This document shows, piece by piece, positions 1-64,000 of a stretch of DNA of 64,000 nt. The translations under genes were made by a program, and so were the position numbers. Position 1 is the first letter of the stretch; each line of letters starts with the position of its first letter. This DNA comes from Mobula hypostoma (taxonomy: Eukaryota): positions 55,368,001 through 55,432,000 of the forward strand of contig NC_086108.1 of the NCBI RefSeq assembly GCF_963921235.1, read 5' to 3'. The notes beneath the pieces are model-generated. The model saw only the letters and a list, made by a program, of their open reading frames with translations, was not told the DNA's origin and did no database searches.

Positions 1-1009
1 TTTCAGATTGGAGGGTTGTGACTAGTTGTGACCAGAACCACAAGCATTGGTTCTATTACCTCTACTTTTCGTGATTTTTATTAACGAGCTGGATGTGGGG
101 GTAGAAGGGTGGGTTGGCAAGTTTGCAGATGACACAAAGGTTGGTGGTGTTATGGATAGTGTAGAGGATTGTCAAAGATTGCAGAGAGACATTGATAGGA
201 TGCAGAAGTGGGCTGAGAAGTGGTGGATGGATTTCAACCCGGAGAAGTGTGAGGTGGTACACTTTGGAAGGACAAACTCCAAGGCAGAGTACAGAGTAAA
301 TGGCAGGATACTTGGTAGTGTGGAGGAGCAGAGGAATCTGGGGGTACATGTCCACAGATCCCTGAAAGTTGCCTCACAGGCAGATAGGGTAGTTAAGAAA
401 GCTTATGGGGTGTTACCATTCATAAGTTGAGGGACAGAGTTTAAGAGTCGCGAGGTAATGATGCAGCTCTATGAAACTCTGGTTAGGCCACACTTGGAGT
501 ATTGTGTCCAATTCTGGGCGCCTCACTATAGGAAGGGTGTGGAAGCATTGGAAAGGGTACAGAGGAGATTTACCAGGATGCTGCCTGGTTTAGAGAGTAT
601 GCATTGCAATCAGAGATTAAGGGAGCTAGGGCTTTACTCTTTGGAGAGGAGGAGGATGAGAGGAGACATGATAGAGGTATACAAGATATTAAGAGGAATA
701 GATAGTGGACAGCCAGCGCCTCTTCCCCAGGGCACCACTGCTCAGTACAAGAGGACATGTCTTTAAGATAAGGGGTGGGATGTTCAAGGGGGATATTAGA
801 GGAAGGTTTTTTACTCAGAGTGGTTGGTGCGTGGAATGCACTGCCTGAGTCAGTGGAGGCAGATACACTAGTGAAATTTAAGAGACTACTAGACAGGTAT
901 ATGGAGGAATTTAAGGTGGGGGGGGGGTTATATGGGAGGTAGGGTTTAAGGGTTGGCACAACATTGTGGGCTGAAGGGCCTGTAATGTGCTGTACTATTC
1001 TATGTTCTA
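1..1009 (+). mobile_element. CR1 LINE, 3' part (RT C-terminus and 3' UTR), disrupted
   Basis: ORFs 47-430 (FINELD..KFADDTKVGG..FNPEKCEVVHFGR) and 458-766 (LVRPHLEYCVQFWAP..LERRRMRGDMIEVYKI); ends in the CR1-type tail tattctatgttctat. Confidence 0.95.
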
Positions 1010-2855
1010 TTACCAGAAATTTGAGAAATCAGTATTCATGCCTTCAGGTTGCAGGCTAACCAGACAGAATACAAAGTATTGCTCCTCCAACCTGAGTGTA
1101 GCCTCATCCTTGGAGTAGGCCATGGAATGACATGTTGGAATGTGAATGGGAAGTGGAATTGAAATTGATGGCCACTGAGTAAAGGTGTTTGGCACAGTGT
1201 CCCAATCTACGTCAGGTATACAGGAGGCCACACCGGGAGCACCGGATACAGTAGATGACCGCAACAGACTCTCAGGTGAAGTGTCACCTCATCTGATGGT
1301 TGAGGAAGGGAATCTACTTTCTTTGAAGAAGGAGAATATCTCAGTTGTTCTGGAATGAAAAGCTTTGTCCTGAGAGCAGATGTAGAGAGGGAGGAACTGA
1401 GAGAAGGAAATGGCATTTTTACAAGTGACAGGGATGGGAGAGGTATAGTTCAGACAGTTGTGAGAGTCAGTGGATTTATAAAAGATGTTAATAGATAGAG
1501 TGTCTCTAGAGGTGTATACGGAGAGTTTGGGAAAGGGGATACAGTTGTTGGAAATGGATCAAGAAATTTGAGGGTAGGGTGGAAGCTGTAGGCAAAGTTG
1601 ATGAAATTGATGAGCTCAGCATGGGTGCATGAAGCAGCAGCAATGCCATCATCGACGTAGCATAGGAAGAGTTGGGGAGAGATGCCGGTGAAGGCTTGGA
1701 TCATGGACTGTTCCACGTAGCCGACAAAAAAGCAGGCATAGCTGCGACCCCTGCAAGTGCCCAGGTCTACACCTTTGGTTTGAAGGAAGTGAGAGGAGCT
1801 GAAAGAGAAATTATTGAGGATCAGTTCCACCAGAAGGAGGAGAAAGGTGGTAGACAGAAACTTAATTGGGTCTGTTGTCCAAAAAGTGGAGAGCTTTAAG
1901 GCCTTCTTGATGGGGGATGGAGGTGTATAGAGACTAACTATCCATAGTGAAAAAGAGAGGACTGGGGCCAGGGAACTTAATCAGTGAAAAGATCAAAACT
2001 GGTGAAGTGTCACAGATGTACGTAGGAACAAACTGAACCAGCAGGGATAAAATAGTTGAAGAATGCAGCACAATTTCAGTGGGGCAGGAGCAGGTAGAAA
2101 CAATGGTTCTACCTGGATAGTCAGGTTTATAGATCTTGGGCAGGAGTTAGAAATGGGAGGTGTGGGGTAAGGGAATGATAAGGTTGTTGGCAGCGGATGG
2201 GAGATCCCCAGAATTAATGAATTCAGTGATGTTGCAGGAGACTTGGCATGGAGAGGGAGACGATGGAAGAACAGCCCAATGACATGGTATCAATGTCACT
2301 GAGTTGTAGGCACAGCAGGACGAAGGTGAGGTGCTCACTGAGGACAAAACGTTCTGCCTCAGAGAGGGGAAGGTCAGAAGGAATTGTGAAGACCTGGCAT
2401 GGATGAGAGCTGGGATCAGAGTGGGAGAAGAGGATTGGGGTGTTCAGGAAAGGTGGGGTTGGAGGAAGATGGAGGCTCTGTTGACTTGAGAGCTGACAGT
2501 GTGGCCTGAGCGACACGGGATTGCAGAGTGGTGATGGGGGAAGAGGAGACTGGGGTTCCAGTAGCAGCTCGTAAGTTCTTAGCCTGGACATGCTGTTGGT
2601 CAATGTCCAGATGAGGCGGAGGTACAGGTTGAGCAATTACCCATTTGAAGGTGTCAGGGGTCCTTGGAGCCGGCACTGATGGCGGTGGAATTAGGGTTCT
2701 CAATCTGCTTGGGATTGCTGGAACTGGTATTGGTGATGTTGGTGTCACTGATATAGAGGTGTCCAGAGCCACTGGGGTGGGGGATTGATTCGGTGAGATT
2801 CATAATCTGGGGGGATCTGATGATATTGAGGTTGGCAGCAGGGATCCTTCCAGAC
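1010..2855 (-). mobile_element. Penelope-like element (RT plus GIY-YIG endonuclease), decayed
   Basis: Minus ORF 1450-1830 (NNFSFSSSHFLQTKGV..YVDDGI, PLE RT) and 1010-1264 (EATLRLEEQYFVFCLVSLQPEGMNTDFSNF, GIY-YIG C-terminus as in the other copies). Confidence 0.9.
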
Positions 2856-2900
2856 TTCCGGCCTAAAACATCGACTGTTTACTCTTTTCCAAAGATGTGC
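2856..2900 (+). repeat. Inverted PLE terminal-repeat fragment (3' half of hammerhead)
   Basis: cggcctaaaacatcgactgtttactcttttccaaagatg resembles cggcccgaaacgtcgactgtacctcttcctatagatg in other copies, opposite in orientation to the adjacent PLE body. Confidence 0.7.
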
Positions 2901-3149
2901 AAAACAATTCGCATGCTCATTTCATGTGTTACCACTCATTGTTCCTATCATTCTGGTCATTTCTTATTTTCTGTTGGGGCGCAAAATCCAGTGTAAGAAG
3001 TTGTGCCCCATTTTCGTCAGTTGGTAATGGATAATTAGGCAAATGACAAGGGCCATTTAAAAGTAATTAGTTTTAAGCTGAGCATCCTGAGGCAGGGAGA
3101 TGAGGCTTTGGCAAGAGTGCAGAGGCTGAGGTTTCTGTTTTTCTTTATT

Positions 3150-6100
3150 ATTGCATAGGTAGAGCAGCAAGAATGGATCCCTGGGAAGTGCTGTGCTCAT
3201 CTTGACTGGTGTAGTCATCGGGAGCCCTCCAGTCTCCCTGACTTCCCACACCTGTGAGAAGTGCATCTGGGTGCAGCTCCTTCTAGACTGCGTTAGTGAG
3301 CTGGAGCTGGATGCCCTGTAGATCATTTGAGAGAATACGAGGTTGATAGACAGCAGTTACAGGGGGGCAGTCACACCGAAGTTCCAGGAGGCAAGGAGCT
3401 GGCTGATTGTCAGGAGAGGGAATAGGCAGATAATTTAGAATATCCTTAGAGCTGTTCCCCTCAATAACAAGTACACCACTTTTGATATAGCTGGAGGGGT
3501 GACCTTCCAGGGAAAGATGCAGTGACCAGTCTCTGGCATGGAGTCTAGTTCTGAGGCTCAGAAGGGAAAGTGGTGGAGGGGTGGATGAGGAAGAGTGGTG
3601 GTGATAGGGAATACAGTATTTGGTGGAGAAGGCATGAGATTTTGTGCATGTGGAAGATGCACCCAGATGGTATGTTGCTTCCCAGGTGCCAGAGTCAGGG
3701 ATGTCTCATTTTGGGCCCACAGCATTCTTCAGGGGTGGGGGGGGGGGAGAGTTAGCAGCTAGCAGCCCAAAGTTGTGGTATGTATTGGTGATAACAATGT
3801 AGGTATGGAAAGATCTGAGGTCCTGAAGAGAAAATGGGTAGCTAGGAAAAATGCTAAACGGGACCTGAAGGGTAGGAATCTCTGGATTGCTGCCTGTGCC
3901 ACACACCAGTGAGGGTAAGAATGAGATGATATGGTGGATGAATGTATGACTGAAGATTTGGTGCGTGGGGCAGGGTTTGAGATTGGTAGATCATTGGAAT
4001 CACTGCTGAGGAATATATGGCCTGAACAAAATGAATGAGATGAGAATCAGAATCAGAATCCTTTATTATCACCAAGTATGTGGACACATACAGGGAATTT
4101 GACGCCGGTTTCCCTGAGCTCTCGCTGTACCAGGGGTTGCACTTGAACTTGAGAGATTGTTGGAGAGGGTTTAAACTAATTTGGCAAGAGGATGGAAAAC
4201 TGTGATGGGTCAGATGATGGAACAATTGGTGTCAAGGTAGATGCGAAATGTAGAGAAACTGAGGAAGGAGAGGCAGTGGACTGAAATGTTGTCAACTGGA
4301 CTTTAATATCAGAAGTATCAGAAACAAGGGTGATGAACTCAGCATTGGTCAGTACATGGAACTATAACATTGTGACCATTCCAGGCACTTGGCTGTCAAT
4401 AGGGCAAGAATGGCTGCCATATGCTCAGGGGTTTAGATGTTTCAAAGGGAACAAGGAGGAAGGTAAGAGGTGGACGAATGACATTGGTCATCACAGCTGC
4501 AGAAAGGGAGGACATCATGGAAGGATCATCTATGGAGTCAGTGTGGGTGCACATTAGAAACAGGAAGGGAGTAGTCTTTCTTTTGAGAGTATTTTGTATG
4601 ACCGCCAATAGCAACTGAGGAGCAGATCATTGGTAGATTTTGGAAAGGTGCAAAAATAACAGGATTACTGTCATGGGTGACTTCAAATTCCCTAATATTG
4701 ATTGACACCAGGTGGAACATTTAGTCAAGAGGAAGAAGGAAAGATACTTCAGATTTAGGAGAAGGAAGGATACTTAAGGTTTAGCAAGCAAAAATCAGAC
4801 AGGGTTCATGAGAGTTATAAAGAAGCCAGGAAGAAGCTTAAGAATGTACAGTAATTAGGGGAGCTAAAAGAGGGTGTGAGGTGGCCTTAGCAAATAGGAT
4901 ATAGGAAAAGCCCCAAAGCATTCAACATGTATGTGAACAACAGGGGGATGACTAGAGAGAGGGCAGAACTGACCAGATTTTTTTTGAAAAAAAGGAAATG
5001 TGCTTGGAGTCTGAGGAGGTGAGGAAGGTCCTTAATGTATTCATCAGTGAGAGATCTATAACAAATGTGAGTTCAGTGCAGAGTAGGCTGATGTATTGGA
5101 ACATGTCAAGTTAAGAATGCAGGTGTGCTGGTACTTTTGAAAAGCATTAGTGTAGATAAATCCCTGGGATCAGACAGGATATATCCCAGGTTAATACGAG
5201 AAGTAAAGTTGGTAATGATCGTTGCATCCTCACTGCCCACAGAAGTAGTACTGGAAGACTGGATGGTGGTAAATGTCATTCCTCTGTTCAAGAACGTTAA
5301 TAATGATCTTCCTGGAAAATATAGATGAGTGAGTCTTAACATCAGTGGTAGGCAAGTTATTGGAGAGGACTTCGAAAACCAGGATTTGGAGAAGCAGAGT
5401 CTGGTTAGGGATCATGTGCATGGCTTTGTGAGAGGCAGGTCATACCTTGAGAACTTGACTGACTTTTGCGAGGAAGTGACAAAACTAATTGAGGGTAGAG
5501 TAGTAGATGTGGTGTGAGGTTCCCCATGGTACGTTTATTCAGAAAGTCAGAAGACGTGGGGTCAGGGAGATGTGGCTGTATGGATTTGAAATTGGCTTGC
5601 CAATTGAAGGTAGATGATACTAGTGGATGGAACATATTCTACCTGGAGGCTCATGACATGTGATGTTCCACAGGAATCAGCTTTGGGAGCCATTTTTTTA
5701 AATGATTTTGATAAATGACTTGGATGAGGAAGTAGAAGGATGGGTTAGTTGGTGGTGTGGTGGATAGTGTAGAAGGTTGTCATAGGTTACAATAGAATAT
5801 TGATCAATTGCAGAGCTAGGTTGTGAAGTTGCAGGTGGAGTTCAACCTGGAAAAGTGTCAATTGATTCATAGTGGCAGGATTCTTAGTATGAAGGAATAA
5901 TGGGATCTTGTGCAAGTTGATAGAATGGTTAAGAAGGTGTATTGGCCTTCATTAGTTGGAGGACTGAGTTCAAGAGTCACAAGGTAATGTTGCAGCCTCA
6001 TAAAACTCTAGTTAGATTACATTTGGAATATTGTTTTCAGTTTTGATCACCTCATTATAGGAAGAATGTGGAAACTGGAGAGGGCACAGAGGAGATTTAA

Positions 6101-6500
6101 TGGGTTCTTTCTGGATTAGAGAGCATGTGTTATGAGGAAATGCTGAATGAGCCAAGACTTTTCTCTATGGAGTGAAGGAGGATGAGAGGTGAATTGTAGA
6201 AATGTCTAAGTTGACAGAAGGCTTAGATAGAGTGGACAGTCAGTGCCTCTTCCCAGGGTGGCAATGGCTAATACTTTTAATGTGCTTAGAGGTAACTATA
6301 GGGAAAATGTCAGAAGTAGGTTACTCACAGTGGTAAGTGTGTAGAGTGCACTGGTGGGGGTGGTGAACATTTAAGAGACTTGTAGATCAGCATATGGAGA
6401 GTTATTTGGGAGGGAAGGATTAGAATGATCTGGAGTAGATTAAAGGGATGTCACAACATTGTGGGGCCTGTACTGGGCTGTACTCTATGTTCCATGTTTA
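3150..6500 (+). mobile_element. Near full-length, heavily decayed CR1 LINE (ORF1 esterase, APE endonuclease, RT, tail)
   Basis: tgcttcccaggtgccagagtcagggatgtc (CFPGARVRDV, SGNH-type ORF1) near 3677; atgggtgacttcaaattccctaatattgat (MGDFKFPNID) near 4673; ORF 5125-5328 (DKSLGSDRIYP..NVIPLFK); CR1 tail near 6460-6495. Confidence 0.9.
4042..4125 (-). mobile_element. Short LINE 3' tail (Rex1-like) inserted in CR1 ORF1
   Basis: (agaatc)n followed by tttattatcacc, the same terminus as the Rex1-like tails near 9295, 19425 and 56500. Confidence 0.6.
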
Positions 6501-6739
6501 GTTACACTATTTCTTCTGTTAATGTTTGTGTGGATCAATGCACACTCAGCCTCATTTCATCATCTGAAGAGATTTCTTCTAGACACTCTCTAATCTTAAT
6601 ATTTCCTGGTTTCTTACCTTAATGCTAGACCAACTGAAAATAACACATTACCTACTTACTTAATAGGAATTGCTGTATTTAATCACCCTATCCTAGTTCT
6701 AACCAAGCAGGCTTAACTATTTAGATCTGTAGAGACCCA

Positions 6740-7800
6740 AAATACTGCACTTGGAACCTGGAATAATAAACAATCTGTTGGAGAAACTCGATGGGCCAAG
6801 CAGCACCTGTGGGAAGAAGGGAGTTGTTGACATTTCAGAAAGGGGATTGAGAATATTTGGATAGCTGCTGGAGGGAGTTGAGCAAGAACACAAAAGGCTA
6901 GCAGTGCTGGGATCTGCCATTCACCATTCTCCTAATGGTCCCTGTGACCTCTTTATCAGATTTCAGCACTGGTCACCCTTTGTATTCCTCCTTATCTCCT
7001 TCCACTTCCCTGCCCTACCTTACACCATCTCTCTCAATTTTTCTATTTGGCAGATGAATGATGTATGAAGGCTTCCACCGTCTCCCAATTCCACACCCCA
7101 TCTACCCTCTCTTACCTAGCATCGCCTTCTTGTTATCCTTCTTCCTTACTTGGTCTACCAATCACCTCGGACACCTGTCTCTCCACTCAGAGAATCCTCT
7201 GTGTTCTCTACTTCTACTCCAGATTCAGAGTTTCCATCTGAAATTTCTTTCCTTCCACAGATGCTGCTAAACCTACTGAGTTCCTCAATCAGGTTGTTTG
7301 ATGTTTTGGATGTGTATTTTTATTTTCTTTTATAGACCCTCTAAGACCTCCTATTTCTTCTTGTAGTATGGATCCTGGTGCATAAAGGTCTTCGCTTTGT
7401 TATTGGTCTTTTAATTTGTAAAAATTAGAAAAATAGATTCATTTAGGAAAGATTCCCAAATTTTAGTTTGGTAAAATAATTATTCAAAGCGGAATCAACT
7501 CAATATTTAATGATGTGTATTGCAGAAGGTCATCCTGTCTTTTATTACGTTATTAGAAAAAATAATCGGTCTCTGTCCACTCTCTCCATGCACAGATCAT
7601 CAGGCCAGGGCTTTGATTCCTTTGTAGATTAATTTGAGAACTAAATAACAGAAAAAGGTGAATATAGCCAATAGATAGACAAATCTGATGAAAGACCGCT
7701 AATATGAAATGTTTACACCTTTAACTCTATTTCTTCTTCCACATATATTGCATGTTTCCAACACCTATTTCTGATTCCCAGCATCTGCAGTTTTGAACCT
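6740..7800. repeat. Old PLE terminal-repeat remnants in both orientations
   Basis: ccacagatgctgctaaacctactgagttcctc (7255-7287), degenerate ctgatgaaagacc..gaaatgtt (near 7685-7713), ccagcatctgcag (near 7778), reverse copy near 6775-6840. Confidence 0.55.
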
Positions 7801-7920
7801 CTATTTGTGAAAATTACACAGGCTGCTCTATAGCTGGGGTATCAGGCAGACATGCTCATTGATCCTTTTTTTTAATTAACCTCGAAGTCTTTCTTGGCGG
7901 GGAATTGATTATACTGTATT

Positions 7921-9267
7921 TAGAAACATAGAAAACCTACAGCACAATACAGGCCCTTTGGCCCACAAAGTTGTGCTGAGCATGTCTCTACCTTAGAAGT
8001 TACTAGGCTTCCGCATAGCTCTCCATTTTCCTAAGCTCCATGTGCCTATCCAAAAGTCTCTTTAAAAATCCTATCGTATCCGCCTCCACCAGCGTTGCCG
8101 GCAGCCCATTCCACACACTCACCACTCTGAGTTAAAAAAAAACTTACCCCTGACATCTCCTCTGTACCTACTCCCCAGCACCTTAAACATGTGTCCTCTT
8201 GTAGCAGCCACTTCAGTCCTGGGAAAAAGCCTCTGACTATCCACACGATCAATGCTTCTCATCATCTTATATACTTCTATCAGGTCACCTCTCATCCTCC
8301 GTTGCTCCAAGGAGAAAAGGCCGAGTTCACTCAACCTATTCTCATAAGGCATGCTCCCCAATCCAGGCAACATCCTTTGTAAATCTCCTCTGCACCCTAT
8401 GGTTTCCACATCCTTCCTGTAGTGAGGTGACCAGAACTGAGCACACTCTCCAAGTGGCGTCTGACCAGGGTCCTATATAACTGCAGCATTGCCTCTTGGT
8501 TCCTAAATTCAATTCCACGATTGATGAAGGCCAATGCACCGTATGCCTTCTTAACCACAGAGCCAATCTGCGCAGCTGCTTTGAGCGTCCTATGGACTCG
8601 GACCCTAAGATCCCTCTGATCCTCCACACTGCGAAGAGTCTTACCATTAATACTATATTCTGCCATCATATTAGAACTACTAAAATGAACCACTCCACAC
8701 TTATCTGAGTTGAACTCCATCTGCCACTTCTCAGCCCTATTTTGCATCCTATCAATGTCCCGTTGTAACCTCTGACAGCCCTCCACACTATCCACAACAC
8801 CTCCAACCTTTGCGTCATCAGCAAACTTACTAACACATCCCTCCACTTCCTCATCCAGGTCATTTATAAAAATCATGAAGGGTCTCAGAACAGATCCCTG
8901 AGGCACACCACTGGTGACTGACCTTCATGCAGAATATGACCCGTCTGCAACCACTCTTTGCCTTCTGTGTGCAAGCCAGTTCTGGATCCACAAAGCAATG
9001 TCCCCTTGGATCCAATGCCTCCTTACTTTTTCAATAAGTCTTGCATGGGGTACCTTATCAAGTGCCTTGCTGAAATCCATATACACTGCATCTACTGCTC
9101 TTCCTTCATTAATGTGTTTAGTCACATCCTCAAAAAATTCAATCAGGCTCGTAAAGCATGACCTGTCCTTGACAAAGTCATGCTGACTATTCCTAATCAT
9201 GTTATGCCTCTCCAAATGTTCATAAATCCTGCCTCTCAGGATCTTCTCCATCAACTTACCAACCATT
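7921..9267 (-). mobile_element. CR1 LINE, 5'-truncated (RT and tail)
   Basis: Minus ORFs 8925-9470 (part), 8397-8906 (PQGSVL..FADDAKVGG) and 8119-8409; tail tagaaacatagaaaacctacagcac. Confidence 0.95.
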
Positions 9268-9289
9268 ATTCGATAAAATTGTATCTGAT

Positions 9290-9420
9290 TCGTTTCTGAG
9301 TCAGAATCAGGTTTAATATCACCGGCATATGTTGTGAAGTTTGTTAACTTTACAGCAGTAGTACAATGCAATACATAATAGAGGAAAAACTGAATTACAG
9401 TATCTGTGTACGTATATATT
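9290..9420 (-). mobile_element. Rex1/Babar LINE 3' tail (body resumes near 11480)
   Basis: tcagaatcaggtttaatatcaccggcat..aatgcaatacataat, near-identical to the tail at 19425-19510. Confidence 0.75.
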
Positions 9421-9434
9421 TTTTTTTTCTCAAC

Positions 9435-11368
9435 CATTATGGGTGGTGTATATGTGTGTTTTTCCCTCAAACTCAGATCCTCTACCAGAGGCCTGAGAGC
9501 TTGAGGGTTCTGAGCAGTATCTTTGCTGCTGCTAATAGTGCACTTGTCTGGACCAAAATCTCAGATGTTGTTCCTGGGATTTGTTGGAGCCACTCTTTAG
9601 TTGAGATGTCATACATCCAAGTGCTCCTAGCACCTCCAAGACTACATTGGCTTTAACCTTCCCTTCCACATTCTTTCTAACTTGCTGTTTCAAGCCCTGG
9701 TATTTCTCCAGCTTCTCGTATTCTTTCTTTCCGATTTTACTGACATTTGGATTTACCACATTCATTACTATTGCATTCTTCTGTTCCTTGTCCAGTATTA
9801 CTGTGTCAGGTTGGTTGGTCACTACCTGCTTATCAGTCTGTATTTGGAAGTCCCACGGGATCTTAACTCTGTAATTCTCCCATTTGGGCTTGGGATTGTC
9901 CAATCTCTACTCAGCGCAGATCTTCCTGTACACAATTCCTGCAACTTAGTTGTGCCATTTAGTGTAAGCCATCCTGTCTGAAATTTGCACCCTGCTATGT
10001 GTTGGATGGTTTCCATAAGATACAGGAGCAGAATTAGGCCATTAAGCCCATGAAGTCTGCTCCACCATTTCATCGTGGCTGATCCAATTTTCCTCTTGGC
10101 CCCAATTTTCCTGCCTTATCCCTGTATCCTTTCATGCCTTGACCAGTCAAGAATCTATGCCTTAAATATAAAAAAAGACTTGACCTCCACAGCTGCCTGT
10201 GACAAAGAATTCCGCAAATTCACGACTCTTGGGGTAAAGAAATTCCTCCTCTTCGCCATTCTAACAGGATGCTCCTCTATTCTGAGGAAGTGTCCTCTGG
10301 TCTTTGACCCTTCCACTGTAGGAAACATTCTTTCTGCATCCACTGTATCAAGGCGTATCACCATTCGATAGGTTTCAATGAGGTCTCCCCTCATTCTTTT
10401 GTATTCTAGTGTATACAGGGTCACAGTCACCAAAGGATCTTCATATGACAAGCTATTCAATCCTGGAATCATTTTTGTGAACCTCCTTTGAACCCTCTCC
10501 AGCTTCAGCACGTCCTTTCTAAGACAAGGGACTCAAAACTGCTCACAATACTCCAAGTGAGGCCTCACCAGTGCTTGAACATTGCATCCTTATTTTTGTA
10601 ATCTAGCCCTCTTAAAATGAGTTTCAGTGGATTCCTTGCACAGTCTGCATCTTGGGTCTTGTCTAGTATGATGGACCCATGCTTCTATTGCTCTTGTGCT
10701 CAGTGTCTGCTGTTGTGCAGCCATGAGCAGTGCCTCTGTGCTGTCCCTCAGCCCTGCCATTTCCAGATATTTGCAGAACTTTCTTATGTCAGCCACCTCT
10801 GATATCTGGCGATGGTACATATTGTGCAGTGGCTTGTCCTGCCGTGGCTTCTGGTCCTCTGGCTCTGTTTCACCCACTTCCATTTCCATATACTCTGCCT
10901 GCTGCCTGAGGTCTTCTAGCAGATCATCCTTGGGGACAATCTTCCTGACGTACTCATGGATGTTTCGCATTTCTTCCAGGACTGTGGCCTTAACACTTCC
11001 AAGTCCCTATCCTACTTTATTCTAGCAGGTGTAAAGTCACTTGACTTTGGACTTTAGATAGAATCCTCCACATATTGTTAGTAGTTTCTGGGTCTTGATG
11101 TCAACGGCTTCCAATTCATTCCTTGGCCAGCCCACTTTTGCGGCTGGAATATGATGACTGGTGGATCGAATGATTGATGGCTTTGATCTTGTTCTTCCCA
11201 TTCAGCTGGCTTTTTAGGACCTCTCTCTCACTCTTTGGAGGTACTTGGATGTTGTAGCCTTGTTTGTTTCCTCATCGTGGCTTCCATGCACCTCCAGGAT
11301 CCTCGGGTATTTGTTGCCGTCCTGTACATCTGGTATGTGGCCTTCAGGTTCAATATATGGTGTGGCAT
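9435..11368 (-). mobile_element. R4-clade (Rex6/Dong-like) non-LTR retrotransposon with restriction-like endonuclease, 5'-truncated, split by a CR1
   Basis: ORF 10590-10970 (KPLHNMYHRQ..STEALLMAAQQQTLSTR..CRLCKESTET) continues as ETIQHIAGC near 10010 (CCHC finger), then WDFQIQTDKQV..NQPDTVILDK (RLE motif) in ORF 9532-9903; ends RTLKLSGLW*. Confidence 0.88.
10014..10620 (-). mobile_element. CR1 3' fragment nested in the R4 element
   Basis: ORF 10155-10511 (LERVQRRFTKMIPG..RMRGDLIETY); the host frame is split at ESTET/ETIQH with gtttc on both sides. Confidence 0.92.
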
Positions 11369-11371
11369 GTG

Positions 11372-11419
<48 letters not shown>

Positions 11420-11485
11420 CGTGTGTGTATGCATATGCATATATCTATCTATATATATTATAAAATATATAAGTTTGTATATGTA
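11368..11485. repeat. Compound (TA)n(TG)n(CG)n microsatellite
   Basis: Directly visible. Confidence 0.95.
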
Positions 11486-12130
11486 GAGGCTAGTGCCCAT
11501 GATGAGTTGACTAATTTTACAACTCTCTGCAGCCTACTTTGATACTGTGCTGTAGCGCCCCCCCCCGCCACCACACACCAGATGGTGATGCAGCCAGTTA
11601 GAATGCTCTCCACAGTATGTCAATAGAAATTTATGAGTATTTTAGGTGACATTCCAAATCTCCTTAAGCTCCTAATGAAATATAGTTGCTGTCTTGCCTT
11701 CTTTATTGCTGCATCGTTATGTTGTGACTAGGTTAGGTCCTTAGAGATATTAACACCCAGGAACTTGAAATGGCTCACTCTCTCAGTTCTGATCCCTCCA
11801 TGAGGACTGGGTGTGTGTTCCCTCGCCTTACCCTTTCTGAATTCCACAATCAGCTCTTTGGTCTTACTGATGTTGAGTGCGAGGTTATTACTGAGACACC
11901 AGTCAACTAGCTGGTATATCTCACTCCTGTATGCCTTCTGGTCATCATCTGTGATTCTGCCACCAATGGTTGTATTATCAGCAAAGTGATAGATGGTATT
12001 GGAGCTCTGCCTAGCCACGCAGTCATGGGTGTAGAGAATGTAGAAGAGGGCTAAGCTCACATCCTGGAAGCACGCCAATGTTGATTGTCAGCAAGGTGGC
12101 GATGTTATTTCCAATCTGTACAAATTGTGA
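11485..12130 (-). mobile_element. Rex1/Babar LINE RT fragment
   Basis: ORF 11728-12078: LYTHDCVA..FADNTTI..WCLSNNLALNISKTKELIVEFRK..FKFLGV. Confidence 0.9.
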
Positions 12131-12558
12131 TTTCTTGTATCCTAAAGCCAACTAATGCACTGAAGGCAGAAGATAATTTTTGGATTACTTTGAATGACAC
12201 TCTCTTAAAGCTTAGATGTGAGAGATGATGTGTATACTACTGGTATTTCATTTGAAAGCAGTGCCACCTCCTCCACCCCTGCAATAACTGTCTGCTGTGT
12301 TGTTCCAACTTTATGCAAATTCTGTGTGATTAATAGCATTAATCTCTCTGACTCTAACTCTAGATATGGCAAATTAAGCCAGATTTCTAGAGAGACATGT
12401 AATGCATTTATGCTAATCTTGCATTCCTCTGATCCAAGAATGATTTTTTAACAAAACATGGGATTGCACTGAGTTTTCCAACTAATGTTCAGATGCCAGG
12501 CATGGAAATAAGAAAATAACAAGTCCCCTGCTTTGAAAATATACTTTACATGCCAAAG

Positions 12559-14782
12559 CAGTGATTTCCAAAGTGGGTGATATTTCACCTCCCCCGAGGG
12601 GGTGGTGGGATTTTCTAAGGGGTTGATAAAAATCTGATTTCAATGAGCACATATTTGCCTTATCTCTTGCTAACCCACCGTTCTCATAGACTTTGCTCGA
12701 TGCCTGTTATAGTTGTTGAAAAGCCAAGTGACACTTCTGTATTTGGCATATCATAAGAAACCATTTTATTTCCGGGCGTGGACAGCGCATTATTGCCATT
12801 CAGTACTTTAGAACAGTGTTAGCATGTACGATTTCCATACTCTAATCCTGCAGTGACATAATTCCTGTGCATTAGGGAATGGCTTTCTATGGGGTAAAGT
12901 TCAGAACCTGCCCTTTCAAATGTCCTTGACTGAATTTCTCTAGCCCACTGTATACAATATTTCATTGCCAAATCTGGAAAACCCCATACAATCGGAGAAT
13001 AACTTGATTCTGCCAGCAGTAAGGGAGGTTCTCAGTATAGTTTTGTATAAGTCGCCAGACTAAATAATTAAAGTAATTCTGCTCAGTAACAACTCTGCTC
13101 AAAGATGAATAGATGAAATGTCTGAGAATGTAGATGACACATTGTGCAATATACTTAGGACAACAGAATTTGCTCTGCAGTTGGAGGAATCAAATTTGCC
13201 AGTCAATGAATTTTTGCTCCTTGGCTACGTTCACTTCATAAAAGATGAAAGCATGGTTGAAGAGATGTTATTTGCAAGGGGATTAGAAACAAATATGAAG
13301 GGAGAGTTATTATTCCAGGTTTTTGAGGAATTTTTCAAAGAGAAGGGCATTCTGCTGTCATCAGAATTCTTGCTTTTGCAACAGATGGGACACCATCAAT
13401 GACAGGATGCCACCATGATGTTATTACTTTCTTGAAAAAAGCTGTACCTAAAATATTTACCATTCACTCTGTAAATCATAGACAACATCTTGTTGCAAAA
13501 AAAAATCTGTGTTGGCTCACAAATCCTTAAATATTGGTATCACAGTAGTAAACAAAATCAAGTCCCATGCTCTCAATTCTTGACTATTTTGAGAGTTTCG
13601 AATTGACAGTGATGAACAGTTTGAAAGTGTGCTGTTGCACACAGAAGTCAGGTGGCTCTCAAAAGGAAACTGACACACACTTATGCACTTTTTGAAACTG
13701 ATAAAGTTGTTTGAAGACCCAATTGCTTCATTCAGTAATCAAAACAAGAATGTTTGGCATGAGATTGCTTATTTGTCAGAATTATTCAAAGTTTAATGAA
13801 ATTAATCTTCAATTGCAAGGAAATGATGTGAATCTTATTAAAGTCAAATCAGTCCTCTCCACATTTCTGTTTAAGTTAACCCTATTTAAGTGTATCATTG
13901 GTTGTAATAATCTTTCTTCAATTTCTGAGCCTCGGTGTTGGAGGAACAAGAAAGAAAGAATTCCATATGATGATCTACAAGTATACTGCACCCACCTGGG
14001 TGGACAGCAGAAAAACAAGTCAGAGATTTCACACAAAAAATGCTGGTGAACGCAGCAGACCAGGCAGCATCTATAGGAAGAGGTACAGTTGACATCTCGG
14101 CCCAAAACGTCGACTCCAGCATTTTTTGTGTGTGTTGCTTGAATTTCCAGCATCTGTAGATTTCCTCGTGTCAGAGATTTCACTTTTTTTTTTCTCGATC
14201 CAATCTCCAGATTGGGTAATAAATCCATTCCTGAACACTGAAGCTGAAGTTCCAAAAATCACATCAAGATTTTTAGTTGCAGAAAGAAATCTTTGAATGC
14301 TATCCTGCACTGTGAAAAAGGTCAAGATGTTCTTTATCACCCATCCAACATCATATTTGGTGAAGCATGTTTTCAGTGCCGTTGCCAAATTCTTTCAAAG
14401 CAGACTAAAATAACTGAATGTGGGATCTGAGATTCCCGAGTGACATTCAGTCTAATGTTGAGAAGCTGATGTCATTGCACCAAACCCATCCATCTCATTG
14501 AAAAGTGAAAAAAGCAATGAATGGTGAATAGTTGGACCACTAATGTATGCTCTAAAGTTATTGAAAATCATTTTACTGTAATTAAAGATATAATTTGTAG
14601 CTTTAAATATATTAGAATAATGTTTGCAATTATTTGTAGCTGCTTCAAATTTGCAGTTCCTATTTTCTTTGTGCATCATAAATCAAAATTCTTTATAGTT
14701 TTTATGTAATTGCAAAATAGGGTGGTGGTTTGGTGATGTGGTTTGGGAGTGAAGGTGGTGGTAAAAAAGTTTGGAAGCCAAG
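12559..14782 (+). mobile_element. hAT (Charlie/Buster, SCAND3/ZBED-like) DNA transposon, decayed
   Basis: Left end cagtgatttccaaagt, eroded right end aagtttggaagccaag; ORF 13118-13402 (FALQLEES..LLLGYVHF); cacacagaagtcaggtggctctcaaaagga (HTEVRWLSKG) near 13637; ORF 13711 (FNEINLQLQG). Confidence 0.88.
14033..14169. mobile_element. Mini fold-back PLE-derived insert with 14-bp TSD
   Basis: TSD gtcagagatttcac at 14019-14032 and 14170-14183; a reverse copy of the PLE terminal repeat is followed by a forward copy ending gatttcctcgt. Confidence 0.9.
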
Positions 14783-17700
14783 TTTCAGAACTTATTAAAT
14801 TCCTTTAAAATCACTGTTCGAAAGGAATTTAAGAAGTCAAGGGATTCCAGTATCAATTAATTAATGAATACTAATACTATTATTGAATAATTCCATGTAT
14901 GCAGGATGTGACCAAAGAGTTTCTGAATGAGGCAGATGGGAGTTATCAACTTATTAAAGGGGAAAAAATGTAGCAATATAAACTATAGGCAGATTAAAAA
15001 ACTGGGCACACATTATATTGCTAAAAAACAAGCTTTGAGGTTTTCATTCTGAAACTTGCAAAACCTGAATGGAATTTTCAAACTTTATTTGGGCAAATTA
15101 TAATTAATATTTCAAATATTATGAGACAGTAAATAAATTATTGGTTTAAAGAGGATAGAATTAGAACTTTCATACCATTCGTGTAATGGAGTGGTGGAAT
15201 GAACCATCGAGAAACTATTTTGGCAGTCTCACAGCTTCAGCAAGTTTGTGTCAAGTTGAAAAATGGAGTTTGGGATTGACAAATGATGTGAAAAGTGCAA
15301 TGTACGTTATGATAATTTAAGCATCAAAAGAAGCAAAGAATATTGCGAAAGAAAGATTTGGACAGTTTAGTGAGCAATGGTACATGGGCAAGAAGCAACC
15401 ACCTGTTGAAGTGTATTTGGAACATTTCATTTTTTATTTCCTCACATGCAAGGTATGACCAACTCTTCTGAAAGAATGCAAGGCACATTTACAGTATAAT
15501 GAACCTTGATACTTTTGACAGGGTAATAGGATTGGAACTCTACTCTAACAAGGTTGATAATAAGCTGCAGTCAGAAAGGTTTTAGAGTTCAAAGTTTATG
15601 CAGATGTGGGAAAGCCACTGTCACAGTTTTAAGTTGTAGTGTACTTTTTCGGTAATAAGGGTTTACTGTTTTCACCAGAATTTTGAAATTGCTGTTTTGT
15701 GATGATTTCAATTTATGGCTTTCTTTTAAGAGGGAACGAGAAATAGCTGGTGCAGATATTTCCATTAACTAAACGGAAATTAGCATCAAAGTGATCTCCT
15801 GGCTTAGTTTTGATCAGAGTTGGATAAGTTTGTGGCTATTTTCCTCTGTTGGATTCTAAAATGATTTTTAACTTTCTGAAAGTATCATAGCTTTATATGA
15901 AATGGCTTATCGCACAAAGATTTATGCCACTTTTTAAATAGATGATAAGTAAAGAAGGTAGTGTAAATTGACTTCAGGATAAGTTGGAGATGAGTGAAGG
16001 GATTGGAAAAAAGAGTATGTTGAGGTGGTGAGCAGCTGAGGAACAACCATGGAATAAAGGAGCAACTTCCTTGGTGAATTTTTTTTTTACTATTAATTAT
16101 CTTGGGGAAAGTTTTGAAAGCTGATTTATATCTCGGGGGAAACCAATTAAATTGAAAAATGTTTGTCAGCCGCCTACATCACGATGACTCTTACCACTCA
16201 TGAAGAATGAGTCTACTTATTAATTGTTAGCCATGTTGTCATATTTTCAGTTGTGACAATTCTGGTTTCCAGATGACTTTTTTTTTCCTCCTCCTTGCCT
16301 TTTGGGCTTACTTGAGTGCTCACGTACTGCAGTTGTGGGTGGATTTTTTTTTACTCGTGGAGCAAGAATATTCACAGAATATAGAATAATTCAAATGTAA
16401 AATATAATAACATGCAAGATTTTAAAATTGTACAGGTGGTTGAACACTATCTGAAATGGGGTTGCTGTCAAATGGGATAATGTTTAAAATCTGTTTATTA
16501 GGTATTGAAATTAACAAAAAATGCAAGCAGCTGCTATTTTTCCAGCAGTTGAGGGTGGGGGGTGTTGGGAGGTGGGAAGACGTCATCCATTGTAAAACGT
16601 TGATTTATCAGATGATGAATATTTTTGAGCTCTTCAGTTTGCACAATATCAGGAAGGACTTCAGTTTAAATGGTGAGGTCAAGTGGCAATGACCCAGTGC
16701 TGCCTCAGCAAATGATTGATTTCTCAAATTCTTTCACTGCTTCGTTCTGTGTAGCAAGTAATATTGGTGGGAGGGCCCAAACCTTGACGGAATTTCACTT
16801 GTTTTTACTATTTGTGTGGAGAATCTAGTGCTGAACGTGGAGTATTGATTCTCAAGAAAGAAAAGATCAATGCACACCCTTCCCTTGCTTCTGGCCCTTG
16901 TAGCTCATGTAGCTCTGCAATTTCGGTCAAGACCATTAAAAGAAATTCAATTTGGTTTTGCTATCCTTTTAATGTCTTTCAAACTGCTAAATGCACTGAT
17001 GATTTTCCAAACATGAGTTGCTGGGATTTCCACAGTTTCACTAGTGGTTTGCATTAGCACTGTTCCTTGAACAGCAGATATGTGTGGCATTCCAATTTGG
17101 AAGTTGCTCAATTCAGCAAAAAAAAAAGACTCCTGCCTGGCTAATAAAGATTTAGTTTTCTGTATGACTCATTAATGCTTGCTTGACCAAGGTAGATGCT
17201 TTGCAGTTTCTAGTTTGAAGCAAATTCTGTTCGGAATAGGAATGAAGTCTCTTACCAAGGAATTGCACAAGTTTCAGAAGAGATCTAATCTGGAGTTTGA
17301 AGTGTAAGGTGTTACACATTGGTAGGTTGAATTCCGGGGGAATGTATGCAGCATGATGGTATTGGGTTTGCTGACTACGAGGTTCTAAAGTCAATCGGAG
17401 ACTTTAAGCCCTATCAGATGAGTACTTTCACTAAACTACCCAATCTTTAAAGATTAGTTTACATCCCTGTTTATTCTCCATAACAGGTTTGAGCTGCCAA
17501 TACTCACTATTTGAGTGGTGGGTCCCCGCTCCCTACCAAGGAGAAGGTACTTGCAGCTAACAAAGTAGTTTAAACACAGTTCATTTATTTTCAGTGATAC
17601 ATGCTTAAATCCAAACAACATTCTTAAAAGACATTTAAAACTCTCAGTGGATGTCTATGTGAGAAAACATTTCCAAATTACAAATGATTTCTAAAATATA

Positions 17701-18289
17701 AAGGATTTCCAAAAGACGGGTGCAATCCCTGTAAACTATAAAACATACAGATACAGATGAATGAATCATTAGTCGCAGAAACTGAATCAGAGGAATGTAT
17801 TCTAGTCACCTGGTCTTCCTATCATTCTTGTTGATGTTCTTCAGCCATTTCTAAGAATCCTTAGCTGCTCTCTACATTTATACACTTCTTCTACCACTTG
17901 GGTGACTTCACACATATTAGATATTTCCTCAGTTACCCCTTTAGCAAAAATGATCTAAAACAATTGTGGGGATACAGATCTCGGCTGATGTACATAGTTC
18001 ACAATTAATGCTGTAAAGATAACGTGTAAATAAATATTACAACTATAAACACATCAGTTATTTGATATGCTAAATGATATTGTCCATCTGGATCTAAAAG
18101 CTTCTGTGAACTAAGCAACTTAAGAGTCACCTCATCTATGAAATAAGCCAGATTAAACTACCCACTGTCTTGTACTGCTTTTCAGCAGTAATAAACCTAG
18201 TATAGTGAGCAAAATATTACTTCTCAGACAATGTACCTACTATCCACAGTGCTTATTTGAGTAACTGTTGTATAGACAGTACTTGTTTT

Positions 18290-19025
18290 AACTTGAACTG
18301 ACTTGAGGCCCTCCATTGGTCAGGGTGGACTGTGGATGTTCTCTCCCAACTGTCTCTGTGATATGCAAGTCGGTATGCAAGCCACAGAACTGTGATATAG
18401 AGAGCAAACTGTTGCCCATGCAGCAAGCTTCACCTCTCCATATAGCTGATGAATCTAAAGAAACAGCAGAGATTGATACAGTTTGGCACCAGCAGTATGT
18501 GGGAGTGGCCAGTCAGCATTAAAGTCAACATAGGACTGCCTTGGGGATTCCAGCTCCAGATTTATCTTTTGGGTTTACTCTCAAAACCTTCCCCGGTGAG
18601 CAGGTATAGCCATAAGCAATGGAGGTTTGAGATCAGAGTTTTTCTTCTCCTAGACAGCTATATGGAGGAATTTAAGGTGGGGGTTTATATGGGAGGCAGG
18701 GTTTGAGGGTCGGCACAATATTGTGGACCGAAGGGCCTGTACTGTGCTGTACTATTCTATGTTCTATGTTCTGTGTTCTAGATGAGCTGCCACCCATGGC
18801 TGGCAAGCCCCATTTTCCCAAAGCGACTAGTTTTAAGGTGTCACTAAACATCTTTGCTCCCTCTATCTGTATAAGCAGTTCCATTGGACTTAGTAGCTAA
18901 GCCACACATCAAGGGCAGCAGCTGGACTTGGTTGACAGAGGCTATTGGAGATGCATGCCATTGGGTGCATTTAGTAGGTAGAGGAACTTATCCCCAGTAC
19001 CACCCAGACTATGACAGCCTTAAAG
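18290..19025. mobile_element. Probable RTE-related non-coding element, interrupted by a CR1 tail
   Basis: gctgatgaatctaaagaaacagcagagattgatacagtttggcaccagc resembles, from recall only, RTE 5' regions; the host reads through ctcctaga|tgagctgcc once the insert is removed. Confidence 0.45.
18650..18778 (+). mobile_element. CR1 3' tail fragment
   Basis: Closely matches 888-1009; flanked by ctaga on both sides. Confidence 0.9.
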
Positions 19026-19424
19026 AACCTCAAGCTGATTACTGCTTTCCATTTACATTTTAAGAAGTGAAGACTGACTTCTATTTATGACTAGAAGTCA
19101 AACAACTGTTAGTTGGAAGTTTACTTACAATTGTTGGTAATCTTAGAAGTGGCAGCTGCTGTTTAGAAAGCAAGGTTAGCAAACAATGAAAAGGCCTTCT
19201 GGCCAGGAGTGAATACCCATCACAACAGTCAGTGGCAGAACCCTTGACAGCACTGATGTCGAGATGGATCTTATGGTCCAAGTCCACACCTCTTTGAAAG
19301 TGGAAATGCAAATAATTGTAAAGAAAGCATATGGCATGGTTGCCTCATCACTAGGACATAGAGTATAAAAGGCAGGAATTTAGAAATTCTGTTAGGCTTC
19401 ATTTCCAAGCAGAAGGGATTATTT

Positions 19425-19785
19425 CAGAATCAGAATCAGGTATATTATCACCGGCATGTGACGTGAAATTTGTTAACTGAGCAGTAGCAATTCAATGCAA
19501 TACATAATCTAACAGAGAAAAATAATCAATAAAATAAAACAATAAATAAACGAGTAAATCAATTACATATATTGAATAGATTAAAAAAACATGCAAAAAC
19601 AGTAATACCGTATATTTTTTTTAAAAAGTGAGGTAGCGTCCAAAGCTTCAATGTCCATTTAGGAATCAGATGGCAGAGGGGAAGAAGCTGTTCCTGAATC
19701 ACTGAGTGTGTTGCCTTCAGGCTTCTGTACCTCATACCTGATGGTAACAGTGAGAAAAGGGCATGCCTTAATGATGGCCGCTTTA
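19425..19785 (-). mobile_element. Rex1/Babar 3' tail
   Basis: (cagaat)n terminus; ORF 19559-19822 contains HALFSLLPSGMRYRSLK. Confidence 0.85.
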
Positions 19786-20004
19786 ATTTGGCATCATACT
19801 CAGCACAGACATTGTGGGCCAAAGGGTCTTTTGCTATGTTGTATGGTTGTATGTTCTAAAAGAATTATTTATTGCAAGTGATGGTACGTAGGCTAGCATT
19901 GGGCAATTGAGCGCACTGCTCTGCATTCTGGTGTATATGGGATACCACTTCTTTATTTTGCCTTCAAGTTATTCAGTTTCCTCTTGAAGAAAGCCTTCTA
20001 AAGG

Positions 20005-20935
20005 AAAGGAGATAAAAAAGGGAATGAATGAATGAATAATAAATAAAATAAATAAATAAATAAGGGATGGTGTATGAAGGGGAGGTGGGGCATTAACGGA
20101 AGTTAGAGAAGTCAATGCTCATGCCATCAGGTTGGAGGCTACCCAGACAGAATATAAGGTGTTGTTCCTCCAACCTGAGTGTGGCTTCATCTTGACAGTA
20201 GAGGAGGCTGTGGATAGACATATCAGAATGGGAATGGGACGTGAAATTAAAATGTGTGACCACTGGAGGATCCTGCTTTCTCTGGCGGACAGAGCATAGG
20301 TGTTCAGCAAAATGGTCTCCCAGCCTGTGTCGGGTCTCACCAATATACAGAAGGCCACATCGGGAGGTCCAGACGCAGCATATCACCACAGCCGACTCGC
20401 AGGTGAAGTGTCGCCTCACCTGGAAGGACTATCTGGGGCACTGAATGGAGGAACAACACCTTATATTCCGTCTGAGTAGCCTCCAGATTGATGGCGTGAA
20501 CTTTGACTTCTCTAACTTCCGTTACTGCCCCTCCTCCCCTTCGTACCCCATCCCTTATTTATTTATTATTCATTCATTCCCTTTTATATCTCTCTCTTTT
20601 TTTCTCCCTCTGTCCCTCTCACTATAACTCCTTGCCTGTTCTCCATCCTCTGGGCTCCCCTCCCCCTTTCTTTCTCCCTAGGCTTCCTGTCCCATGATCC
20701 TCTCCCTTCTCCAGCCTTCTATCCCTTTTGCTAATCAACTTTCCAGCTCCTGGCTCCATTCCTCCCCCTCTTGTCTTCTCCTATCATTTTGGATCTCCCC
20801 TTCCCCCTCCCACTTTCAAATCTCTTACTAGCTCTTCTTTCAGTTAGTCCTGATGAAGGGTCTCGGCCCAAAATATCAACTGTTCTTCTTCCTATTGATG
20901 CTGCCTGCTGCGTTCACCAGCATTTTCTATGTTCG
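20005..20935. mobile_element. PLE with inverted architecture: minus-strand GIY-YIG fragment (20005-20443) abutting a plus-strand terminal repeat (20445-20935)
   Basis: ORF 20093-20419 (HFTCESAVVICC..LLYIGETRHRLGDHFAEHL); 20008-20172 is roughly the reverse complement of 20446-20592; degenerate hammerhead at 20846-20882. Confidence 0.9.
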
Positions 20936-21519
20936 TAGCTAACATAGTCATCTGTTGTTACAACAGATATATTATGTCTATACCTTCTTCCATTTATAAG
21001 ATGGATTGCATAGAAGGCTAAATTCTCAGTTTTTCTATTGACCTTTTATCTAGAAAACCAGTTCCTCATGTGGGGTGAAAAATATTTGAAACTTGGTGTC
21101 CACTTTGGGAGCAGATCTCTAAACCTGCAATATCACCTTGGACCTTCACTAACCCCTTCCAAATGATGATCACTTCTTCAAAATCAAACTTTTTTTAAAA
21201 AATGAGCTCTTCACAGTGTTTGGAGTTGGTCACCAGCTGCCTGTTTGCACACCTGATTTGTTTGGTGATTCATAATAAATCAACTATAATATTTGAATTA
21301 GAAATAAAGAGTTTCCCGCACTGCTTGTAACAAAAGTTGGAAGGCAATTCAGGATGAAAGGGAAAATGGTGATTGTTTGGAAGTTTATCCATATCTTATT
21401 ATTCCCTATAATAAAGACTAAACAAGAGTCAGTATACAACAGACCAAAATCAAAGTGTTCTTGAGTAAATGTTAGGAAATCGATGGAAGGTATTTAAACA
21501 AAGATAAGATATTTAAATA

Positions 21520-23983
21520 TAGTAGATTCTGGTTAAATGAGCCATTGGTTAAATCAAGGCAGCCACTTATTTGGGACAACACAACTCTTAAAAGATCAAA
21601 AATTAATCAAGAAAAAAAAATTGGGGTTCCCTTTATTTATTTACGACACTGTGCCTCTTAATCGGACAGGAGACCTTTGCCAAAGGTTCTAACTAGCCTC
21701 AGTCACGTGTACTTGTATGGCTGTTAAACATTTTTCTGTGCTTAGCGTGAACAGTTTTTAAATAGCATCAGTTGCATGTGCTTGTGTTCAAAAAACAGTG
21801 ATTTTTGTCACTGATAGTTGGCAAGAAATCTGCAATGCAAGAACTTGAAATTGTTATGCTCCCTGCAGTTTCAAGCATTCAGGCTTGGAGATTCCAGAAA
21901 AGGCCAGGAGTGAAAATGAAAAAATTTCACGACTTTAACAAGTTAGGAACTACAAAGAATTTTAAGGTACATGTTTCCCCCGCCATCCGAAGGTAGAAAC
22001 GGTTCGTAAGCCGGAATGTCGTAAAGCAAAGAAGCAATTACCATTAATTTATACGGGAAAAATTTGTAAGCGTTCGCAGACCCAAAAGTAACCTACCAAA
22101 TCATGCTAAATAACACACAAAACCTAAAATAACAGTAACATTTAGTAAAAGCAGGAATGATATGATGAATACACAGCCTATATAAAGTAGATTTTCACTA
22201 CAGAGAACAGTGTGGCAATGATTGTATTTTCCACAATCACTGCTGCACTGTTCTCCGTAGCGAAAATCTCACGCAAGCGCTGTCAGCAGAAACACGGCGC
22301 AAGCGCTCTCCAGTAACCTTTAAGCTATGAAGCTGCCAAATCATACCAAATAACACATAAAAATACACAGCCAATATAAAGTAGAAATAATTTATATACA
22401 GTGTAGTATCACTTACGGGAATCGGGAAGACATCGAGCACACTGATGATGATGTGTTAGGCTGAGTCGTCGGAGGTTGGGGTGGTGCAGTGGTCCCCACC
22501 CTCCGGGCAGCAAACCGATACCGATCCACGAAGAATGCAGGGGTACAGCGGTGGCCAGAACACACCCAGCACATCTTTAAGAAAAAAGCCGAAACAAACA
22601 AGCTAATTAATTAGGTGCCACCCGGCACATAAATGTCAGCCCAGGCAATTGCCGATTGCGTCGCCTCTGATCTGGGCCGACATTTACGTGCCGGGCAGCA
22701 CCAAATTAATTAGCTTGTTTATTTCAGCTGTTTTCTTAAAAATGTGCTGGGTGCATTCCGGCCGCCTCTGCATTCTTCACAGATCGGTATCTGTCCGCGG
22801 CCCCGGGGTTGGGGTGGTGGGACACTGAGGTGTCATCTGTTTCCATCAGGGTAGGCAGGTCATCTTCTTCTATGTCTGCCTGCCTCGATGTCGAAGGTTG
22901 AAGTTTGTCGTCTGCTGTGGCTGATGTGGAAGGCTTGCTTGACTGTTTAGCCTTGCGCATTTTTAGATCATACAGTGCTTTGTAAGCACTCAAACCATCC
23001 TGCAACTATGCCCTAAACCAACATACCTTTTCAAAATTAAAGTCGTACTTTATCATTGCAGCGAAAATCTCACGCAGTTGCTTCACGTTCAGTTCCTTGA
23101 CGACGTCACTTTCGGTCCGTTCACTACTGCATTCGGTTTCAATTGTAATCCTTTCCTCTTCCAATTGCATCAGCTCTTCATCTATCAGTTCTTAGTCATG
23201 AGATGCCAAAACCTCTTCAACATCATCTTTGTCAACTTCCACAAGCCAAACTCACTTTGTCCTTGCTTCGTTCACCACGATCGAAACGCTTAATTATGTC
23301 TAGTTTTACGCTAAGTGCAACACACTTACGAGCTCTTTTAGGCTTTTCCGATACCTTAGAACTCATCTTGCAAACAGCTGCTCACAGCATGTGTTTAAGC
23401 AATGCTGGCTAGAAAGCAGTTCGGAATCTGGGGGAGAGCGGCTTCTCGGGGTGCGCGCTGCTTTTTGTCGCGTGCCGCTTTTTTCGCGCGCTGCCTTTTT
23501 TTGTAACAGTGAAAACACCTTCTGTTAGCGAAAACAGGGAACTAATGTAGGTCTTTCGTAACAGTGAGATTTCGTAAAGCGAACGTTCGAAAAGTGGGGG
23601 CCACCTATATGGACAATCATCTTGAATATTTTGATGAAATGAAAATTTGGATTATGCAATTGTCAAAGGCATTGCATGAAGGTAGTCCACTACGTGTCTA
23701 ACTGGAAATGAACAAAATCAGTGCAATCTAAAGAACACGGAATGAATGCCTCTGTCAAGAACTATTAGGAACTGCAGTTTTATAGTACTGTAGTAGTATT
23801 GTTAATGTTCTATCTTTGTTCTCTATTTCATTTAAATATATAATTTCTGATTCGGTTAAATGGTAGTTTATGTTTTTTAATACATTTTTCACTATTTCCA
23901 TGAAGTTTAGCTCATTGGGGTAACCACTTAATTGGGCCAAAATGTACCGATCGCGATGTGTCCCAATTAACCAGAATACACAG
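21520..23983. mobile_element. Non-autonomous pogo/Tigger-like element (host, ~820 bp without the insert)
   Basis: TA|tagtagattctggttaa ... ttaaccagaatacacag|TA; a second, inverted copy lies at 54529-55647. Confidence 0.85.
21970..23607 (-). mobile_element. Tigger/pogo deletion derivative nested at a TA
   Basis: TA TSD; ends catgtttcccccgc / gtgggggccaccta; acidic Tigger-like C-terminal remnants on the minus strand (GFVEVDKDDVEEVL, ORF 22736-23005 YKALYDLKMRKAKQSS). Confidence 0.85.
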
Positions 23984-24544
23984 TACTTTACATTGGCACT
24001 GAGGGACCAATACAAATTAACAAGGCCAAGCATATTTTCTATTTGGTATGGCATAGGCATCTATGCTGCCAATCAGAACGTGAATAGTCCAATCAGAAAT
24101 TAGTGAGACAGGAATGAGAATTCCAGTTACAGAAGGTTAAAGCAGAGGCAGACAGAGATTATACATTATGTTGCAGAGATTAAGGAACCTTGACTGCATA
24201 CAGACCTAGCAGTTACTTGATACACAGCCATCTACAACCCTTCACTCATTCTACCGGTATCACATAGCAGCAGCAGTTTGACCCATCTACAGGGTACACT
24301 GCAGCAACAGACCAACACTCATTAGACAACACCTTCAAAACACACAATCTCTATCAGCTAGGTGAAAAGCAGCAAAAGCCTGGGAACTCCACTACATGGA
24401 AGTTACCCTCCAAGCCATATGTGATCCTGACATGGAAACATATTATCATTCCTAAGCAATTGCTGGATCAGAATCTTGAGGCTCACTCTCTTGCAGCACC
24501 CAGACCTCAAGGAATACAATGGTTTAAGGTGGCAGCTCTGCTGT

Positions 24545-27264
24545 GCGCAGTCAAGGTGTTTCAATTGATTGTAGTGAAAATACACCTGTATCTGGAAGGT
24601 CCAACTGCTGGTGAGTCAGTATTCTGGCAAAAACTACACCATGAAGACAAAAGGACATTCCAAACAACTCTGCAAAAACGTTATAGGAAAGCACAGGTCT
24701 GGAGATGGATACAAGAAAATTTCCAAGTCACTGAATCTGTTAAGTCAATCATCAAGAAATGGAAAGAATATGACACACCTATAAATCTGCCAAGAGAAAG
24801 CCATCTCAAAAACTGAGTGATCGTGCAAGGGGACTAGTGAGAGAGGCCAACAAGAGAGCCATAACAACTCTGGAGGAGTTACAAGCTTCAGTGATTGAGA
24901 TGGGAGAGACTGCGTATACAACTGTTGCCTGGGAGCTTCACCAGTCACAGCTTTATGGGAGAGTGGCAAAGAGAGAGCCAACGTTGAAAAAAGACTCACT
25001 TAAAATCTTGGCTAGAGTTTGCCAGAAGACACGTAGGAGACACTGAAGTCAGCTGAAAGAAGGTTCTATGGTCTGATGAAACCATAATTGAGCTCTTTGG
25101 CCATCAGAATAAACACAATGTTTTGCATAAGCTAAACACCGCACATCATCAAAAACACCCCATCCTTACCGTGAAGCATGGTGGTGGCTGCATCCCGCTG
25201 TAGGGATGCTTCACTGCAGCAGGCCCTGGAAGGCTTGTGAAGGTAGAGGATAAAATGAATGCAACAATATATACAGATATTCTGGAGGAAAACATGATGC
25301 AGCCAGCAAGAGAACTGCAACTTGGGAGAAGATTCGTTTTCCAGTAAGACAATGATCCCAAGCATAAAGCCAAAGCTAGGAATGGCTTAAAAATAAAAAA
25401 GTTAATGTCCTGAAGTGGCCATGTCAGTGTCCAGACCCAATCTAACTGGGAATTTGTGGCTGGACTTGAAAAGGCCTGTTCACTCATGATCCCCATGCAA
25501 TCTAACAGAACTTCTTCCCAATATTTTTATTAGTTTCTACATAGAAGAATACAGAGTACAAGAAAGTATATACAAGGTCAAAAAAGATTTTTTAAAAACT
25601 ACCAATTACATTATATCTATCCATAATCACAATCTTATTACCCCGTATTCATGTAAGTTAATCAAAAGTTATATTGAAATATTCTAATTTATTACAGAAA
25701 ACCCCTACCAAGACTGAAGCTGTTTATTAAGGAGAAAAAAAAGTAAAATACGTTCTCATATAACAAAAATTAATAATAGCCAACATCTGAATTTAAATAA
25801 CGAATTGAAGGTTTTGAAAGTTTTGAAAATAATTCAGAAAAGGTCCCCGCAATGTTTGAAAGTCTTGATGAAATTCAGAAATTGAACAACGAATCTTCTC
25901 TAAATCTAAGCATGACATACGTCGCATAACCATTGAGCATGAGTAGGAGGAAAAACATCTTTCCATTTAAACAAAAGCGCCCTCCTAGTTATAAGAGAGC
26001 TAAAGGCCAAAATATGTAAATCAGTTGTCTTCAACTTGATATCTTGTCTTGCAACAATATCGAATTAGGCCATCATAGGATTAGGCTTAAAATTGACTTT
26101 GAAAAGTAAAGAGAAAGTTTGAAAAACTTCCTTCCAATATTTTTCAAGACTCGGACAAGTCCAAAGCATATGAATTAATGAAGCTTCTCCATTATTACAT
26201 CTGTCACGGTAGGGAGATCTATCCAAATAAAAATGAGAAAGCTTATCTTTAATCATATGGACTATGTACCACCTTAAGTTGTATGAGGAAAGGAGGAGCA
26301 CATAGCGATGAAGTATTAACCAGTTTAAAAATTTCATTCCAAGTTTCCTCAGATATTGATGTATGTAAATCTTGTTCCCAGAGTTTCTTAATTTTGTCTA
26401 AAGGAACATTCCTCGTCTCCAGTAACATACCATAAATATTAGATATTGAACCATTATGGAAAGGTGTCAAATTAAAAATTACGTCTAGTAAGTTCTTATC
26501 TGAGCTTATAGGAAATGTGCATAATTGAGATCTTAGAAAGTCTCTGATTTTTAGATATCTAAAAAAGTGAGTTTTGGTTAAGCTATATTTAGCTGACAAT
26601 TGCTCAAATAATAAAAGATTTCCTCCAACAAACAGATCCCAAAATCACTTAATACCCAACCTGTCCCATTCTTTAAAAACTAAATCAGTCATGGAGGGTT
26701 TAAAAAAAATTAGATTCAATGAAACTTGAAAAGGAAAATCTCAATAAACCAAAATGTTTCCTAAATTGTATCCAGATCCTCAGAGTATGTTTCACTATTA
26801 AATTATCAGTTAGTTTACTTACAAATAAAGGAAGTGAGGATCCAAGAAGAGAAATAATAGAAAATTTATTAACAAAGTTAGCTTCTAAAGAAATCCAGAC
26901 CAGACAGTCTACACGATTAATATCTGGCAGAACTTGAGTAACGTGTAAAGAAGAATGAGGAAAAATTGCAATGTCCAGATGTATAAAGCTGGCAGAGACC
27001 TATCCACACAGACTCAAGCCTGTAACTGCTGCCAAAGATGCAGCAATTATTGACTTGAAGAGGGTGAATACTTATGCAATCAATTATTTTGTGTTTTATA
27101 TTTGTAATTAATTTAAGATCACTTTGTAGACATCTGCTTTCATTGACACATTTTTTTGTTGTGTCAAAAAAGTCAAATTAAATCCACTGCGATTCAATGT
27201 TGAAAAACAATAAAACATGAAAACTTCCGGGGGGGGGGGGGATGAATTCTTTTTATAGACACTG
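24545..27264 (+). mobile_element. Tc1-like transposon, decayed, left TIR missing, split by L1
   Basis: MKTK start at 24641; LWSDETIIELFG near 25065; VKHGGG; DNDPKHKAK near 25348; WPCQCPDP near 25416; right end tttatagacactg|TA. Confidence 0.92.
25514..26927 (-). mobile_element. L1-clade LINE 3' fragment with 8-bp TSD
   Basis: TSD cagaactt at 25506-25513 and 26928-26935; ORFs 26249-26599 (HFFRYLKIRDF..WEQDL) and 26065-26337 (DRCNNGEASLIHMLWTCP, zf-RVT-like). Confidence 0.9.
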
Positions 27265-28089
27265 TAACTGCTGGAGCAGAAAAATAAAAGCGAATAAAGC
27301 CCTAGTCATTATCGCCAGAGAAGGGCAACACAAAATTGGTGATGTGGTGCTTCAGATTGTAGAACCTTCATTAGATCCTTCGTTAGATCCTACCTGGAGA
27401 TTTGCATTTACTCCTGGACACCACTAATATACTGGCCTTGCAAGGAGTTCAGTACAGATCTAGTACAGTGGAACAAGCTGAAAGCGTTAAATTAATAGAA
27501 CATTTAATAAATTTCACTTTAAATTTAGATAGTAGGATGCTGATCAAACAGAAATGTTTAAAATGACAGAGTTTCAGAAGAATTGATACAGAAAACCTTT
27601 AAGAATGCAGAACAACAGTCATGACCTTAGAGTCACAAATGAGCAATAACTCAATTGAGAAAGCTTATCTGCACAGGTAATGCAGAACATCTCTGGCAAA
27701 TGCAGACTAAATTCAGCAAGATATTAGAAACTAAGCAATCTTTAATAAGAATATGAAGCGCAGAGAGGCAAATACAACTCACGGCAAGCTACCAGGTAGA
27801 ATATGATTCTGCTAGTTTATTGGATTAGAAATCCATGAAGTCTAGAGAATGATCCGGAGGCAGGACAGGAAGGAAATTTAAATACTGTATGATTAATGAA
27901 TACTGGAATGAAAAGTTAGAATCAATAAAAACCTACTGCTCAATTCTCAAAATCCTATTACAGCAATGTGACTGATTTTAAACTGTCCTCTTAAGTGGTC
28001 TTACTTGACCAAATTGTGAACTGCTAATGACAAAATATAGTATCAATTTAACTGAAATGTTCCAGTTGAGGCATTGGATTCATAAGGGA

Positions 28090-28390
28090 AACTGTGGTGC
28101 ATTGGACTATTAGCTAGAATTCTGGACCACTGGTTCAGAGATATAACCGTGAATTGCATAATGGCATCTGGTGAATTTAAATTCAAGTCATTAAATATTC
28201 AGAAATTAACAAGCTATTCATGGTAACAGCAACAATAAAACTACCGGTCATAAAAAATTAATGGGTCACTAATATCCTTCAGGGAATGATATCTATCATC
28301 CTCATACTTTCAGGTCCAGAAGCAATTCTAAACCTATCATTTTGTTGACTCTTAACTGCCTCCACCAGGTCTGGGGCAATTAGGGATTGT
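28090..28390 (+). mobile_element. Ancient decayed SINE-like repeat
   Basis: gggtcactaatatccttcagggaa..ttgactcttaactgcc..gggcaattaggga resembles, from recall, a common chondrichthyan SINE. Confidence 0.45.
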
Positions 28391-28609
28391 ATTACATAAT
28401 TTCTGTTTTAAAGTTGAGTGTTATGTTCATACGCCTACAACTACTGAGGAGATGGAAGAAAAGCTGGAACATAAAATAAACTTTTATTCAGTAAAATCAC
28501 GCATCCAAGAAACTCACCAGTGCATTCAGAGCATGACTACTTATTGTTTTCTCCCCAAGAACATTCGAGACATTGTCAAGAACAACAACCAGTGAAAATC
28601 ACTGCGGTC

Positions 28610-28955
28610 GGGTGCTTCCAATGGTGCGGCATCGGCAAGTTTGCGGCACTTGGAGGTTCATGGCAGGAAGAGTTTCTCCCTTCTACTGTCTGTGTGAGAT
28701 GATGAGGCTATCGGAACTTTGAGACTTTTTTTTACAGTGCCCATGGTCTGCTCTTTATCAAATTATGGTATTGCTTTGCACTGTTGTAACTATATGTTAT
28801 AATTATGTGGTTTTGTCAGTTTTAGTCTTGGTTTGTCCTGTATTTTCTTGTGATATCATTCTGGAGGAATGTTGTATCATTTTTTAATGCATGCATTTCC
28901 AAATGACAATAAACGAGGACTCACTGTCCTCATAATCTAATCTAATCTAATCTAA
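28610..28955 (+). mobile_element. Rex1-like 3' UTR fragment
   Basis: aataaa followed by a (taatc)n tail. Confidence 0.55.
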
Positions 28956-28959
28956 GGTG

Positions 28960-31900
28960 GTCGCAAGTGGTTGATGAGGCGACACCAGGGATGACTGTCT
29001 GTAATAACTACATAGAGCACTTTCCCCATGTGCTTGACAATCTGACCTGATACCCAGGTGTTTTAAGCATTGCAATACCCGCTACCACACTGTCGCTTCA
29101 GGTTTGAGTGACTTCACTCATTGTTGTGGCTATCTTTGTGGATCTGATCATCTGCTGTCTTGGATGTTGGATGCTGTGGCAACAGTGCATCCAACACTCT
29201 GTGCAGTTTCCTTTCCAAGAGCCTTTCCCTTAAGGGCCTGAAAGTCGTGATACAATTCGATATGTCAGCAGAAAGGTGTTCAGAGCCATGGCTGATGCTC
29301 CTTCCCCTCTAGATTTCAAAAGTTACTCTTTGAAGGTATCCACAAACATTTTGGCTTGGCCATAGGACTGTGGATGATATGGGGTGAGCGGATGTGAATA
29401 TTTCCACTGTTCTGGCAGAATGCAGCACACTGCTCTGCACTGAACAGGGTGCTTATTTCAGAAATGAGCATTTCTGGCATCCCAAAGTGGCTGAAGATCT
29501 TCGCTGTTGATTTCATAGGTAATACTTCTGGCCATTTGGAATAGGATTTAACTAGGACAAGGTAGATACCCCCACTGATTGGGACGGCAAATTGAATATG
29601 TACTCAGCTCCAAGGTCTGGTAGCCTGAGGAATGGTTGTGGATTGGCTCTCCTTGTATTTTTGCTGCCTTAGATCAGTGCATACACAGCTTATCTATGAA
29701 CGTGATACCTTTGTCTATGCCCGGCCAGTAAAAGTTTCTTGCCAGGCCTTTCATTTAATTGATGCCTGGGAGACCATGGTGGAATTGTTTCGGTACTGTT
29801 GGTCAAAGTGTTTGCGGAATCATTATTCTATCTCAAAAAATTAGGCAGGCATCCACAGTTAAGGGCAGTATATGATGTATTCCTCATACTTGATGGCCAC
29901 CTGTTAATTAGATATCTGAGATACACTGAAGAGGAGGATCTGCAGCCATTTCTGCTCTGATCTTATTGACCGTGACCGGAAAACCTTCAGCAGCATCTGG
30001 TAAACCTGGTAGACTTTGCAATCAACTGAAAATGCAGCCATAACTGCATCTTTGTTTTCAGTAACCGGCTGATTAACAAGTCTGGAGAGGGCATCTGCCT
30101 GACCAAGTTCATAGTTGATGTGTATTTGATTTCAAAAATGATAGGTTAATAGCCTCATCTTTATAGGCAGTTAGCTGTAAACACTGGGATGCCTTTCTTA
30201 AATCCAAAGACATGGTTTGTGACCAGTAAAGAGTGAAGCATCTGCCATAAAGCATCTTGTGTAATTTCTTCACAGAAAAGAGGGTTCCCAAAGCTTCTTT
30301 CTTGATTTGTCCATAGTTCTTCTTTGCTGTGATTAATAATCTGACTGTGTGCATGACAGCTTTTTCAGAACCATTAGGGAGGATATGGTATATGACAGCA
30401 CCTGCCCCAGAGTTGCATGCATCCGTTGTGACAACAATTGGCAACTTTGAGTTGAAATGCATCAAGAGAAGGTCAGTCGACAACATATTCTTCACTTGAT
30501 CAAAATCCTCACGGCATTCGTTGGACTATTTCGTCACGGCACAATTGTTGAGCAGGGCAATGAATGGCTCCCTCAGCCAGTGAATTGCTGGGAGGAATGC
30601 AGAATAATGACCTGATCATGCCCCAAAATGATTATAAGGTGCTGACATCTGATGGTGGAGGCATCTTTACAATAGCTATGATGCTCTCTTACTTTCTGTA
30701 TACCCATGACCGTGTCACCCACAGCTCCAATCAGCTAATTAAATTTGCTCATGACACTACACTGATTGGCCTAATCTCAAATAATAATGAGGCAGCCTAC
30801 AGAGAAGTCATCACCCTGACACAGTGGTGTTAAGAAAACAACCTCTCCCTCAACGTCGCAAAAACAAAGGAGCTGGTTGTAGACTACAGGAGAAATGAAG
30901 ACAGGCTAACCCCTATAGACATCAATGGATTTGGGGTTGAGGGTGAACCGCTTTAAGTTCCTCAGCATAAACATCACCGAGGATCTCATGTGGTCTGTAC
31001 ATCCCGGCTGTGCGGTGAAAAGGGCACAACATCACCTCTTTCACCTCAGACAGTTGAAGTATGGTATGGCCCCCCCAAATTCTAAGAACTTTCCATAGGG
31101 GCACGGTTGAGGCCATCCTGACTGGCTGCATCACTGCCTGGTATGGGAACTGTACTTCCCTCAATCATAGGATTCTGCAGAGAGTGGTACGGACAGCCCA
31201 GCACATCTGTAGATATGAATTTCCCACTATTCAGGACATTTACAAAGACAGGTGTGTAAAAGGGGCCCGAAGGTTCATTGGAGACCCGAGTCACCCCAAC
31301 CACAAAGTGTTCCAGCTGCTACCATCCGGGAGACAATACAGCAGCATAAAAGCCAGGACCAACAGGCTCCGGGACAGCTTCTTCCACCAGGCCATCAGAC
31401 TGATTAATTCATGCTGATGCAATTGTATTTCTATGTTAGATTGACTGCCCTGTTGTACATAATATTTAGTATAAATTACTATAATTGTACATTGCACATT
31501 TGAACGGAGACATAACAGAAAGATCTTTACTCCTTGTGTATATGAAGGCTGTAAGTAATGAAGTCAATTCAATTCAAAGCTTTCAGGAGCTGGGTGAGAA
31601 CCATGCTTATCTATGATGAACCCCAGATACTTGGAGGCCATCAGGAAGCTACATTTTTCTGGCCAAAGTTGCAATCAAAAATCTTGTAGTTTGCTCAAAC
31701 ATGGCCTAGTCATTACCACAGTTCTGTCTGATCTGTGCCCATCGTAATGATATTGTCAAAGTAAGCAGCAACGCTGTCAATACCAATCAGTGTGGTTTCC
31801 ATCAGCTGTTGGGAAATTGAAGGAGCTGTTTTTACCACTAAAGGCAGATGGAGGAAGGAAAACAACCCTTAGGCGTTGTAATGGTAAGAAGCATTTGTGA

Positions 31901-32460
31901 ATTTTTGCCACCTCTACCTGGAGATAGACTTCAGCCAAGTTCAACTTTGTAAAGAAACACCCTCCATTCAATTTTGTGAAGAGATCTGCTGGTACCAGTA
32001 TTGGGTATTGGTGTCTCCTGTGCCACACTGAGACCAGATGAGAAGTCTGCACGCAACCTCACTGTACCATTGGCTTTCTCGATGATGGCTATTAGAACTT
32101 CTGAACATGAACAGTTAACAGTTTTGATCACACCACTTTGCTTCAGGTGATCTAGCTCTTTCTCCATAAGAAAAGGAAATAAGAAATTGGAAAGGCTGCA
32201 CATGGCACTGGTCCCTCAGGACGGAAGACCGAAAGAGATGGAGTACTGCTTGCTGTTTTGTGCAGCGATCTGGACCATCTTGAAACACTGCTGCATAGTT
32301 CTGTTATAGTTATTGTTGTATGGACTCGTGTACTGTGCGGCATGGTGCCGACAGACATGATTTGAAAGGCCAATGTCTTCGTACTGACCTCATCCAGGGG
32401 GAGACTCCAGAGATTAAGCCTATCCATCAAGTCAATGGCAAAGATGTTCAGATCTGTTGC
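28960..32460 (-). mobile_element. Ty3/Gypsy LTR-retrotransposon pol remnant (PR-RT-RNase H-IN)
   Basis: RT (ORFs 31931-32203, 31777-32052: FTKLNLAEVYLQVEV), RNase H (30109-30495: VTTDACNSGAGAVI..KNYGQIKKEALG), integrase (29316-29516: IFSHFGMPEMLISE) in Gypsy order. Confidence 0.88.
30680..31577 (+). mobile_element. Rex1/Babar 3' fragment nested in Gypsy
   Basis: LYTHD..IKFAHDTTLIGLI; ORF 31061-31417 (ILTGCITAWYGNC..FQLLPSGRQY..RLRDSFF); (aattc)n tail. Confidence 0.92.
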
Positions 32461-32464
32461 CTAG

Positions 32465-32600
32465 TGAGCTAGCCCCATCTGCTCATATCTAGCCCATAGC
32501 CCCCTAACCCTCTTCTATCCATAAACTCATTTAGGTGGCTTTTAAATATTGCCAATGTGCCCACCTCAACCGTTATTTCTGGCAGTACTTTTTTCCTTTG
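32465..32600 (-). mobile_element. CR1 3' fragment
   Basis: LPEITVEVGTLAIFKSHLNEFMD in ORF 32469-32708. Confidence 0.7.
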
Positions 32601-33598
32601 GATGAAGGAAGGATCTTTGTTGTATATCACAAGAAGCGGCAGAAGAAGAAACACTCTAGACCTTGTTCTCATCAGTCTATCTGTTGCAGATATGTTGACC
32701 CATAACAATAACTGATAGGAGTGACCAAATTGTATGGTGCAGCCACTACACTAAATGAGATTGGTTCAGAATACATCTCACTTCTTAAAGGTGGGAATCT
32801 GATAAGTCCTGCGCATCCTTGGGAGTAATGTAATTACATTCAGTCTGGGAAATGAACCAGGTATTCTTAAGTGGAGATGCCAACTTACGTGTGCTTACAT
32901 ACACGATCACATACACTCTAAACCAAAGAAGCAGCTTGTTCTAAACAATGTGAGATAATTCCACAACTAATTGAACACAACAACCTACTGTTAACTTGGC
33001 AAATCAATTTGTCAACGTTGGGCAGTGAAAAATTTATTGAGTAATACAAAGAACTAGTCACAAACAACCTGCTCAGTCTGGGTTCCACCACGGACTCGTG
33101 GCTCCAGATTTCATCCCTGCCTTGTTCCAATTTGACCACAGAAATGAATTACTGAGACAAGCTAAGACCTTTTGTATCAAGATACTATTACAGGCAGCTT
33201 GAGAAAAATTAGGTCAATAGCAATAAGGGGAAGAATTCCCACTAGCTGATATTGCATCCAACACAGATCAAGAAGCTTGCGGTTATCAGAGACCAATTAC
33301 CTCATCCATACAAGGTGTGAAAGCCAATTACATCCACAACTAGCAGAACAACTATCAGATGAAAGTGACCAAAGCGGAAGAGCACCGCACTATCTCACTA
33401 TCTACACAACACCATCACCGAAGATGCTTCCCAAACAATTATCCAAGGCTCAATCATCAGATTTTATCAATAACCTTCACTCCACCTTAACAATCAGGTG
33501 AGGATTTTGCTATTTATTAGGAATGAGGAATAAATGATAATATGATTATTTTTAAAAAATGTTAAGGAAAAGTAAATAAGTGACTGACCTCTGTGACA

Positions 33599-33870
33599 GT
33601 CAAAATCAAAGTCTGCCCCGAGCCTTTTGCAGCCCATCAGGCCGGTGCTTATGCCGGTTTCTGTGGCATGAAGTGACTGAGAGTATGAGACTCCCCCCGG
33701 ATAGGACGCCAGTCTATCTCAAGGTTAACCCCTAGCATTTTGCCGGTACCCATTTTCAGCTGGGTGGAGTAGTGTGTGGTTAAGTGCCTTGCTCAAAGAC
33801 ACAACACGCTCGAACCCATGACCTTCAGATCGTGAGCCCAACGCCCTAACCACTTGGCCACATGCCACAA
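33599..33870 (-). mobile_element. tRNA-derived SINE with 9-bp TSD
   Basis: Minus strand starts ggcatgTGGCCAAGTGGttagg..GGTTCGAGC (Pol III A and B boxes); TSD tctgtgaca at 33590-33598 and 33871-33879. Confidence 0.9.
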
Positions 33871-34459
33871 TCTGTGACACGGGGCAGAATTTAAAGATTG
33901 CAATCTCATGGTTTTGAACTTGATTCAAGATCCAATTCTTTTAAAACTCTGGTTTACCTACATCATCTTTCCAATACCGTTTGCTGTTACATGAAGCAAT
34001 TCTGGGGTCTAGATAATTTAAAAAAAGAAACCAAAACTTTCCAATAAAAGCAACAGTTCTACTTGGAGTGCAAAATGCAAATTATTTTCATTGACATTCA
34101 ATTTAAGAAAGCCAAATTACATTTATTTGTTCAGCGTTATATTTTAACTTTAATGCTTATGAATTTAACCAAAATATTTTAAATGGAGTATTATTTTAGA
34201 TACTCAATAGCAATGTTGACAGAGATGCGATGGGACAGACAGGGAGCGAACTTGGTGACTCACCGTATTTCTAAGTGCAGGAAAGGCTAACAAAAGGTGC
34301 TGCCAGAATTGAATGACTACTATTATTAAGTTAGAAAAGCTAGTGCTGTTTTTTTTCCAAAAGAGAAATCAAAGATGGCCAAAGTAATTATTAAGTGGTT
34401 TTCTAAGGCAGAGTTTGCTATATTTGCCAATTAAACAAAAAAAGCATGGTAAATAAACA

Positions 34460-36845
34460 ATAAGCACAAGAAAATCTGCAGATGCTGGAAATCTAAAGCC
34501 ACACACACAAAATACTAGAGGAACACAGGTGGTCAGGCAGCATCTATGGAAATTAATAGATAGTCAATGTTTCGGGTCAAGACCCTTCTTCAGGAATGAG
34601 AAGGAAGGGGGAAGATACCAGAATAAAAAGGTGAGGGGGAGGGGAAGGAAGAGAGCTAGAAGACGCTATGTGAAGCCTGATGGTTAGGAAAGGAAAATGG
34701 CTGGAGAGAAAGGAATCTGATAGGAGAGAAAAGTGGACTACAGGAGAAAGAAAAAGAGGAGAGGAATAGAGGAAAGAGGGTGGGAGGAAAATTTGTTTAC
34801 CGGAAGGAGAAATCAATATTCATGCCATCAGGCTGGAGGCTACCCAGACAGAATAGAAGCTGTTGCTCCTCCATCCTGAGGGAGGCCTCATCTAGGCACG
34901 CGAGCAGACAGCTCAGAAAGGGAATGAGAATCAGAATTTAAATGTTTGGCCATCAGGAAGTCCCGCTTGTAACAGATGGTGTGAAGGTGTTCGACAAAGC
35001 GGTCCCCTAATTTACAATGGGTCTTACCAATGTAGAGAAGGCATTGGGAGCACCGGACACAATAGACCAGCCCAGCAGATTCACAGGTGAAGTGCTGCCT
35101 TGCCTGGAAGTAATGTTTGGGGTCCTGGATGGAGGTGAGGGAGGAGGTGAATGGACAGGTATAGCACTTAGGCTGCTTGCAGGGAGAAGTGCTGGGAGGA
35201 AGATTAGTGGGAAGGGACGAATGGACAAAGGAATCGCAGAAATGGGGGCAGCGGCAAATGAAGATGGCGGAAGGCATGAAGGAAAATGTATTGGATACAG
35301 AGGCTCATGGAGTGGTAGGTAAGGACAAGAAGAACTATCACTGTTGAGGCAGTGGGAAGGTGGGGTGAAAGTAAATGACCGGGAAATGGAGATTTGGGTA
35401 AAGGCAACATCAATGGTAGAGGGAAGGATACCCCATTCTTTAAAGGATGAGGACATCTCTAATGTCCTGGAGTGAAAGGCCATGTCCTGAGAACAGATAC
35501 AGCAGAGGTGAATAAACTGAGAAAAGGGAATAGCACTTTTACAGGAGATAAGGTGGGATGAGGTATTGCCGAGATAGCCGTGGGAATCAGTAGGGTTATA
35601 GAAGATGTTGGTTAACAGTTTGTCTCCAGAGATGGAGATAGAGAGAGATCAAGAAGGGGATCAAGTGAATTTAAGGGCAGGGTGAAAGTTAGAGGCAAAG
35701 TGGATAAAATTGATGAGGTCAGCATGAAGCAGTGCCAACACAGTTGTCAATGTAGCAGAGGAAGAGCTGGGGAGTATTACCAGGGAAGGTGCCAAACATG
35801 GATGGTTCTACGTAGCCAATGCAGAAGCAGGCGTAGCTGGGGCCCATGTGAGTGCCCATCACTACCCCTCAAACTTGGAGAAAGTGGGAGGAGCTAAAGG
35901 TAATATTCTTCAGAGCGAGGACCAGGTCTGCCAGACAGAGGAGGGTGTTGGGGTGGGGAATTGGTTGGTTCTTTCATCAAGAAAGAGGTAGAGAGGTTTG
36001 AGGCCTTCTCGATAGGGCATAGAAGTGTATAGGGACTGAATATCCATGGTGAAGATGAGGCAGTCAGGGTCAGGGAATTGAAGGTTACTGAGGAGATTGA
36101 GGGCATACAAAGTATCACTGATATATGTGGGATGGGACTGAAGCAAGGAGGCTAGAATGGAATCGAGATATGAAAACACTAGTTTAATGGGGCAGGAGCA
36201 AGCAGAGACCCAAAGAGTCTGGTTTGTGGATCTTGGGTAGGAGGTAGAAGGTGTTGTAAGGAAACTATGAGTTTTGTGGCAGTGGTTGGGAGATCTCCAG
36301 TGTGGATGAGGTTAGTGGTGAAAGAGGTTTATGATGGTCTGGAGTGGGATCCTCTTTGAGGGCTAAGTATCTTGAGAGTTGCCACCTCACCAAGGTAGAG
36401 GTCAGTGTGCCACACTACAACAGCACCCTGTTTGTCTGTGGGTTTGATGACAAGGTTGAAATTGCTGCAGAAAGAGTGAAGGACAATACGTTCAGAGGGA
36501 GCAAGGTTGGGGGAGGAGAGAGAAGTTTTGAAGTCGAGACAGTTGATGTCTCGTTGATAATTTGAAATGAAGAAGAAGATCTTTTCATTTCATTCAGTGT
36601 CCAAGAAGAGAAAGAGGGTTGAAGACAGGAGAAAGGATTATTAGCATGGGATGTAGAATCCTTGCCAAAGTGTACTCGGAAACTGAGGAGATGAGAGAAG
36701 AACAGACGCAGAACTCAGAGTTGCAGGCAAAGGGAATCAAAGGTGAAGCCCTTTCTGAGGAGAGAACATTCTGCCTCAGAGAGGGGCAGGTTGGAGGGAA
36801 CGGTGAAAACCCGGCAAGGATTAATGCTGGGATCAGGCGGGGTAC
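34460..36845 (-). mobile_element. Long Penelope-like element (RT, Cys-rich linker, GIY-YIG, terminal repeat), decayed
   Basis: ORF 35910-36179 (IFTMDIQSLYTSMP), ORF 34888-35277 (CKQPKCYTC..YCVRCSQCLLYIGKT); terminal repeat 34460-34790. Confidence 0.92.
34562..34597 (-). ncRNA. Hammerhead ribozyme motif, partly degenerate
   Basis: Minus strand reads attc CTGAAGA a GGGTC tt GACCC GAAAC att gact. Confidence 0.7.
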
Positions 36846-37981
36846 ATAACAATTTGGAATTCAGACAGAACTTAAAAATGTGTAACTCATTACCAAGCAG
36901 ATTCATTGAAGTGAGCTGCACAAGTGTTTTGAAAGGGAAGCTAGATTATGATGGATAAAGGAATAATGTTGGTCATGATTAAATTATAAAAGGTGGGAGG
37001 AAGCTCCAGCGGAGAATAAACACATTTCCAATTCAATGAGGCAGAGCTGCTTGCTCCATCATTTCTCATGTAATCTATCACTATGACATCACTCTATTAG
37101 GTTTTCTTTGTTACTTGTCACAACACAGCTAACATAACATGTAATAATTTCTCCTGTCATCCCTACATACCCGTTTTTAACCACATCAATGACAAAAGCA
37201 GCTGCCAACTATTCATAACCAGGAGATGACTGATGCAAGGATAAATTCAGAAAGTTAGCTTGGAGCCGGGAACAGCAATGCACAGTTGACTTCAAACAAA
37301 AGAAGCTGGTGGGGGTTACTGGGGTCGAAGTGCAGCAAAACAGTCATTCATTGATGCGCCAATGTTTTCTGATACTAGATAAGGAGGGCAATCGCATCAA
37401 GCATCTTATCCGGTTGACCTATTACAAATCCTATAGGATTTTTAAACTTTGGAAGAACCAAGAGCATTTGCTGGGAAAGCCAGAGTTCAATGCTCATTCC
37501 AAACTGCCCTTGAAGTACAGCAAGTTTCCTTTTATCACTGTAGCCTGGGCTGGCTATACTGCCATCAATCTGTAAGGGAAGGTACACGAGCTCAAGGATG
37601 AGCCTGAAGAGTAATGCATTTACAAGAACAGAATGCACTCAATTTCAAATGGAAACTTATGGCTGTTGCATCCCAGTGAGTGCAGAAATTTCCACCACAC
37701 TTCAGACTTCTGTCATTAGGTGATGAAAAAAACATTTTGCTGAGGCAAGACTAAGTACCATGCCTGTGATTTCCTCTTGCATCCCCAAGTATTTATGTGA
37801 CTAATACCGTGAAGCTTCTTGCCACTGGTAAAATCACACAACCACTTCACGTGACCACCTCATTCCCACGATATTGATGTTGAAGATTGAAATAGACTAC
37901 CACTTACACAACAAAAAGTTATTTTGTACAATACAGCTCAGATTTGAACTGTAATTTTTTGTCTCTGGCTAGTTCTTGTTG

Positions 37982-38465
37982 CAGACATCCCACCCTGCAA
38001 AAACTCATTTCAGGGAGGTAGCACCATCAATTTGCGGGAGACTTCCGGGAGAGGTGGGATGTCTGCAATAGAGTAGCTCCTTAGCAGCTGGCCAGCGAGT
38101 TTAAATAATGTTAGCTAAGCTAATGAATGAATGACACCTGTTAAACTCACCTCAACATGTCTTTTACAGTCTTAACCCACCATGGGCAATAGAAAAGTCA
38201 CTGTTGCAAACAGTGCAGCGAGCAACACTGTCATTATTTTGACCCCTATTAGGCAGCGGTACACTTTAGTGTAGTCTGGGGTGATGTACGTTTTATTTTT
38301 TTTTGGAACACTCTGCCATGGCGCGCTCACGCTCTCTCTCGCTTGCTTTCTCTCTCGCTCTCAAAAAATTGATTTCTGTGATATTGTATATAATTTGTGG
38401 GCATCAGGGAGCCACTATTAATATGTGGGATGCTTCCGGAACTTCCGGGAGAGGTGGGATGTCTG
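37982..38465. mobile_element. MITE with 13-bp TIR and 6-bp TSD
   Basis: TIR CAGACATCCCACC / GGTGGGATGTCTG; ttgttg at 37976-37981 and 38466-38471; the right end is duplicated internally at 38041-38065. Confidence 0.9.
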
Positions 38466-39724
38466 TTGTTGAAACAGGCCAAGCTTATTCACCAAATTCA
38501 CTTCAAGAGCCATGAATAGTATTAGGTGATGCTACTTCTGACCTTCTGATGGCTCATGAAGAACTCCAGGACCTGATCTGATTAGGCAGTGAAACTACAA
38601 CCATCTTCATTTTGTTAGACAATATTTTAGCCAACAGAGTATTATCCATCAGATACATAACTGCTTCATGTTTTTGCCCAGGCTGCTCAATACCACATTT
38701 GCACACATATATTGTATCAAAGCCAGTAATTTAGGTACACCTATGGTATTCAACTCTCACCTACATTTTAAACAACGTATTGATGAAGGTCAATGAACAA
38801 GTGGTCCTGATAGAATTGAAACAAAGCATTGGACTTGAGTTTATTGGCGGGTAATTGAGCCTTCCTACTGCTCCTAACAATAATTAATCAGCAAAATAAC
38901 GCAAGCTGAAGGCAACAAGTTGATATTTGGACAGATTTCTTTCAGACCTGGTTTTCATCTACACAATCCGACTGAGTAATGTTCCACCCTGTCACAAATT
39001 TGCCAATATTCCATGTTAATGAAACATTGATAATGACCAGGCCAGTTCCACAATCAGATCTTCAGCTCAATAATGAGGATATTAGAATGTTTGCAGCATT
39101 CAGTGCATTCGGCCATTTCTCCTTATCATGAGGTATGATTACGACTTGCTGAATAATAATTTCTGTGAAGGTGGGAACCTTCGTAATTGACTAATATGGA
39201 TCATTCACTAGAAATATCATTGTGAAACCCATACTCCTCAACCTTGTGCTGAGGATTTTAATGGGATGTTAATGAAGCCTTCTCAAATTATTTAATGTTT
39301 AATTCTTCATTTCCATTCACAAAATGATATTTAGGACTCCAGATTTTGTTCCAATCTATTGACTCTTTTATCACTTTGCTCCAGTTATAATATACTCCTT
39401 CTACTACGTAGCATTCACACTGTCCAGTCCTGTGACTTCACTGAATTACCAACATATCTTTAGGCTTGCCTAGTCCTGATCCTGCTCCTTTTGTTTTCCT
39501 CAATGACAACTGTATTCGAAACAGACAGCTTTCAGGGAAGCGGCGGTCAAATAGACCCCTCACTTCTAGGCTCCTGTTGCAGATCCAGTGACGTTGATCA
39601 GGATTTGGTCAGGTTGCCAGTTGTTATGTTATTAAATTAATTTTGATTATATTGAAAGATAGAACGCAGAGCTGTTCTATAGTCTGGACTGACTAATGAA
39701 CTACCACAAATGAAGTCTCCTCAA

Positions 39725-40022
39725 TCTCAAATTAACTTAAGAGATACAGTGCAGAACAGGCTCTTCTGGCCCAACGAGCCACACCACCCAGATACCCACC
39801 TGTTTAACTCTAGCCTTACCAGAAGACAATTTAAAATGACCAATTGACCGACTAGCCAGTACATCTTTGGAATGTGGAGGGAAACCGGAGCACCCAGAAA
39901 AAACACAAGTGTTCCACAAGGAGGAACATATAGACTCCGTACAGCTGACACTGGAATTGAAAGCAGTAACTCCAGTGCCCTGAGCATTAACAGAGCTCCA
40001 CTAACTGCTGTGCCACCATGGA
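39725..40022 (-). mobile_element. V-SINE (HE1-like) with CR1-type tail
   Basis: Minus strand gggtgctccggtttccctccacattccaaaga (V-domain), tRNA-like head near 39950-40020, tail gggccagaagagcctgttctgcactgtatc. Confidence 0.85.
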
Positions 40023-40059
40023 GCCTCCAGCAAGAAAGATCACAACACTAAGCTAAAAC

Positions 40060-40424
40060 ACACTATAACTCCTTCCCTGCTCTCCATCCTCTGGGCTCCT
40101 CTACCACTTTCTTTCTCCCTAGGCTTCCCGACCCATGATCCTCTCCCTTCTCCAGCCTTCTATCCCTTTTGTCAATCAACTTTCCAGCTCTTAGCTCCAT
40201 CCCTCCTCCTCTTGTCTTCTCCTATCATTTCGGATCTCCCCCTCCACCTCCCACTTTCAAATCCCTTACTATCTCTTCTTTCAGTTAGTCCTGACGAAGG
40301 GTCTCGGTCCGAAACGTCAACTGTACCTCTTCCTATAGATGCTGCCTGGCCTGCTGCGTTCACCAGCATTTTTTGTGTGTGTTGCTTGAATTTCCAGCAT
40401 CTGCAGATTTCCTCATGTTTGCGT
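40060..40424 (+). mobile_element. Solo PLE terminal repeat
   Basis: Highly similar to 20620-20935; ends ccagcatctgcagatttcctcatgtttgcg. Confidence 0.9.
40287..40323 (+). ncRNA. Minimal hammerhead ribozyme (core intact, weakened stems)
   Basis: agtc CTGACGA a GGGT ctcg GTCC GAAAC GTC aactg. Confidence 0.8.
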
Positions 40425-40499
40425 GACTATGTTAGCTATTTGAAAAGGTAGTTTTACATTAATTTATTTCTAAGAAAGTCCTTTTCATAATTCTGAGTA

Positions 40500-41300
40500 C
40501 TAAGTCCCCTCCTTTACACCCTGTATACCCATGTCTATGTCGCCACCCACAGCTCTAATCTGCTAATTAAATTTGCCTACGGCACTACATTGACTAGCCT
40601 ATGCTGAAATAATAATGAGGTGGCCTACAGGGAAGAAGTCATCTCTCTGTCACAGTGGTGTCAAGAAAGCAACCTCTCCCTCAATGTCACAAAAACAAAG
40701 GAGCTGGTTGTGGATAACAGGAAGAATGGAGATCGGCTAACCCCATCAATGGATCTGGGATTGACAGGGTTAACAGATTTAAGTTCCTTGGCATCCACAT
40801 CACCGAGGACCTCACGTGGTCTGTACACACCAGCTGTGTGGTGAAAAAGGCACAACCGTGCCTCTGTCACATCAGACGGTTGATGAAGTTTGGTATGGCT
40901 CCCCAAATCTTAAGAGCTTTCTACAGGGGCACAATTGAGAATATCCTGACTGGCTGCATCACTGCCTGGTATGGGAACTGTACCCCACTTAATCGTAGGA
41001 CTCTGCAGAGAGTGGTGCAGACAGCCCAGCGCATCTGTAGTTGTGAACTTCCTATGATTCAGGACATTACAAAGACAGGTGTGAAAAAAGGGCCCAAAAG
41101 ATCGTTGGGGTCCTGATTCATCCCAATCATAATCTATTCCAGCTGCTACCATCTGGGAAATGGTACTGCAGCATAAAAGCCAGGACCAATAGGCTCCGGG
41201 ACAGCTTCTTCCACCAGGCCATCAGACTGATTAACTCACGCTGATTTGAATGTATTTCTATGTTACATTATTACATTCTGTGTTACATTCTATGTCACAA
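40500..41300 (+). mobile_element. Rex1/Babar 3' fragment
   Basis: ORFs 40620-40844 and 40838-41116; same family as 30680-31577. Confidence 0.92.
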
Positions 41301-41785
41301 ACAGTCATAGCAATAGCTGGACAAAGTTTCTAGCTATATCCAAAAGCAAGAAATTTCAACTACTCGGGCAACTGAACTGCAAGGTGACAATGAAGAAACT
41401 TAGGAAATAATTTTCTACCAAAGGCTCAAGGAGAATCTTAAATAATATATTGCACCTAATTTGTATCTACAAACTATACAAGCACTGAATGGGTGTTAAA
41501 AAAAACAAAGTGCGCAGAGCATTAAGATTTTATTACTTCCTAGTGGGAACATAACTGATACGTAGATGACTCCCTGGAGAAACTTGAGAAACAATGGGTA
41601 TAGAAAATTACAGGTTTCAATTGATACTTGTGGGACTAGGTAAATAGTAAGACAAAGCAAAAAAAACACAACTACTTCTGGCTGCTTCCAATATTAAATC
41701 ACATTATATTATATTAAAAAAAACCAAGACCAGACTGAATCCCTCTTAGAAGCTCCATTAATATTATCTTTTCACAGTTACTTGG

Positions 41786-41998
41786 CCTACTGGTGATGTA
41801 GTGACATCAGTGCCGGACTTCAGAGCGAAGGCTCCCGAGTTCGAATCCAGCCGGCTACCTTACACACTTTCCATCCGTGCTGGGTTGAGTGTCGAGCTAG
41901 CAACTTGGCCTCATAAAAATAAGAAAGCCTTCTTAAATAAAAACGCCATCATGACAGCGTCCCGATGACTCCACTCAGAGTTAAGGGCTTTCTTCTTC
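41786..41998 (+). mobile_element. tRNA-derived SINE
   Basis: A-box-like tgatgtagtga, B box gagttcgaatcc (41837-41848), (ttc)n tail. Confidence 0.75.
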
Positions 41999-42489
41999 AG
42001 ACAGTTAATCGGGGGAAGCATGTAACAATGAAAAGGGAGACACGCATGAATTAATGACTGATTCACGAATCTGGTCCACCTTTTGAACATCAGATGAAGT
42101 ATTAGCTGAGTTAACCAAAACTTTTGTTGGAAAGGCCTCCAAATAGAAATTGGAACACAAAGACAACTCCAAATAGAATTTGCTGCAAAAGAAATATTAA
42201 TTTCCAAGTTTATGTCAAAAATATATAAAACTGAGGGCAAAGCACATCTGGTTTTTAAAAAAAATGTTAGAAATCAAAAAGAAACTAAATTCTGAGAACA
42301 CTGAAGCAGATTTGGCAACTTTTGTGGGAAGAAATAGTTCACATTCCAGATTTAAATTAAGTCATCAGAACTAGGATAATGAGAAAGCAATTTAGTTTTC
42401 AGAAATAGAGAAGGATAAGAGAGAAAGCAAGTTAATGCAACATTATGCTTCTTTGTGCCATGTGTTGTTAAACATTAACAGAGGCAGTG

Positions 42490-43460
42490 GGACACTTTCA
42501 CTTCAATAGTTTCCATGCCTCAAACCCCAGATGCTTGATTTTTATCATGGACATATAATCTCACTCTAAACTTCCTATCCCACATTACAAGGGCCCGAGA
42601 ATCCTCTGTTAAATCAGTTTTCCCTCAGCAACATTCAGTTTCCATGAACTCATCTTCACATTGAACCTTTCCTTCAACTTCACTCACATTCTCTAGGCCA
42701 AAGCTAAAGTACTTGCATAGGATCAAACTGCAGCTCTATTTTTTGAACAAGCTTTGCTTTTGTTCCTCAGTTCTTGAACAGTACATGAATAACCATAATG
42801 CTGCCATTTCCTGCACCCAGAGCTTGAAATTTTATTTTTTTTGTTGCCAATTCCCACCCTCCTTTTACCCTCCGAGTTGGCCTATGTGTGCTGATCTTTC
42901 TCTTCTGGATGTCTCAATTTCAAGGGACAAATGAACTACCAATGTTCATTACAATCCAACAGTTACCTTGACTATTCCTTCCTCCCAAAGAGATTCCACC
43001 AGGGTCACCATGCCATTCTCCAAGTTCCACTATTTCCGTTGAATTTGTTCTGATAATAACACATTTCTGAACAGATACTGGGAATATTTTCCTTCTTCTG
43101 AACTCTTGGCTTTCTGTCCGTCAGTAATATAGTCCACCTTGATTCTACTTCCCCAACATGTTTTCTCTCACCTCTGCTCATTCTGGATTAAAAAAGAGCA
43201 GAGTACCCTTGCCCCTGAAGTTCCACCATCACTTATTCAACCCTCCTGCACCCCCCCCTACACTTTCAGCATACTGAAGTGTTTGCTCCCTCTGATCTTT
43301 TGGTCATCTCTTAAGACCCTACCACCTACTGCTCATTTTTTTGCAATACATAGGCTACTCTTTCTCACCCTCTTACAAATGCTGGGCAAGAAAACCATGG
43401 TCAGAGGGCATTGAAGTGGAATGCAGCCATTAAGTTAACAATTATTACATTTACTAATTC
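42490..43460 (+). mobile_element. Very old PLE RT remnant
   Basis: ttttatcatggacatataatctc (FTMDIQSL-like), tttctcttctggatgtctc, accttgactattcc; similar in outline to the other PLE copies. Confidence 0.55.
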
Positions 43461-43469
43461 TAATTTAGT

Positions 43470-44240
43470 GAGGGCGGAGCTACAGTGGTACTAGAGAACA
43501 GCTTCTTTCCACTTATCTAAAGCAGCAGCTTATTTTCAACCTTTAATGTCAAGGTGGACCAGTTCTATCAGTGCCCTTGACCTGCAGCTACCCTCAATTG
43601 TGGTTCTTTGCAGCGACGGGACCTGCTCTCGGTGTTCACTGACCGGCCATTTTCCGATATCCCAAGGTCGCAGCCTAGGAGACGAGTGTGCCTTCAGGGT
43701 TCCATGGCTTTGCGGCCCTGTGGAGAGCCAATTCCAAACTGGTGCCGCCAACTGGAGTGTCTTGCGAGAAAATGGAACATTGGGAATAGATGTCGGAGGT
43801 CTCTGTAAATATTACTCTCTCACTTAAGAGTGTGCTGCCAAATCTTGAGTCTGAGAACTCAGAAAAAACAATATGGCAGAATTAACACCGTAAATAAGCA
43901 AGCCGCTTGTTTTTGTTGGTCTCCCTCTAGCTATTGACTGTTCTATTTATTATAAATTATTTTAAAAATTACTATGGTTGCACATGGCACATTTAGATGG
44001 AGACATAACATAAAGATTTTTACTCATGTATGAAGGATGTAAGAAATAAAGTAAATTAAATTCAGTTTGATAATTTTCTTCCTTATCAGCTTTAACAAAA
44101 GCCAGTGATGGACATTGATGGACAGTGGTTGTTTTCTTGACACCACTGTGACAGAGAGATGACTTCTTCCCTGTAGGCCACCTCGTTATTATTTGAGCTT
44201 AGGCCAATCAATGTAGTGCCGTTGGCAAATTTAATTAAAA
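43470..44240. mobile_element. Rex1-like fragments (plus-strand tail to about 44065; minus-strand RT piece 44110-44240)
   Basis: 43925-44065 matches the tail 31430-31577; 44110-44240 is the reverse complement of about 40560-40660. Confidence 0.65.
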
Positions 44241-44299
44241 TTTATTGGATCTCATCAATTACTTTAATACTGGCGATCCCCGGCTTGGATTTATTCACA

Positions 44300-45104
44300 G
44301 TAAGGATGTTGATAATATCATGTGTCCAGCAACAATGGATATGAAATTGAGTCAGGTTATATAAACAAACAACGATATTTATTAACCTCTACTCAAAACA
44401 TAGAAAAAATAAACAAACTAGCTTAACCAAAAGTTAACCGTTATGTAGCTATCTCGAACAGTCAAACTTAGAAATAGTTCTTAATGAGTTCTCATTCAAG
44501 CACAGTCTTAAAGTAGTAAGTTGAAAAGTCCAAGAGATTTTTACAATCTTTAAGGAGAGACTTCCCCGAAACAACGATTTCTTTGAAGTAAATGATGAAT
44601 CTGATGATCACAGTCGAGCGATGCCCTGTTGAAGCAATCGTGAAGAAATAAAGGAACTGACCTTTCGGTTGGAGGGTGGTCACTGCACAAACCATCCTGA
44701 CCTATGCAGGGTTTAACTCAAACGTGCCTGCCACAATTTCCCAGAGGATTCAGATTCCAAACAGTCGATCACTTCCAAAAGACCGAACGTCATTAACTTT
44801 ACCCGATCATTTGTTTCTGTACTCTGGTAAGGTCTTCACTCTCCAATACTAGACTGTAAAGGAAAACAAAGGTGCAACAAACAAAAACTGGCGGCAATTG
44901 GCGGAACTGCTAGCACAATGTGTTTGCACCTTAAAATAGAAAGTAAAATCTGCATCACACTTTGGCGGCTTCCTTAAATACTGTAGGGAACATGCCCTCA
45001 TGTGACATAACATCACCCCACGGTCATGAGACAATTACATCATCCCACTCACAAGACCATTACATCATCCCACTGTCCTGTGATCAAACTGTAGACATGT
45101 AACA
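44300..45104 (-). mobile_element. Probable solo LTR
   Basis: Ends tgtaaca; reverse polyA signal (tttatt, about 44378); short direct repeats attacatcatcccact. No clean TSD. Confidence 0.45.
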
Positions 45105-45479
45105 ATAGTCCAGTGGAAGCATTAATGGATACCAAGTCTGTGACTAAAGTAATGTAGTAGTGAACAAAACAGAGGGATCTGGCTGTTGAGGAAAGCTATT
45201 TCTAGCCCATGCAGTTCTGATTATGCATTGCAGATAACTCAATTTCACCTCTGGGGATGTCACCCAAAGTGGGCAGAGGCAGGCAGGAACGAGAGATGCA
45301 TGGATTATCTTGCTGGTACATACCCGTCCCCACACTAATGAAGCAGCAATCCACTGACATCACAAGCCCAGTGGAATTAATCTTTGAAATGATACAAGTG
45401 CAGTGTATGGACAAGGATTGTATTCCAAGTAATTTAAAGGTCTTTTTATATATGGATTGTTATAGTATATGGCACATTA

Positions 45480-46010
45480 TTGACATTTTTCATAAGACTT
45501 CCACTGAGAGAGATAAGTACAGACGGGGAGAAATCTATCCAAGAGACTACATGAATATCAGCTAGCTGTAACAAGACACGATTCTCTGTCAGTCGTCTCA
45601 GTACATGAAGACCAAGAAGGGGACTAGTTCATCTGGGAAACTACAAAAATCCTAACAGAAGCACAAAACAAGAAATCAATAGAATTCTTCGAAGCTTGTT
45701 TCTCAATGGAAGACTCTGTGAACAGGCATATTGAACCTGTGGATCTACAGATCGGGGCTGAGGGTTGAGCTAATACTCAGGACAACCGATAAACATTGAT
45801 AGGGGCAAATGGAGATCACTCAGCTATCCGCTTGGCCGAGATGCAGCAGAGACTAGTGACCAGCATGGTAACCAACCAATCAGAACAATATAAATGCAAG
45901 CACTCGGCAGAAACAACACATTTGCTCACTGATGGTGTCACCTCTCAATTGGTGACATAACATCTGCAATCTAACCTCCACGCCGGAGAAAAATGCTACA
46001 AACAAGAGGC
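45480..46010 (+). mobile_element. Second PLE lineage (Poseidon/Penelope-type) 3' fragment with decayed hammerhead
   Basis: From about 45573 translates RHDSLSVVSVHEDQEGD*FIWETTKILTEAQNKKSIEFFEACF (GIY-YIG C-terminus); ctgatggt GTCACC tctcaatt GGTGAC ataacatc at 45929-45964. Confidence 0.65.
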
Positions 46011-46229
46011 AAGTGCAGTTTGATGTTTCTTCATTAGTTGCAAGAAGATTCATGTCATGATAATGCCCTCTAGTGACATAAACACACCATCTGAAAATTG
46101 AAACAACAGGTATTCCTATGATTGACTTTAAAGCATCCTATTTGTATCTTCATTGCCTGTACTAGGGGTGACACTATTTTATCTATGATGTGCCTTGGAT
46201 GGAAAAGCAGCCAAAGCTTTTGATAGTGG

Positions 46230-47150
46230 TGCCAAGTCAAGTTCAGTGTATTGTCATTCAACTGTACACATGTACACCAGCAAATGAAACAATGATTCTC
46301 CAGACTAAGGTGCACAGCAGAGTACGTATAACTTGCATATGACACATAAAGTAAAATTACCATCAGTTAACAAATAATGAGGTGCATTTACGACACAAGT
46401 CTAAAATGTAAACTGTATAATGCTACTGGCAGTTCATATGTGATGAGACCTGGGTGGTGGCAGAGAATTCAGTAGTCTCGCAGCCTGGGGGAAGAAGCTG
46501 TTTCCCATTGTAACAGTCCTTGTCAAATGCTATGATACCTCCTGTCTGATGGTTGGAGTGCAAGAAAATTGTGGGACAGATGGAATACTTGATGATACTG
46601 CGTATGCAGTGCTCTTGATAATTATCTCGCCTATGTGGAAGAGAGACCTCGATGATCCTCTCAGCTGTCCTCAAGTACTTCGTCGGGACTTGCAGTCGGG
46701 TGCCTTGCGATTCCTGTACCAGCTGGTGGTGTAGCTGGTCTGGACACTCTCACTGGTAATATTGTGAAAATTGATTAGCATGGGTGGGCGGCCAAACTCA
46801 CCCCTTCTCTTCAGGAAGTGGAGATGCTGCTCTGCTTTCTTGACCAAAGAGCTGGTGTTGAGGGCCCAGGTGAGATCAACCATCACGTGCACTCCCAGAA
46901 ACTCAGTACTTCTAACTATCTCCACTGAGTAGTCGGGACTGGTCAGCTTGACCTTCCTGGAGTGCATGATAATCTCTTTAGTCTCGTCCACGTTGAGACT
47001 CAAGTTGTGGTGCCCGCACCATTCTACCAGCTGCTCAACCGCCTCTCTGTACACTGTCCCGTCGTCGTAGTTGATGAAGCCAACCAGTGTTGTGTCATCA
47101 GTGAATCTGATGATTCTGCTTGAACTATGTGAACAGCAGTGGGCTGAGCA
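46230..47150 (-). mobile_element. Rex1/Babar 3' fragment
   Basis: ORF 46671-47303 (IIRFTDDTTLVG..WCGHHNLSLNVDETKE). Confidence 0.88.
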
Positions 47151-48212
47151 TGTAGCCCAGGAGGATGCTGGTATTCTGTGTGATGGAGCTAGAGATATTG
47201 CTGTCAGCATGGACTTCATCAGCAAGAATGTAGAAAACTGCTTACCAGAGAGGTCAGTTTGTGTGTTCCAAAACTGAAACCACAGATGAACAGAGAGATC
47301 CACTCCCTTTTGAAGTCCAAGAATGTGGATAGAATTGAACTATACAAAGAATTGAGATATGACTTTCATGATGCTCTGAGGGATGCCAAGAGTCAGTCCA
47401 AAATAAAAGTCCCAGACCAGGCACTGTCTCATCCCAATACCTTAGAAAAATAGGGCAGTGTACCTTAAAGTCTACTGCTCAGTGTCTCTGACTTTCATGA
47501 AGTGCTCTGAGAAGCTGATCATAGCACATTAACTCTAGCCTTCCAAACAACTTCAGCCCACTGCAATTTGCCTACCATCAAAACTGGTATATGGCAGTTG
47601 ACATCTCCCTAGCGCTATGCGCATCTCTGGAGCATTCAGACAATAAAGCCACCTACATTAGACCGTGGTTTACTGACTACATCTCACATTCAATACCCTA
47701 TAATTCCAAGCAATCTGATCTCCAACCACTTGGAACTTGGTCTCAATATCTCCCTTTGCAACTGTAGTTTTGACTTCCTAACCAACTGACTGCAATCAGT
47801 AAGGGTAGACAGGAACACGTCCGTCATGATTATTCTTAACACTGGTGCCCTGCAAGACTGCAGCCTCACCTCCCTGCTCTAATTCTTATACGCTCATGAC
47901 TGTGTGGTCATATTCTTCCACAAACCTGAAGATGACACCACTGTTACGGACTGTACATGAAATAATTATGAGTCAGAGTACAGGAAGGAGCTAAAGGAAG
48001 CCTAGAAACATCCTTCAATGTCAGCGAGTCCCTGTTGTCTGGCCATTGCCTTCAGGAAGGCGTGGGGGCAGGGGTCAGTGCACATGCTCTTATTTACATC
48101 AGTGGTGCTGGTGCTGAGGTCAGGAGGGTTAGGAGCTTAAAGTTCTTTGGAATGAGCATTACCATAGCCTGTCCTGTAACCACGTTGGTGCCACAGCCAG
48201 GAAGACTCACCT
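47150..48212 (+). mobile_element. Rex1/Babar internal RT fragment, decayed
   Basis: atgaagtgctctgagaag (MKC.E), ccactgcaatttgcctac (PLQFAY), actggtgccctgcaag, acgctcatgactgtgtg. Confidence 0.8.
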
Positions 48213-49232
48213 GTGTGTAACACCTGGATAGCACCGGTCTTACCACATGTGACTAGTCGCCATACTCTTTGAGAAAATCAAATTACACTGAGTGCTGGTA
48301 GACTATCAGAAGAGCCAGGTATCAGAAAGAGGGAGTGAATAGAAACCATACTCTTCTGGGGATAAGGTTTTTTTAATAAGAAGAAAAACTATACTAAATA
48401 TTTACATGAGCAAGAACAATTCAAAATTCCAACATTTTGTTGATAAGTTCCAAATCTGAGATATTAAACCATAACAAATTCCTTTTTAATTAGAAGCAGT
48501 GAGATTCCTTTATTACTCTGATCTACCTAACTAGACCTAGTGTTACTCCCTGTTTAAAAGTTTACAGACTGAACTTTCCTTTTTACTTATCCCTAGTTAG
48601 TTAGAAAACCAAATATAATTCCTATTCTCAAGTATTATATTTAATTTCAGTTTCAGTTCCAGGCAGCATATCTACAAGTTTAATTTCAAATTCAAAAATT
48701 ATATATACACAGTTTAACTCCTTTCACGACAATTCTCCAACATCACAACTTTTAAACAAAGTAAATCTCATTCAGTAACTTCCAAAGTCTTTGCAAAAGT
48801 AGTCAACTCTTGCAGAAAATCAAATTCAGATTCTTCGAATGAAAATAAACTTGTGCATCCAACTGTATAAAATCCTCTGCGTCATTACACATTTCGTTCC
48901 CGCGCTGGTTCTTCACCTTGGGTGGCACACCATCTTGTTTCTTAGTTCATTGAATGAAATAGTTTATCATCCACAGTAAGTCAGTTCATAAACTTGTACA
49001 AAAACTTTACCAAATCCCTTGGTATGATTTTACAAAACTAATTCCTGACTACACAGTAGGGATTTTGGACACTGGTCTCTGCCGATATTGTCTCGTTATA
49101 GCTGTAGCTTCAATAAATCTTTTATCGCTATCGTCTCTCCTCCAGGAGTTTCACCCTGAGGATTTCCAGTTAGTAGGATAAAGATACTCACTACTAATTC
49201 CACTCTAACAGTTCATGTCTTCAGTTTCTAAT

Positions 49233-49431
49233 AACACACACAAAATGCTGGTGGAACGCAGCAGGCCAGGCAGCATCTATTGGAAGAGATACAGTCGACA
49301 GTGTCCTGATGAAGGGTCTCGGCCGGAAACGTCGACTGTACCTCTTCCAATAGATGCTGCCTGGCCTGCTGCGTCCCACCAGCATTTTGTGTGCGTTGCC
49401 TGAATTTCCAGCATCTGCAGATTTCCTCGTG
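49233..49431 (+). mobile_element. Mini fold-back PLE-derived insert carrying a hammerhead, 13-bp TSD
   Basis: TSD ttcagtttctaat at 49220-49232 and 49432-49444; arms about 49233-49299 and 49331-49397. Confidence 0.92.
49303..49337 (+). ncRNA. Minimal hammerhead ribozyme (stem II closing pair mutated)
   Basis: gtc CTGATGA a GGGT ctcg GCCG GAAAC GTC gac. Confidence 0.78.
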
Positions 49432-49666
49432 TTCAGTTTCTAATCGTTGCTTTGTTTTTCTCCTTATCCATACGTGCGTCCAGCCCCGCTCCGCCCTCAC
49501 ATAGTGTTGTTTTTCAAATTTTCTTTTTTTAAAATTGCTAACCCTTGTTTTTATCCCTCTGCAGGTGGAGCTTTCTGACATTACATCTTGGGGTTTAATT
49601 AATCTGGGTTACTTCCTCAGAGAGCTAAACTAATTTGGCATGTCCCCTTTGACTCTCACCATTACA

Positions 49667-49854
49667 GCATGTCGTGGAAAATGCAGCTAGTGCTCCATGT
49701 AGATGTGCTCAAAGGTGGGGTGGGCTTTACCTGTGATGGACTAGGCTGTACCCACTGCCTTTCGTAGGCATTATTGTTTCCATACCAGGCTATGATGCAA
49801 GCAGTCAGTATACTCTCCACCGTGCATTTACATGAGTTTGCCAAAGCTTTAGAT
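49667..49854 (-). mobile_element. Rex1/Babar fragment (resumes at 53342)
   Basis: VESILTACIIAWYGN in ORF 49662-50180; colinear with the copy at 59230-59420. Confidence 0.85.
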
Positions 49855-50905
49855 CTGGGGTCTAATTGTGGTTTGATTGTGGTTTCCCTTCTACCGTCAT
49901 CAATGATGCCCTCACCCGCATCTCCTCCATTTCCCGCACTTCGGCCCTCACCCCATCTTCCCGCCACCACAACAGGGACAGAGTTCCCCTTGTCCTCACC
50001 TACCACCCCACCAGACTCCGGATCCAGCACATTATCCTCCACAACTTCCGTCACCTTCAACAGGACCCCACCACTAAGCACACCTTTCCCTCTCCCCCCC
50101 CCCTCCGCTTTCCGCAGGGATCGGTCCCTCCGCGACTCCCTTATCCGCATGTCCATCCCCACAGATCTCCCACCCGGCACTTACCCCTGTAAGCGTAAGT
50201 GCTACACCTGTCCCTACACCTCCTTTCTTGCCACCATTCAGGGCCCCAAACAGTCCTTCCAGGTGAGACAACACTTCACTTGTGAGTCTGTTGGGGTCAT
50301 CTATTGCATCCGGTGCTCCCTGTGCGGCCTTCTCTACATCGGTGAAACCCGACGCAGATTGGGGGACCGCTTTGTCGAGCACCTCCATTCCGTCCGCCAC
50401 AACAGACAGGATCTCCCGGTAGCCACGCACTTCAGCTCTGCTTCCCGTTCCCATTCAGATATATCCATACTCGGCCTCCTCTACTGCCATAGTGAGGCTA
50501 AACTCAGATTGGAGGAGCAACACCTCATATACTGTCTAGGTAGTGTCCAGCCCCTTGGTATGAACATAGAATTCTCCAACTTCCGGTAATTCCCTCCATC
50601 TCCCTTACTCTATCCCTATTTCACTCTGCCGCCTCCCCTAGCTGCCTATCACTTCCCTCATGGTTCCGCCTCCTTCTACTACCCATTGTTTTCCTGCCTA
50701 TCACCTCCCTGCTTCCCCTCCCCAACCCCTTTGTCTTTCAAATTACTGGTTTTTCAACTGCACCTACCAGCCTTTTTCCAACCCTCCCCCACCTTCTTTC
50801 TTCAGTCCTGACGAAGGGTTCCGGCCCGAAACGTCGACTCATCGTTTCCACTGATGCTGCCCGATCTGCCGAGTTCCTCCAGCGTGTTGTGAGTGCTGCT
50901 TAGAT
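49855..50905 (+). mobile_element. Relatively young 5'-truncated PLE (linker, GIY-YIG, terminal repeat)
   Basis: ORF 49866-50192 (RDRVPLVLTYHP) shifts in the poly-C at about 50094-50103 into the frame of 49774-50589 (CKRKCYTC..GVIYCIRCSLCGLLYIGETRRRLGDRFVEH..MNIEFSNFR*). Confidence 0.95.
50804..50839 (+). ncRNA. Minimal type-I hammerhead ribozyme, intact
   Basis: AGTC CTGACGA a GGGT tccg GCCC GAAAC GTC^GACT: stem I AGUC/GACU, stem II GGGU/GCCC, complete core, predicted cleavage after 50835. Confidence 0.88.
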
Positions 50906-53341
50906 CAGGGATCCCCAAACGTTTTTGCATCGCGGACCGGTTTAATGTTCACAATGTTCTTGTGGACCGGCTGGGGTGTGGGGTGTGTTAATCACGACGG
51001 AATATAGGTGATAAGTCAACTATAAGTCACTTATAAGTGGCTAATACACTCAATTTCATTTCTAAAAGGGTTTATCTAATGAATTTATTATTAAACACAC
51101 AGTGCATATTTTCTTCCCATGAATATAGTGATAAGTCAATTATAAGTCACTTATAAGTCAATAGCATCATAACATTTTAAGTAACGTTTGGATATTAAAC
51201 ACACAGCGTGTATTTTCCTCATATGAATATATAAAATCATTGCAACACACCAATATCGCTGAATCAGTGGGAGCCCTGGGCTTGTTTCCCTGCAACAAGA
51301 CGGTCCCATCGAGGGGTGATGGGAGACAGCGATACTCGAAGGGGGTTCCTTATGTCCAGTCTATTCCGCATTTTAGTTTTCGTTGCATTCATTGTAGAAA
51401 ACCCTGCTTCGCAGAGATATGATGTTGGAAATGGAAGCAATGTTTTCAGTGCTTTCGTGGCTATCTCAGGATATTCAGCCTTGACTTTGATGCAGAATGC
51501 CGGCAGAGATGTTATGTTAAACATACTTTTCATCCCACCATCATTTGCAAGCTCGAGGAGTTGATCTTCCCGCGCTGACATAGATGATTCACTGGGGACA
51601 TTCACAAGTGGGTCACGGACCCATTCCATTGCACGTCTTGGGTCATTTGCGGTTGGGAAGTTACGCTCGAATTCTGTCAACAGCGAAGTTAGGTGGTCGC
51701 GCACCAGCTGTGAGAAGGACGGTGCAGCCTCAGTCTCTCCCAAAATCCCAGCTAATGTTGGGAACATGTCAAATATGCCCCTGTCCATTCACTGTCCCCA
51801 CAGTTCCAGTTTGGCTTTGAAAACAGACACTTTATCTGCCAACTTGAAGACAGTTGTCATTCTCCCCTGAAGTGACAAATTGAGTTCATTGAGCATGTTG
51901 AAGATGTCACACAGATAAGCGAGTTTTGCTATCCACTCCTCGTCACTGAAGTGTGCTGCCAGTGGTGACTTTTTTCCTGAAAGAAATCTCTGTAGCTGCT
52001 CTCTTAACTCAAAAACCCTGGCCAGGGCTCTGCCCCTTGATAGCCACCTGACTTCAGTGTACAAGAGAAGGCGTTTGTGCTCTGCATCCATTTCCTCGCA
52101 AAGCTGCTCAAACAGATGTGAGTTAAGGGCTTTTGCTTTGATGTGATTGATAACTTCAACAACGTCACTCAATACGCTGTGAAGATCAGGTGACATTTTT
52201 CAGCTAGCCTGCATTTCCCTGTGTGTAACACAGTGCGTAGACTGGCATTCAGGAACAACCTCTTTGACTCGGGTAATGAAACCAGACAGCCGTCCAGTCA
52301 TAGCTGCAGCCCGTCTGTGCATATTCCAACTCAAAATGACCAGTCCAGTTTGCCTGACGTGTAGTCATTCAAAGACTTGAATAGTTCTGCCCCAGTTGTG
52401 TTCATTGGCAGCGGCAGTGCACACAACATATCCTCATGCACATTGTCTTGAAATATATATCGCACATAAACCAGCAGTATTGCCTTGTTGTCGATATCGG
52501 TAGTCTCATCGACCTGGATAGCATACCGTGGTGACTCGTTAAGCCGTTCCAACAGCTGTGCTTCGATGTCCTCCGCTATGTCATTAATTCTCCTTGAAAC
52601 TGTGGTAGCTGAAAGAGAAACCTGTGCCATCTTGTTAGCTGCAGCTTCTCCCAACAGTTCACGGCAAATGTCCTTGGCAGCAGGCAGAATCAATTCTTCA
52701 CCAACTGTGAAAGGCTTCTTAGCCTTAGCAATACGGCTAACCACTAAGTACGACGCTCACAGAGCAGCAGCATTTGTGGAGGTGGTGGCTCTCTGCACTT
52801 GCTTCTGTCCCGCTTGCTGACGTTTTTCCCGCTCAAAAAACTCAATGGGTTTTCATTACGTTCAGGGTGCTTGGACTCAAGGTGCCAAAGCAGATTTGAG
52901 GGCCTCATTGCCTCATTAGACAGCTTGTCTCCACATATCACACACAGGGGGCTTGGAGCGTGCGAGTCACCAGTCACAATAAAGCCATATTTTATGTACA
53001 ACTCGTCGTATTTTCTGTTGAAGGAAGCTTTCGATTTTTTTGCAGTCTCGGCCTCAGCTGTCTCTGCGTGATCATAATCGTTAGCCTTTTATGTCCCCTA
53101 CCATGTCTTCCAAAGAAACTCTGAAGCGATGTTTATTTTTTACTCATCGAGTAGTTTTAGGTTATACCGACTGATGACCTCGCGTGTGTTCAAGTTCAAC
53201 AGTGGGCATGACAGGGAATGAGGAAAGGTGCAGCTGACTCGTATCGTTTCATATCGCCAAATCATATCGTTTCCTCGCAGCACGGTAGCACATGCTTTGC
53301 GGCCCGGTACCAGTCCGCAGCCCGATGGTTGGGGACCACTG
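50906..53341 (-). mobile_element. Full-length hAT (Charlie/Buster) transposon with frameshifted transposase
   Basis: TIRs CAGGGATCCCCAA / TTGGGGACCACTG; flanks gcttagat / ctttagat; minus ORFs 52744-53001 (BED finger CVICG..HLESKH), 52331-52744 (YAIQVDETTDI), 51789-52196 (TEVRWLSRG), 51264-51788 (SYLCEAGFS..KQAQGSH*). Confidence 0.96.
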
Positions 53342-53885
53342 CTTTAGATGACACACTGAATCTTTGCAAACTTCTAAGAAAGTAGAGGCACTGACAAATC
53401 ATCTGTCTGACGACACTTGCGTACTGAACCCAGGACAGACCTTTTGACAGAAGGATTTAAAGGCATTGACCTTCTCCACCTCTGACCCCTTGATGAGGAC
53501 TTGCTCATGGACTTCCGCTTTCCTCCTCCTGCAGTCAATAATCAGCTCTTTTTTTTTTGCTGACGTTGTATGTGAGGTTGTGGCACCATTCAGCCAAATT
53601 TTCAACCTCCCTCCTTTGATTCGTCAACAACAGTGGTGCCCTCAGCTACCTTAAGTATGGTATTGGAGCTGAACTTAGCCTCACAGTCATAGTCATACTT
53701 TGAGTAGAGCCGGAGGCTGAGCACACAGCCTTTGCCAGTGGCGATTATAGAGGAGATGATACCAATCTGAACTTACTGGGGTCTACAAATGAAGAAATCG
53801 AGGCTCCAGTGGGGCACAAAGATGTATCAAAGCCTAGGTTTTGGAGCTTATTGATTGGCTTTGTGGGGATGATGGTTTTGATTTC
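53342..53885 (-). mobile_element. Rex1/Babar continuation
   Basis: ORF 53399-53605 (KKELIIDCRR); resumes the sequence broken at 49854. Confidence 0.8.
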
Positions 53886-54528
53886 AGAGTTCTAGTTTAA
53901 GACTATTGAATGCTACAATAAGGTGAAATCTTGACCTCCCATCCTACTTCATTATGGGTTTAAGCCTTGTCTACCTCCAGTGCAATTTCTCTCCAACTAC
54001 CATTTTCTTCTGCATTCTGTTATTATTTTCATTTGTACTATCTCAATACAGTGTTGTAATGAAATGGTCTCTATGGCTGGCTTGCAAAACCAAGTTTGTC
54101 ACTGCACCCTTGTACATCTGATAAGAACAAACTAATTTACTGATTTTTATTCTAATCCCTCTAGGTTTCCACAGTCAGAGCAATATGAAAAGTTGTATTG
54201 TTTAAGGAAAACAATATGCCACTTCACAATTTCTGTTTGTAAACATTTCCAATAATTGCACTATTAAAGAGTTAATACTTATTGAAACAATGATCACGTT
54301 AGATAATAAATCATTTATATATTCCCCACAAATCATTCAAATTAGATTTATGATAATTTTTAATGTACAAATTATCATTTAAACAAATCAAAACATTTAA
54401 ACTAATGTGTATTTCACAATTTGATGAAATGAATATTTGTGACTTGGGTGTTTCATGTATTTTTGCCCATCACTAGTGATCCTGAAAAGAGTGTAGGTAA
54501 GTGGTTTGTTTAAGCATTGAAATGGATA

Positions 54529-55647
54529 CAGTGGATTCTGGTTAGTGGAATGCATGGGGACTAGTAGATTTTGACGCAGTTAAGCAACTGCCCCAATTAG
54601 CCAAAGTTTCATGGAAATAGATAAAATGATATATGTTAAAAAAAGACAAACTACCGCTGAACTCAGTAACAAATTATGTATCTGACTAGACAAATAAACA
54701 AACTAGAACACTACTGATGTTACTAGTGGTTGTCCGTCATATCCATTGAAGACAGGAAAACTGTGTTGGGTAATTTTTTAAAGAGGAAAAGATGACACTG
54801 AGGCAGTTCTACTCTTTTGACCTCAGATGTCCTGGTCAGTTGGGACAAGTAGTCGGCACAACTGGTGTCTTCCCTGGTTGCAGTAAATGATCATGACTAC
54901 TTCTGTACCTCTTAATGCATGTCACTCTCTATGTAGTGTTGCAGAACTGCCATCCTGGCCGTTGGATCTCAGCGTAGATCTCATCTGCCCAGTCTTCTGG
55001 AGCTGACTTTGCTTACTAGGCCAGGCATGCCCCCATTTTGCCAGGGTATGAGACCTGCTGGCTTCACTCATGTGGTTTCGCCTACCTGTCAAAATGGTGT
55101 ATGAGAGTGTGGACGCTGTTGTGTGCAGTCGGCTACTTGGAGCCACGGCTTTGAGCTGAGGGTCTGGGTGGGGTTCAAAGTTAACAATCAAGATGCTTGT
55201 TAATACCTTCAAATTCTTTGTAGTCCCAAACTTGGTGAAGTAGTGAAATACTTTCATTTTTTCTCCTGGTTGTTTCTGTCATTTCCAAGTCTGAATGCTT
55301 GAAACTGCAGTGAGTAATACAGTTCTGAATTGTCTCACTGCTTACCTCTCACAGACGATTAGTGACAAAAATCACTGCTTTTTGAACACACACCTGCAAC
55401 TGATGCTATTTTAAAAACTGTTTGTTCTAAGCACAGTGCAGTGTCTAATGGCTACACTATGTGCATGTGACTGATGCTAGAAAGTGTTCAGCAACAGCTT
55501 CCTGTCCTAATTAAAGTGGCATATTGTCCCAGATAAGCAAAGGGAAACCTGGCTATTTTCTCAATTTGTTTTTGTTTTTTTTAAAGAGTTGTCCCAAATA
55601 AGCTGTGGCCCCGATTAACCAATGGCCCAATTAACTGGAATCCATTG
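54529..55647. mobile_element. Non-autonomous pogo/Tigger-like element, second copy, with unrelated insert at about 54725-55175
   Basis: TA|cagtggattctggtta ... ttaactggaatccattg|TA; reverse-complement similarity to 21520-21969 and 23610-23983. Confidence 0.85.
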
Positions 55648-56499
55648 TATCTGCTGAAGCAGGTAAAGTGAACAGTTTTGACAACCATTAGTCTTTCCTG
55701 GTTTATTTTTTGTTCCTGTGAACCAGCACAGACTCAGTGCAGTAAAAAATGACCTACATTTATCCTGGACCTTTACAAATTCTTCATTGATAACTAGTAC
55801 TGAACTTATGAACTCATCTTTTCAAACCTTTTCTCTATTTTTGTGTAAGTTGCTTGTTGAATAATTAGCCTTTTTTGGTGGTATTCGTTGCAGGCATTCC
55901 TGTTATCATCATTGTGGGAAGATTTAAAGGTTATGCATTGAATTATAATTCAAAAAAATTGATCCTTCCATGTGTCATAGTTTGTGCTAATGCATTTCCA
56001 TGGTTAGATAATTTGTAGCTTTTTCACTTAAAGTTGGACCGAAGCTAGGTTTGTGACTCAGTTCAGTATCAATAATGTAGGAGATAATACATCAATTACA
56101 TATTAATGTGCTTATGTAGTGCAGAAAGAGTGGCTAGATAAATTATCACCAATTCATGGACTCGAAAATTCCATGCTGTTTCTGACATTTCTGGGCCTAA
56201 CATTGCTAATTTGTTTGACTGCCCACATGTGGGCCCTGAACTCCAATTTTCTCCTTCAAAAGCTCTGGCCAAATTGCCGTGATATTTGCTGTTTATTCAC
56301 CAGCCTTCTTGCTGCATTTTAAGCTGATGACACAGCAACCTTTATCTTTGTGTTACATAGGAAACACAATGTCACTATGGAAGAATACAAATGTAGGTGT
56401 AGCTGCTCAGATTACCCAAGGCAAGATCCTGTTAGAGGCTGCTTTATACTGAAAGGTTGAGTGGTATTTACGGCAGCAGGGAATGTGTATGTGCAGTTG

Positions 56500-56870
56500 T
56501 CAGAACCAGGTTTACTATCACCAACTTATATTATGAAGTTTGTTGTTTTGCAGCAACAGTATGTTACTATGTTATAAAATAAATAGTACAAAGGCAAATA
56601 ATGAGGTAGTTTTCATGGACTGTCCAGAAATCTAATGGCAGAGGGGAAGAAAGTATTCCAAAAACAATGGGCGTGTGTCTTCGGGCTCCTGTACATCTTC
56701 AGTCATGGTAGAAACATGAAGAAGCTGTGTTCGGATTGCTGAGGGTCTTTAATGAAGGATGCTGCCTTCTTGATGCACCACCTCTTAAAGATGTTCTTTT
56801 TGTTGGGGTGTATTGTGTTGTCACGGAGCTGGTGGAGGCAACAACTCTCGGTGTCCTCTAGCAATCCTAT
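56500..56870 (-). mobile_element. Rex1/Babar 3' tail
   Basis: tcagaaccaggtttactatcacc; atggcagaggggaagaa. Confidence 0.75.
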
Positions 56871-57959
56871 ATATTTGAGGCAGGCTGGCTAACCCACTGA
56901 ATACATTCAGAGTTTCCTCTATTTCAGAGTTGTATCGTCTGAAATTTTAACTGTCTCATTTAATTTAACGTGTTGAAAAGTGTTTGCCTCCACTCAAGTT
57001 GCACTCTGGAAGGTGATAAGTGGAGACTCAAGAAGCTCGTGCTTACTCCCATTCTCCCCTGTCCCTTTCCCTCTCTGGACGCCGCTAGCCACTTAGAGAT
57101 TTGTTTTGGAAGCTGACAAGGCAATCTCTTAAATGGCCCACTGCTGTGAGGCAGCAGCTGTTGTATCATCATAACTGTTGAATAAAACAACATCTCCTAG
57201 GAACCCACTTCCACTTACAACATGGGATACAATGGGGAAAAAGAAGAATTGTGATACAGACAGTTTTATAGTAATACGGTTCTTGGCAACACCAGGCGTT
57301 GCCTCTTCTAAAACCTGATAGCACTAGTGAAGTTAAAAGAATTCACACTGCTGTTTTTTATTTATATGTTGTAGTTGCAGAGTTAGGTGGAAACTGTTCT
57401 ATTTTGTCTCCTGTTCTGCAAATTTTTGCTTAATATCATTATTTCAAAAATTATGTTGATTCCAGGAAAAATAAGAAAGTGTTAAATACTCTTGTAGATA
57501 CTGAAATCATTTTGTTCCTCTTTCATTCTTTGAAAGGCTAGGTGCCGACTGTCGACCAGATTTCTTCCTTTTTCTCCTGAGGGTTTTGATTTTTAAATGT
57601 TCTTGTGTGGGGATGCCCACATTTTTTTGTGCCTCCAGCACTTTGTGGTTGAAAACAGTTAACTCGGTGTGGCAAATTTTGGTCACTAATATCATGTTTT
57701 GAGTGATAATCCAGATTCTTTACGTAGAGCTTTGTTTTAATTCAACGATTTATACAAGTTTTAATCAAGGCTATAAATACTATTTCAGCAGTTTTAAGTA
57801 CTTTAACCAGAGCAACTTGTAATTACAATAGATCAATATAAAGTAATATAATTTATTGAACAAATGTCTTGATTGTATTATTTTTTAATACTGATTCATG
57901 AAACCAGTTGAATGTCATGCCATGTGAAATGCGTCATGGTATAAATGTGATGGGAAATG

Positions 57960-58122
57960 GCATAGCTTTCTTTAGCTTTTAAGATACTTTTGGATAAGTA
58001 CATGGAGCTTAGAAAAATAGAGGGCTATAGGTAAGCCTAGTAATTTCTAAGGTAGGGACGTGCTTGGCACAACTTTGTGGGCTGAAGGGCCTGTACTGTG
58101 CTGTAGGTTTTCTATGTTTCTG
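57960..58122 (+). mobile_element. CR1 3' tail
   Basis: Reverse complement of 7921-8075. Confidence 0.9.
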
Positions 58123-58769
58123 AATTTGCCATGCATGTTTATTCTCATGCACTAGCAAATTGACACAGAATTACAAACAACCAAACCATGATTTACTGCT
58201 GTTTGATGAGAGATGAAAGCAAAGATTCATTCTAAAGTGAAACTTAAATCCCTTGCATATAGTGGACTCCTTTTATTCCTAAAAGTTTCAAATATTTATC
58301 TCCTCTTTAGAATGGTAACGAATTCCCAGAACATGGTCTTAGCAAATCTTATACTTCTTCTGGAACCACGCTTGGAGTGGATTTACGAAGAGGGAGAAGA
58401 AGATTCTCTGGTAATCTTCAGTTGCCACCATTGGCTTGGAGGCAGGGGGAAAGAGCGAAAACTCCAGAAAGAGACAGCATACCAAGGCCGACCACTTTGC
58501 CATTGCAAACCCCTCCACGGATAGCTATTACACCTGTGGACCAAGATTGGTAAGGCTATAACCTGAATTTACAGTATGGAATTTAACTGTGACATGCTTA
58601 TGGTGGATAAATGTTTCTGATTGGATAAGTGAAGGCAAGATGGAGATGTAGGAAGGTGGAATAGACTATTAGGTCCAGAAAGGTGGCCGGGGTGCCGGGG
58701 GGGGGGGGGTGGGGAGATGAGGCTATAGTAAAGAAATTGACAAGGGAGAACATGCAGTTATTCTTATCC

Positions 58770-59490
58770 ACCAAAATTCAAAGTAATTTTATTATCAAAG
58801 TACATGTATATCACCATATGCAGTACATCCCTGAGATTCGTTTTCTTGCAGGCATACATGGTATATCCAAGAAACACAACAGAGTCAGTGCAAGACTGAA
58901 CCTAACAAGATGGACAAACAACCAGTATGCAAAACACAACAAACTGTGCAAATACAAAAGAGAGAAATAAGAATGATAGCTAAGTAAATAAACAATAAAT
59001 ATCGAGAACATGAGATGGAGTCCTTGAAAGTGAGTCTACAGGTTGTGGGAACAGTTCAGTGATGGGGGAAGTGAAGTTGAGTGAAGTTATTCCTGCTGGT
59101 TGAGAGGTAATACCTGTTCCTGAACCTGGTGGTGTGGGTCCTGAGGCTTTTGTAACTTTTTCCTTATGGTGGCAGCTGCGAGAAGAGAGCATGTCTGGGT
59201 GATGGGGATCCCTGATGATGGATGCCGCTTTCCTGCGATAGTGCTCTGTGTAGGTGTGCTCAATGGTGAGAAGGAGTTTACCTGTGATGGATTGGGCTGT
59301 ATTCACTTCTCTTTGTAGGCTTTTCTGTTCAAGGGCATTGGTGTTTCCATACCGTGCTGTAAAACAACCAGTCAATATACTCTCCACCACAAACCAAAAG
59401 AAATTTGTCAAAGTTTTAGATGTCATGCCGAATCTTCACAAACTTCTAAGGAAGTAGAGGCACTGCCATGCTTCATAATGGCACTTACAT
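58770..59490 (-). mobile_element. Rex1/Babar 3' fragment
   Basis: ORF 58980-59426 (VESILTGCFTARYGN..KAASIIRDPHHP). Confidence 0.88.
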
Positions 59491-59914
59491 GCTTCGTGTG
59501 GCCAGCAGCATCAATGTGCTCACCCTGCTCCTCTGTTTCAGAATTCATGTGAAACTTTGCTCTCCAGGAATCCGGGCACTTTGCTCCCTTTGTACCCCGT
59601 CCTAGCTACTGGCTGTTGTTTATTGTATTGCCAAAATTAGGCACCGGCAATCCCTTGCATGACAGGTAGGTTGCATTCTGACAAAAAGGTGCACGTTGTG
59701 ATTTTCCATAATTCAAAGCTGCGTCATCTGCATGTGTTAAGAAATGCAATTTGAAAAAAAATGTTTAATTACTTCAAATAAATCCTGTATGAATTAATTT
59801 TTGGGTACTGATTTATGGAATTTGTAATGGGAAATTTTAGTACCCAGAATGGCTATTTTGCAAGGTTGCCTGTACTTGGGTTTTAGATAAAAGCAAGATG
59901 CAAATTTGCAAAGA

Positions 59915-60600
59915 GGACTCAAGATCAAGATTCAAGATTATTATCCTTCTGTACATGAGTGTAAAGGAAAATGAAATGATTGTTACTTTGGATCTGGTGC
60001 AGCTTTAAAAAGTCATTAAGCATAATGAACACAAAAAGGAAAAAGGATGCAATAAAATAAAAAAAATCCTATAAAACATAATGTACAAGTAATTGTTCGT
60101 CTGTTGCTGTGTGTACATAAAAGTAGTTTACAATATGTAAATAGACTGATTGTATGTTCATAAAGTGATGCTAGGTAATGGTGGTGGGAGTGGAGGGATG
60201 TGTTAATGGAGGTGCTGATCAGCCTGACAGCTTGGGGGAAGAAGCTGTTTTTGAATCGAGTGGTCCTAACATGGCTGCTTTGAAGCCTCTTTCCTGGTGG
60301 GAGTGGGACATACAGTCCATAAGCAGGGTGTGTGGGGATGCCTCATGATATTGCTTGTCTTTTTCTAGCACTTTTCTTTATATGTCCAAGATGGCAGGTA
60401 GCTTGGTGCAAGTGATGTGTTGGGCAGTTTTAACCAGCTGTTGTAAGCCCTTTTGTCTGCCACAGTACTGCATGTAAGATACCCTCAGCTGCGCATCTGT
60501 AGAAGACCGTGAGAATTGATGTGCATAGTTCAGCTCTCATTAGCCTCCTCTGAATGTAGTGGCAGTGGTGAGTTTTGTTACCTTTCTTAGGCAGCAGGAG
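59915..60600 (-). mobile_element. Rex1/Babar 3' fragment, older
   Basis: (tcaagat)n tail; ILTVFYRCAAEGIL in ORF 60430-60612. Confidence 0.7.
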
Positions 60601-61662
60601 AATGAAGGGCACATATATACACCATCTACAGATTGAAAAGCAGGAGAGTAAGTGTAAGATTTAAGCAGAACGAACCACGAGTTGTGCTGCTGGTTGTTAA
60701 CTAAGCAAAGGCAACTTTAAAGCAACCGAGTTTGATTCAGTCTATTTGGGCAGGTTGCTTGATTTACAACTAAATCCCTATTGGAATCTCCAGCTGCCAG
60801 TTGCATGTCATCTCCTCCTGAAAGAAAGGTAGGTGTCAATGCCATAGAGTGTATTTGGATGATGCAGTTGAAATGTGTGTGAGAGATATAGGTGTGGGAT
60901 TTGCAAGAATGCTAAATGTGAGGGTTAAGTGAAGGATCTGATGATTCTGGTTAGAAATCTTTCAGTCACGTCAGGAGATTCTTACTACAGCATGTTGAGA
61001 TGTGTTATTATTTCACTCCTCTTATAGTAGAAGACAAATGGTTTCCCTGTGTTTACACAAATTTCTTTATTTGCATACCTTACTTCAAGGTAAACCACCA
61101 TGTCAGTAACTAAATTAATTATTTTTACCTTCCCAGGTATCTAATATGCAGGAAAAAATACATATTAAAACAGACTTGAGCTACAGCCCTGGAAACCCTT
61201 TCTCCGGGATATGTAATTTAACTGTTAACGTTTCATTTATCACTTACCCAACAGCCTAGATTATTCACTCAAGGCACAGTGAACTTGATACCCTCCATGA
61301 AGGACATTTACTGGGCAGCATTTGCCAAGTTCCTGTACAACACTGAGACATAAAGACTCGTGGTTAATGATCCTTAGTCATCTGATAGTCTTTATTTCTT
61401 GTCTTTCTTACTAAGCTGGGTCATATTATGATCTTGGTTTTCATGAACACGAATCAATTTTTCCTTACTGTGCAGCAATTATCTGCATTTGATAATTTTG
61501 GCCAAAGCAGTCCAAGAGTTGTTTTGGATTTTTTCTTTATTAAGCTCCAATTAATTCTTGCAATTTTAAACCATGCTTACAGCATTCACCAGCATAGCAT
61601 ATATGGCAAGAACAAAACTAACCAAAATCAAACAAACTAACATGAATGCACATGGCTCTATA

Positions 61663-61829
61663 GGGCTGGCCAGTGGTGTAGTGGCGTCAACACTGAACTG
61701 AGCAGATGGTCATGAATTTGAATCCGACTGGGTCCCAACCTGGACAGTAGCAATATCTGCGTGGAACCGCTATGGACCCTATCCATAGGGTCGCCCTGAG
61801 TTGACAATGACTCATAGCACTCAACAACA
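61663..61829 (+). mobile_element. tRNA-headed SINE with RTE-type (caa)n tail and 13-bp TSD
   Basis: TSD acatggctctata at 61650-61662 and 61830-61842; A box tggtgtagtgg, decayed B box gaatttgaatcc; tail gggtcgccctgagttgacaatgactcatagcactcaacaaca. Confidence 0.85.
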
Positions 61830-62224
61830 ACATGGCTCTATAAGCTTAAATGTTATGACAAATCAATAATTGCACAGGAATTGGCAGATTTCATTACTCT
61901 GAGTCCATGCACTCTTTTTCATCTTGAAGGTCCTGACCCAATGTAGGGTTTGATCAGGGCTTGTTACAATTTGATTCATATCTTGCTCAGCCACTTGCCT
62001 GGTTTTAGCTGGCACCAAATAGTCTCTTTCGTTATAAGTTTCCGATTCTGTGGCACACTGTTAAATGTTTTATTGGCATAATTAATTGTCATTCTGGATT
62101 AGCTAGACTTAATGACGGCCAAGTCTACCAAAGCATCTACATTTGTTTAGCTTCCCCCTTGGGCATTTCTCCATCTTTCATGGAGTATGTGTATCATTCA
62201 TTTTCTCCTGTATTTATTCAGAAG

Positions 62225-63820
62225 TGAGGCAAGGCGGACACAGCTTCATTGACCTGATACAATTTGCAGGTGTTTGTTGTCTTGAGGCAATTCGGGGTGG
62301 ATAAATCCCCAGGGCCTGACAAGGCATTCCCCCAGACCCTGCAGGAGGCAAGTGCAGAAATTGCCAGGACCCTAGCAGAGATGTTTAAATTATCCTTCCT
62401 GACTGGTAAGATACCAGAGGATTGGAGGATAGCTAATATTGTTTCGCTGTTTAAGAAAGGCTCTAAAAATAAACCAGGAAACTATTGGCTGGTGACCCTG
62501 ACATCAGTAGTGGGAAAGTTAATGGAAGGTATTCTAAGGGACCAGATAAATAACTATTTGAATAGACATAGACTGATTAGGGATTGTCAGCATGGCTTCA
62601 TGTGTGGTTGGTCATGTCTTACCAACCTTAGAGTTTATTTTTGGGAACTACCAGGAATGTGGATGAAGGCAAGGCAGTGGATGTGGTCTACGTGAACTTG
62701 ACAAGACATATGACGAGGTCCCATATTGGGATGTTGGTCAAGAAGGTTCAGTCACTCAGGATTCAAGCTGAAGTAGTAAAAGGGATTAGGCATTGACTTT
62801 GTGGGAGAGGCTGAGAGTGATGGTGAATGGTTGCTTCTCTGACTGGAGGCATGTGACTAGTGGAGTGCCACAGGGTCCGTGGTTGTTGATATAGATGACA
62901 GTGTTGTTAACTGGATCAGCAAATTTGTGGATGTCACCAAGGTTTGAGACAGTAAGGAGGGTATCATAACTTGCAGCAGGAGTCTGGACCAGCTGGAAAA
63001 ATGGGTTGAAAATGGCAGATGGAATTTAATGCAGACGCATACGAGGTGTTGCATTTTTGTAGGACCAACCAGGGAAGGTTTTGCACAGTGAACGGCAGGG
63101 TACAGGGGAGTGTGGTAGAACAAAGGGAACTGGGAATACAGGTCCATAGTTCATTGAAAATGTTGTCACATATAAATAGGGTCATAAAGAATCCTTTTGG
63201 CACAATAGCCTTCATAAATCAAGGTACTGAATGTAGGAGATGGTATGTTGAATTTGTATAAGACATTAGCGAGGACTAATTGGAGTATTGTGTGCAGGTT
63301 TGGTCCCCTACCGACAGGAAAGATATCAACAAGATAGAAAGAATAGAGAGAAGATTTACAAGAATGTTGCATGGTCTGGAGAACCTGAGGTAAGGAAAAA
63401 TTGAATAGGTTAGGGCATTATTCTTTGGAATGTAGAAGATTGAGAGGAGATTTGATAGAGATGTACAAAATTATCGTTTGTATGAGGGGTATAGATAGGG
63501 TGTCAATGCAAGCAGGCTTTTTCCACTGAGGTTGGGTGGGACTACAACCAGATGTCATGGGTTAAGGATGAAAGGTGAAAAGTTTAAGGGGAACATGGGG
63601 GAAACTTCTTCACTCAGTGGGTCATGAAAATGTGGAATGAGCTGCCAGCACAAGTGTGCATGCGAGCTCGATTTCAACATTCAAGAAAAGTTCGGCTAGG
63701 TACATGGATGGTCGCGGTATGAAGGGCTGTGATCCAGGTGGAGGTCAATGGAAGTCGGCAGTTTAACTATTCAGCACGGACTGGATGGGCTGAAGGTCTT
63801 GGTTCTGTGCTGTACTTTTT
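62225..63820 (+). mobile_element. CR1 LINE RT region and tail, decayed
   Basis: ORF 62264-62695 (DKSPGPD..IPEDWRIANIVSLFKKG..PGNY..QHGF) and 63019-63261; tail near 63785-63818. Confidence 0.95.
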
Positions 63821-64000
63821 TAAAATGATTCTATAACATATATAAAAAATGTAACCAGGCGTTTGCTACTCAGCTTCATGAGTTGTTTCATTATTTAACC
63901 GTGGCTCATTTACTTGAGTTATTCCCTTGATTCCTTTTAAATTGAACAATCAATCGATCTTGGTTTTGGATGAAACCAGTGACTGAGCTTCTACAAGTTC

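Follow-up and report, generated by a model that had tools for sequence, protein, structure and literature searches.

The 199-nt fold-back unit at 49220-49444, coordinates that include its target site duplication (TSD), is probably a dead, 5'-truncated, head-to-head insertion of a Penelope-like element (PLE), in which both nicked strands are likely to have primed reverse transcription (RT) at two adjacent sites. We place the probability of this reading at about 0.8. The unit belongs to a known class of PLE insertion units, which are inverted and 5'-truncated, have a tail on one side and contain a minimal hammerhead ribozyme (min-HHR). It is a by-product of integration and does not propagate itself; it has neither a promoter nor an open reading frame (ORF) of its own and carries one minimal hammerhead core. 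The arms of these PLE fold-backs reproduce the final ~100-135 nt of the PLE insertion unit, in which the hammerhead is followed by 67 nt and an optional tail, and the same build recurs through the genome with other TSDs and other turning points. Coordinates are those of the window, which is the whole 64,000-nucleotide stretch of Mobula hypostoma DNA that was analysed. Element positions are given relative to the predicted hammerhead cut, with BLAST end calls that are good to about 2 nt.

The insert is flanked by the 13-bp TSD TTCAGTTTCTAAT, which stands at 49220-49232 and again at 49432-49444, the same 13-mer at both ends with 13 of 13 positions identical. Between these copies lie two inverted arms of 67 nt each (49233-49299 and 49331-49397), which are 96% complementary, differ by three mismatches, all of them transitions, and are separated by a spacer of 31 nt. 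The left arm (49233-49299, minus strand) is a minus-strand copy of element ~+65 to -3 and has no tail; blastn sets its limits at -3 on the 5' side and +65 on the 3' side, at 92% to a natural reference copy. Its outer end is the inner RT start site, referred to here as site 1 (..GTGTGTT(GC)), and its inner end is the hexamer GTCGAC (49294-49299), which is position -3. The loop (49300-49330, plus strand) corresponds to element -34/-31 to -4 and forms the 5' portion of the forward arm, comprising the joint AGT, GTC-CTGATGA (core C3-A9, 49306-49312), a bulged A, helix II GGGTCTCGGCCG and GAAAC. It leads into GTC (49331-49333) and GAC at the start of the right arm, with the predicted cut after 49333. 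The portion of the forward arm that is duplicated by the inverted arm runs on the plus strand from this GTC/GAC to ..TGTGCGTTGC at site 1 (49331-49399). Beyond it, 32 extra nt (49400-49431, plus strand) form a one-sided tail, CTGAATTTCCAGCATCTGCAGATTTCCTCGTG, which extends from site 1 to the outer start site, site 2 (..GTG(TTTGC)), and is absent from the left arm. The limits of the forward copy by blastn are -31 and +101, and the joint between the two arms is ambiguous by 0-3 nt.

A preliminary description, made from these letters alone, had reported a perfect TSD around the insert, near-perfect inverted arms, a hammerhead core in the loop and an arm that stops at GTCGAC about 3 nt from the cut at 49333. 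These observations were all borne out; an exact match to the 31-nt core string is present a single time in the window, compared with 0 occurrences in 100 shuffles. It had also drawn attention to CTATTGG/CCAATAG, a variant shared by both arms. The variant is real but it is not private to this unit; it is found in both arms of 4 of 27 aligned fold-backs (L019, L024, L027 and L030) and is therefore a subfamily marker. The suggestion that the unit might be the smallest such product had to be given up, since 7 of the 29 pairs in an unselected sample are shorter (131-184 bp). As RNA the unit is predicted to form one long hairpin of -134.9 kcal/mol (z = -17.7), and 0 of 200 shuffles were as stable. 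If transcribed, this predicted hairpin would bury the 3' strand of helix I, and an inverted repeat of this kind could yield dsRNA; the roles put forward in the preliminary description, a built-in off switch or a dsRNA source, would depend on it.

The hammerhead core CUGANGA .. GAAA .. NUH is present as CTGATGA (49306-49312), GAAA (49326-49329) and GTC (49331-49333). Read by eye, the parent element has a helix I of 4 bp (AGUC/GACU) and a helix II GGGU/GCCC with a tetraloop; in the 199-nt unit helix I is shortened to 3 bp and helix II is closed by a G-G pair. No Rfam family was matched at gathering score in the whole window. At E values up to 10 the region 49100-49560 matched no hammerhead model, only sub-threshold miRNA and lncRNA models lying on the long hairpin. 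The silence of Rfam on the hammerhead is expected because the PLE min-HHRs described by Cervera and de la Pena 2014 (PMC4209133) are hammerheads without helix III. The core resembles the motif given in that paper in its CUGAUGA, in the unpaired base before helix II, in GAAA and GUC, in the lack of helix III and loop 3 and in a short helix I (AGUC/GACU in the parent). It differs from the same description in that the unit has a single core, a G-G closing pair in helix II and no Rfam match. The paper also reports that single min-HHRs show no self-cleavage in vitro, that the motifs also occur in pairs on opposite strands, 100-700 bp apart, and that truncated PLEs have brought them to huge copy numbers (PMC4209133).

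The right half of the unit, which comprises hammerhead, arm and tail, recurs within the window in solo copies at 40061-40425, 20446-20940, 34469-34647 and 50775-50901. The solo copy at 40061-40425 (plus strand) is a 5'-truncated PLE copy with a tail that covers element -258 to +107, and it served as a natural reference. A second head-to-head insertion is found at 14020-14184, with the TSD TCAGAGATTTCAC at 14020-14032 and 14172-14184. Its inverted arm (14033-14094) ends in GTTGAC at -3; its forward part begins inside helix II, contains an internal deletion and has the tail. A search of the organism's own genome (3.48 Gb) with the 199-nt unit gave 4349 first-look candidates, of which 40 were scored. 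Upstream of the hammerhead, homology among related copies extends over more than 1.8 kb, with variable 5' truncation.

One copy, L073, is a full unit with its own TSD (TTTAAGATC(T)CCCC). Within the TSD a partial upstream repeat (pLTR) is followed by the hammerhead, ..GTATGTTGC at site 1, ~37 nt and a frame of 1043 codons; downstream of the frame there is a 3' UTR of ~300 nt and a second hammerhead, and the unit ends exactly at site 1 without a tail. The tail stretch of L073 (3099-3136) runs directly into the ORF, as it does in full-length copies. The pseudo-LTR is recognised as a repeat of 2881-3098 at ~6393-6613, with CCTGACGAAGGGTCTCGGCCTGAAACGTC in each. Inspection of the frame by eye reveals KPADKGG (the DKG motif), FTMDVQSLYTSIPH, YIDDCIG, a CKRNKCYTC linker and a putative GIY-YIG motif, GVIYCVRC..LLYIGETRRRLGDCFAEH (GVIY..LYIGET..EH). 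In Pfam, RVT_1 is matched with an E value of 1.5e-5 and GIY-YIG with 0.043 at the expected place, both below the curated cut-off, and degraded ORF pieces of two other copies (L061 and L062) gave weak RVT_1 matches only. The frame has 300 homologues at E <= 0.001, of which the best 120 reach E 1e-150 or better. These 120 carry PF00078, PF28514 and PF26215 in precomputed annotation, joined by PF01541 in 28 of them. Compared with the sequences of the PDB, the 1043-aa frame had no match at E values up to 1. The protein search of the genome returned 79,670 first-look candidates, and 6 of 133 scored copies have open frames of 1038-1043 codons. Judged by these motifs and repeats, the parent appears to be a canonical endonuclease-bearing PLE with a hammerhead in its pseudo-LTR; the CKRNKCYTC linker suggests a Neptune/Nematis-like clade.

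We aligned 27 distinct fold-back loci that had been retrieved with the 199-nt unit, a set that is biased toward look-alikes of the query. Each of the 27 has its own TSD, and both turning points and junctions are heterogeneous. In 18 of them the tail-less arm does not stop at GTCGAC but goes on to include ribozyme sequence in reverse complement (..GTCGACGTTTCGGGCC..). Most of the 27 share the outer end ..GTGTGTTGC on the tail-less arm, and a tail ending ..CGTGTTTGC is found on the other arm only. The arm pairs trace to several PLE subfamilies.

Because of the query bias of this set, an unselected 1.264 Mb was sampled, made up of the window, 200 kb downstream of it and 200 kb from each of five other contigs. 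Three natural reference copies served for mapping every copy in the sample, with positions counted from the predicted cut. The sample contains 151 copies that reach the 3' region; 99 copies are solo and 29 head-to-head pairs, 131-1119 bp long, are present, so that the 199-nt unit is neither rare nor the smallest of its kind. A TSD of at least 9 nt surrounds 21 of the 29 pairs, compared with 40 of 812 mismatched-flank controls, and the pairs are therefore single events. The median identity of arms is 0.93 within pairs and 0.83 between pairs (Mann-Whitney P = 1.8e-6); on this measure, both arms of a pair come from the same source. The closest match of an arm is its own partner in only 5 of 21 pairs, as would be expected of a star-like family, and the distribution of identities within and between pairs was used instead. 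By simple extrapolation from 29 pairs per 1.264 Mb, the 3.5-Gb genome would hold ~80,000 such by-products. In contigs from four sequencing runs of related organisms (48600-50000, 85% likeness) the 199-nt unit and parts of its flanks appear as high-copy repeats. No record among those listed covers 48600-50000 from end to end, and none of the 15 joints listed there skips the insert, so that these contigs gave no empty site.

The inner ends of the sampled copies span -763 to +55. Their 5' ends pile up at -32 (23 of 151) and -31 (14 of 151), with 53 of 151 between -35 and -27. Position -32 coincides exactly with the 5' edge of helix I (4 bp, AGUC/GACU) at the front of the hammerhead, and it also fits an initiator-like TTA(+1)GTCC; the pile-up may mark either a transcript start or an RT barrier. 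Among solo copies that start between -35 and -27, a repeat of at least 9 nt was found in 11 of 35 (controls 74 of 1190), which means that part of the -32 peak in old copies (<80% identity) may only reflect where alignments break off at the CT-rich region upstream.

The 3' ends of the sampled copies form two groups, one at site 1 (+61 to +75) and one at site 2 (+100 to +111), and the two sites share the terminal motif GTGTT(T)GC. Site 1 lies in a stem-loop of the parental RNA according to fold prediction. In all 15 classifiable pairs one arm ends at the inner site (..GTGTTGC) without a tail, and the other has a tail of ~35 nt that ends ..GTGTTTGC. The distance between the sites gives tails of 32-37 nt, the tail-less arm stopping at ..GTGTGTTGC and the tailed arm at ..CGTGTTTGC. 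Solo copies use site 1 and site 2 in a ratio of 36:42. Mixed pairs would therefore make up 50% under independence, and 15 of 15 mixed pairs has a binomial P of 2.8e-5. In the other 14 of the 29 pairs one or both 3' ends are unclear; among these 14 is the pair C1 36893, both arms of which pass site 1 (+102 and +84).

How such a unit could arise is suggested by published work. PLE insertions include an inverted 5'-truncated copy and a tail of 30-40 bp, often at one end only (PMC8557442). The PLE protein of Anolis cleaves and extends both DNA strands in vitro (PMC11167929). It begins reverse transcription at either of two neighbouring sites inside the RNA, the tail being the stretch between them (PMC11167929), and no difference in start-site use was seen between the strands (Frangieh et al. 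2024, PMC11167929). Among the matches listed in a literature search, none on dual priming by PLEs was more recent than Frangieh et al. 2024. For the 199-nt unit, the GIY-YIG endonuclease would nick both strands with a stagger of 13 bp. The bottom-strand 3'-OH would start a cDNA at site 2 and extend it to about -31/-34, where 5' ends of the family are most frequent, and the top-strand 3'-OH would start a second cDNA at site 1 that stops at -3. The two same-sense cDNAs would then be linked through their 3' ends, either by a template jump or by end joining, and fill-in of the staggered nicks would create the 13-bp TSD. The architecture is what is observed; from it we infer the order of events and the joining step.

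An alternative with a single priming event would have one cDNA start at site 2, pass the hammerhead, snap back and copy itself. The self-copy would halt ~35 nt short of the 5' end of the cDNA, for example at a tail covered by protein or RNA, and the top strand would then copy the hairpin. The 199-nt unit itself looks as this predicts, with a tailed arm that is the longer one and supplies the loop, and a fold-back could be nucleated by GTCGAC or helix II, each of which is self-complementary. The tailed arm is also the longer one in 5 of the 15 classifiable pairs, and in 3 more the arms are about equal. In 6-7 of the 15, however, it is the tail-less arm that extends further 5'. One such pair is C22 38168, where the tailed arm covers +55 to +99 only and the tail-less arm -32 to +66, so that the tailed cDNA cannot have served as template for the tail-less arm. 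Nor can a tail-less cDNA give rise to a tail by copying, and snap-back therefore cannot be general; both strands are, moreover, extended on RNA in vitro (PMC11167929). We regard this alternative as unlikely for the 199-nt unit. Twin priming of the L1 type was also considered and rejected, because the two arms duplicate one 67-nt segment.

The position of the turn, three nucleotides from the predicted cut, would also be accounted for if the template RNA had been cleaved by its hammerhead and run-off at the ribozyme site had set the turning point of the inverted arm. The preliminary description had proposed a template switch at the ribozyme as part of PLE integration; integration of a PLE is supported, but a switch at the cut site is not supported as a rule. 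Ends at -3 are seen by eye in four among 58 arms of pairs, two of them in the window: the 199-nt unit, 14033-14094, C36 102495 and C64 52552, all of them arms of pairs. All four, however, include GUC, and the template was therefore uncut when it was copied. The forward arm of the 199-nt unit likewise reads through the cut site. By BLAST, 3 of 151 copies in the sample end at -3, and since the count outside the index window is 2 of 143 (Poisson P = 0.086) we do not claim an excess of arm ends there. None of the 151 copies in the 1.264-Mb sample starts between -2 and +5, and no solo copy ends at -3 (0 of 99). When turning points are tabulated against the GUC site, as had been suggested, they prove heterogeneous, with a hot spot at -32/-31 and not at the cut site; the turn beside the ribozyme cut site in the 199-nt unit is a rare variant and no rule. 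In vitro, single min-HHRs remain uncut (PMC4209133), and hammerhead mutants of the Anolis element insert unchanged, with no RNA-seq reads ending at the site (PMC11167929). These published data agree with a weak or absent role of hammerhead cleavage, and a cut template is very improbable. Still less credible is the other proposal of the preliminary description, that the 199-bp unit is copied as a non-autonomous fold-back family, MITE-like or akin to the metazoan retrozymes. Dozens of ~200-bp units, 82-90% identical, were recovered with the 199-nt unit as query, but such a search ranks by likeness to the query, and even so the junctions vary, 18 of 27 arms entering the hammerhead. In the unbiased sample the units range from 131 to 1119 bp, and several PLE subfamilies stand behind the arm pairs. 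A MITE-like family was rejected on the spread of inner ends (-763 to +55), on these lengths and on the heterogeneous junctions of the 27 loci, at which TSDs also differ between copies. A metazoan retrozyme was rejected because two same-strand hammerheads flanking a monomer are lacking. The inverted arm stops before the core, and with one hammerhead core in the unit no monomer could be excised as retrozymes require. What remains of that proposal is its other half, a product of PLE integration, which is supported by arms that are the 3' end of a PLE and by the abundance of TSD-flanked head-to-head pairs (29 in 1.264 Mb).

The 199-nt unit can be compared with two published systems. The endonuclease-bearing (EN+) PLE insertion units described by Craig et al. 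2021 (PMC8557442) share with it a strong 5' truncation, an inverted truncated copy that abuts a forward copy, a tail of ~35 bp at one end, a repeated part that contains a hammerhead, and a TSD that encloses everything. Unlike the units described there, the one studied here is a miniature of 199 bp in which neither arm reaches the ORF and the hammerhead core is present in one arm only. The Poseidon PLE of Anolis carolinensis (PAc, PMC11167929) likewise initiates at two neighbouring internal sites that enclose the tail, the tail running on into the beginning of the ORF, and its hammerhead lies ~70-90 nt upstream of the first of these sites. The ability of PAc to cleave and extend both strands (PMC11167929) offers a direct route to head-to-head arms. 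PAc differs in clade and in host, and the start sites of the present PLE are GU-rich on the RNA (..GUGUUGC / ..GUGUUUGC), a further difference from PAc (PMC11167929). The use of one site per arm in 15 of 15 pairs also stands against the lack of strand preference in PAc. Since Frangieh et al. saw no strand difference in start-site use, the strict rule of one of each is unexplained by their data (PMC11167929).

The rule of one start site per arm hints at a coordinated initiation at two sites. One tentative reading, which we consider possible though rather doubtful, is that the fold-back cDNAs are not independent and that a dimeric PLE protein primes both strands at two sites of a single RNA, or of an RNA dimer that would be held by the palindromes GTCGAC and ATCTGCAGAT. 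If this were true, each fold-back would be the fossil of one two-site initiation, and the -32 pile-up would mark the template RNA's 5' end.

The 199-nt unit itself requires no new biology. The fold-backs are valuable as a genomic fossil record of a poorly understood transposition mechanism. Their two fixed outer ends, the one-tail rule and the spread of inner ends are in vivo counterparts of in vitro data that come from a single Anolis element, and the pattern of their ends argues against hammerhead cleavage setting the ends of the cDNA. For annotation, such units should be masked as PLE fragments and not called as hairpin RNA genes, and the sub-threshold matches to Rfam miRNA models are spurious.

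Inverted insertions are also familiar from L1, where, in the twin priming that Ostertag and Kazazian are said to have described in 2001, the second nicked strand primes on the RNA and leaves an inverted 5' part within one TSD. The inverted part within a single TSD is a feature in common with the fold-backs. The inverted piece of L1 is the next, more 5' segment of the RNA, whereas the arms of the 199-nt unit both represent one stretch of 67 nt and start from two internal sites that are fixed. A few of the sampled pairs are L1-like, for example that at 20054-20940 of the window.

The two adjacent internal sites at which reverse transcription of the PLE RNA probably starts are site 1 (3' ends at +61 to +75, positions being relative to the predicted hammerhead cut) and site 2 (+100 to +111), and the stretch of about 35 nt between them, the tail, is present only in arms that end at site 2. 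In the unselected 1.264-Mb sample all 15 classifiable head-to-head pairs have site 1 on one arm and site 2 on the other, and solo copies use the two sites in a ratio of 36:42. A 5' end beyond the cut, where the hammerhead was not reached, is found in four of the 15 tailed arms versus one of the 15 tail-less arms of these pairs. Minor classes of 3' end occur in the sample at +84 (three copies) and at +91 (six copies, mostly of an older subfamily), these suggest further or shifted start points within the tail.

Another fold-back belonging to the index unit's family lies elsewhere in the window (14020–14184, target site duplication TCAGAGATTTCAC). Its inverted arm terminates at -3, as in the index unit, with GTTGAC, a CpG-type change. 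The forward part starts in the interior of helix II (TCTCGGCCC) and carries an internal deletion from +4 to about +45, followed by the tail. A head-to-head PLE pair of another kind is present at 20054–20940. It consists of an inverted piece spanning -685 to -289, which stops short of site 1, and a forward piece spanning -406 to +68; no target site duplication was recognised at the flanks of the pair. This pair is nearer to L1 twin priming with an overlap of about 117 nt.

Two self-complementary spots are found on the one RNA, a 10-nt palindrome in the tail (ATCTGCAGAT; window 49410–49424, and 3108–3122 of L073, a full unit elsewhere in the genome) and the 6-nt GTCGAC containing the hammerhead cut site (49331–49336). 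Judged by their sequence, these could allow two templates to pair.

The stretch immediately upstream of the hammerhead (..cttactc/atctcttc(c/t)ttcag-ttag-tcctga; L073 2960–3005, window 40250–40292) looks like a branch point, polypyrimidine tract and AG acceptor. According to PMC4209133, the 5' edge of helix I is where the intron of Drosophila virilis Penelope terminates, and the pile-up of PLE 5' ends at -32 coincides with this edge.

The family seems to have been active recently, because six of the 133 RT-region copies scored in its own genome lie within open frames of 1038–1043 codons and some copies in the 1.264-Mb sample are 97–99% identical to reference copies. An older, more diverged copy in two pieces (49980–50588 and 50775–50901; 75–79% identity to reference copies) lies 0.5 kb downstream of the index unit. 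The flanks of the index unit (48600–49200 and 49681–50000) are themselves repeats, and contigs from four runs of other organisms stack on them at 85–95% likeness.

What the first reader, a model, noticed from the sequence alone, without database searches (positions are those of the whole stretch)
50804..50839. Intact minimal hammerhead ribozyme in a Penelope terminal repeat
Seen: AGUC-CUGACGA-A-GGGU(UCCG)GCCC-GAAAC-GUC^GACU about 215 nt after the GIY-YIG stop codon. All core nucleotides are present, stems I and II each have 4 bp, there is an extra A after A9, and stem III is reduced to the loopless palindrome ACGU. Established: PLEs carry minimal type-I hammerheads thought to cleave as dimers through a palindromic stem III. 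Inference: this copy can still self-cleave, probably only when paired with a second copy, so any transcript running through this locus could be cut.
Basis: partly seen in the sequence, partly recalled or inferred. Interest (0 to 1): 0.78.

Follow-up and report, generated by a model that had tools for sequence, protein, structure and literature searches.

The report
Hammerhead in a dead Penelope copy
The 36-base motif is a real, intact copy of the tiny self-cutting RNA already known from Penelope-type jumping genes, one of 641 identical copies in this genome and sitting in a broken element; it likely cuts little or nothing here, because no sound partner copy lies nearby and the genome's copies were likely made from uncut RNA that starts at the motif.

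Summary
50804-50839 (+) is a minimal type I hammerhead 214 nt after the GIY-YIG stop of a 5'-truncated, frameshifted Penelope-like (Neptune-type) fragment. It is a known kind (PMC4209133) and not special here: 641 identical 36-mers exist genome-wide, 15 of 29 closest copies are equally intact, and it decays at the rate of flanking DNA. Stems covary between four hammerhead families of this genome (29 of 32 pairs) but not within this family. The claim that transcripts through this locus get cut is weak: the four other copies in the window are damaged, the nearest is locked in a hairpin, no host transcript was shown, and related ribozymes cut poorly as dimers or only with element protein. Side result: short copies pile up at the ribozyme's first bases (42 of 100 at one base, equivalent to 50805) and run through the cut site, while ends at the cut are about 19-fold rarer, so the element RNA likely starts at the ribozyme and is copied uncut. 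The scan noted this pattern before in other genomes; I tested it here. Interest low.

The parts
50804..50839 (+). Minimal type I hammerhead (stem I 50804-07/50836-39; core 50808-14; extra A 50815; stem II 50816-27; GAAAC-GUC 50828-35; predicted cut 50835/50836)
50804..50805 (+). Inferred 5' end of the element RNA (TCAGTCC initiator-like context, motif recalled); short genomic copies begin here
49875..50900 (+). 5'-truncated Penelope-like element fragment, 90-93% identical to its closest genomic relatives; lacks the RT catalytic region that relatives carry upstream
49875..50589 (+). Remnant ORF (end of RT, linker, GIY-YIG endonuclease), broken by a 1-nt insertion in the C run near 50100; stop 50587-50589
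50188..50211 (+). CX3CXXC zinc-finger-like linker (CKRKCYTC), a mark of Neptune/Nematis PLEs
   Evidence: definition in PMC8557442
50293..50520 (+). GIY-YIG domain (Pfam PF01541, E 1.7e-4, 22.3 bits, just under the 22.6 cut-off)
50590..50900 (+). 3' terminal repeat (pLTR) with about 60 nt of tail after the cut site
49847..49854 (+). CTTTAGAT, repeated at 53342-53349 and imperfectly at 50898-50905: likely target duplication in an older repeat split by the insertion; 20-nt filler at 49855-49874
50906..53341 (-). Decayed DNA transposon with short terminal inverted repeats directly downstream (hAT-like by recalled resemblance; no Pfam hit)
49302..49337 (+). Nearest same-strand hammerhead copy (sister subfamily): G10.1.G11.1 and U.U mismatches, cut site buried in the 49234-49397 fold-back; begins at the base equivalent to 50805
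40287..40322 (+). Second same-strand copy; C.A mismatch at the first stem I pair
20846..20881 (+). Third same-strand copy; G12 changed to A
34562..34597 (-). Opposite-strand copy; ACGU palindrome and stem I broken

Best explanation
This is a sequence-intact minimal type I hammerhead in the terminal repeat of a truncated, frameshifted Penelope-like retrotransposon copy, likely a neutral relic that cuts little or no RNA at this locus. Shown: motif, element anatomy, copy numbers, neutral decay, damaged neighbours, covariation across families, pile-up of copy ends at the ribozyme's first bases. Inferred: in the active ancestor, RNA likely started at 50804/50805-equivalent bases, two copies would pair through ACGU to form a double hammerhead in which each core cuts the other's GUC^, probably slowly and with help from the element protein, and the RNA that was reverse-transcribed was mostly uncut. 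A GUC^ cut would remove a leader of about 31-32 nt.
For: 641 identical 36-mers and 12,869 matches to a 33-nt pattern; 79,573 and 105,157 exact 19-mers of the sister subfamily. Fragment 49875-50900 lacks upstream RT and has a frameshift. Among 29 close relatives the 36 nt differ from the majority at 3.35% of cells against 3.56% upstream and 4.5% downstream; 7 of 29 are identical and 15 of 29 pass the structural criteria. Across four families 29 of 32 majority pairs in stems I and II are standard pairs; the next best of 24 family permutations gives 24, and 0 of 100,000 per-pair shuffles reach 29. All four other window copies are damaged. In a folded 49200-50950 transcript the cross-copy pairs have probability below 1e-36. 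The monomer's best fold locks core GACG onto CGUC (p about 0.99). Copy 5' ends: 42 of 100 at the base equivalent to 50805, and 62 of 76 copies starting within 3 bases of TCC match the cut-site region. Literature: no monomer cleavage and low dimer cleavage (PMC4209133); Anolis PLE hammerhead cleaves only with element protein, uncut RNA is the insertion substrate, and no RNA-seq reads end at its cut (PMC11167929).
Against: No cleavage assay and no RNA data for this locus. The nearest-neighbour model ignores hammerhead core tertiary contacts, so it understates the active fold. With tens of thousands of copies, a partner RNA in trans is conceivable. The 29 relatives were chosen by similarity, which biases divergence down. 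Family C could not be tied to a PLE ORF, and families D and E only through weak GIY-YIG-end hits in 3 of 20 and 2 of 20 loci. Neptune assignment rests on a motif, not a tree. The end pile-up is strongest in the sister subfamily; in the focal subfamily 5 of 10 short copies start at the 50805-equivalent base and 2 at the 50804-equivalent base.
Confidence: 0.85

Rival explanations
1. One reading: this copy is catalytically competent and cuts a meaningful share of + strand transcripts crossing the locus by pairing with a second copy, in cis or in trans.
For: Core, both stems and G10.1-C11.1 are intact. All 20 double-hammerhead pairs of a homodimer are standard pairs. Identical partners are abundant genome-wide. 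PLE hammerheads do cleave as dimers in vitro (PMC4209133; Lunse et al., title seen only in a reference list).
Against: Cis partners are damaged or sequestered. The double-hammerhead fold scores -14.7 kcal/mol against -23.8 for two monomers and -28.9 for the best dimer (core contacts not modelled). No host exon among the 395 frames of 55 aa or more scanned with Pfam (only mobile-element domains hit). No sign of selection. Only 5 of 46 junction copies start at the cut.
Confidence: 0.1
2. A domesticated, host-serving ribozyme kept intact by selection at this locus.
For: 0 of 36 bases differ from the family majority while 12 of 265 flanking pLTR bases do.
Against: At about 4.5% divergence a 36-nt stretch stays clean about one time in five (arithmetic). 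7 of 29 relatives are identical. No host gene context was found.
Confidence: 0.02
3. The pile-up of copy ends at the ribozyme start marks a 3' splice site (pyrimidine tract + AG|TCC) or a reverse-transcriptase stall, not a transcription start.
For: TTCTTTCTTCAG|TCC resembles an acceptor. In D. virilis Penelope the intron ends at the 5' end of helix I (PMC4209133), and its start site is 46 bp upstream of a 75-bp intron (PMC2377424).
Against: Upstream sequence is not a constant exon: of the 42 copies at the peak, 20 join an inverted copy and 22 join unrelated or other DNA. Junctions keeping G alone outnumber those keeping AG by 42 to 15, unlike typical exon ends (recalled consensus). A stall would be expected at the 3' side of a hairpin (inference).
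Confidence: 0.15

Closest known systems
[quoted passage not shown]
   Same: Type I, no helix III, palindromic 15.2-16.2, extra base between 9 and 10.1, G10.1-C11.1, short stem I, in pLTR of a GIY-YIG PLE, mostly dispersed single copies of truncated elements, inverted pairs common; reported in fish Xena, Poseidon and Neptune, coelacanth and Xenopus.
   Different: Stem II is only 4 bp (7-8 bp in their Schistosoma family). Copy number is far above their 4,000-9,000. No cartilaginous fish was found in the parts read or searched.
Poseidon PLE of Anolis carolinensis, PAc (PMC11167929; passages and second part of the main text)
   Same: pLTR hammerhead; reverse transcription starts in a tail downstream of the ribozyme at two sites, matching the two 3' end clusters (about 100 and 133 nt from TCC) seen here; uncut RNA is the template.
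   Different: PAc is Poseidon; this element has the Neptune/Nematis Cys linker. This copy is dead and untested.
Neptune clade of EN+ PLEs (PMC8557442; passages)
   Same: C-terminal GIY-YIG, CX2-5CXXC linker, 5' truncation, partial tandems and inverted 5' copies, tail, hammerhead in pLTR.
   Different: No tree with named Neptune references was built.
Animal non-LTR retrozymes (PMC7229834, passages; bioRxiv 10.64898/2026.07.22.740005, part 1 of 5 and passages)
   Same: Type I hammerheads that work better as dimers; reported from one chondrichthyan; proposed to derive from PLE pLTRs.
   Different: Retrozymes are non-coding tandem repeats; this is a single pLTR attached to a GIY-YIG ORF remnant.

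Membership tests
Metazoan PLE minimal hammerhead (min-HHR) | Core CUGANGA ... GAAA ... UH intact, type I topology | tested here: met
Metazoan PLE minimal hammerhead (min-HHR) | No helix III; palindromic 15.1-16.1 (ACGU) | tested here: met
Metazoan PLE minimal hammerhead (min-HHR) | Extra nucleotide between 9 and 10.1 and G10.1-C11.1 pair | tested here: met
   (extra base A in three families, U in one)
Metazoan PLE minimal hammerhead (min-HHR) | Stems I and II supported by covariation | tested here: met
   across four families 29 of 32 pairs; not within the family
Metazoan PLE minimal hammerhead (min-HHR) | Located in the pLTR of a PLE | tested here: met
Metazoan PLE minimal hammerhead (min-HHR) | Self-cleavage as a dimer | not testable with these tools
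   needs an in vitro assay
Rfam hammerhead families | Match to a curated covariance model | tested here: not met
   no hammerhead among 5 matches at E<=1
EN+ Penelope-like element | Telomerase-like RT followed by C-terminal GIY-YIG endonuclease in one ORF | tested here: met
   GIY-YIG in this copy; relatives such as L043 carry RT and EN in one 499-aa frame whose homologues bear PF00078 and PF01541; this copy itself lacks the RT core
Neptune clade | CX2-5CXXC linker between RT and EN | tested here: met
   CKRKCYTC at 50188-50211; shared with Nematis
Neptune clade | RT phylogeny groups with named Neptune elements | not tested
Active, transposition-competent PLE copy | Full ORF with upstream pLTR | tested here: not met
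   5' truncation at 49875 and 1-nt insertion near 50100
Non-LTR retrozyme | Tandem non-coding repeats each carrying a hammerhead | tested here: not met
   single pLTR on an ORF remnant; no adjacent tandem unit

The most novel reading that the evidence does not exclude
In this lineage the hammerhead is the capped leader of the element RNA: transcription starts at its first or second base, the uncut RNA is what gets copied into the genome, and dimer- or protein-triggered cleavage removes the capped 31-32 nt as an off switch on translation or RNA life, not as a way to free unit-length RNA. Each intact pLTR like this one would then be a small promoter-plus-ribozyme cassette, tens of thousands of times over.
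Probability: 0.3. Interest if true: 0.55.

Novelty: new member of a known kind. Interest (0 to 1): 0.2.

Why it matters
The locus itself matters little: it is one of hundreds of identical relics. The family-level result bears on an open question that the papers read state openly, namely what PLE hammerheads are for (PMC8557442; PMC11167929). Genome footprints here favour an RNA that begins at the ribozyme and is copied uncut, which makes a precise test possible (capped 5' ends versus 2',3'-cyclic phosphate ends). Partial tandems with two intact ribozymes, such as L182 (1,578 nt apart), are better substrates for that test than this locus.

Tried and rejected
Rfam scan: no hammerhead model matched. 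Within-family covariation: 34 of the 60 copies changed on both sides of pair 10.2-11.2 still pair, against about 28 expected from the marginals (hand count); double changes at 2.1-1.1 are mostly CpG-type transitions, with A.A and G.A also common among the first 100 of 288 listed. Rejected as support. Auto-inhibition by GACG/CGUC pairing as a conserved off switch: families C, D and E mostly have A or G at N7, so it is not general. Cut-site footprint: of 46 copies with a junction near the cut, 5 start at +1 and all 4 of these in the sister subfamily are inverted-copy joins; no spike. Cap-derived extra G: 13 of 42 and 5 of 15 junctions are preceded by G in the sister subfamily and 7 of 10 at the A start in the focal subfamily (hand count): inconclusive. 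TATA box: TATAAA/TATAAG at -30 in family E (10 of 14), but TTCAAA at -31 in the sister subfamily and TTCCAA at -28 in the focal one: not established for this copy. Host gene: none found by Pfam on 395 frames of 55 aa or more; short exons would be missed. Sequencing runs: no RNA holder listed; no reads were laid, so expression stays open. Sigma-70 scan is irrelevant for a eukaryote. C2:120.38 Mb, fetched as a candidate full tandem, is an inverted pair. Lunse et al. (PMC5785218) is not held. Literature searches: 'hammerhead ribozyme'+'Penelope'+'shark' gave 1 irrelevant hit; 'hammerhead ribozyme'+'Callorhinchus' gave 0; 'Penelope-like'+'pLTR'+'transcription start site'+'hammerhead' gave 3 papers, 2 listed, not read for this point. 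These searches cover only the open library.

Full report
Observation. The sequence at 50804-50839 (+) is exactly as described: AGTC CTGACGA A GGGT TCCG GCCC GAAAC GTC GACT, 214 nt after the TAA at 50587-50589 that ends a GIY-YIG frame. The loose core pattern has 7 matches in the window against 1.46 expected. Rfam has no matching hammerhead model among 5 matches at E<=1.

The element. Homology to its 29 closest genomic relatives (90-94% identical) starts at 49875 and ends near 50900. Relatives continue upstream into RT, including the catalytic YIDD region; this copy does not. It also carries a 1-nt insertion in the C run near 50100. The linker CKRKCYTC (50188-50211) fits the CX2-5CXXC motif of Neptune/Nematis PLEs (PMC8557442), and a preprint found only Neptune and Poseidon in vertebrates, so Neptune is likely; no tree was built. 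The closest named protein relatives of a longer copy (L043) are from rays and sharks. The fragment and a DNA transposon at 50906-53341 together split an older repeat: the flanks match one continuous copy at 59239-59468, and CTTTAGAT is repeated at the junctions. It is a dead insertion.

How special is the intact ribozyme? Not at all. The genome holds 641 identical 36-mers, 12,869 matches to a 33-nt pattern, and 79,573 exact core 19-mers of a sister subfamily; reversed controls give 0. Among the 29 relatives, 7 are identical and 15 keep core, 4+4 pairs and G10.1-C11.1. Ribozyme columns vary at 3.35%, the upstream pLTR at 3.56% and the tail at 4.5%. The relatives were picked by similarity, so absolute values are low, but there is no sign of selection after insertion.

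Covariation. Within the family there is none worth the name: double changes are mostly transitions (hand counts). A pattern that asked only for the core and GAAACGTC returned other recurring families. I sampled three of them (20 copies each); further small families in that listing were not sampled. Their stems differ completely in sequence and keep pairing: 29 of 32 family-level pairs, with all four Watson-Crick types at 10.2-11.2; the next best of 24 family permutations gives 24; 0 of 100,000 per-pair shuffles reach 29; 617 of 712 copy-level cells pair. Families D and E have weak GIY-YIG-end hits just upstream in 3 of 20 and 2 of 20 loci; family C was not tied to a PLE ORF. The structure was therefore under selection in active ancestors.

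Could it cut here? In a double hammerhead each core cuts the other copy's site (geometry modelled), so this copy's own site depends on a partner. The four other copies in the window are damaged: 49302 has G10.1.G11.1 and U.U mismatches and its cut site is fully paired inside a -137.5 kcal/mol fold-back; 40287 has a C.A mismatch next to the cut; 20846 has lost G12; 34597 is on the other strand and broken. In a folded 49200-50950 transcript the cross-copy pairs have probability below 1e-36. The isolated monomer prefers a rod in which core GACG pairs with CGUC (-11.9 versus -7.9 kcal/mol), and the homodimer's hammerhead fold scores -14.7 against -23.8 for two monomers. These energies omit core tertiary contacts and are indicative only. 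No host exon turned up in 395 frames scanned with Pfam, only mobile-element domains; no RNA holder was listed, so expression is untested. Published relatives show no monomer activity and low dimer activity (PMC4209133) or need the element protein (PMC11167929).

What copy ends say. Earlier scan notes on other genomes suggested looking at copy ends. Copies of the sister subfamily with an intact core 19-mer but foreign sequence 14-16 nt upstream number 10,322 of 79,573 (13.0%). Of the first 100, 42 begin at one base, the G of AG|TCC (equivalent to 50805), then 15, 6 and 3 at the next three upstream positions, roughly the decay expected from chance matches; 13 begin at or after the T (uniform-model p about 4e-21). 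Twenty of the 42 join an inverted copy and 22 join other DNA. All 76 copies starting within 3 bases of TCC extend 75-140 nt, in two clusters near 100 and 133 nt, and 62 of 76 match the cut-site region. The window's own 49303 copy starts at the same base. In the focal subfamily, 5 of 10 short copies among 30 loci start at the 50805-equivalent base and 2 at 50804; a hand count of the 100 listed gives 17 and 10 of 38. By contrast, copies with a junction near the cut are 2,279 of 105,157 (2.2%), spread over -5 to +9; 4 of 30 start at +1, all inverted-copy joins, and 1 of 16 in the focal subfamily. Per copy, ends at the ribozyme start are about 19-fold more common than ends at the cut (5.4% versus 0.3%, small samples). 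Inference: the RNA starts at the ribozyme, reverse transcription primes in the tail and runs off the 5' end, and the template is mostly uncut, as shown in vitro for the Anolis element. A splice acceptor at AG|TCC is the main alternative (D. virilis intron ends at helix I), but the upstream sequence is not a constant exon.

Comparison and verdict. It meets every sequence feature of the PLE min-HHR class (PMC4209133); cleavage could not be tested. I found no paper on these motifs in shark or ray PLEs, but a 2026 preprint reports retrozymes and PLEs in one chondrichthyan, one supplement file of PMC4209133 could not be searched, bioRxiv supplements are closed, and Lunse et al. could not be read. 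The scan itself holds 2,576 notes with these words in at least 71 genomes. This is a new member of a known kind, in a dead copy. The locus-level claim of transcript cutting is unlikely (about 10%). The family-level hint that the ribozyme is the RNA's 5' leader and is copied uncut is the only part of wider interest. Interest 0.2.

Noticed in passing
window 49234-49433: Fold-back unit of the sister subfamily: about 65-bp arms with a damaged hammerhead in the loop; the forward copy starts at the base equivalent to 50805.
   Followed up: partly
G000 genome-wide: Thousands of 100-135-nt solo 'ribozyme plus tail' copies start at the ribozyme's first or second base and end at two tail positions.
   Followed up: yes
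L121-L180 (families C, D, E) and smaller recurring motifs: At least three further minimal-hammerhead families with longer stems II (6-8 bp) in the same genome; D and E have a TATA-like hexamer at -40 and -30, C at -35.
   Followed up: partly
L182 (G000:C5:45246000-45251500): Partial tandem with two identical intact ribozymes 1,578 nt apart on one strand: a natural double-hammerhead candidate.
   Followed up: partly
window 49847-49854, 50898-50905, 53342-53349: A PLE fragment and a DNA transposon share one insertion point in an older repeat, leaving three copies of (C)TTTAGAT; order of insertion not resolved.
   Followed up: partly
window 22190-22267 (-): A near-perfect 78-nt hairpin that matches miRNA models below their cut-offs; possibly a small inverted-repeat element.
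   Followed up: no
G000:C90:7173248-7203228: Four copies of the same stem II double variant, three spaced 2,342 bp apart, suggesting a local tandem array.
   Followed up: no
P0001 and P0005: Ray protein records named as host genes (a kinase-domain protein isoform, a chitinase-domain protein isoform) are 74-80% identical to this PLE's ORF: exonised or mis-annotated PLE sequence.
   Followed up: no
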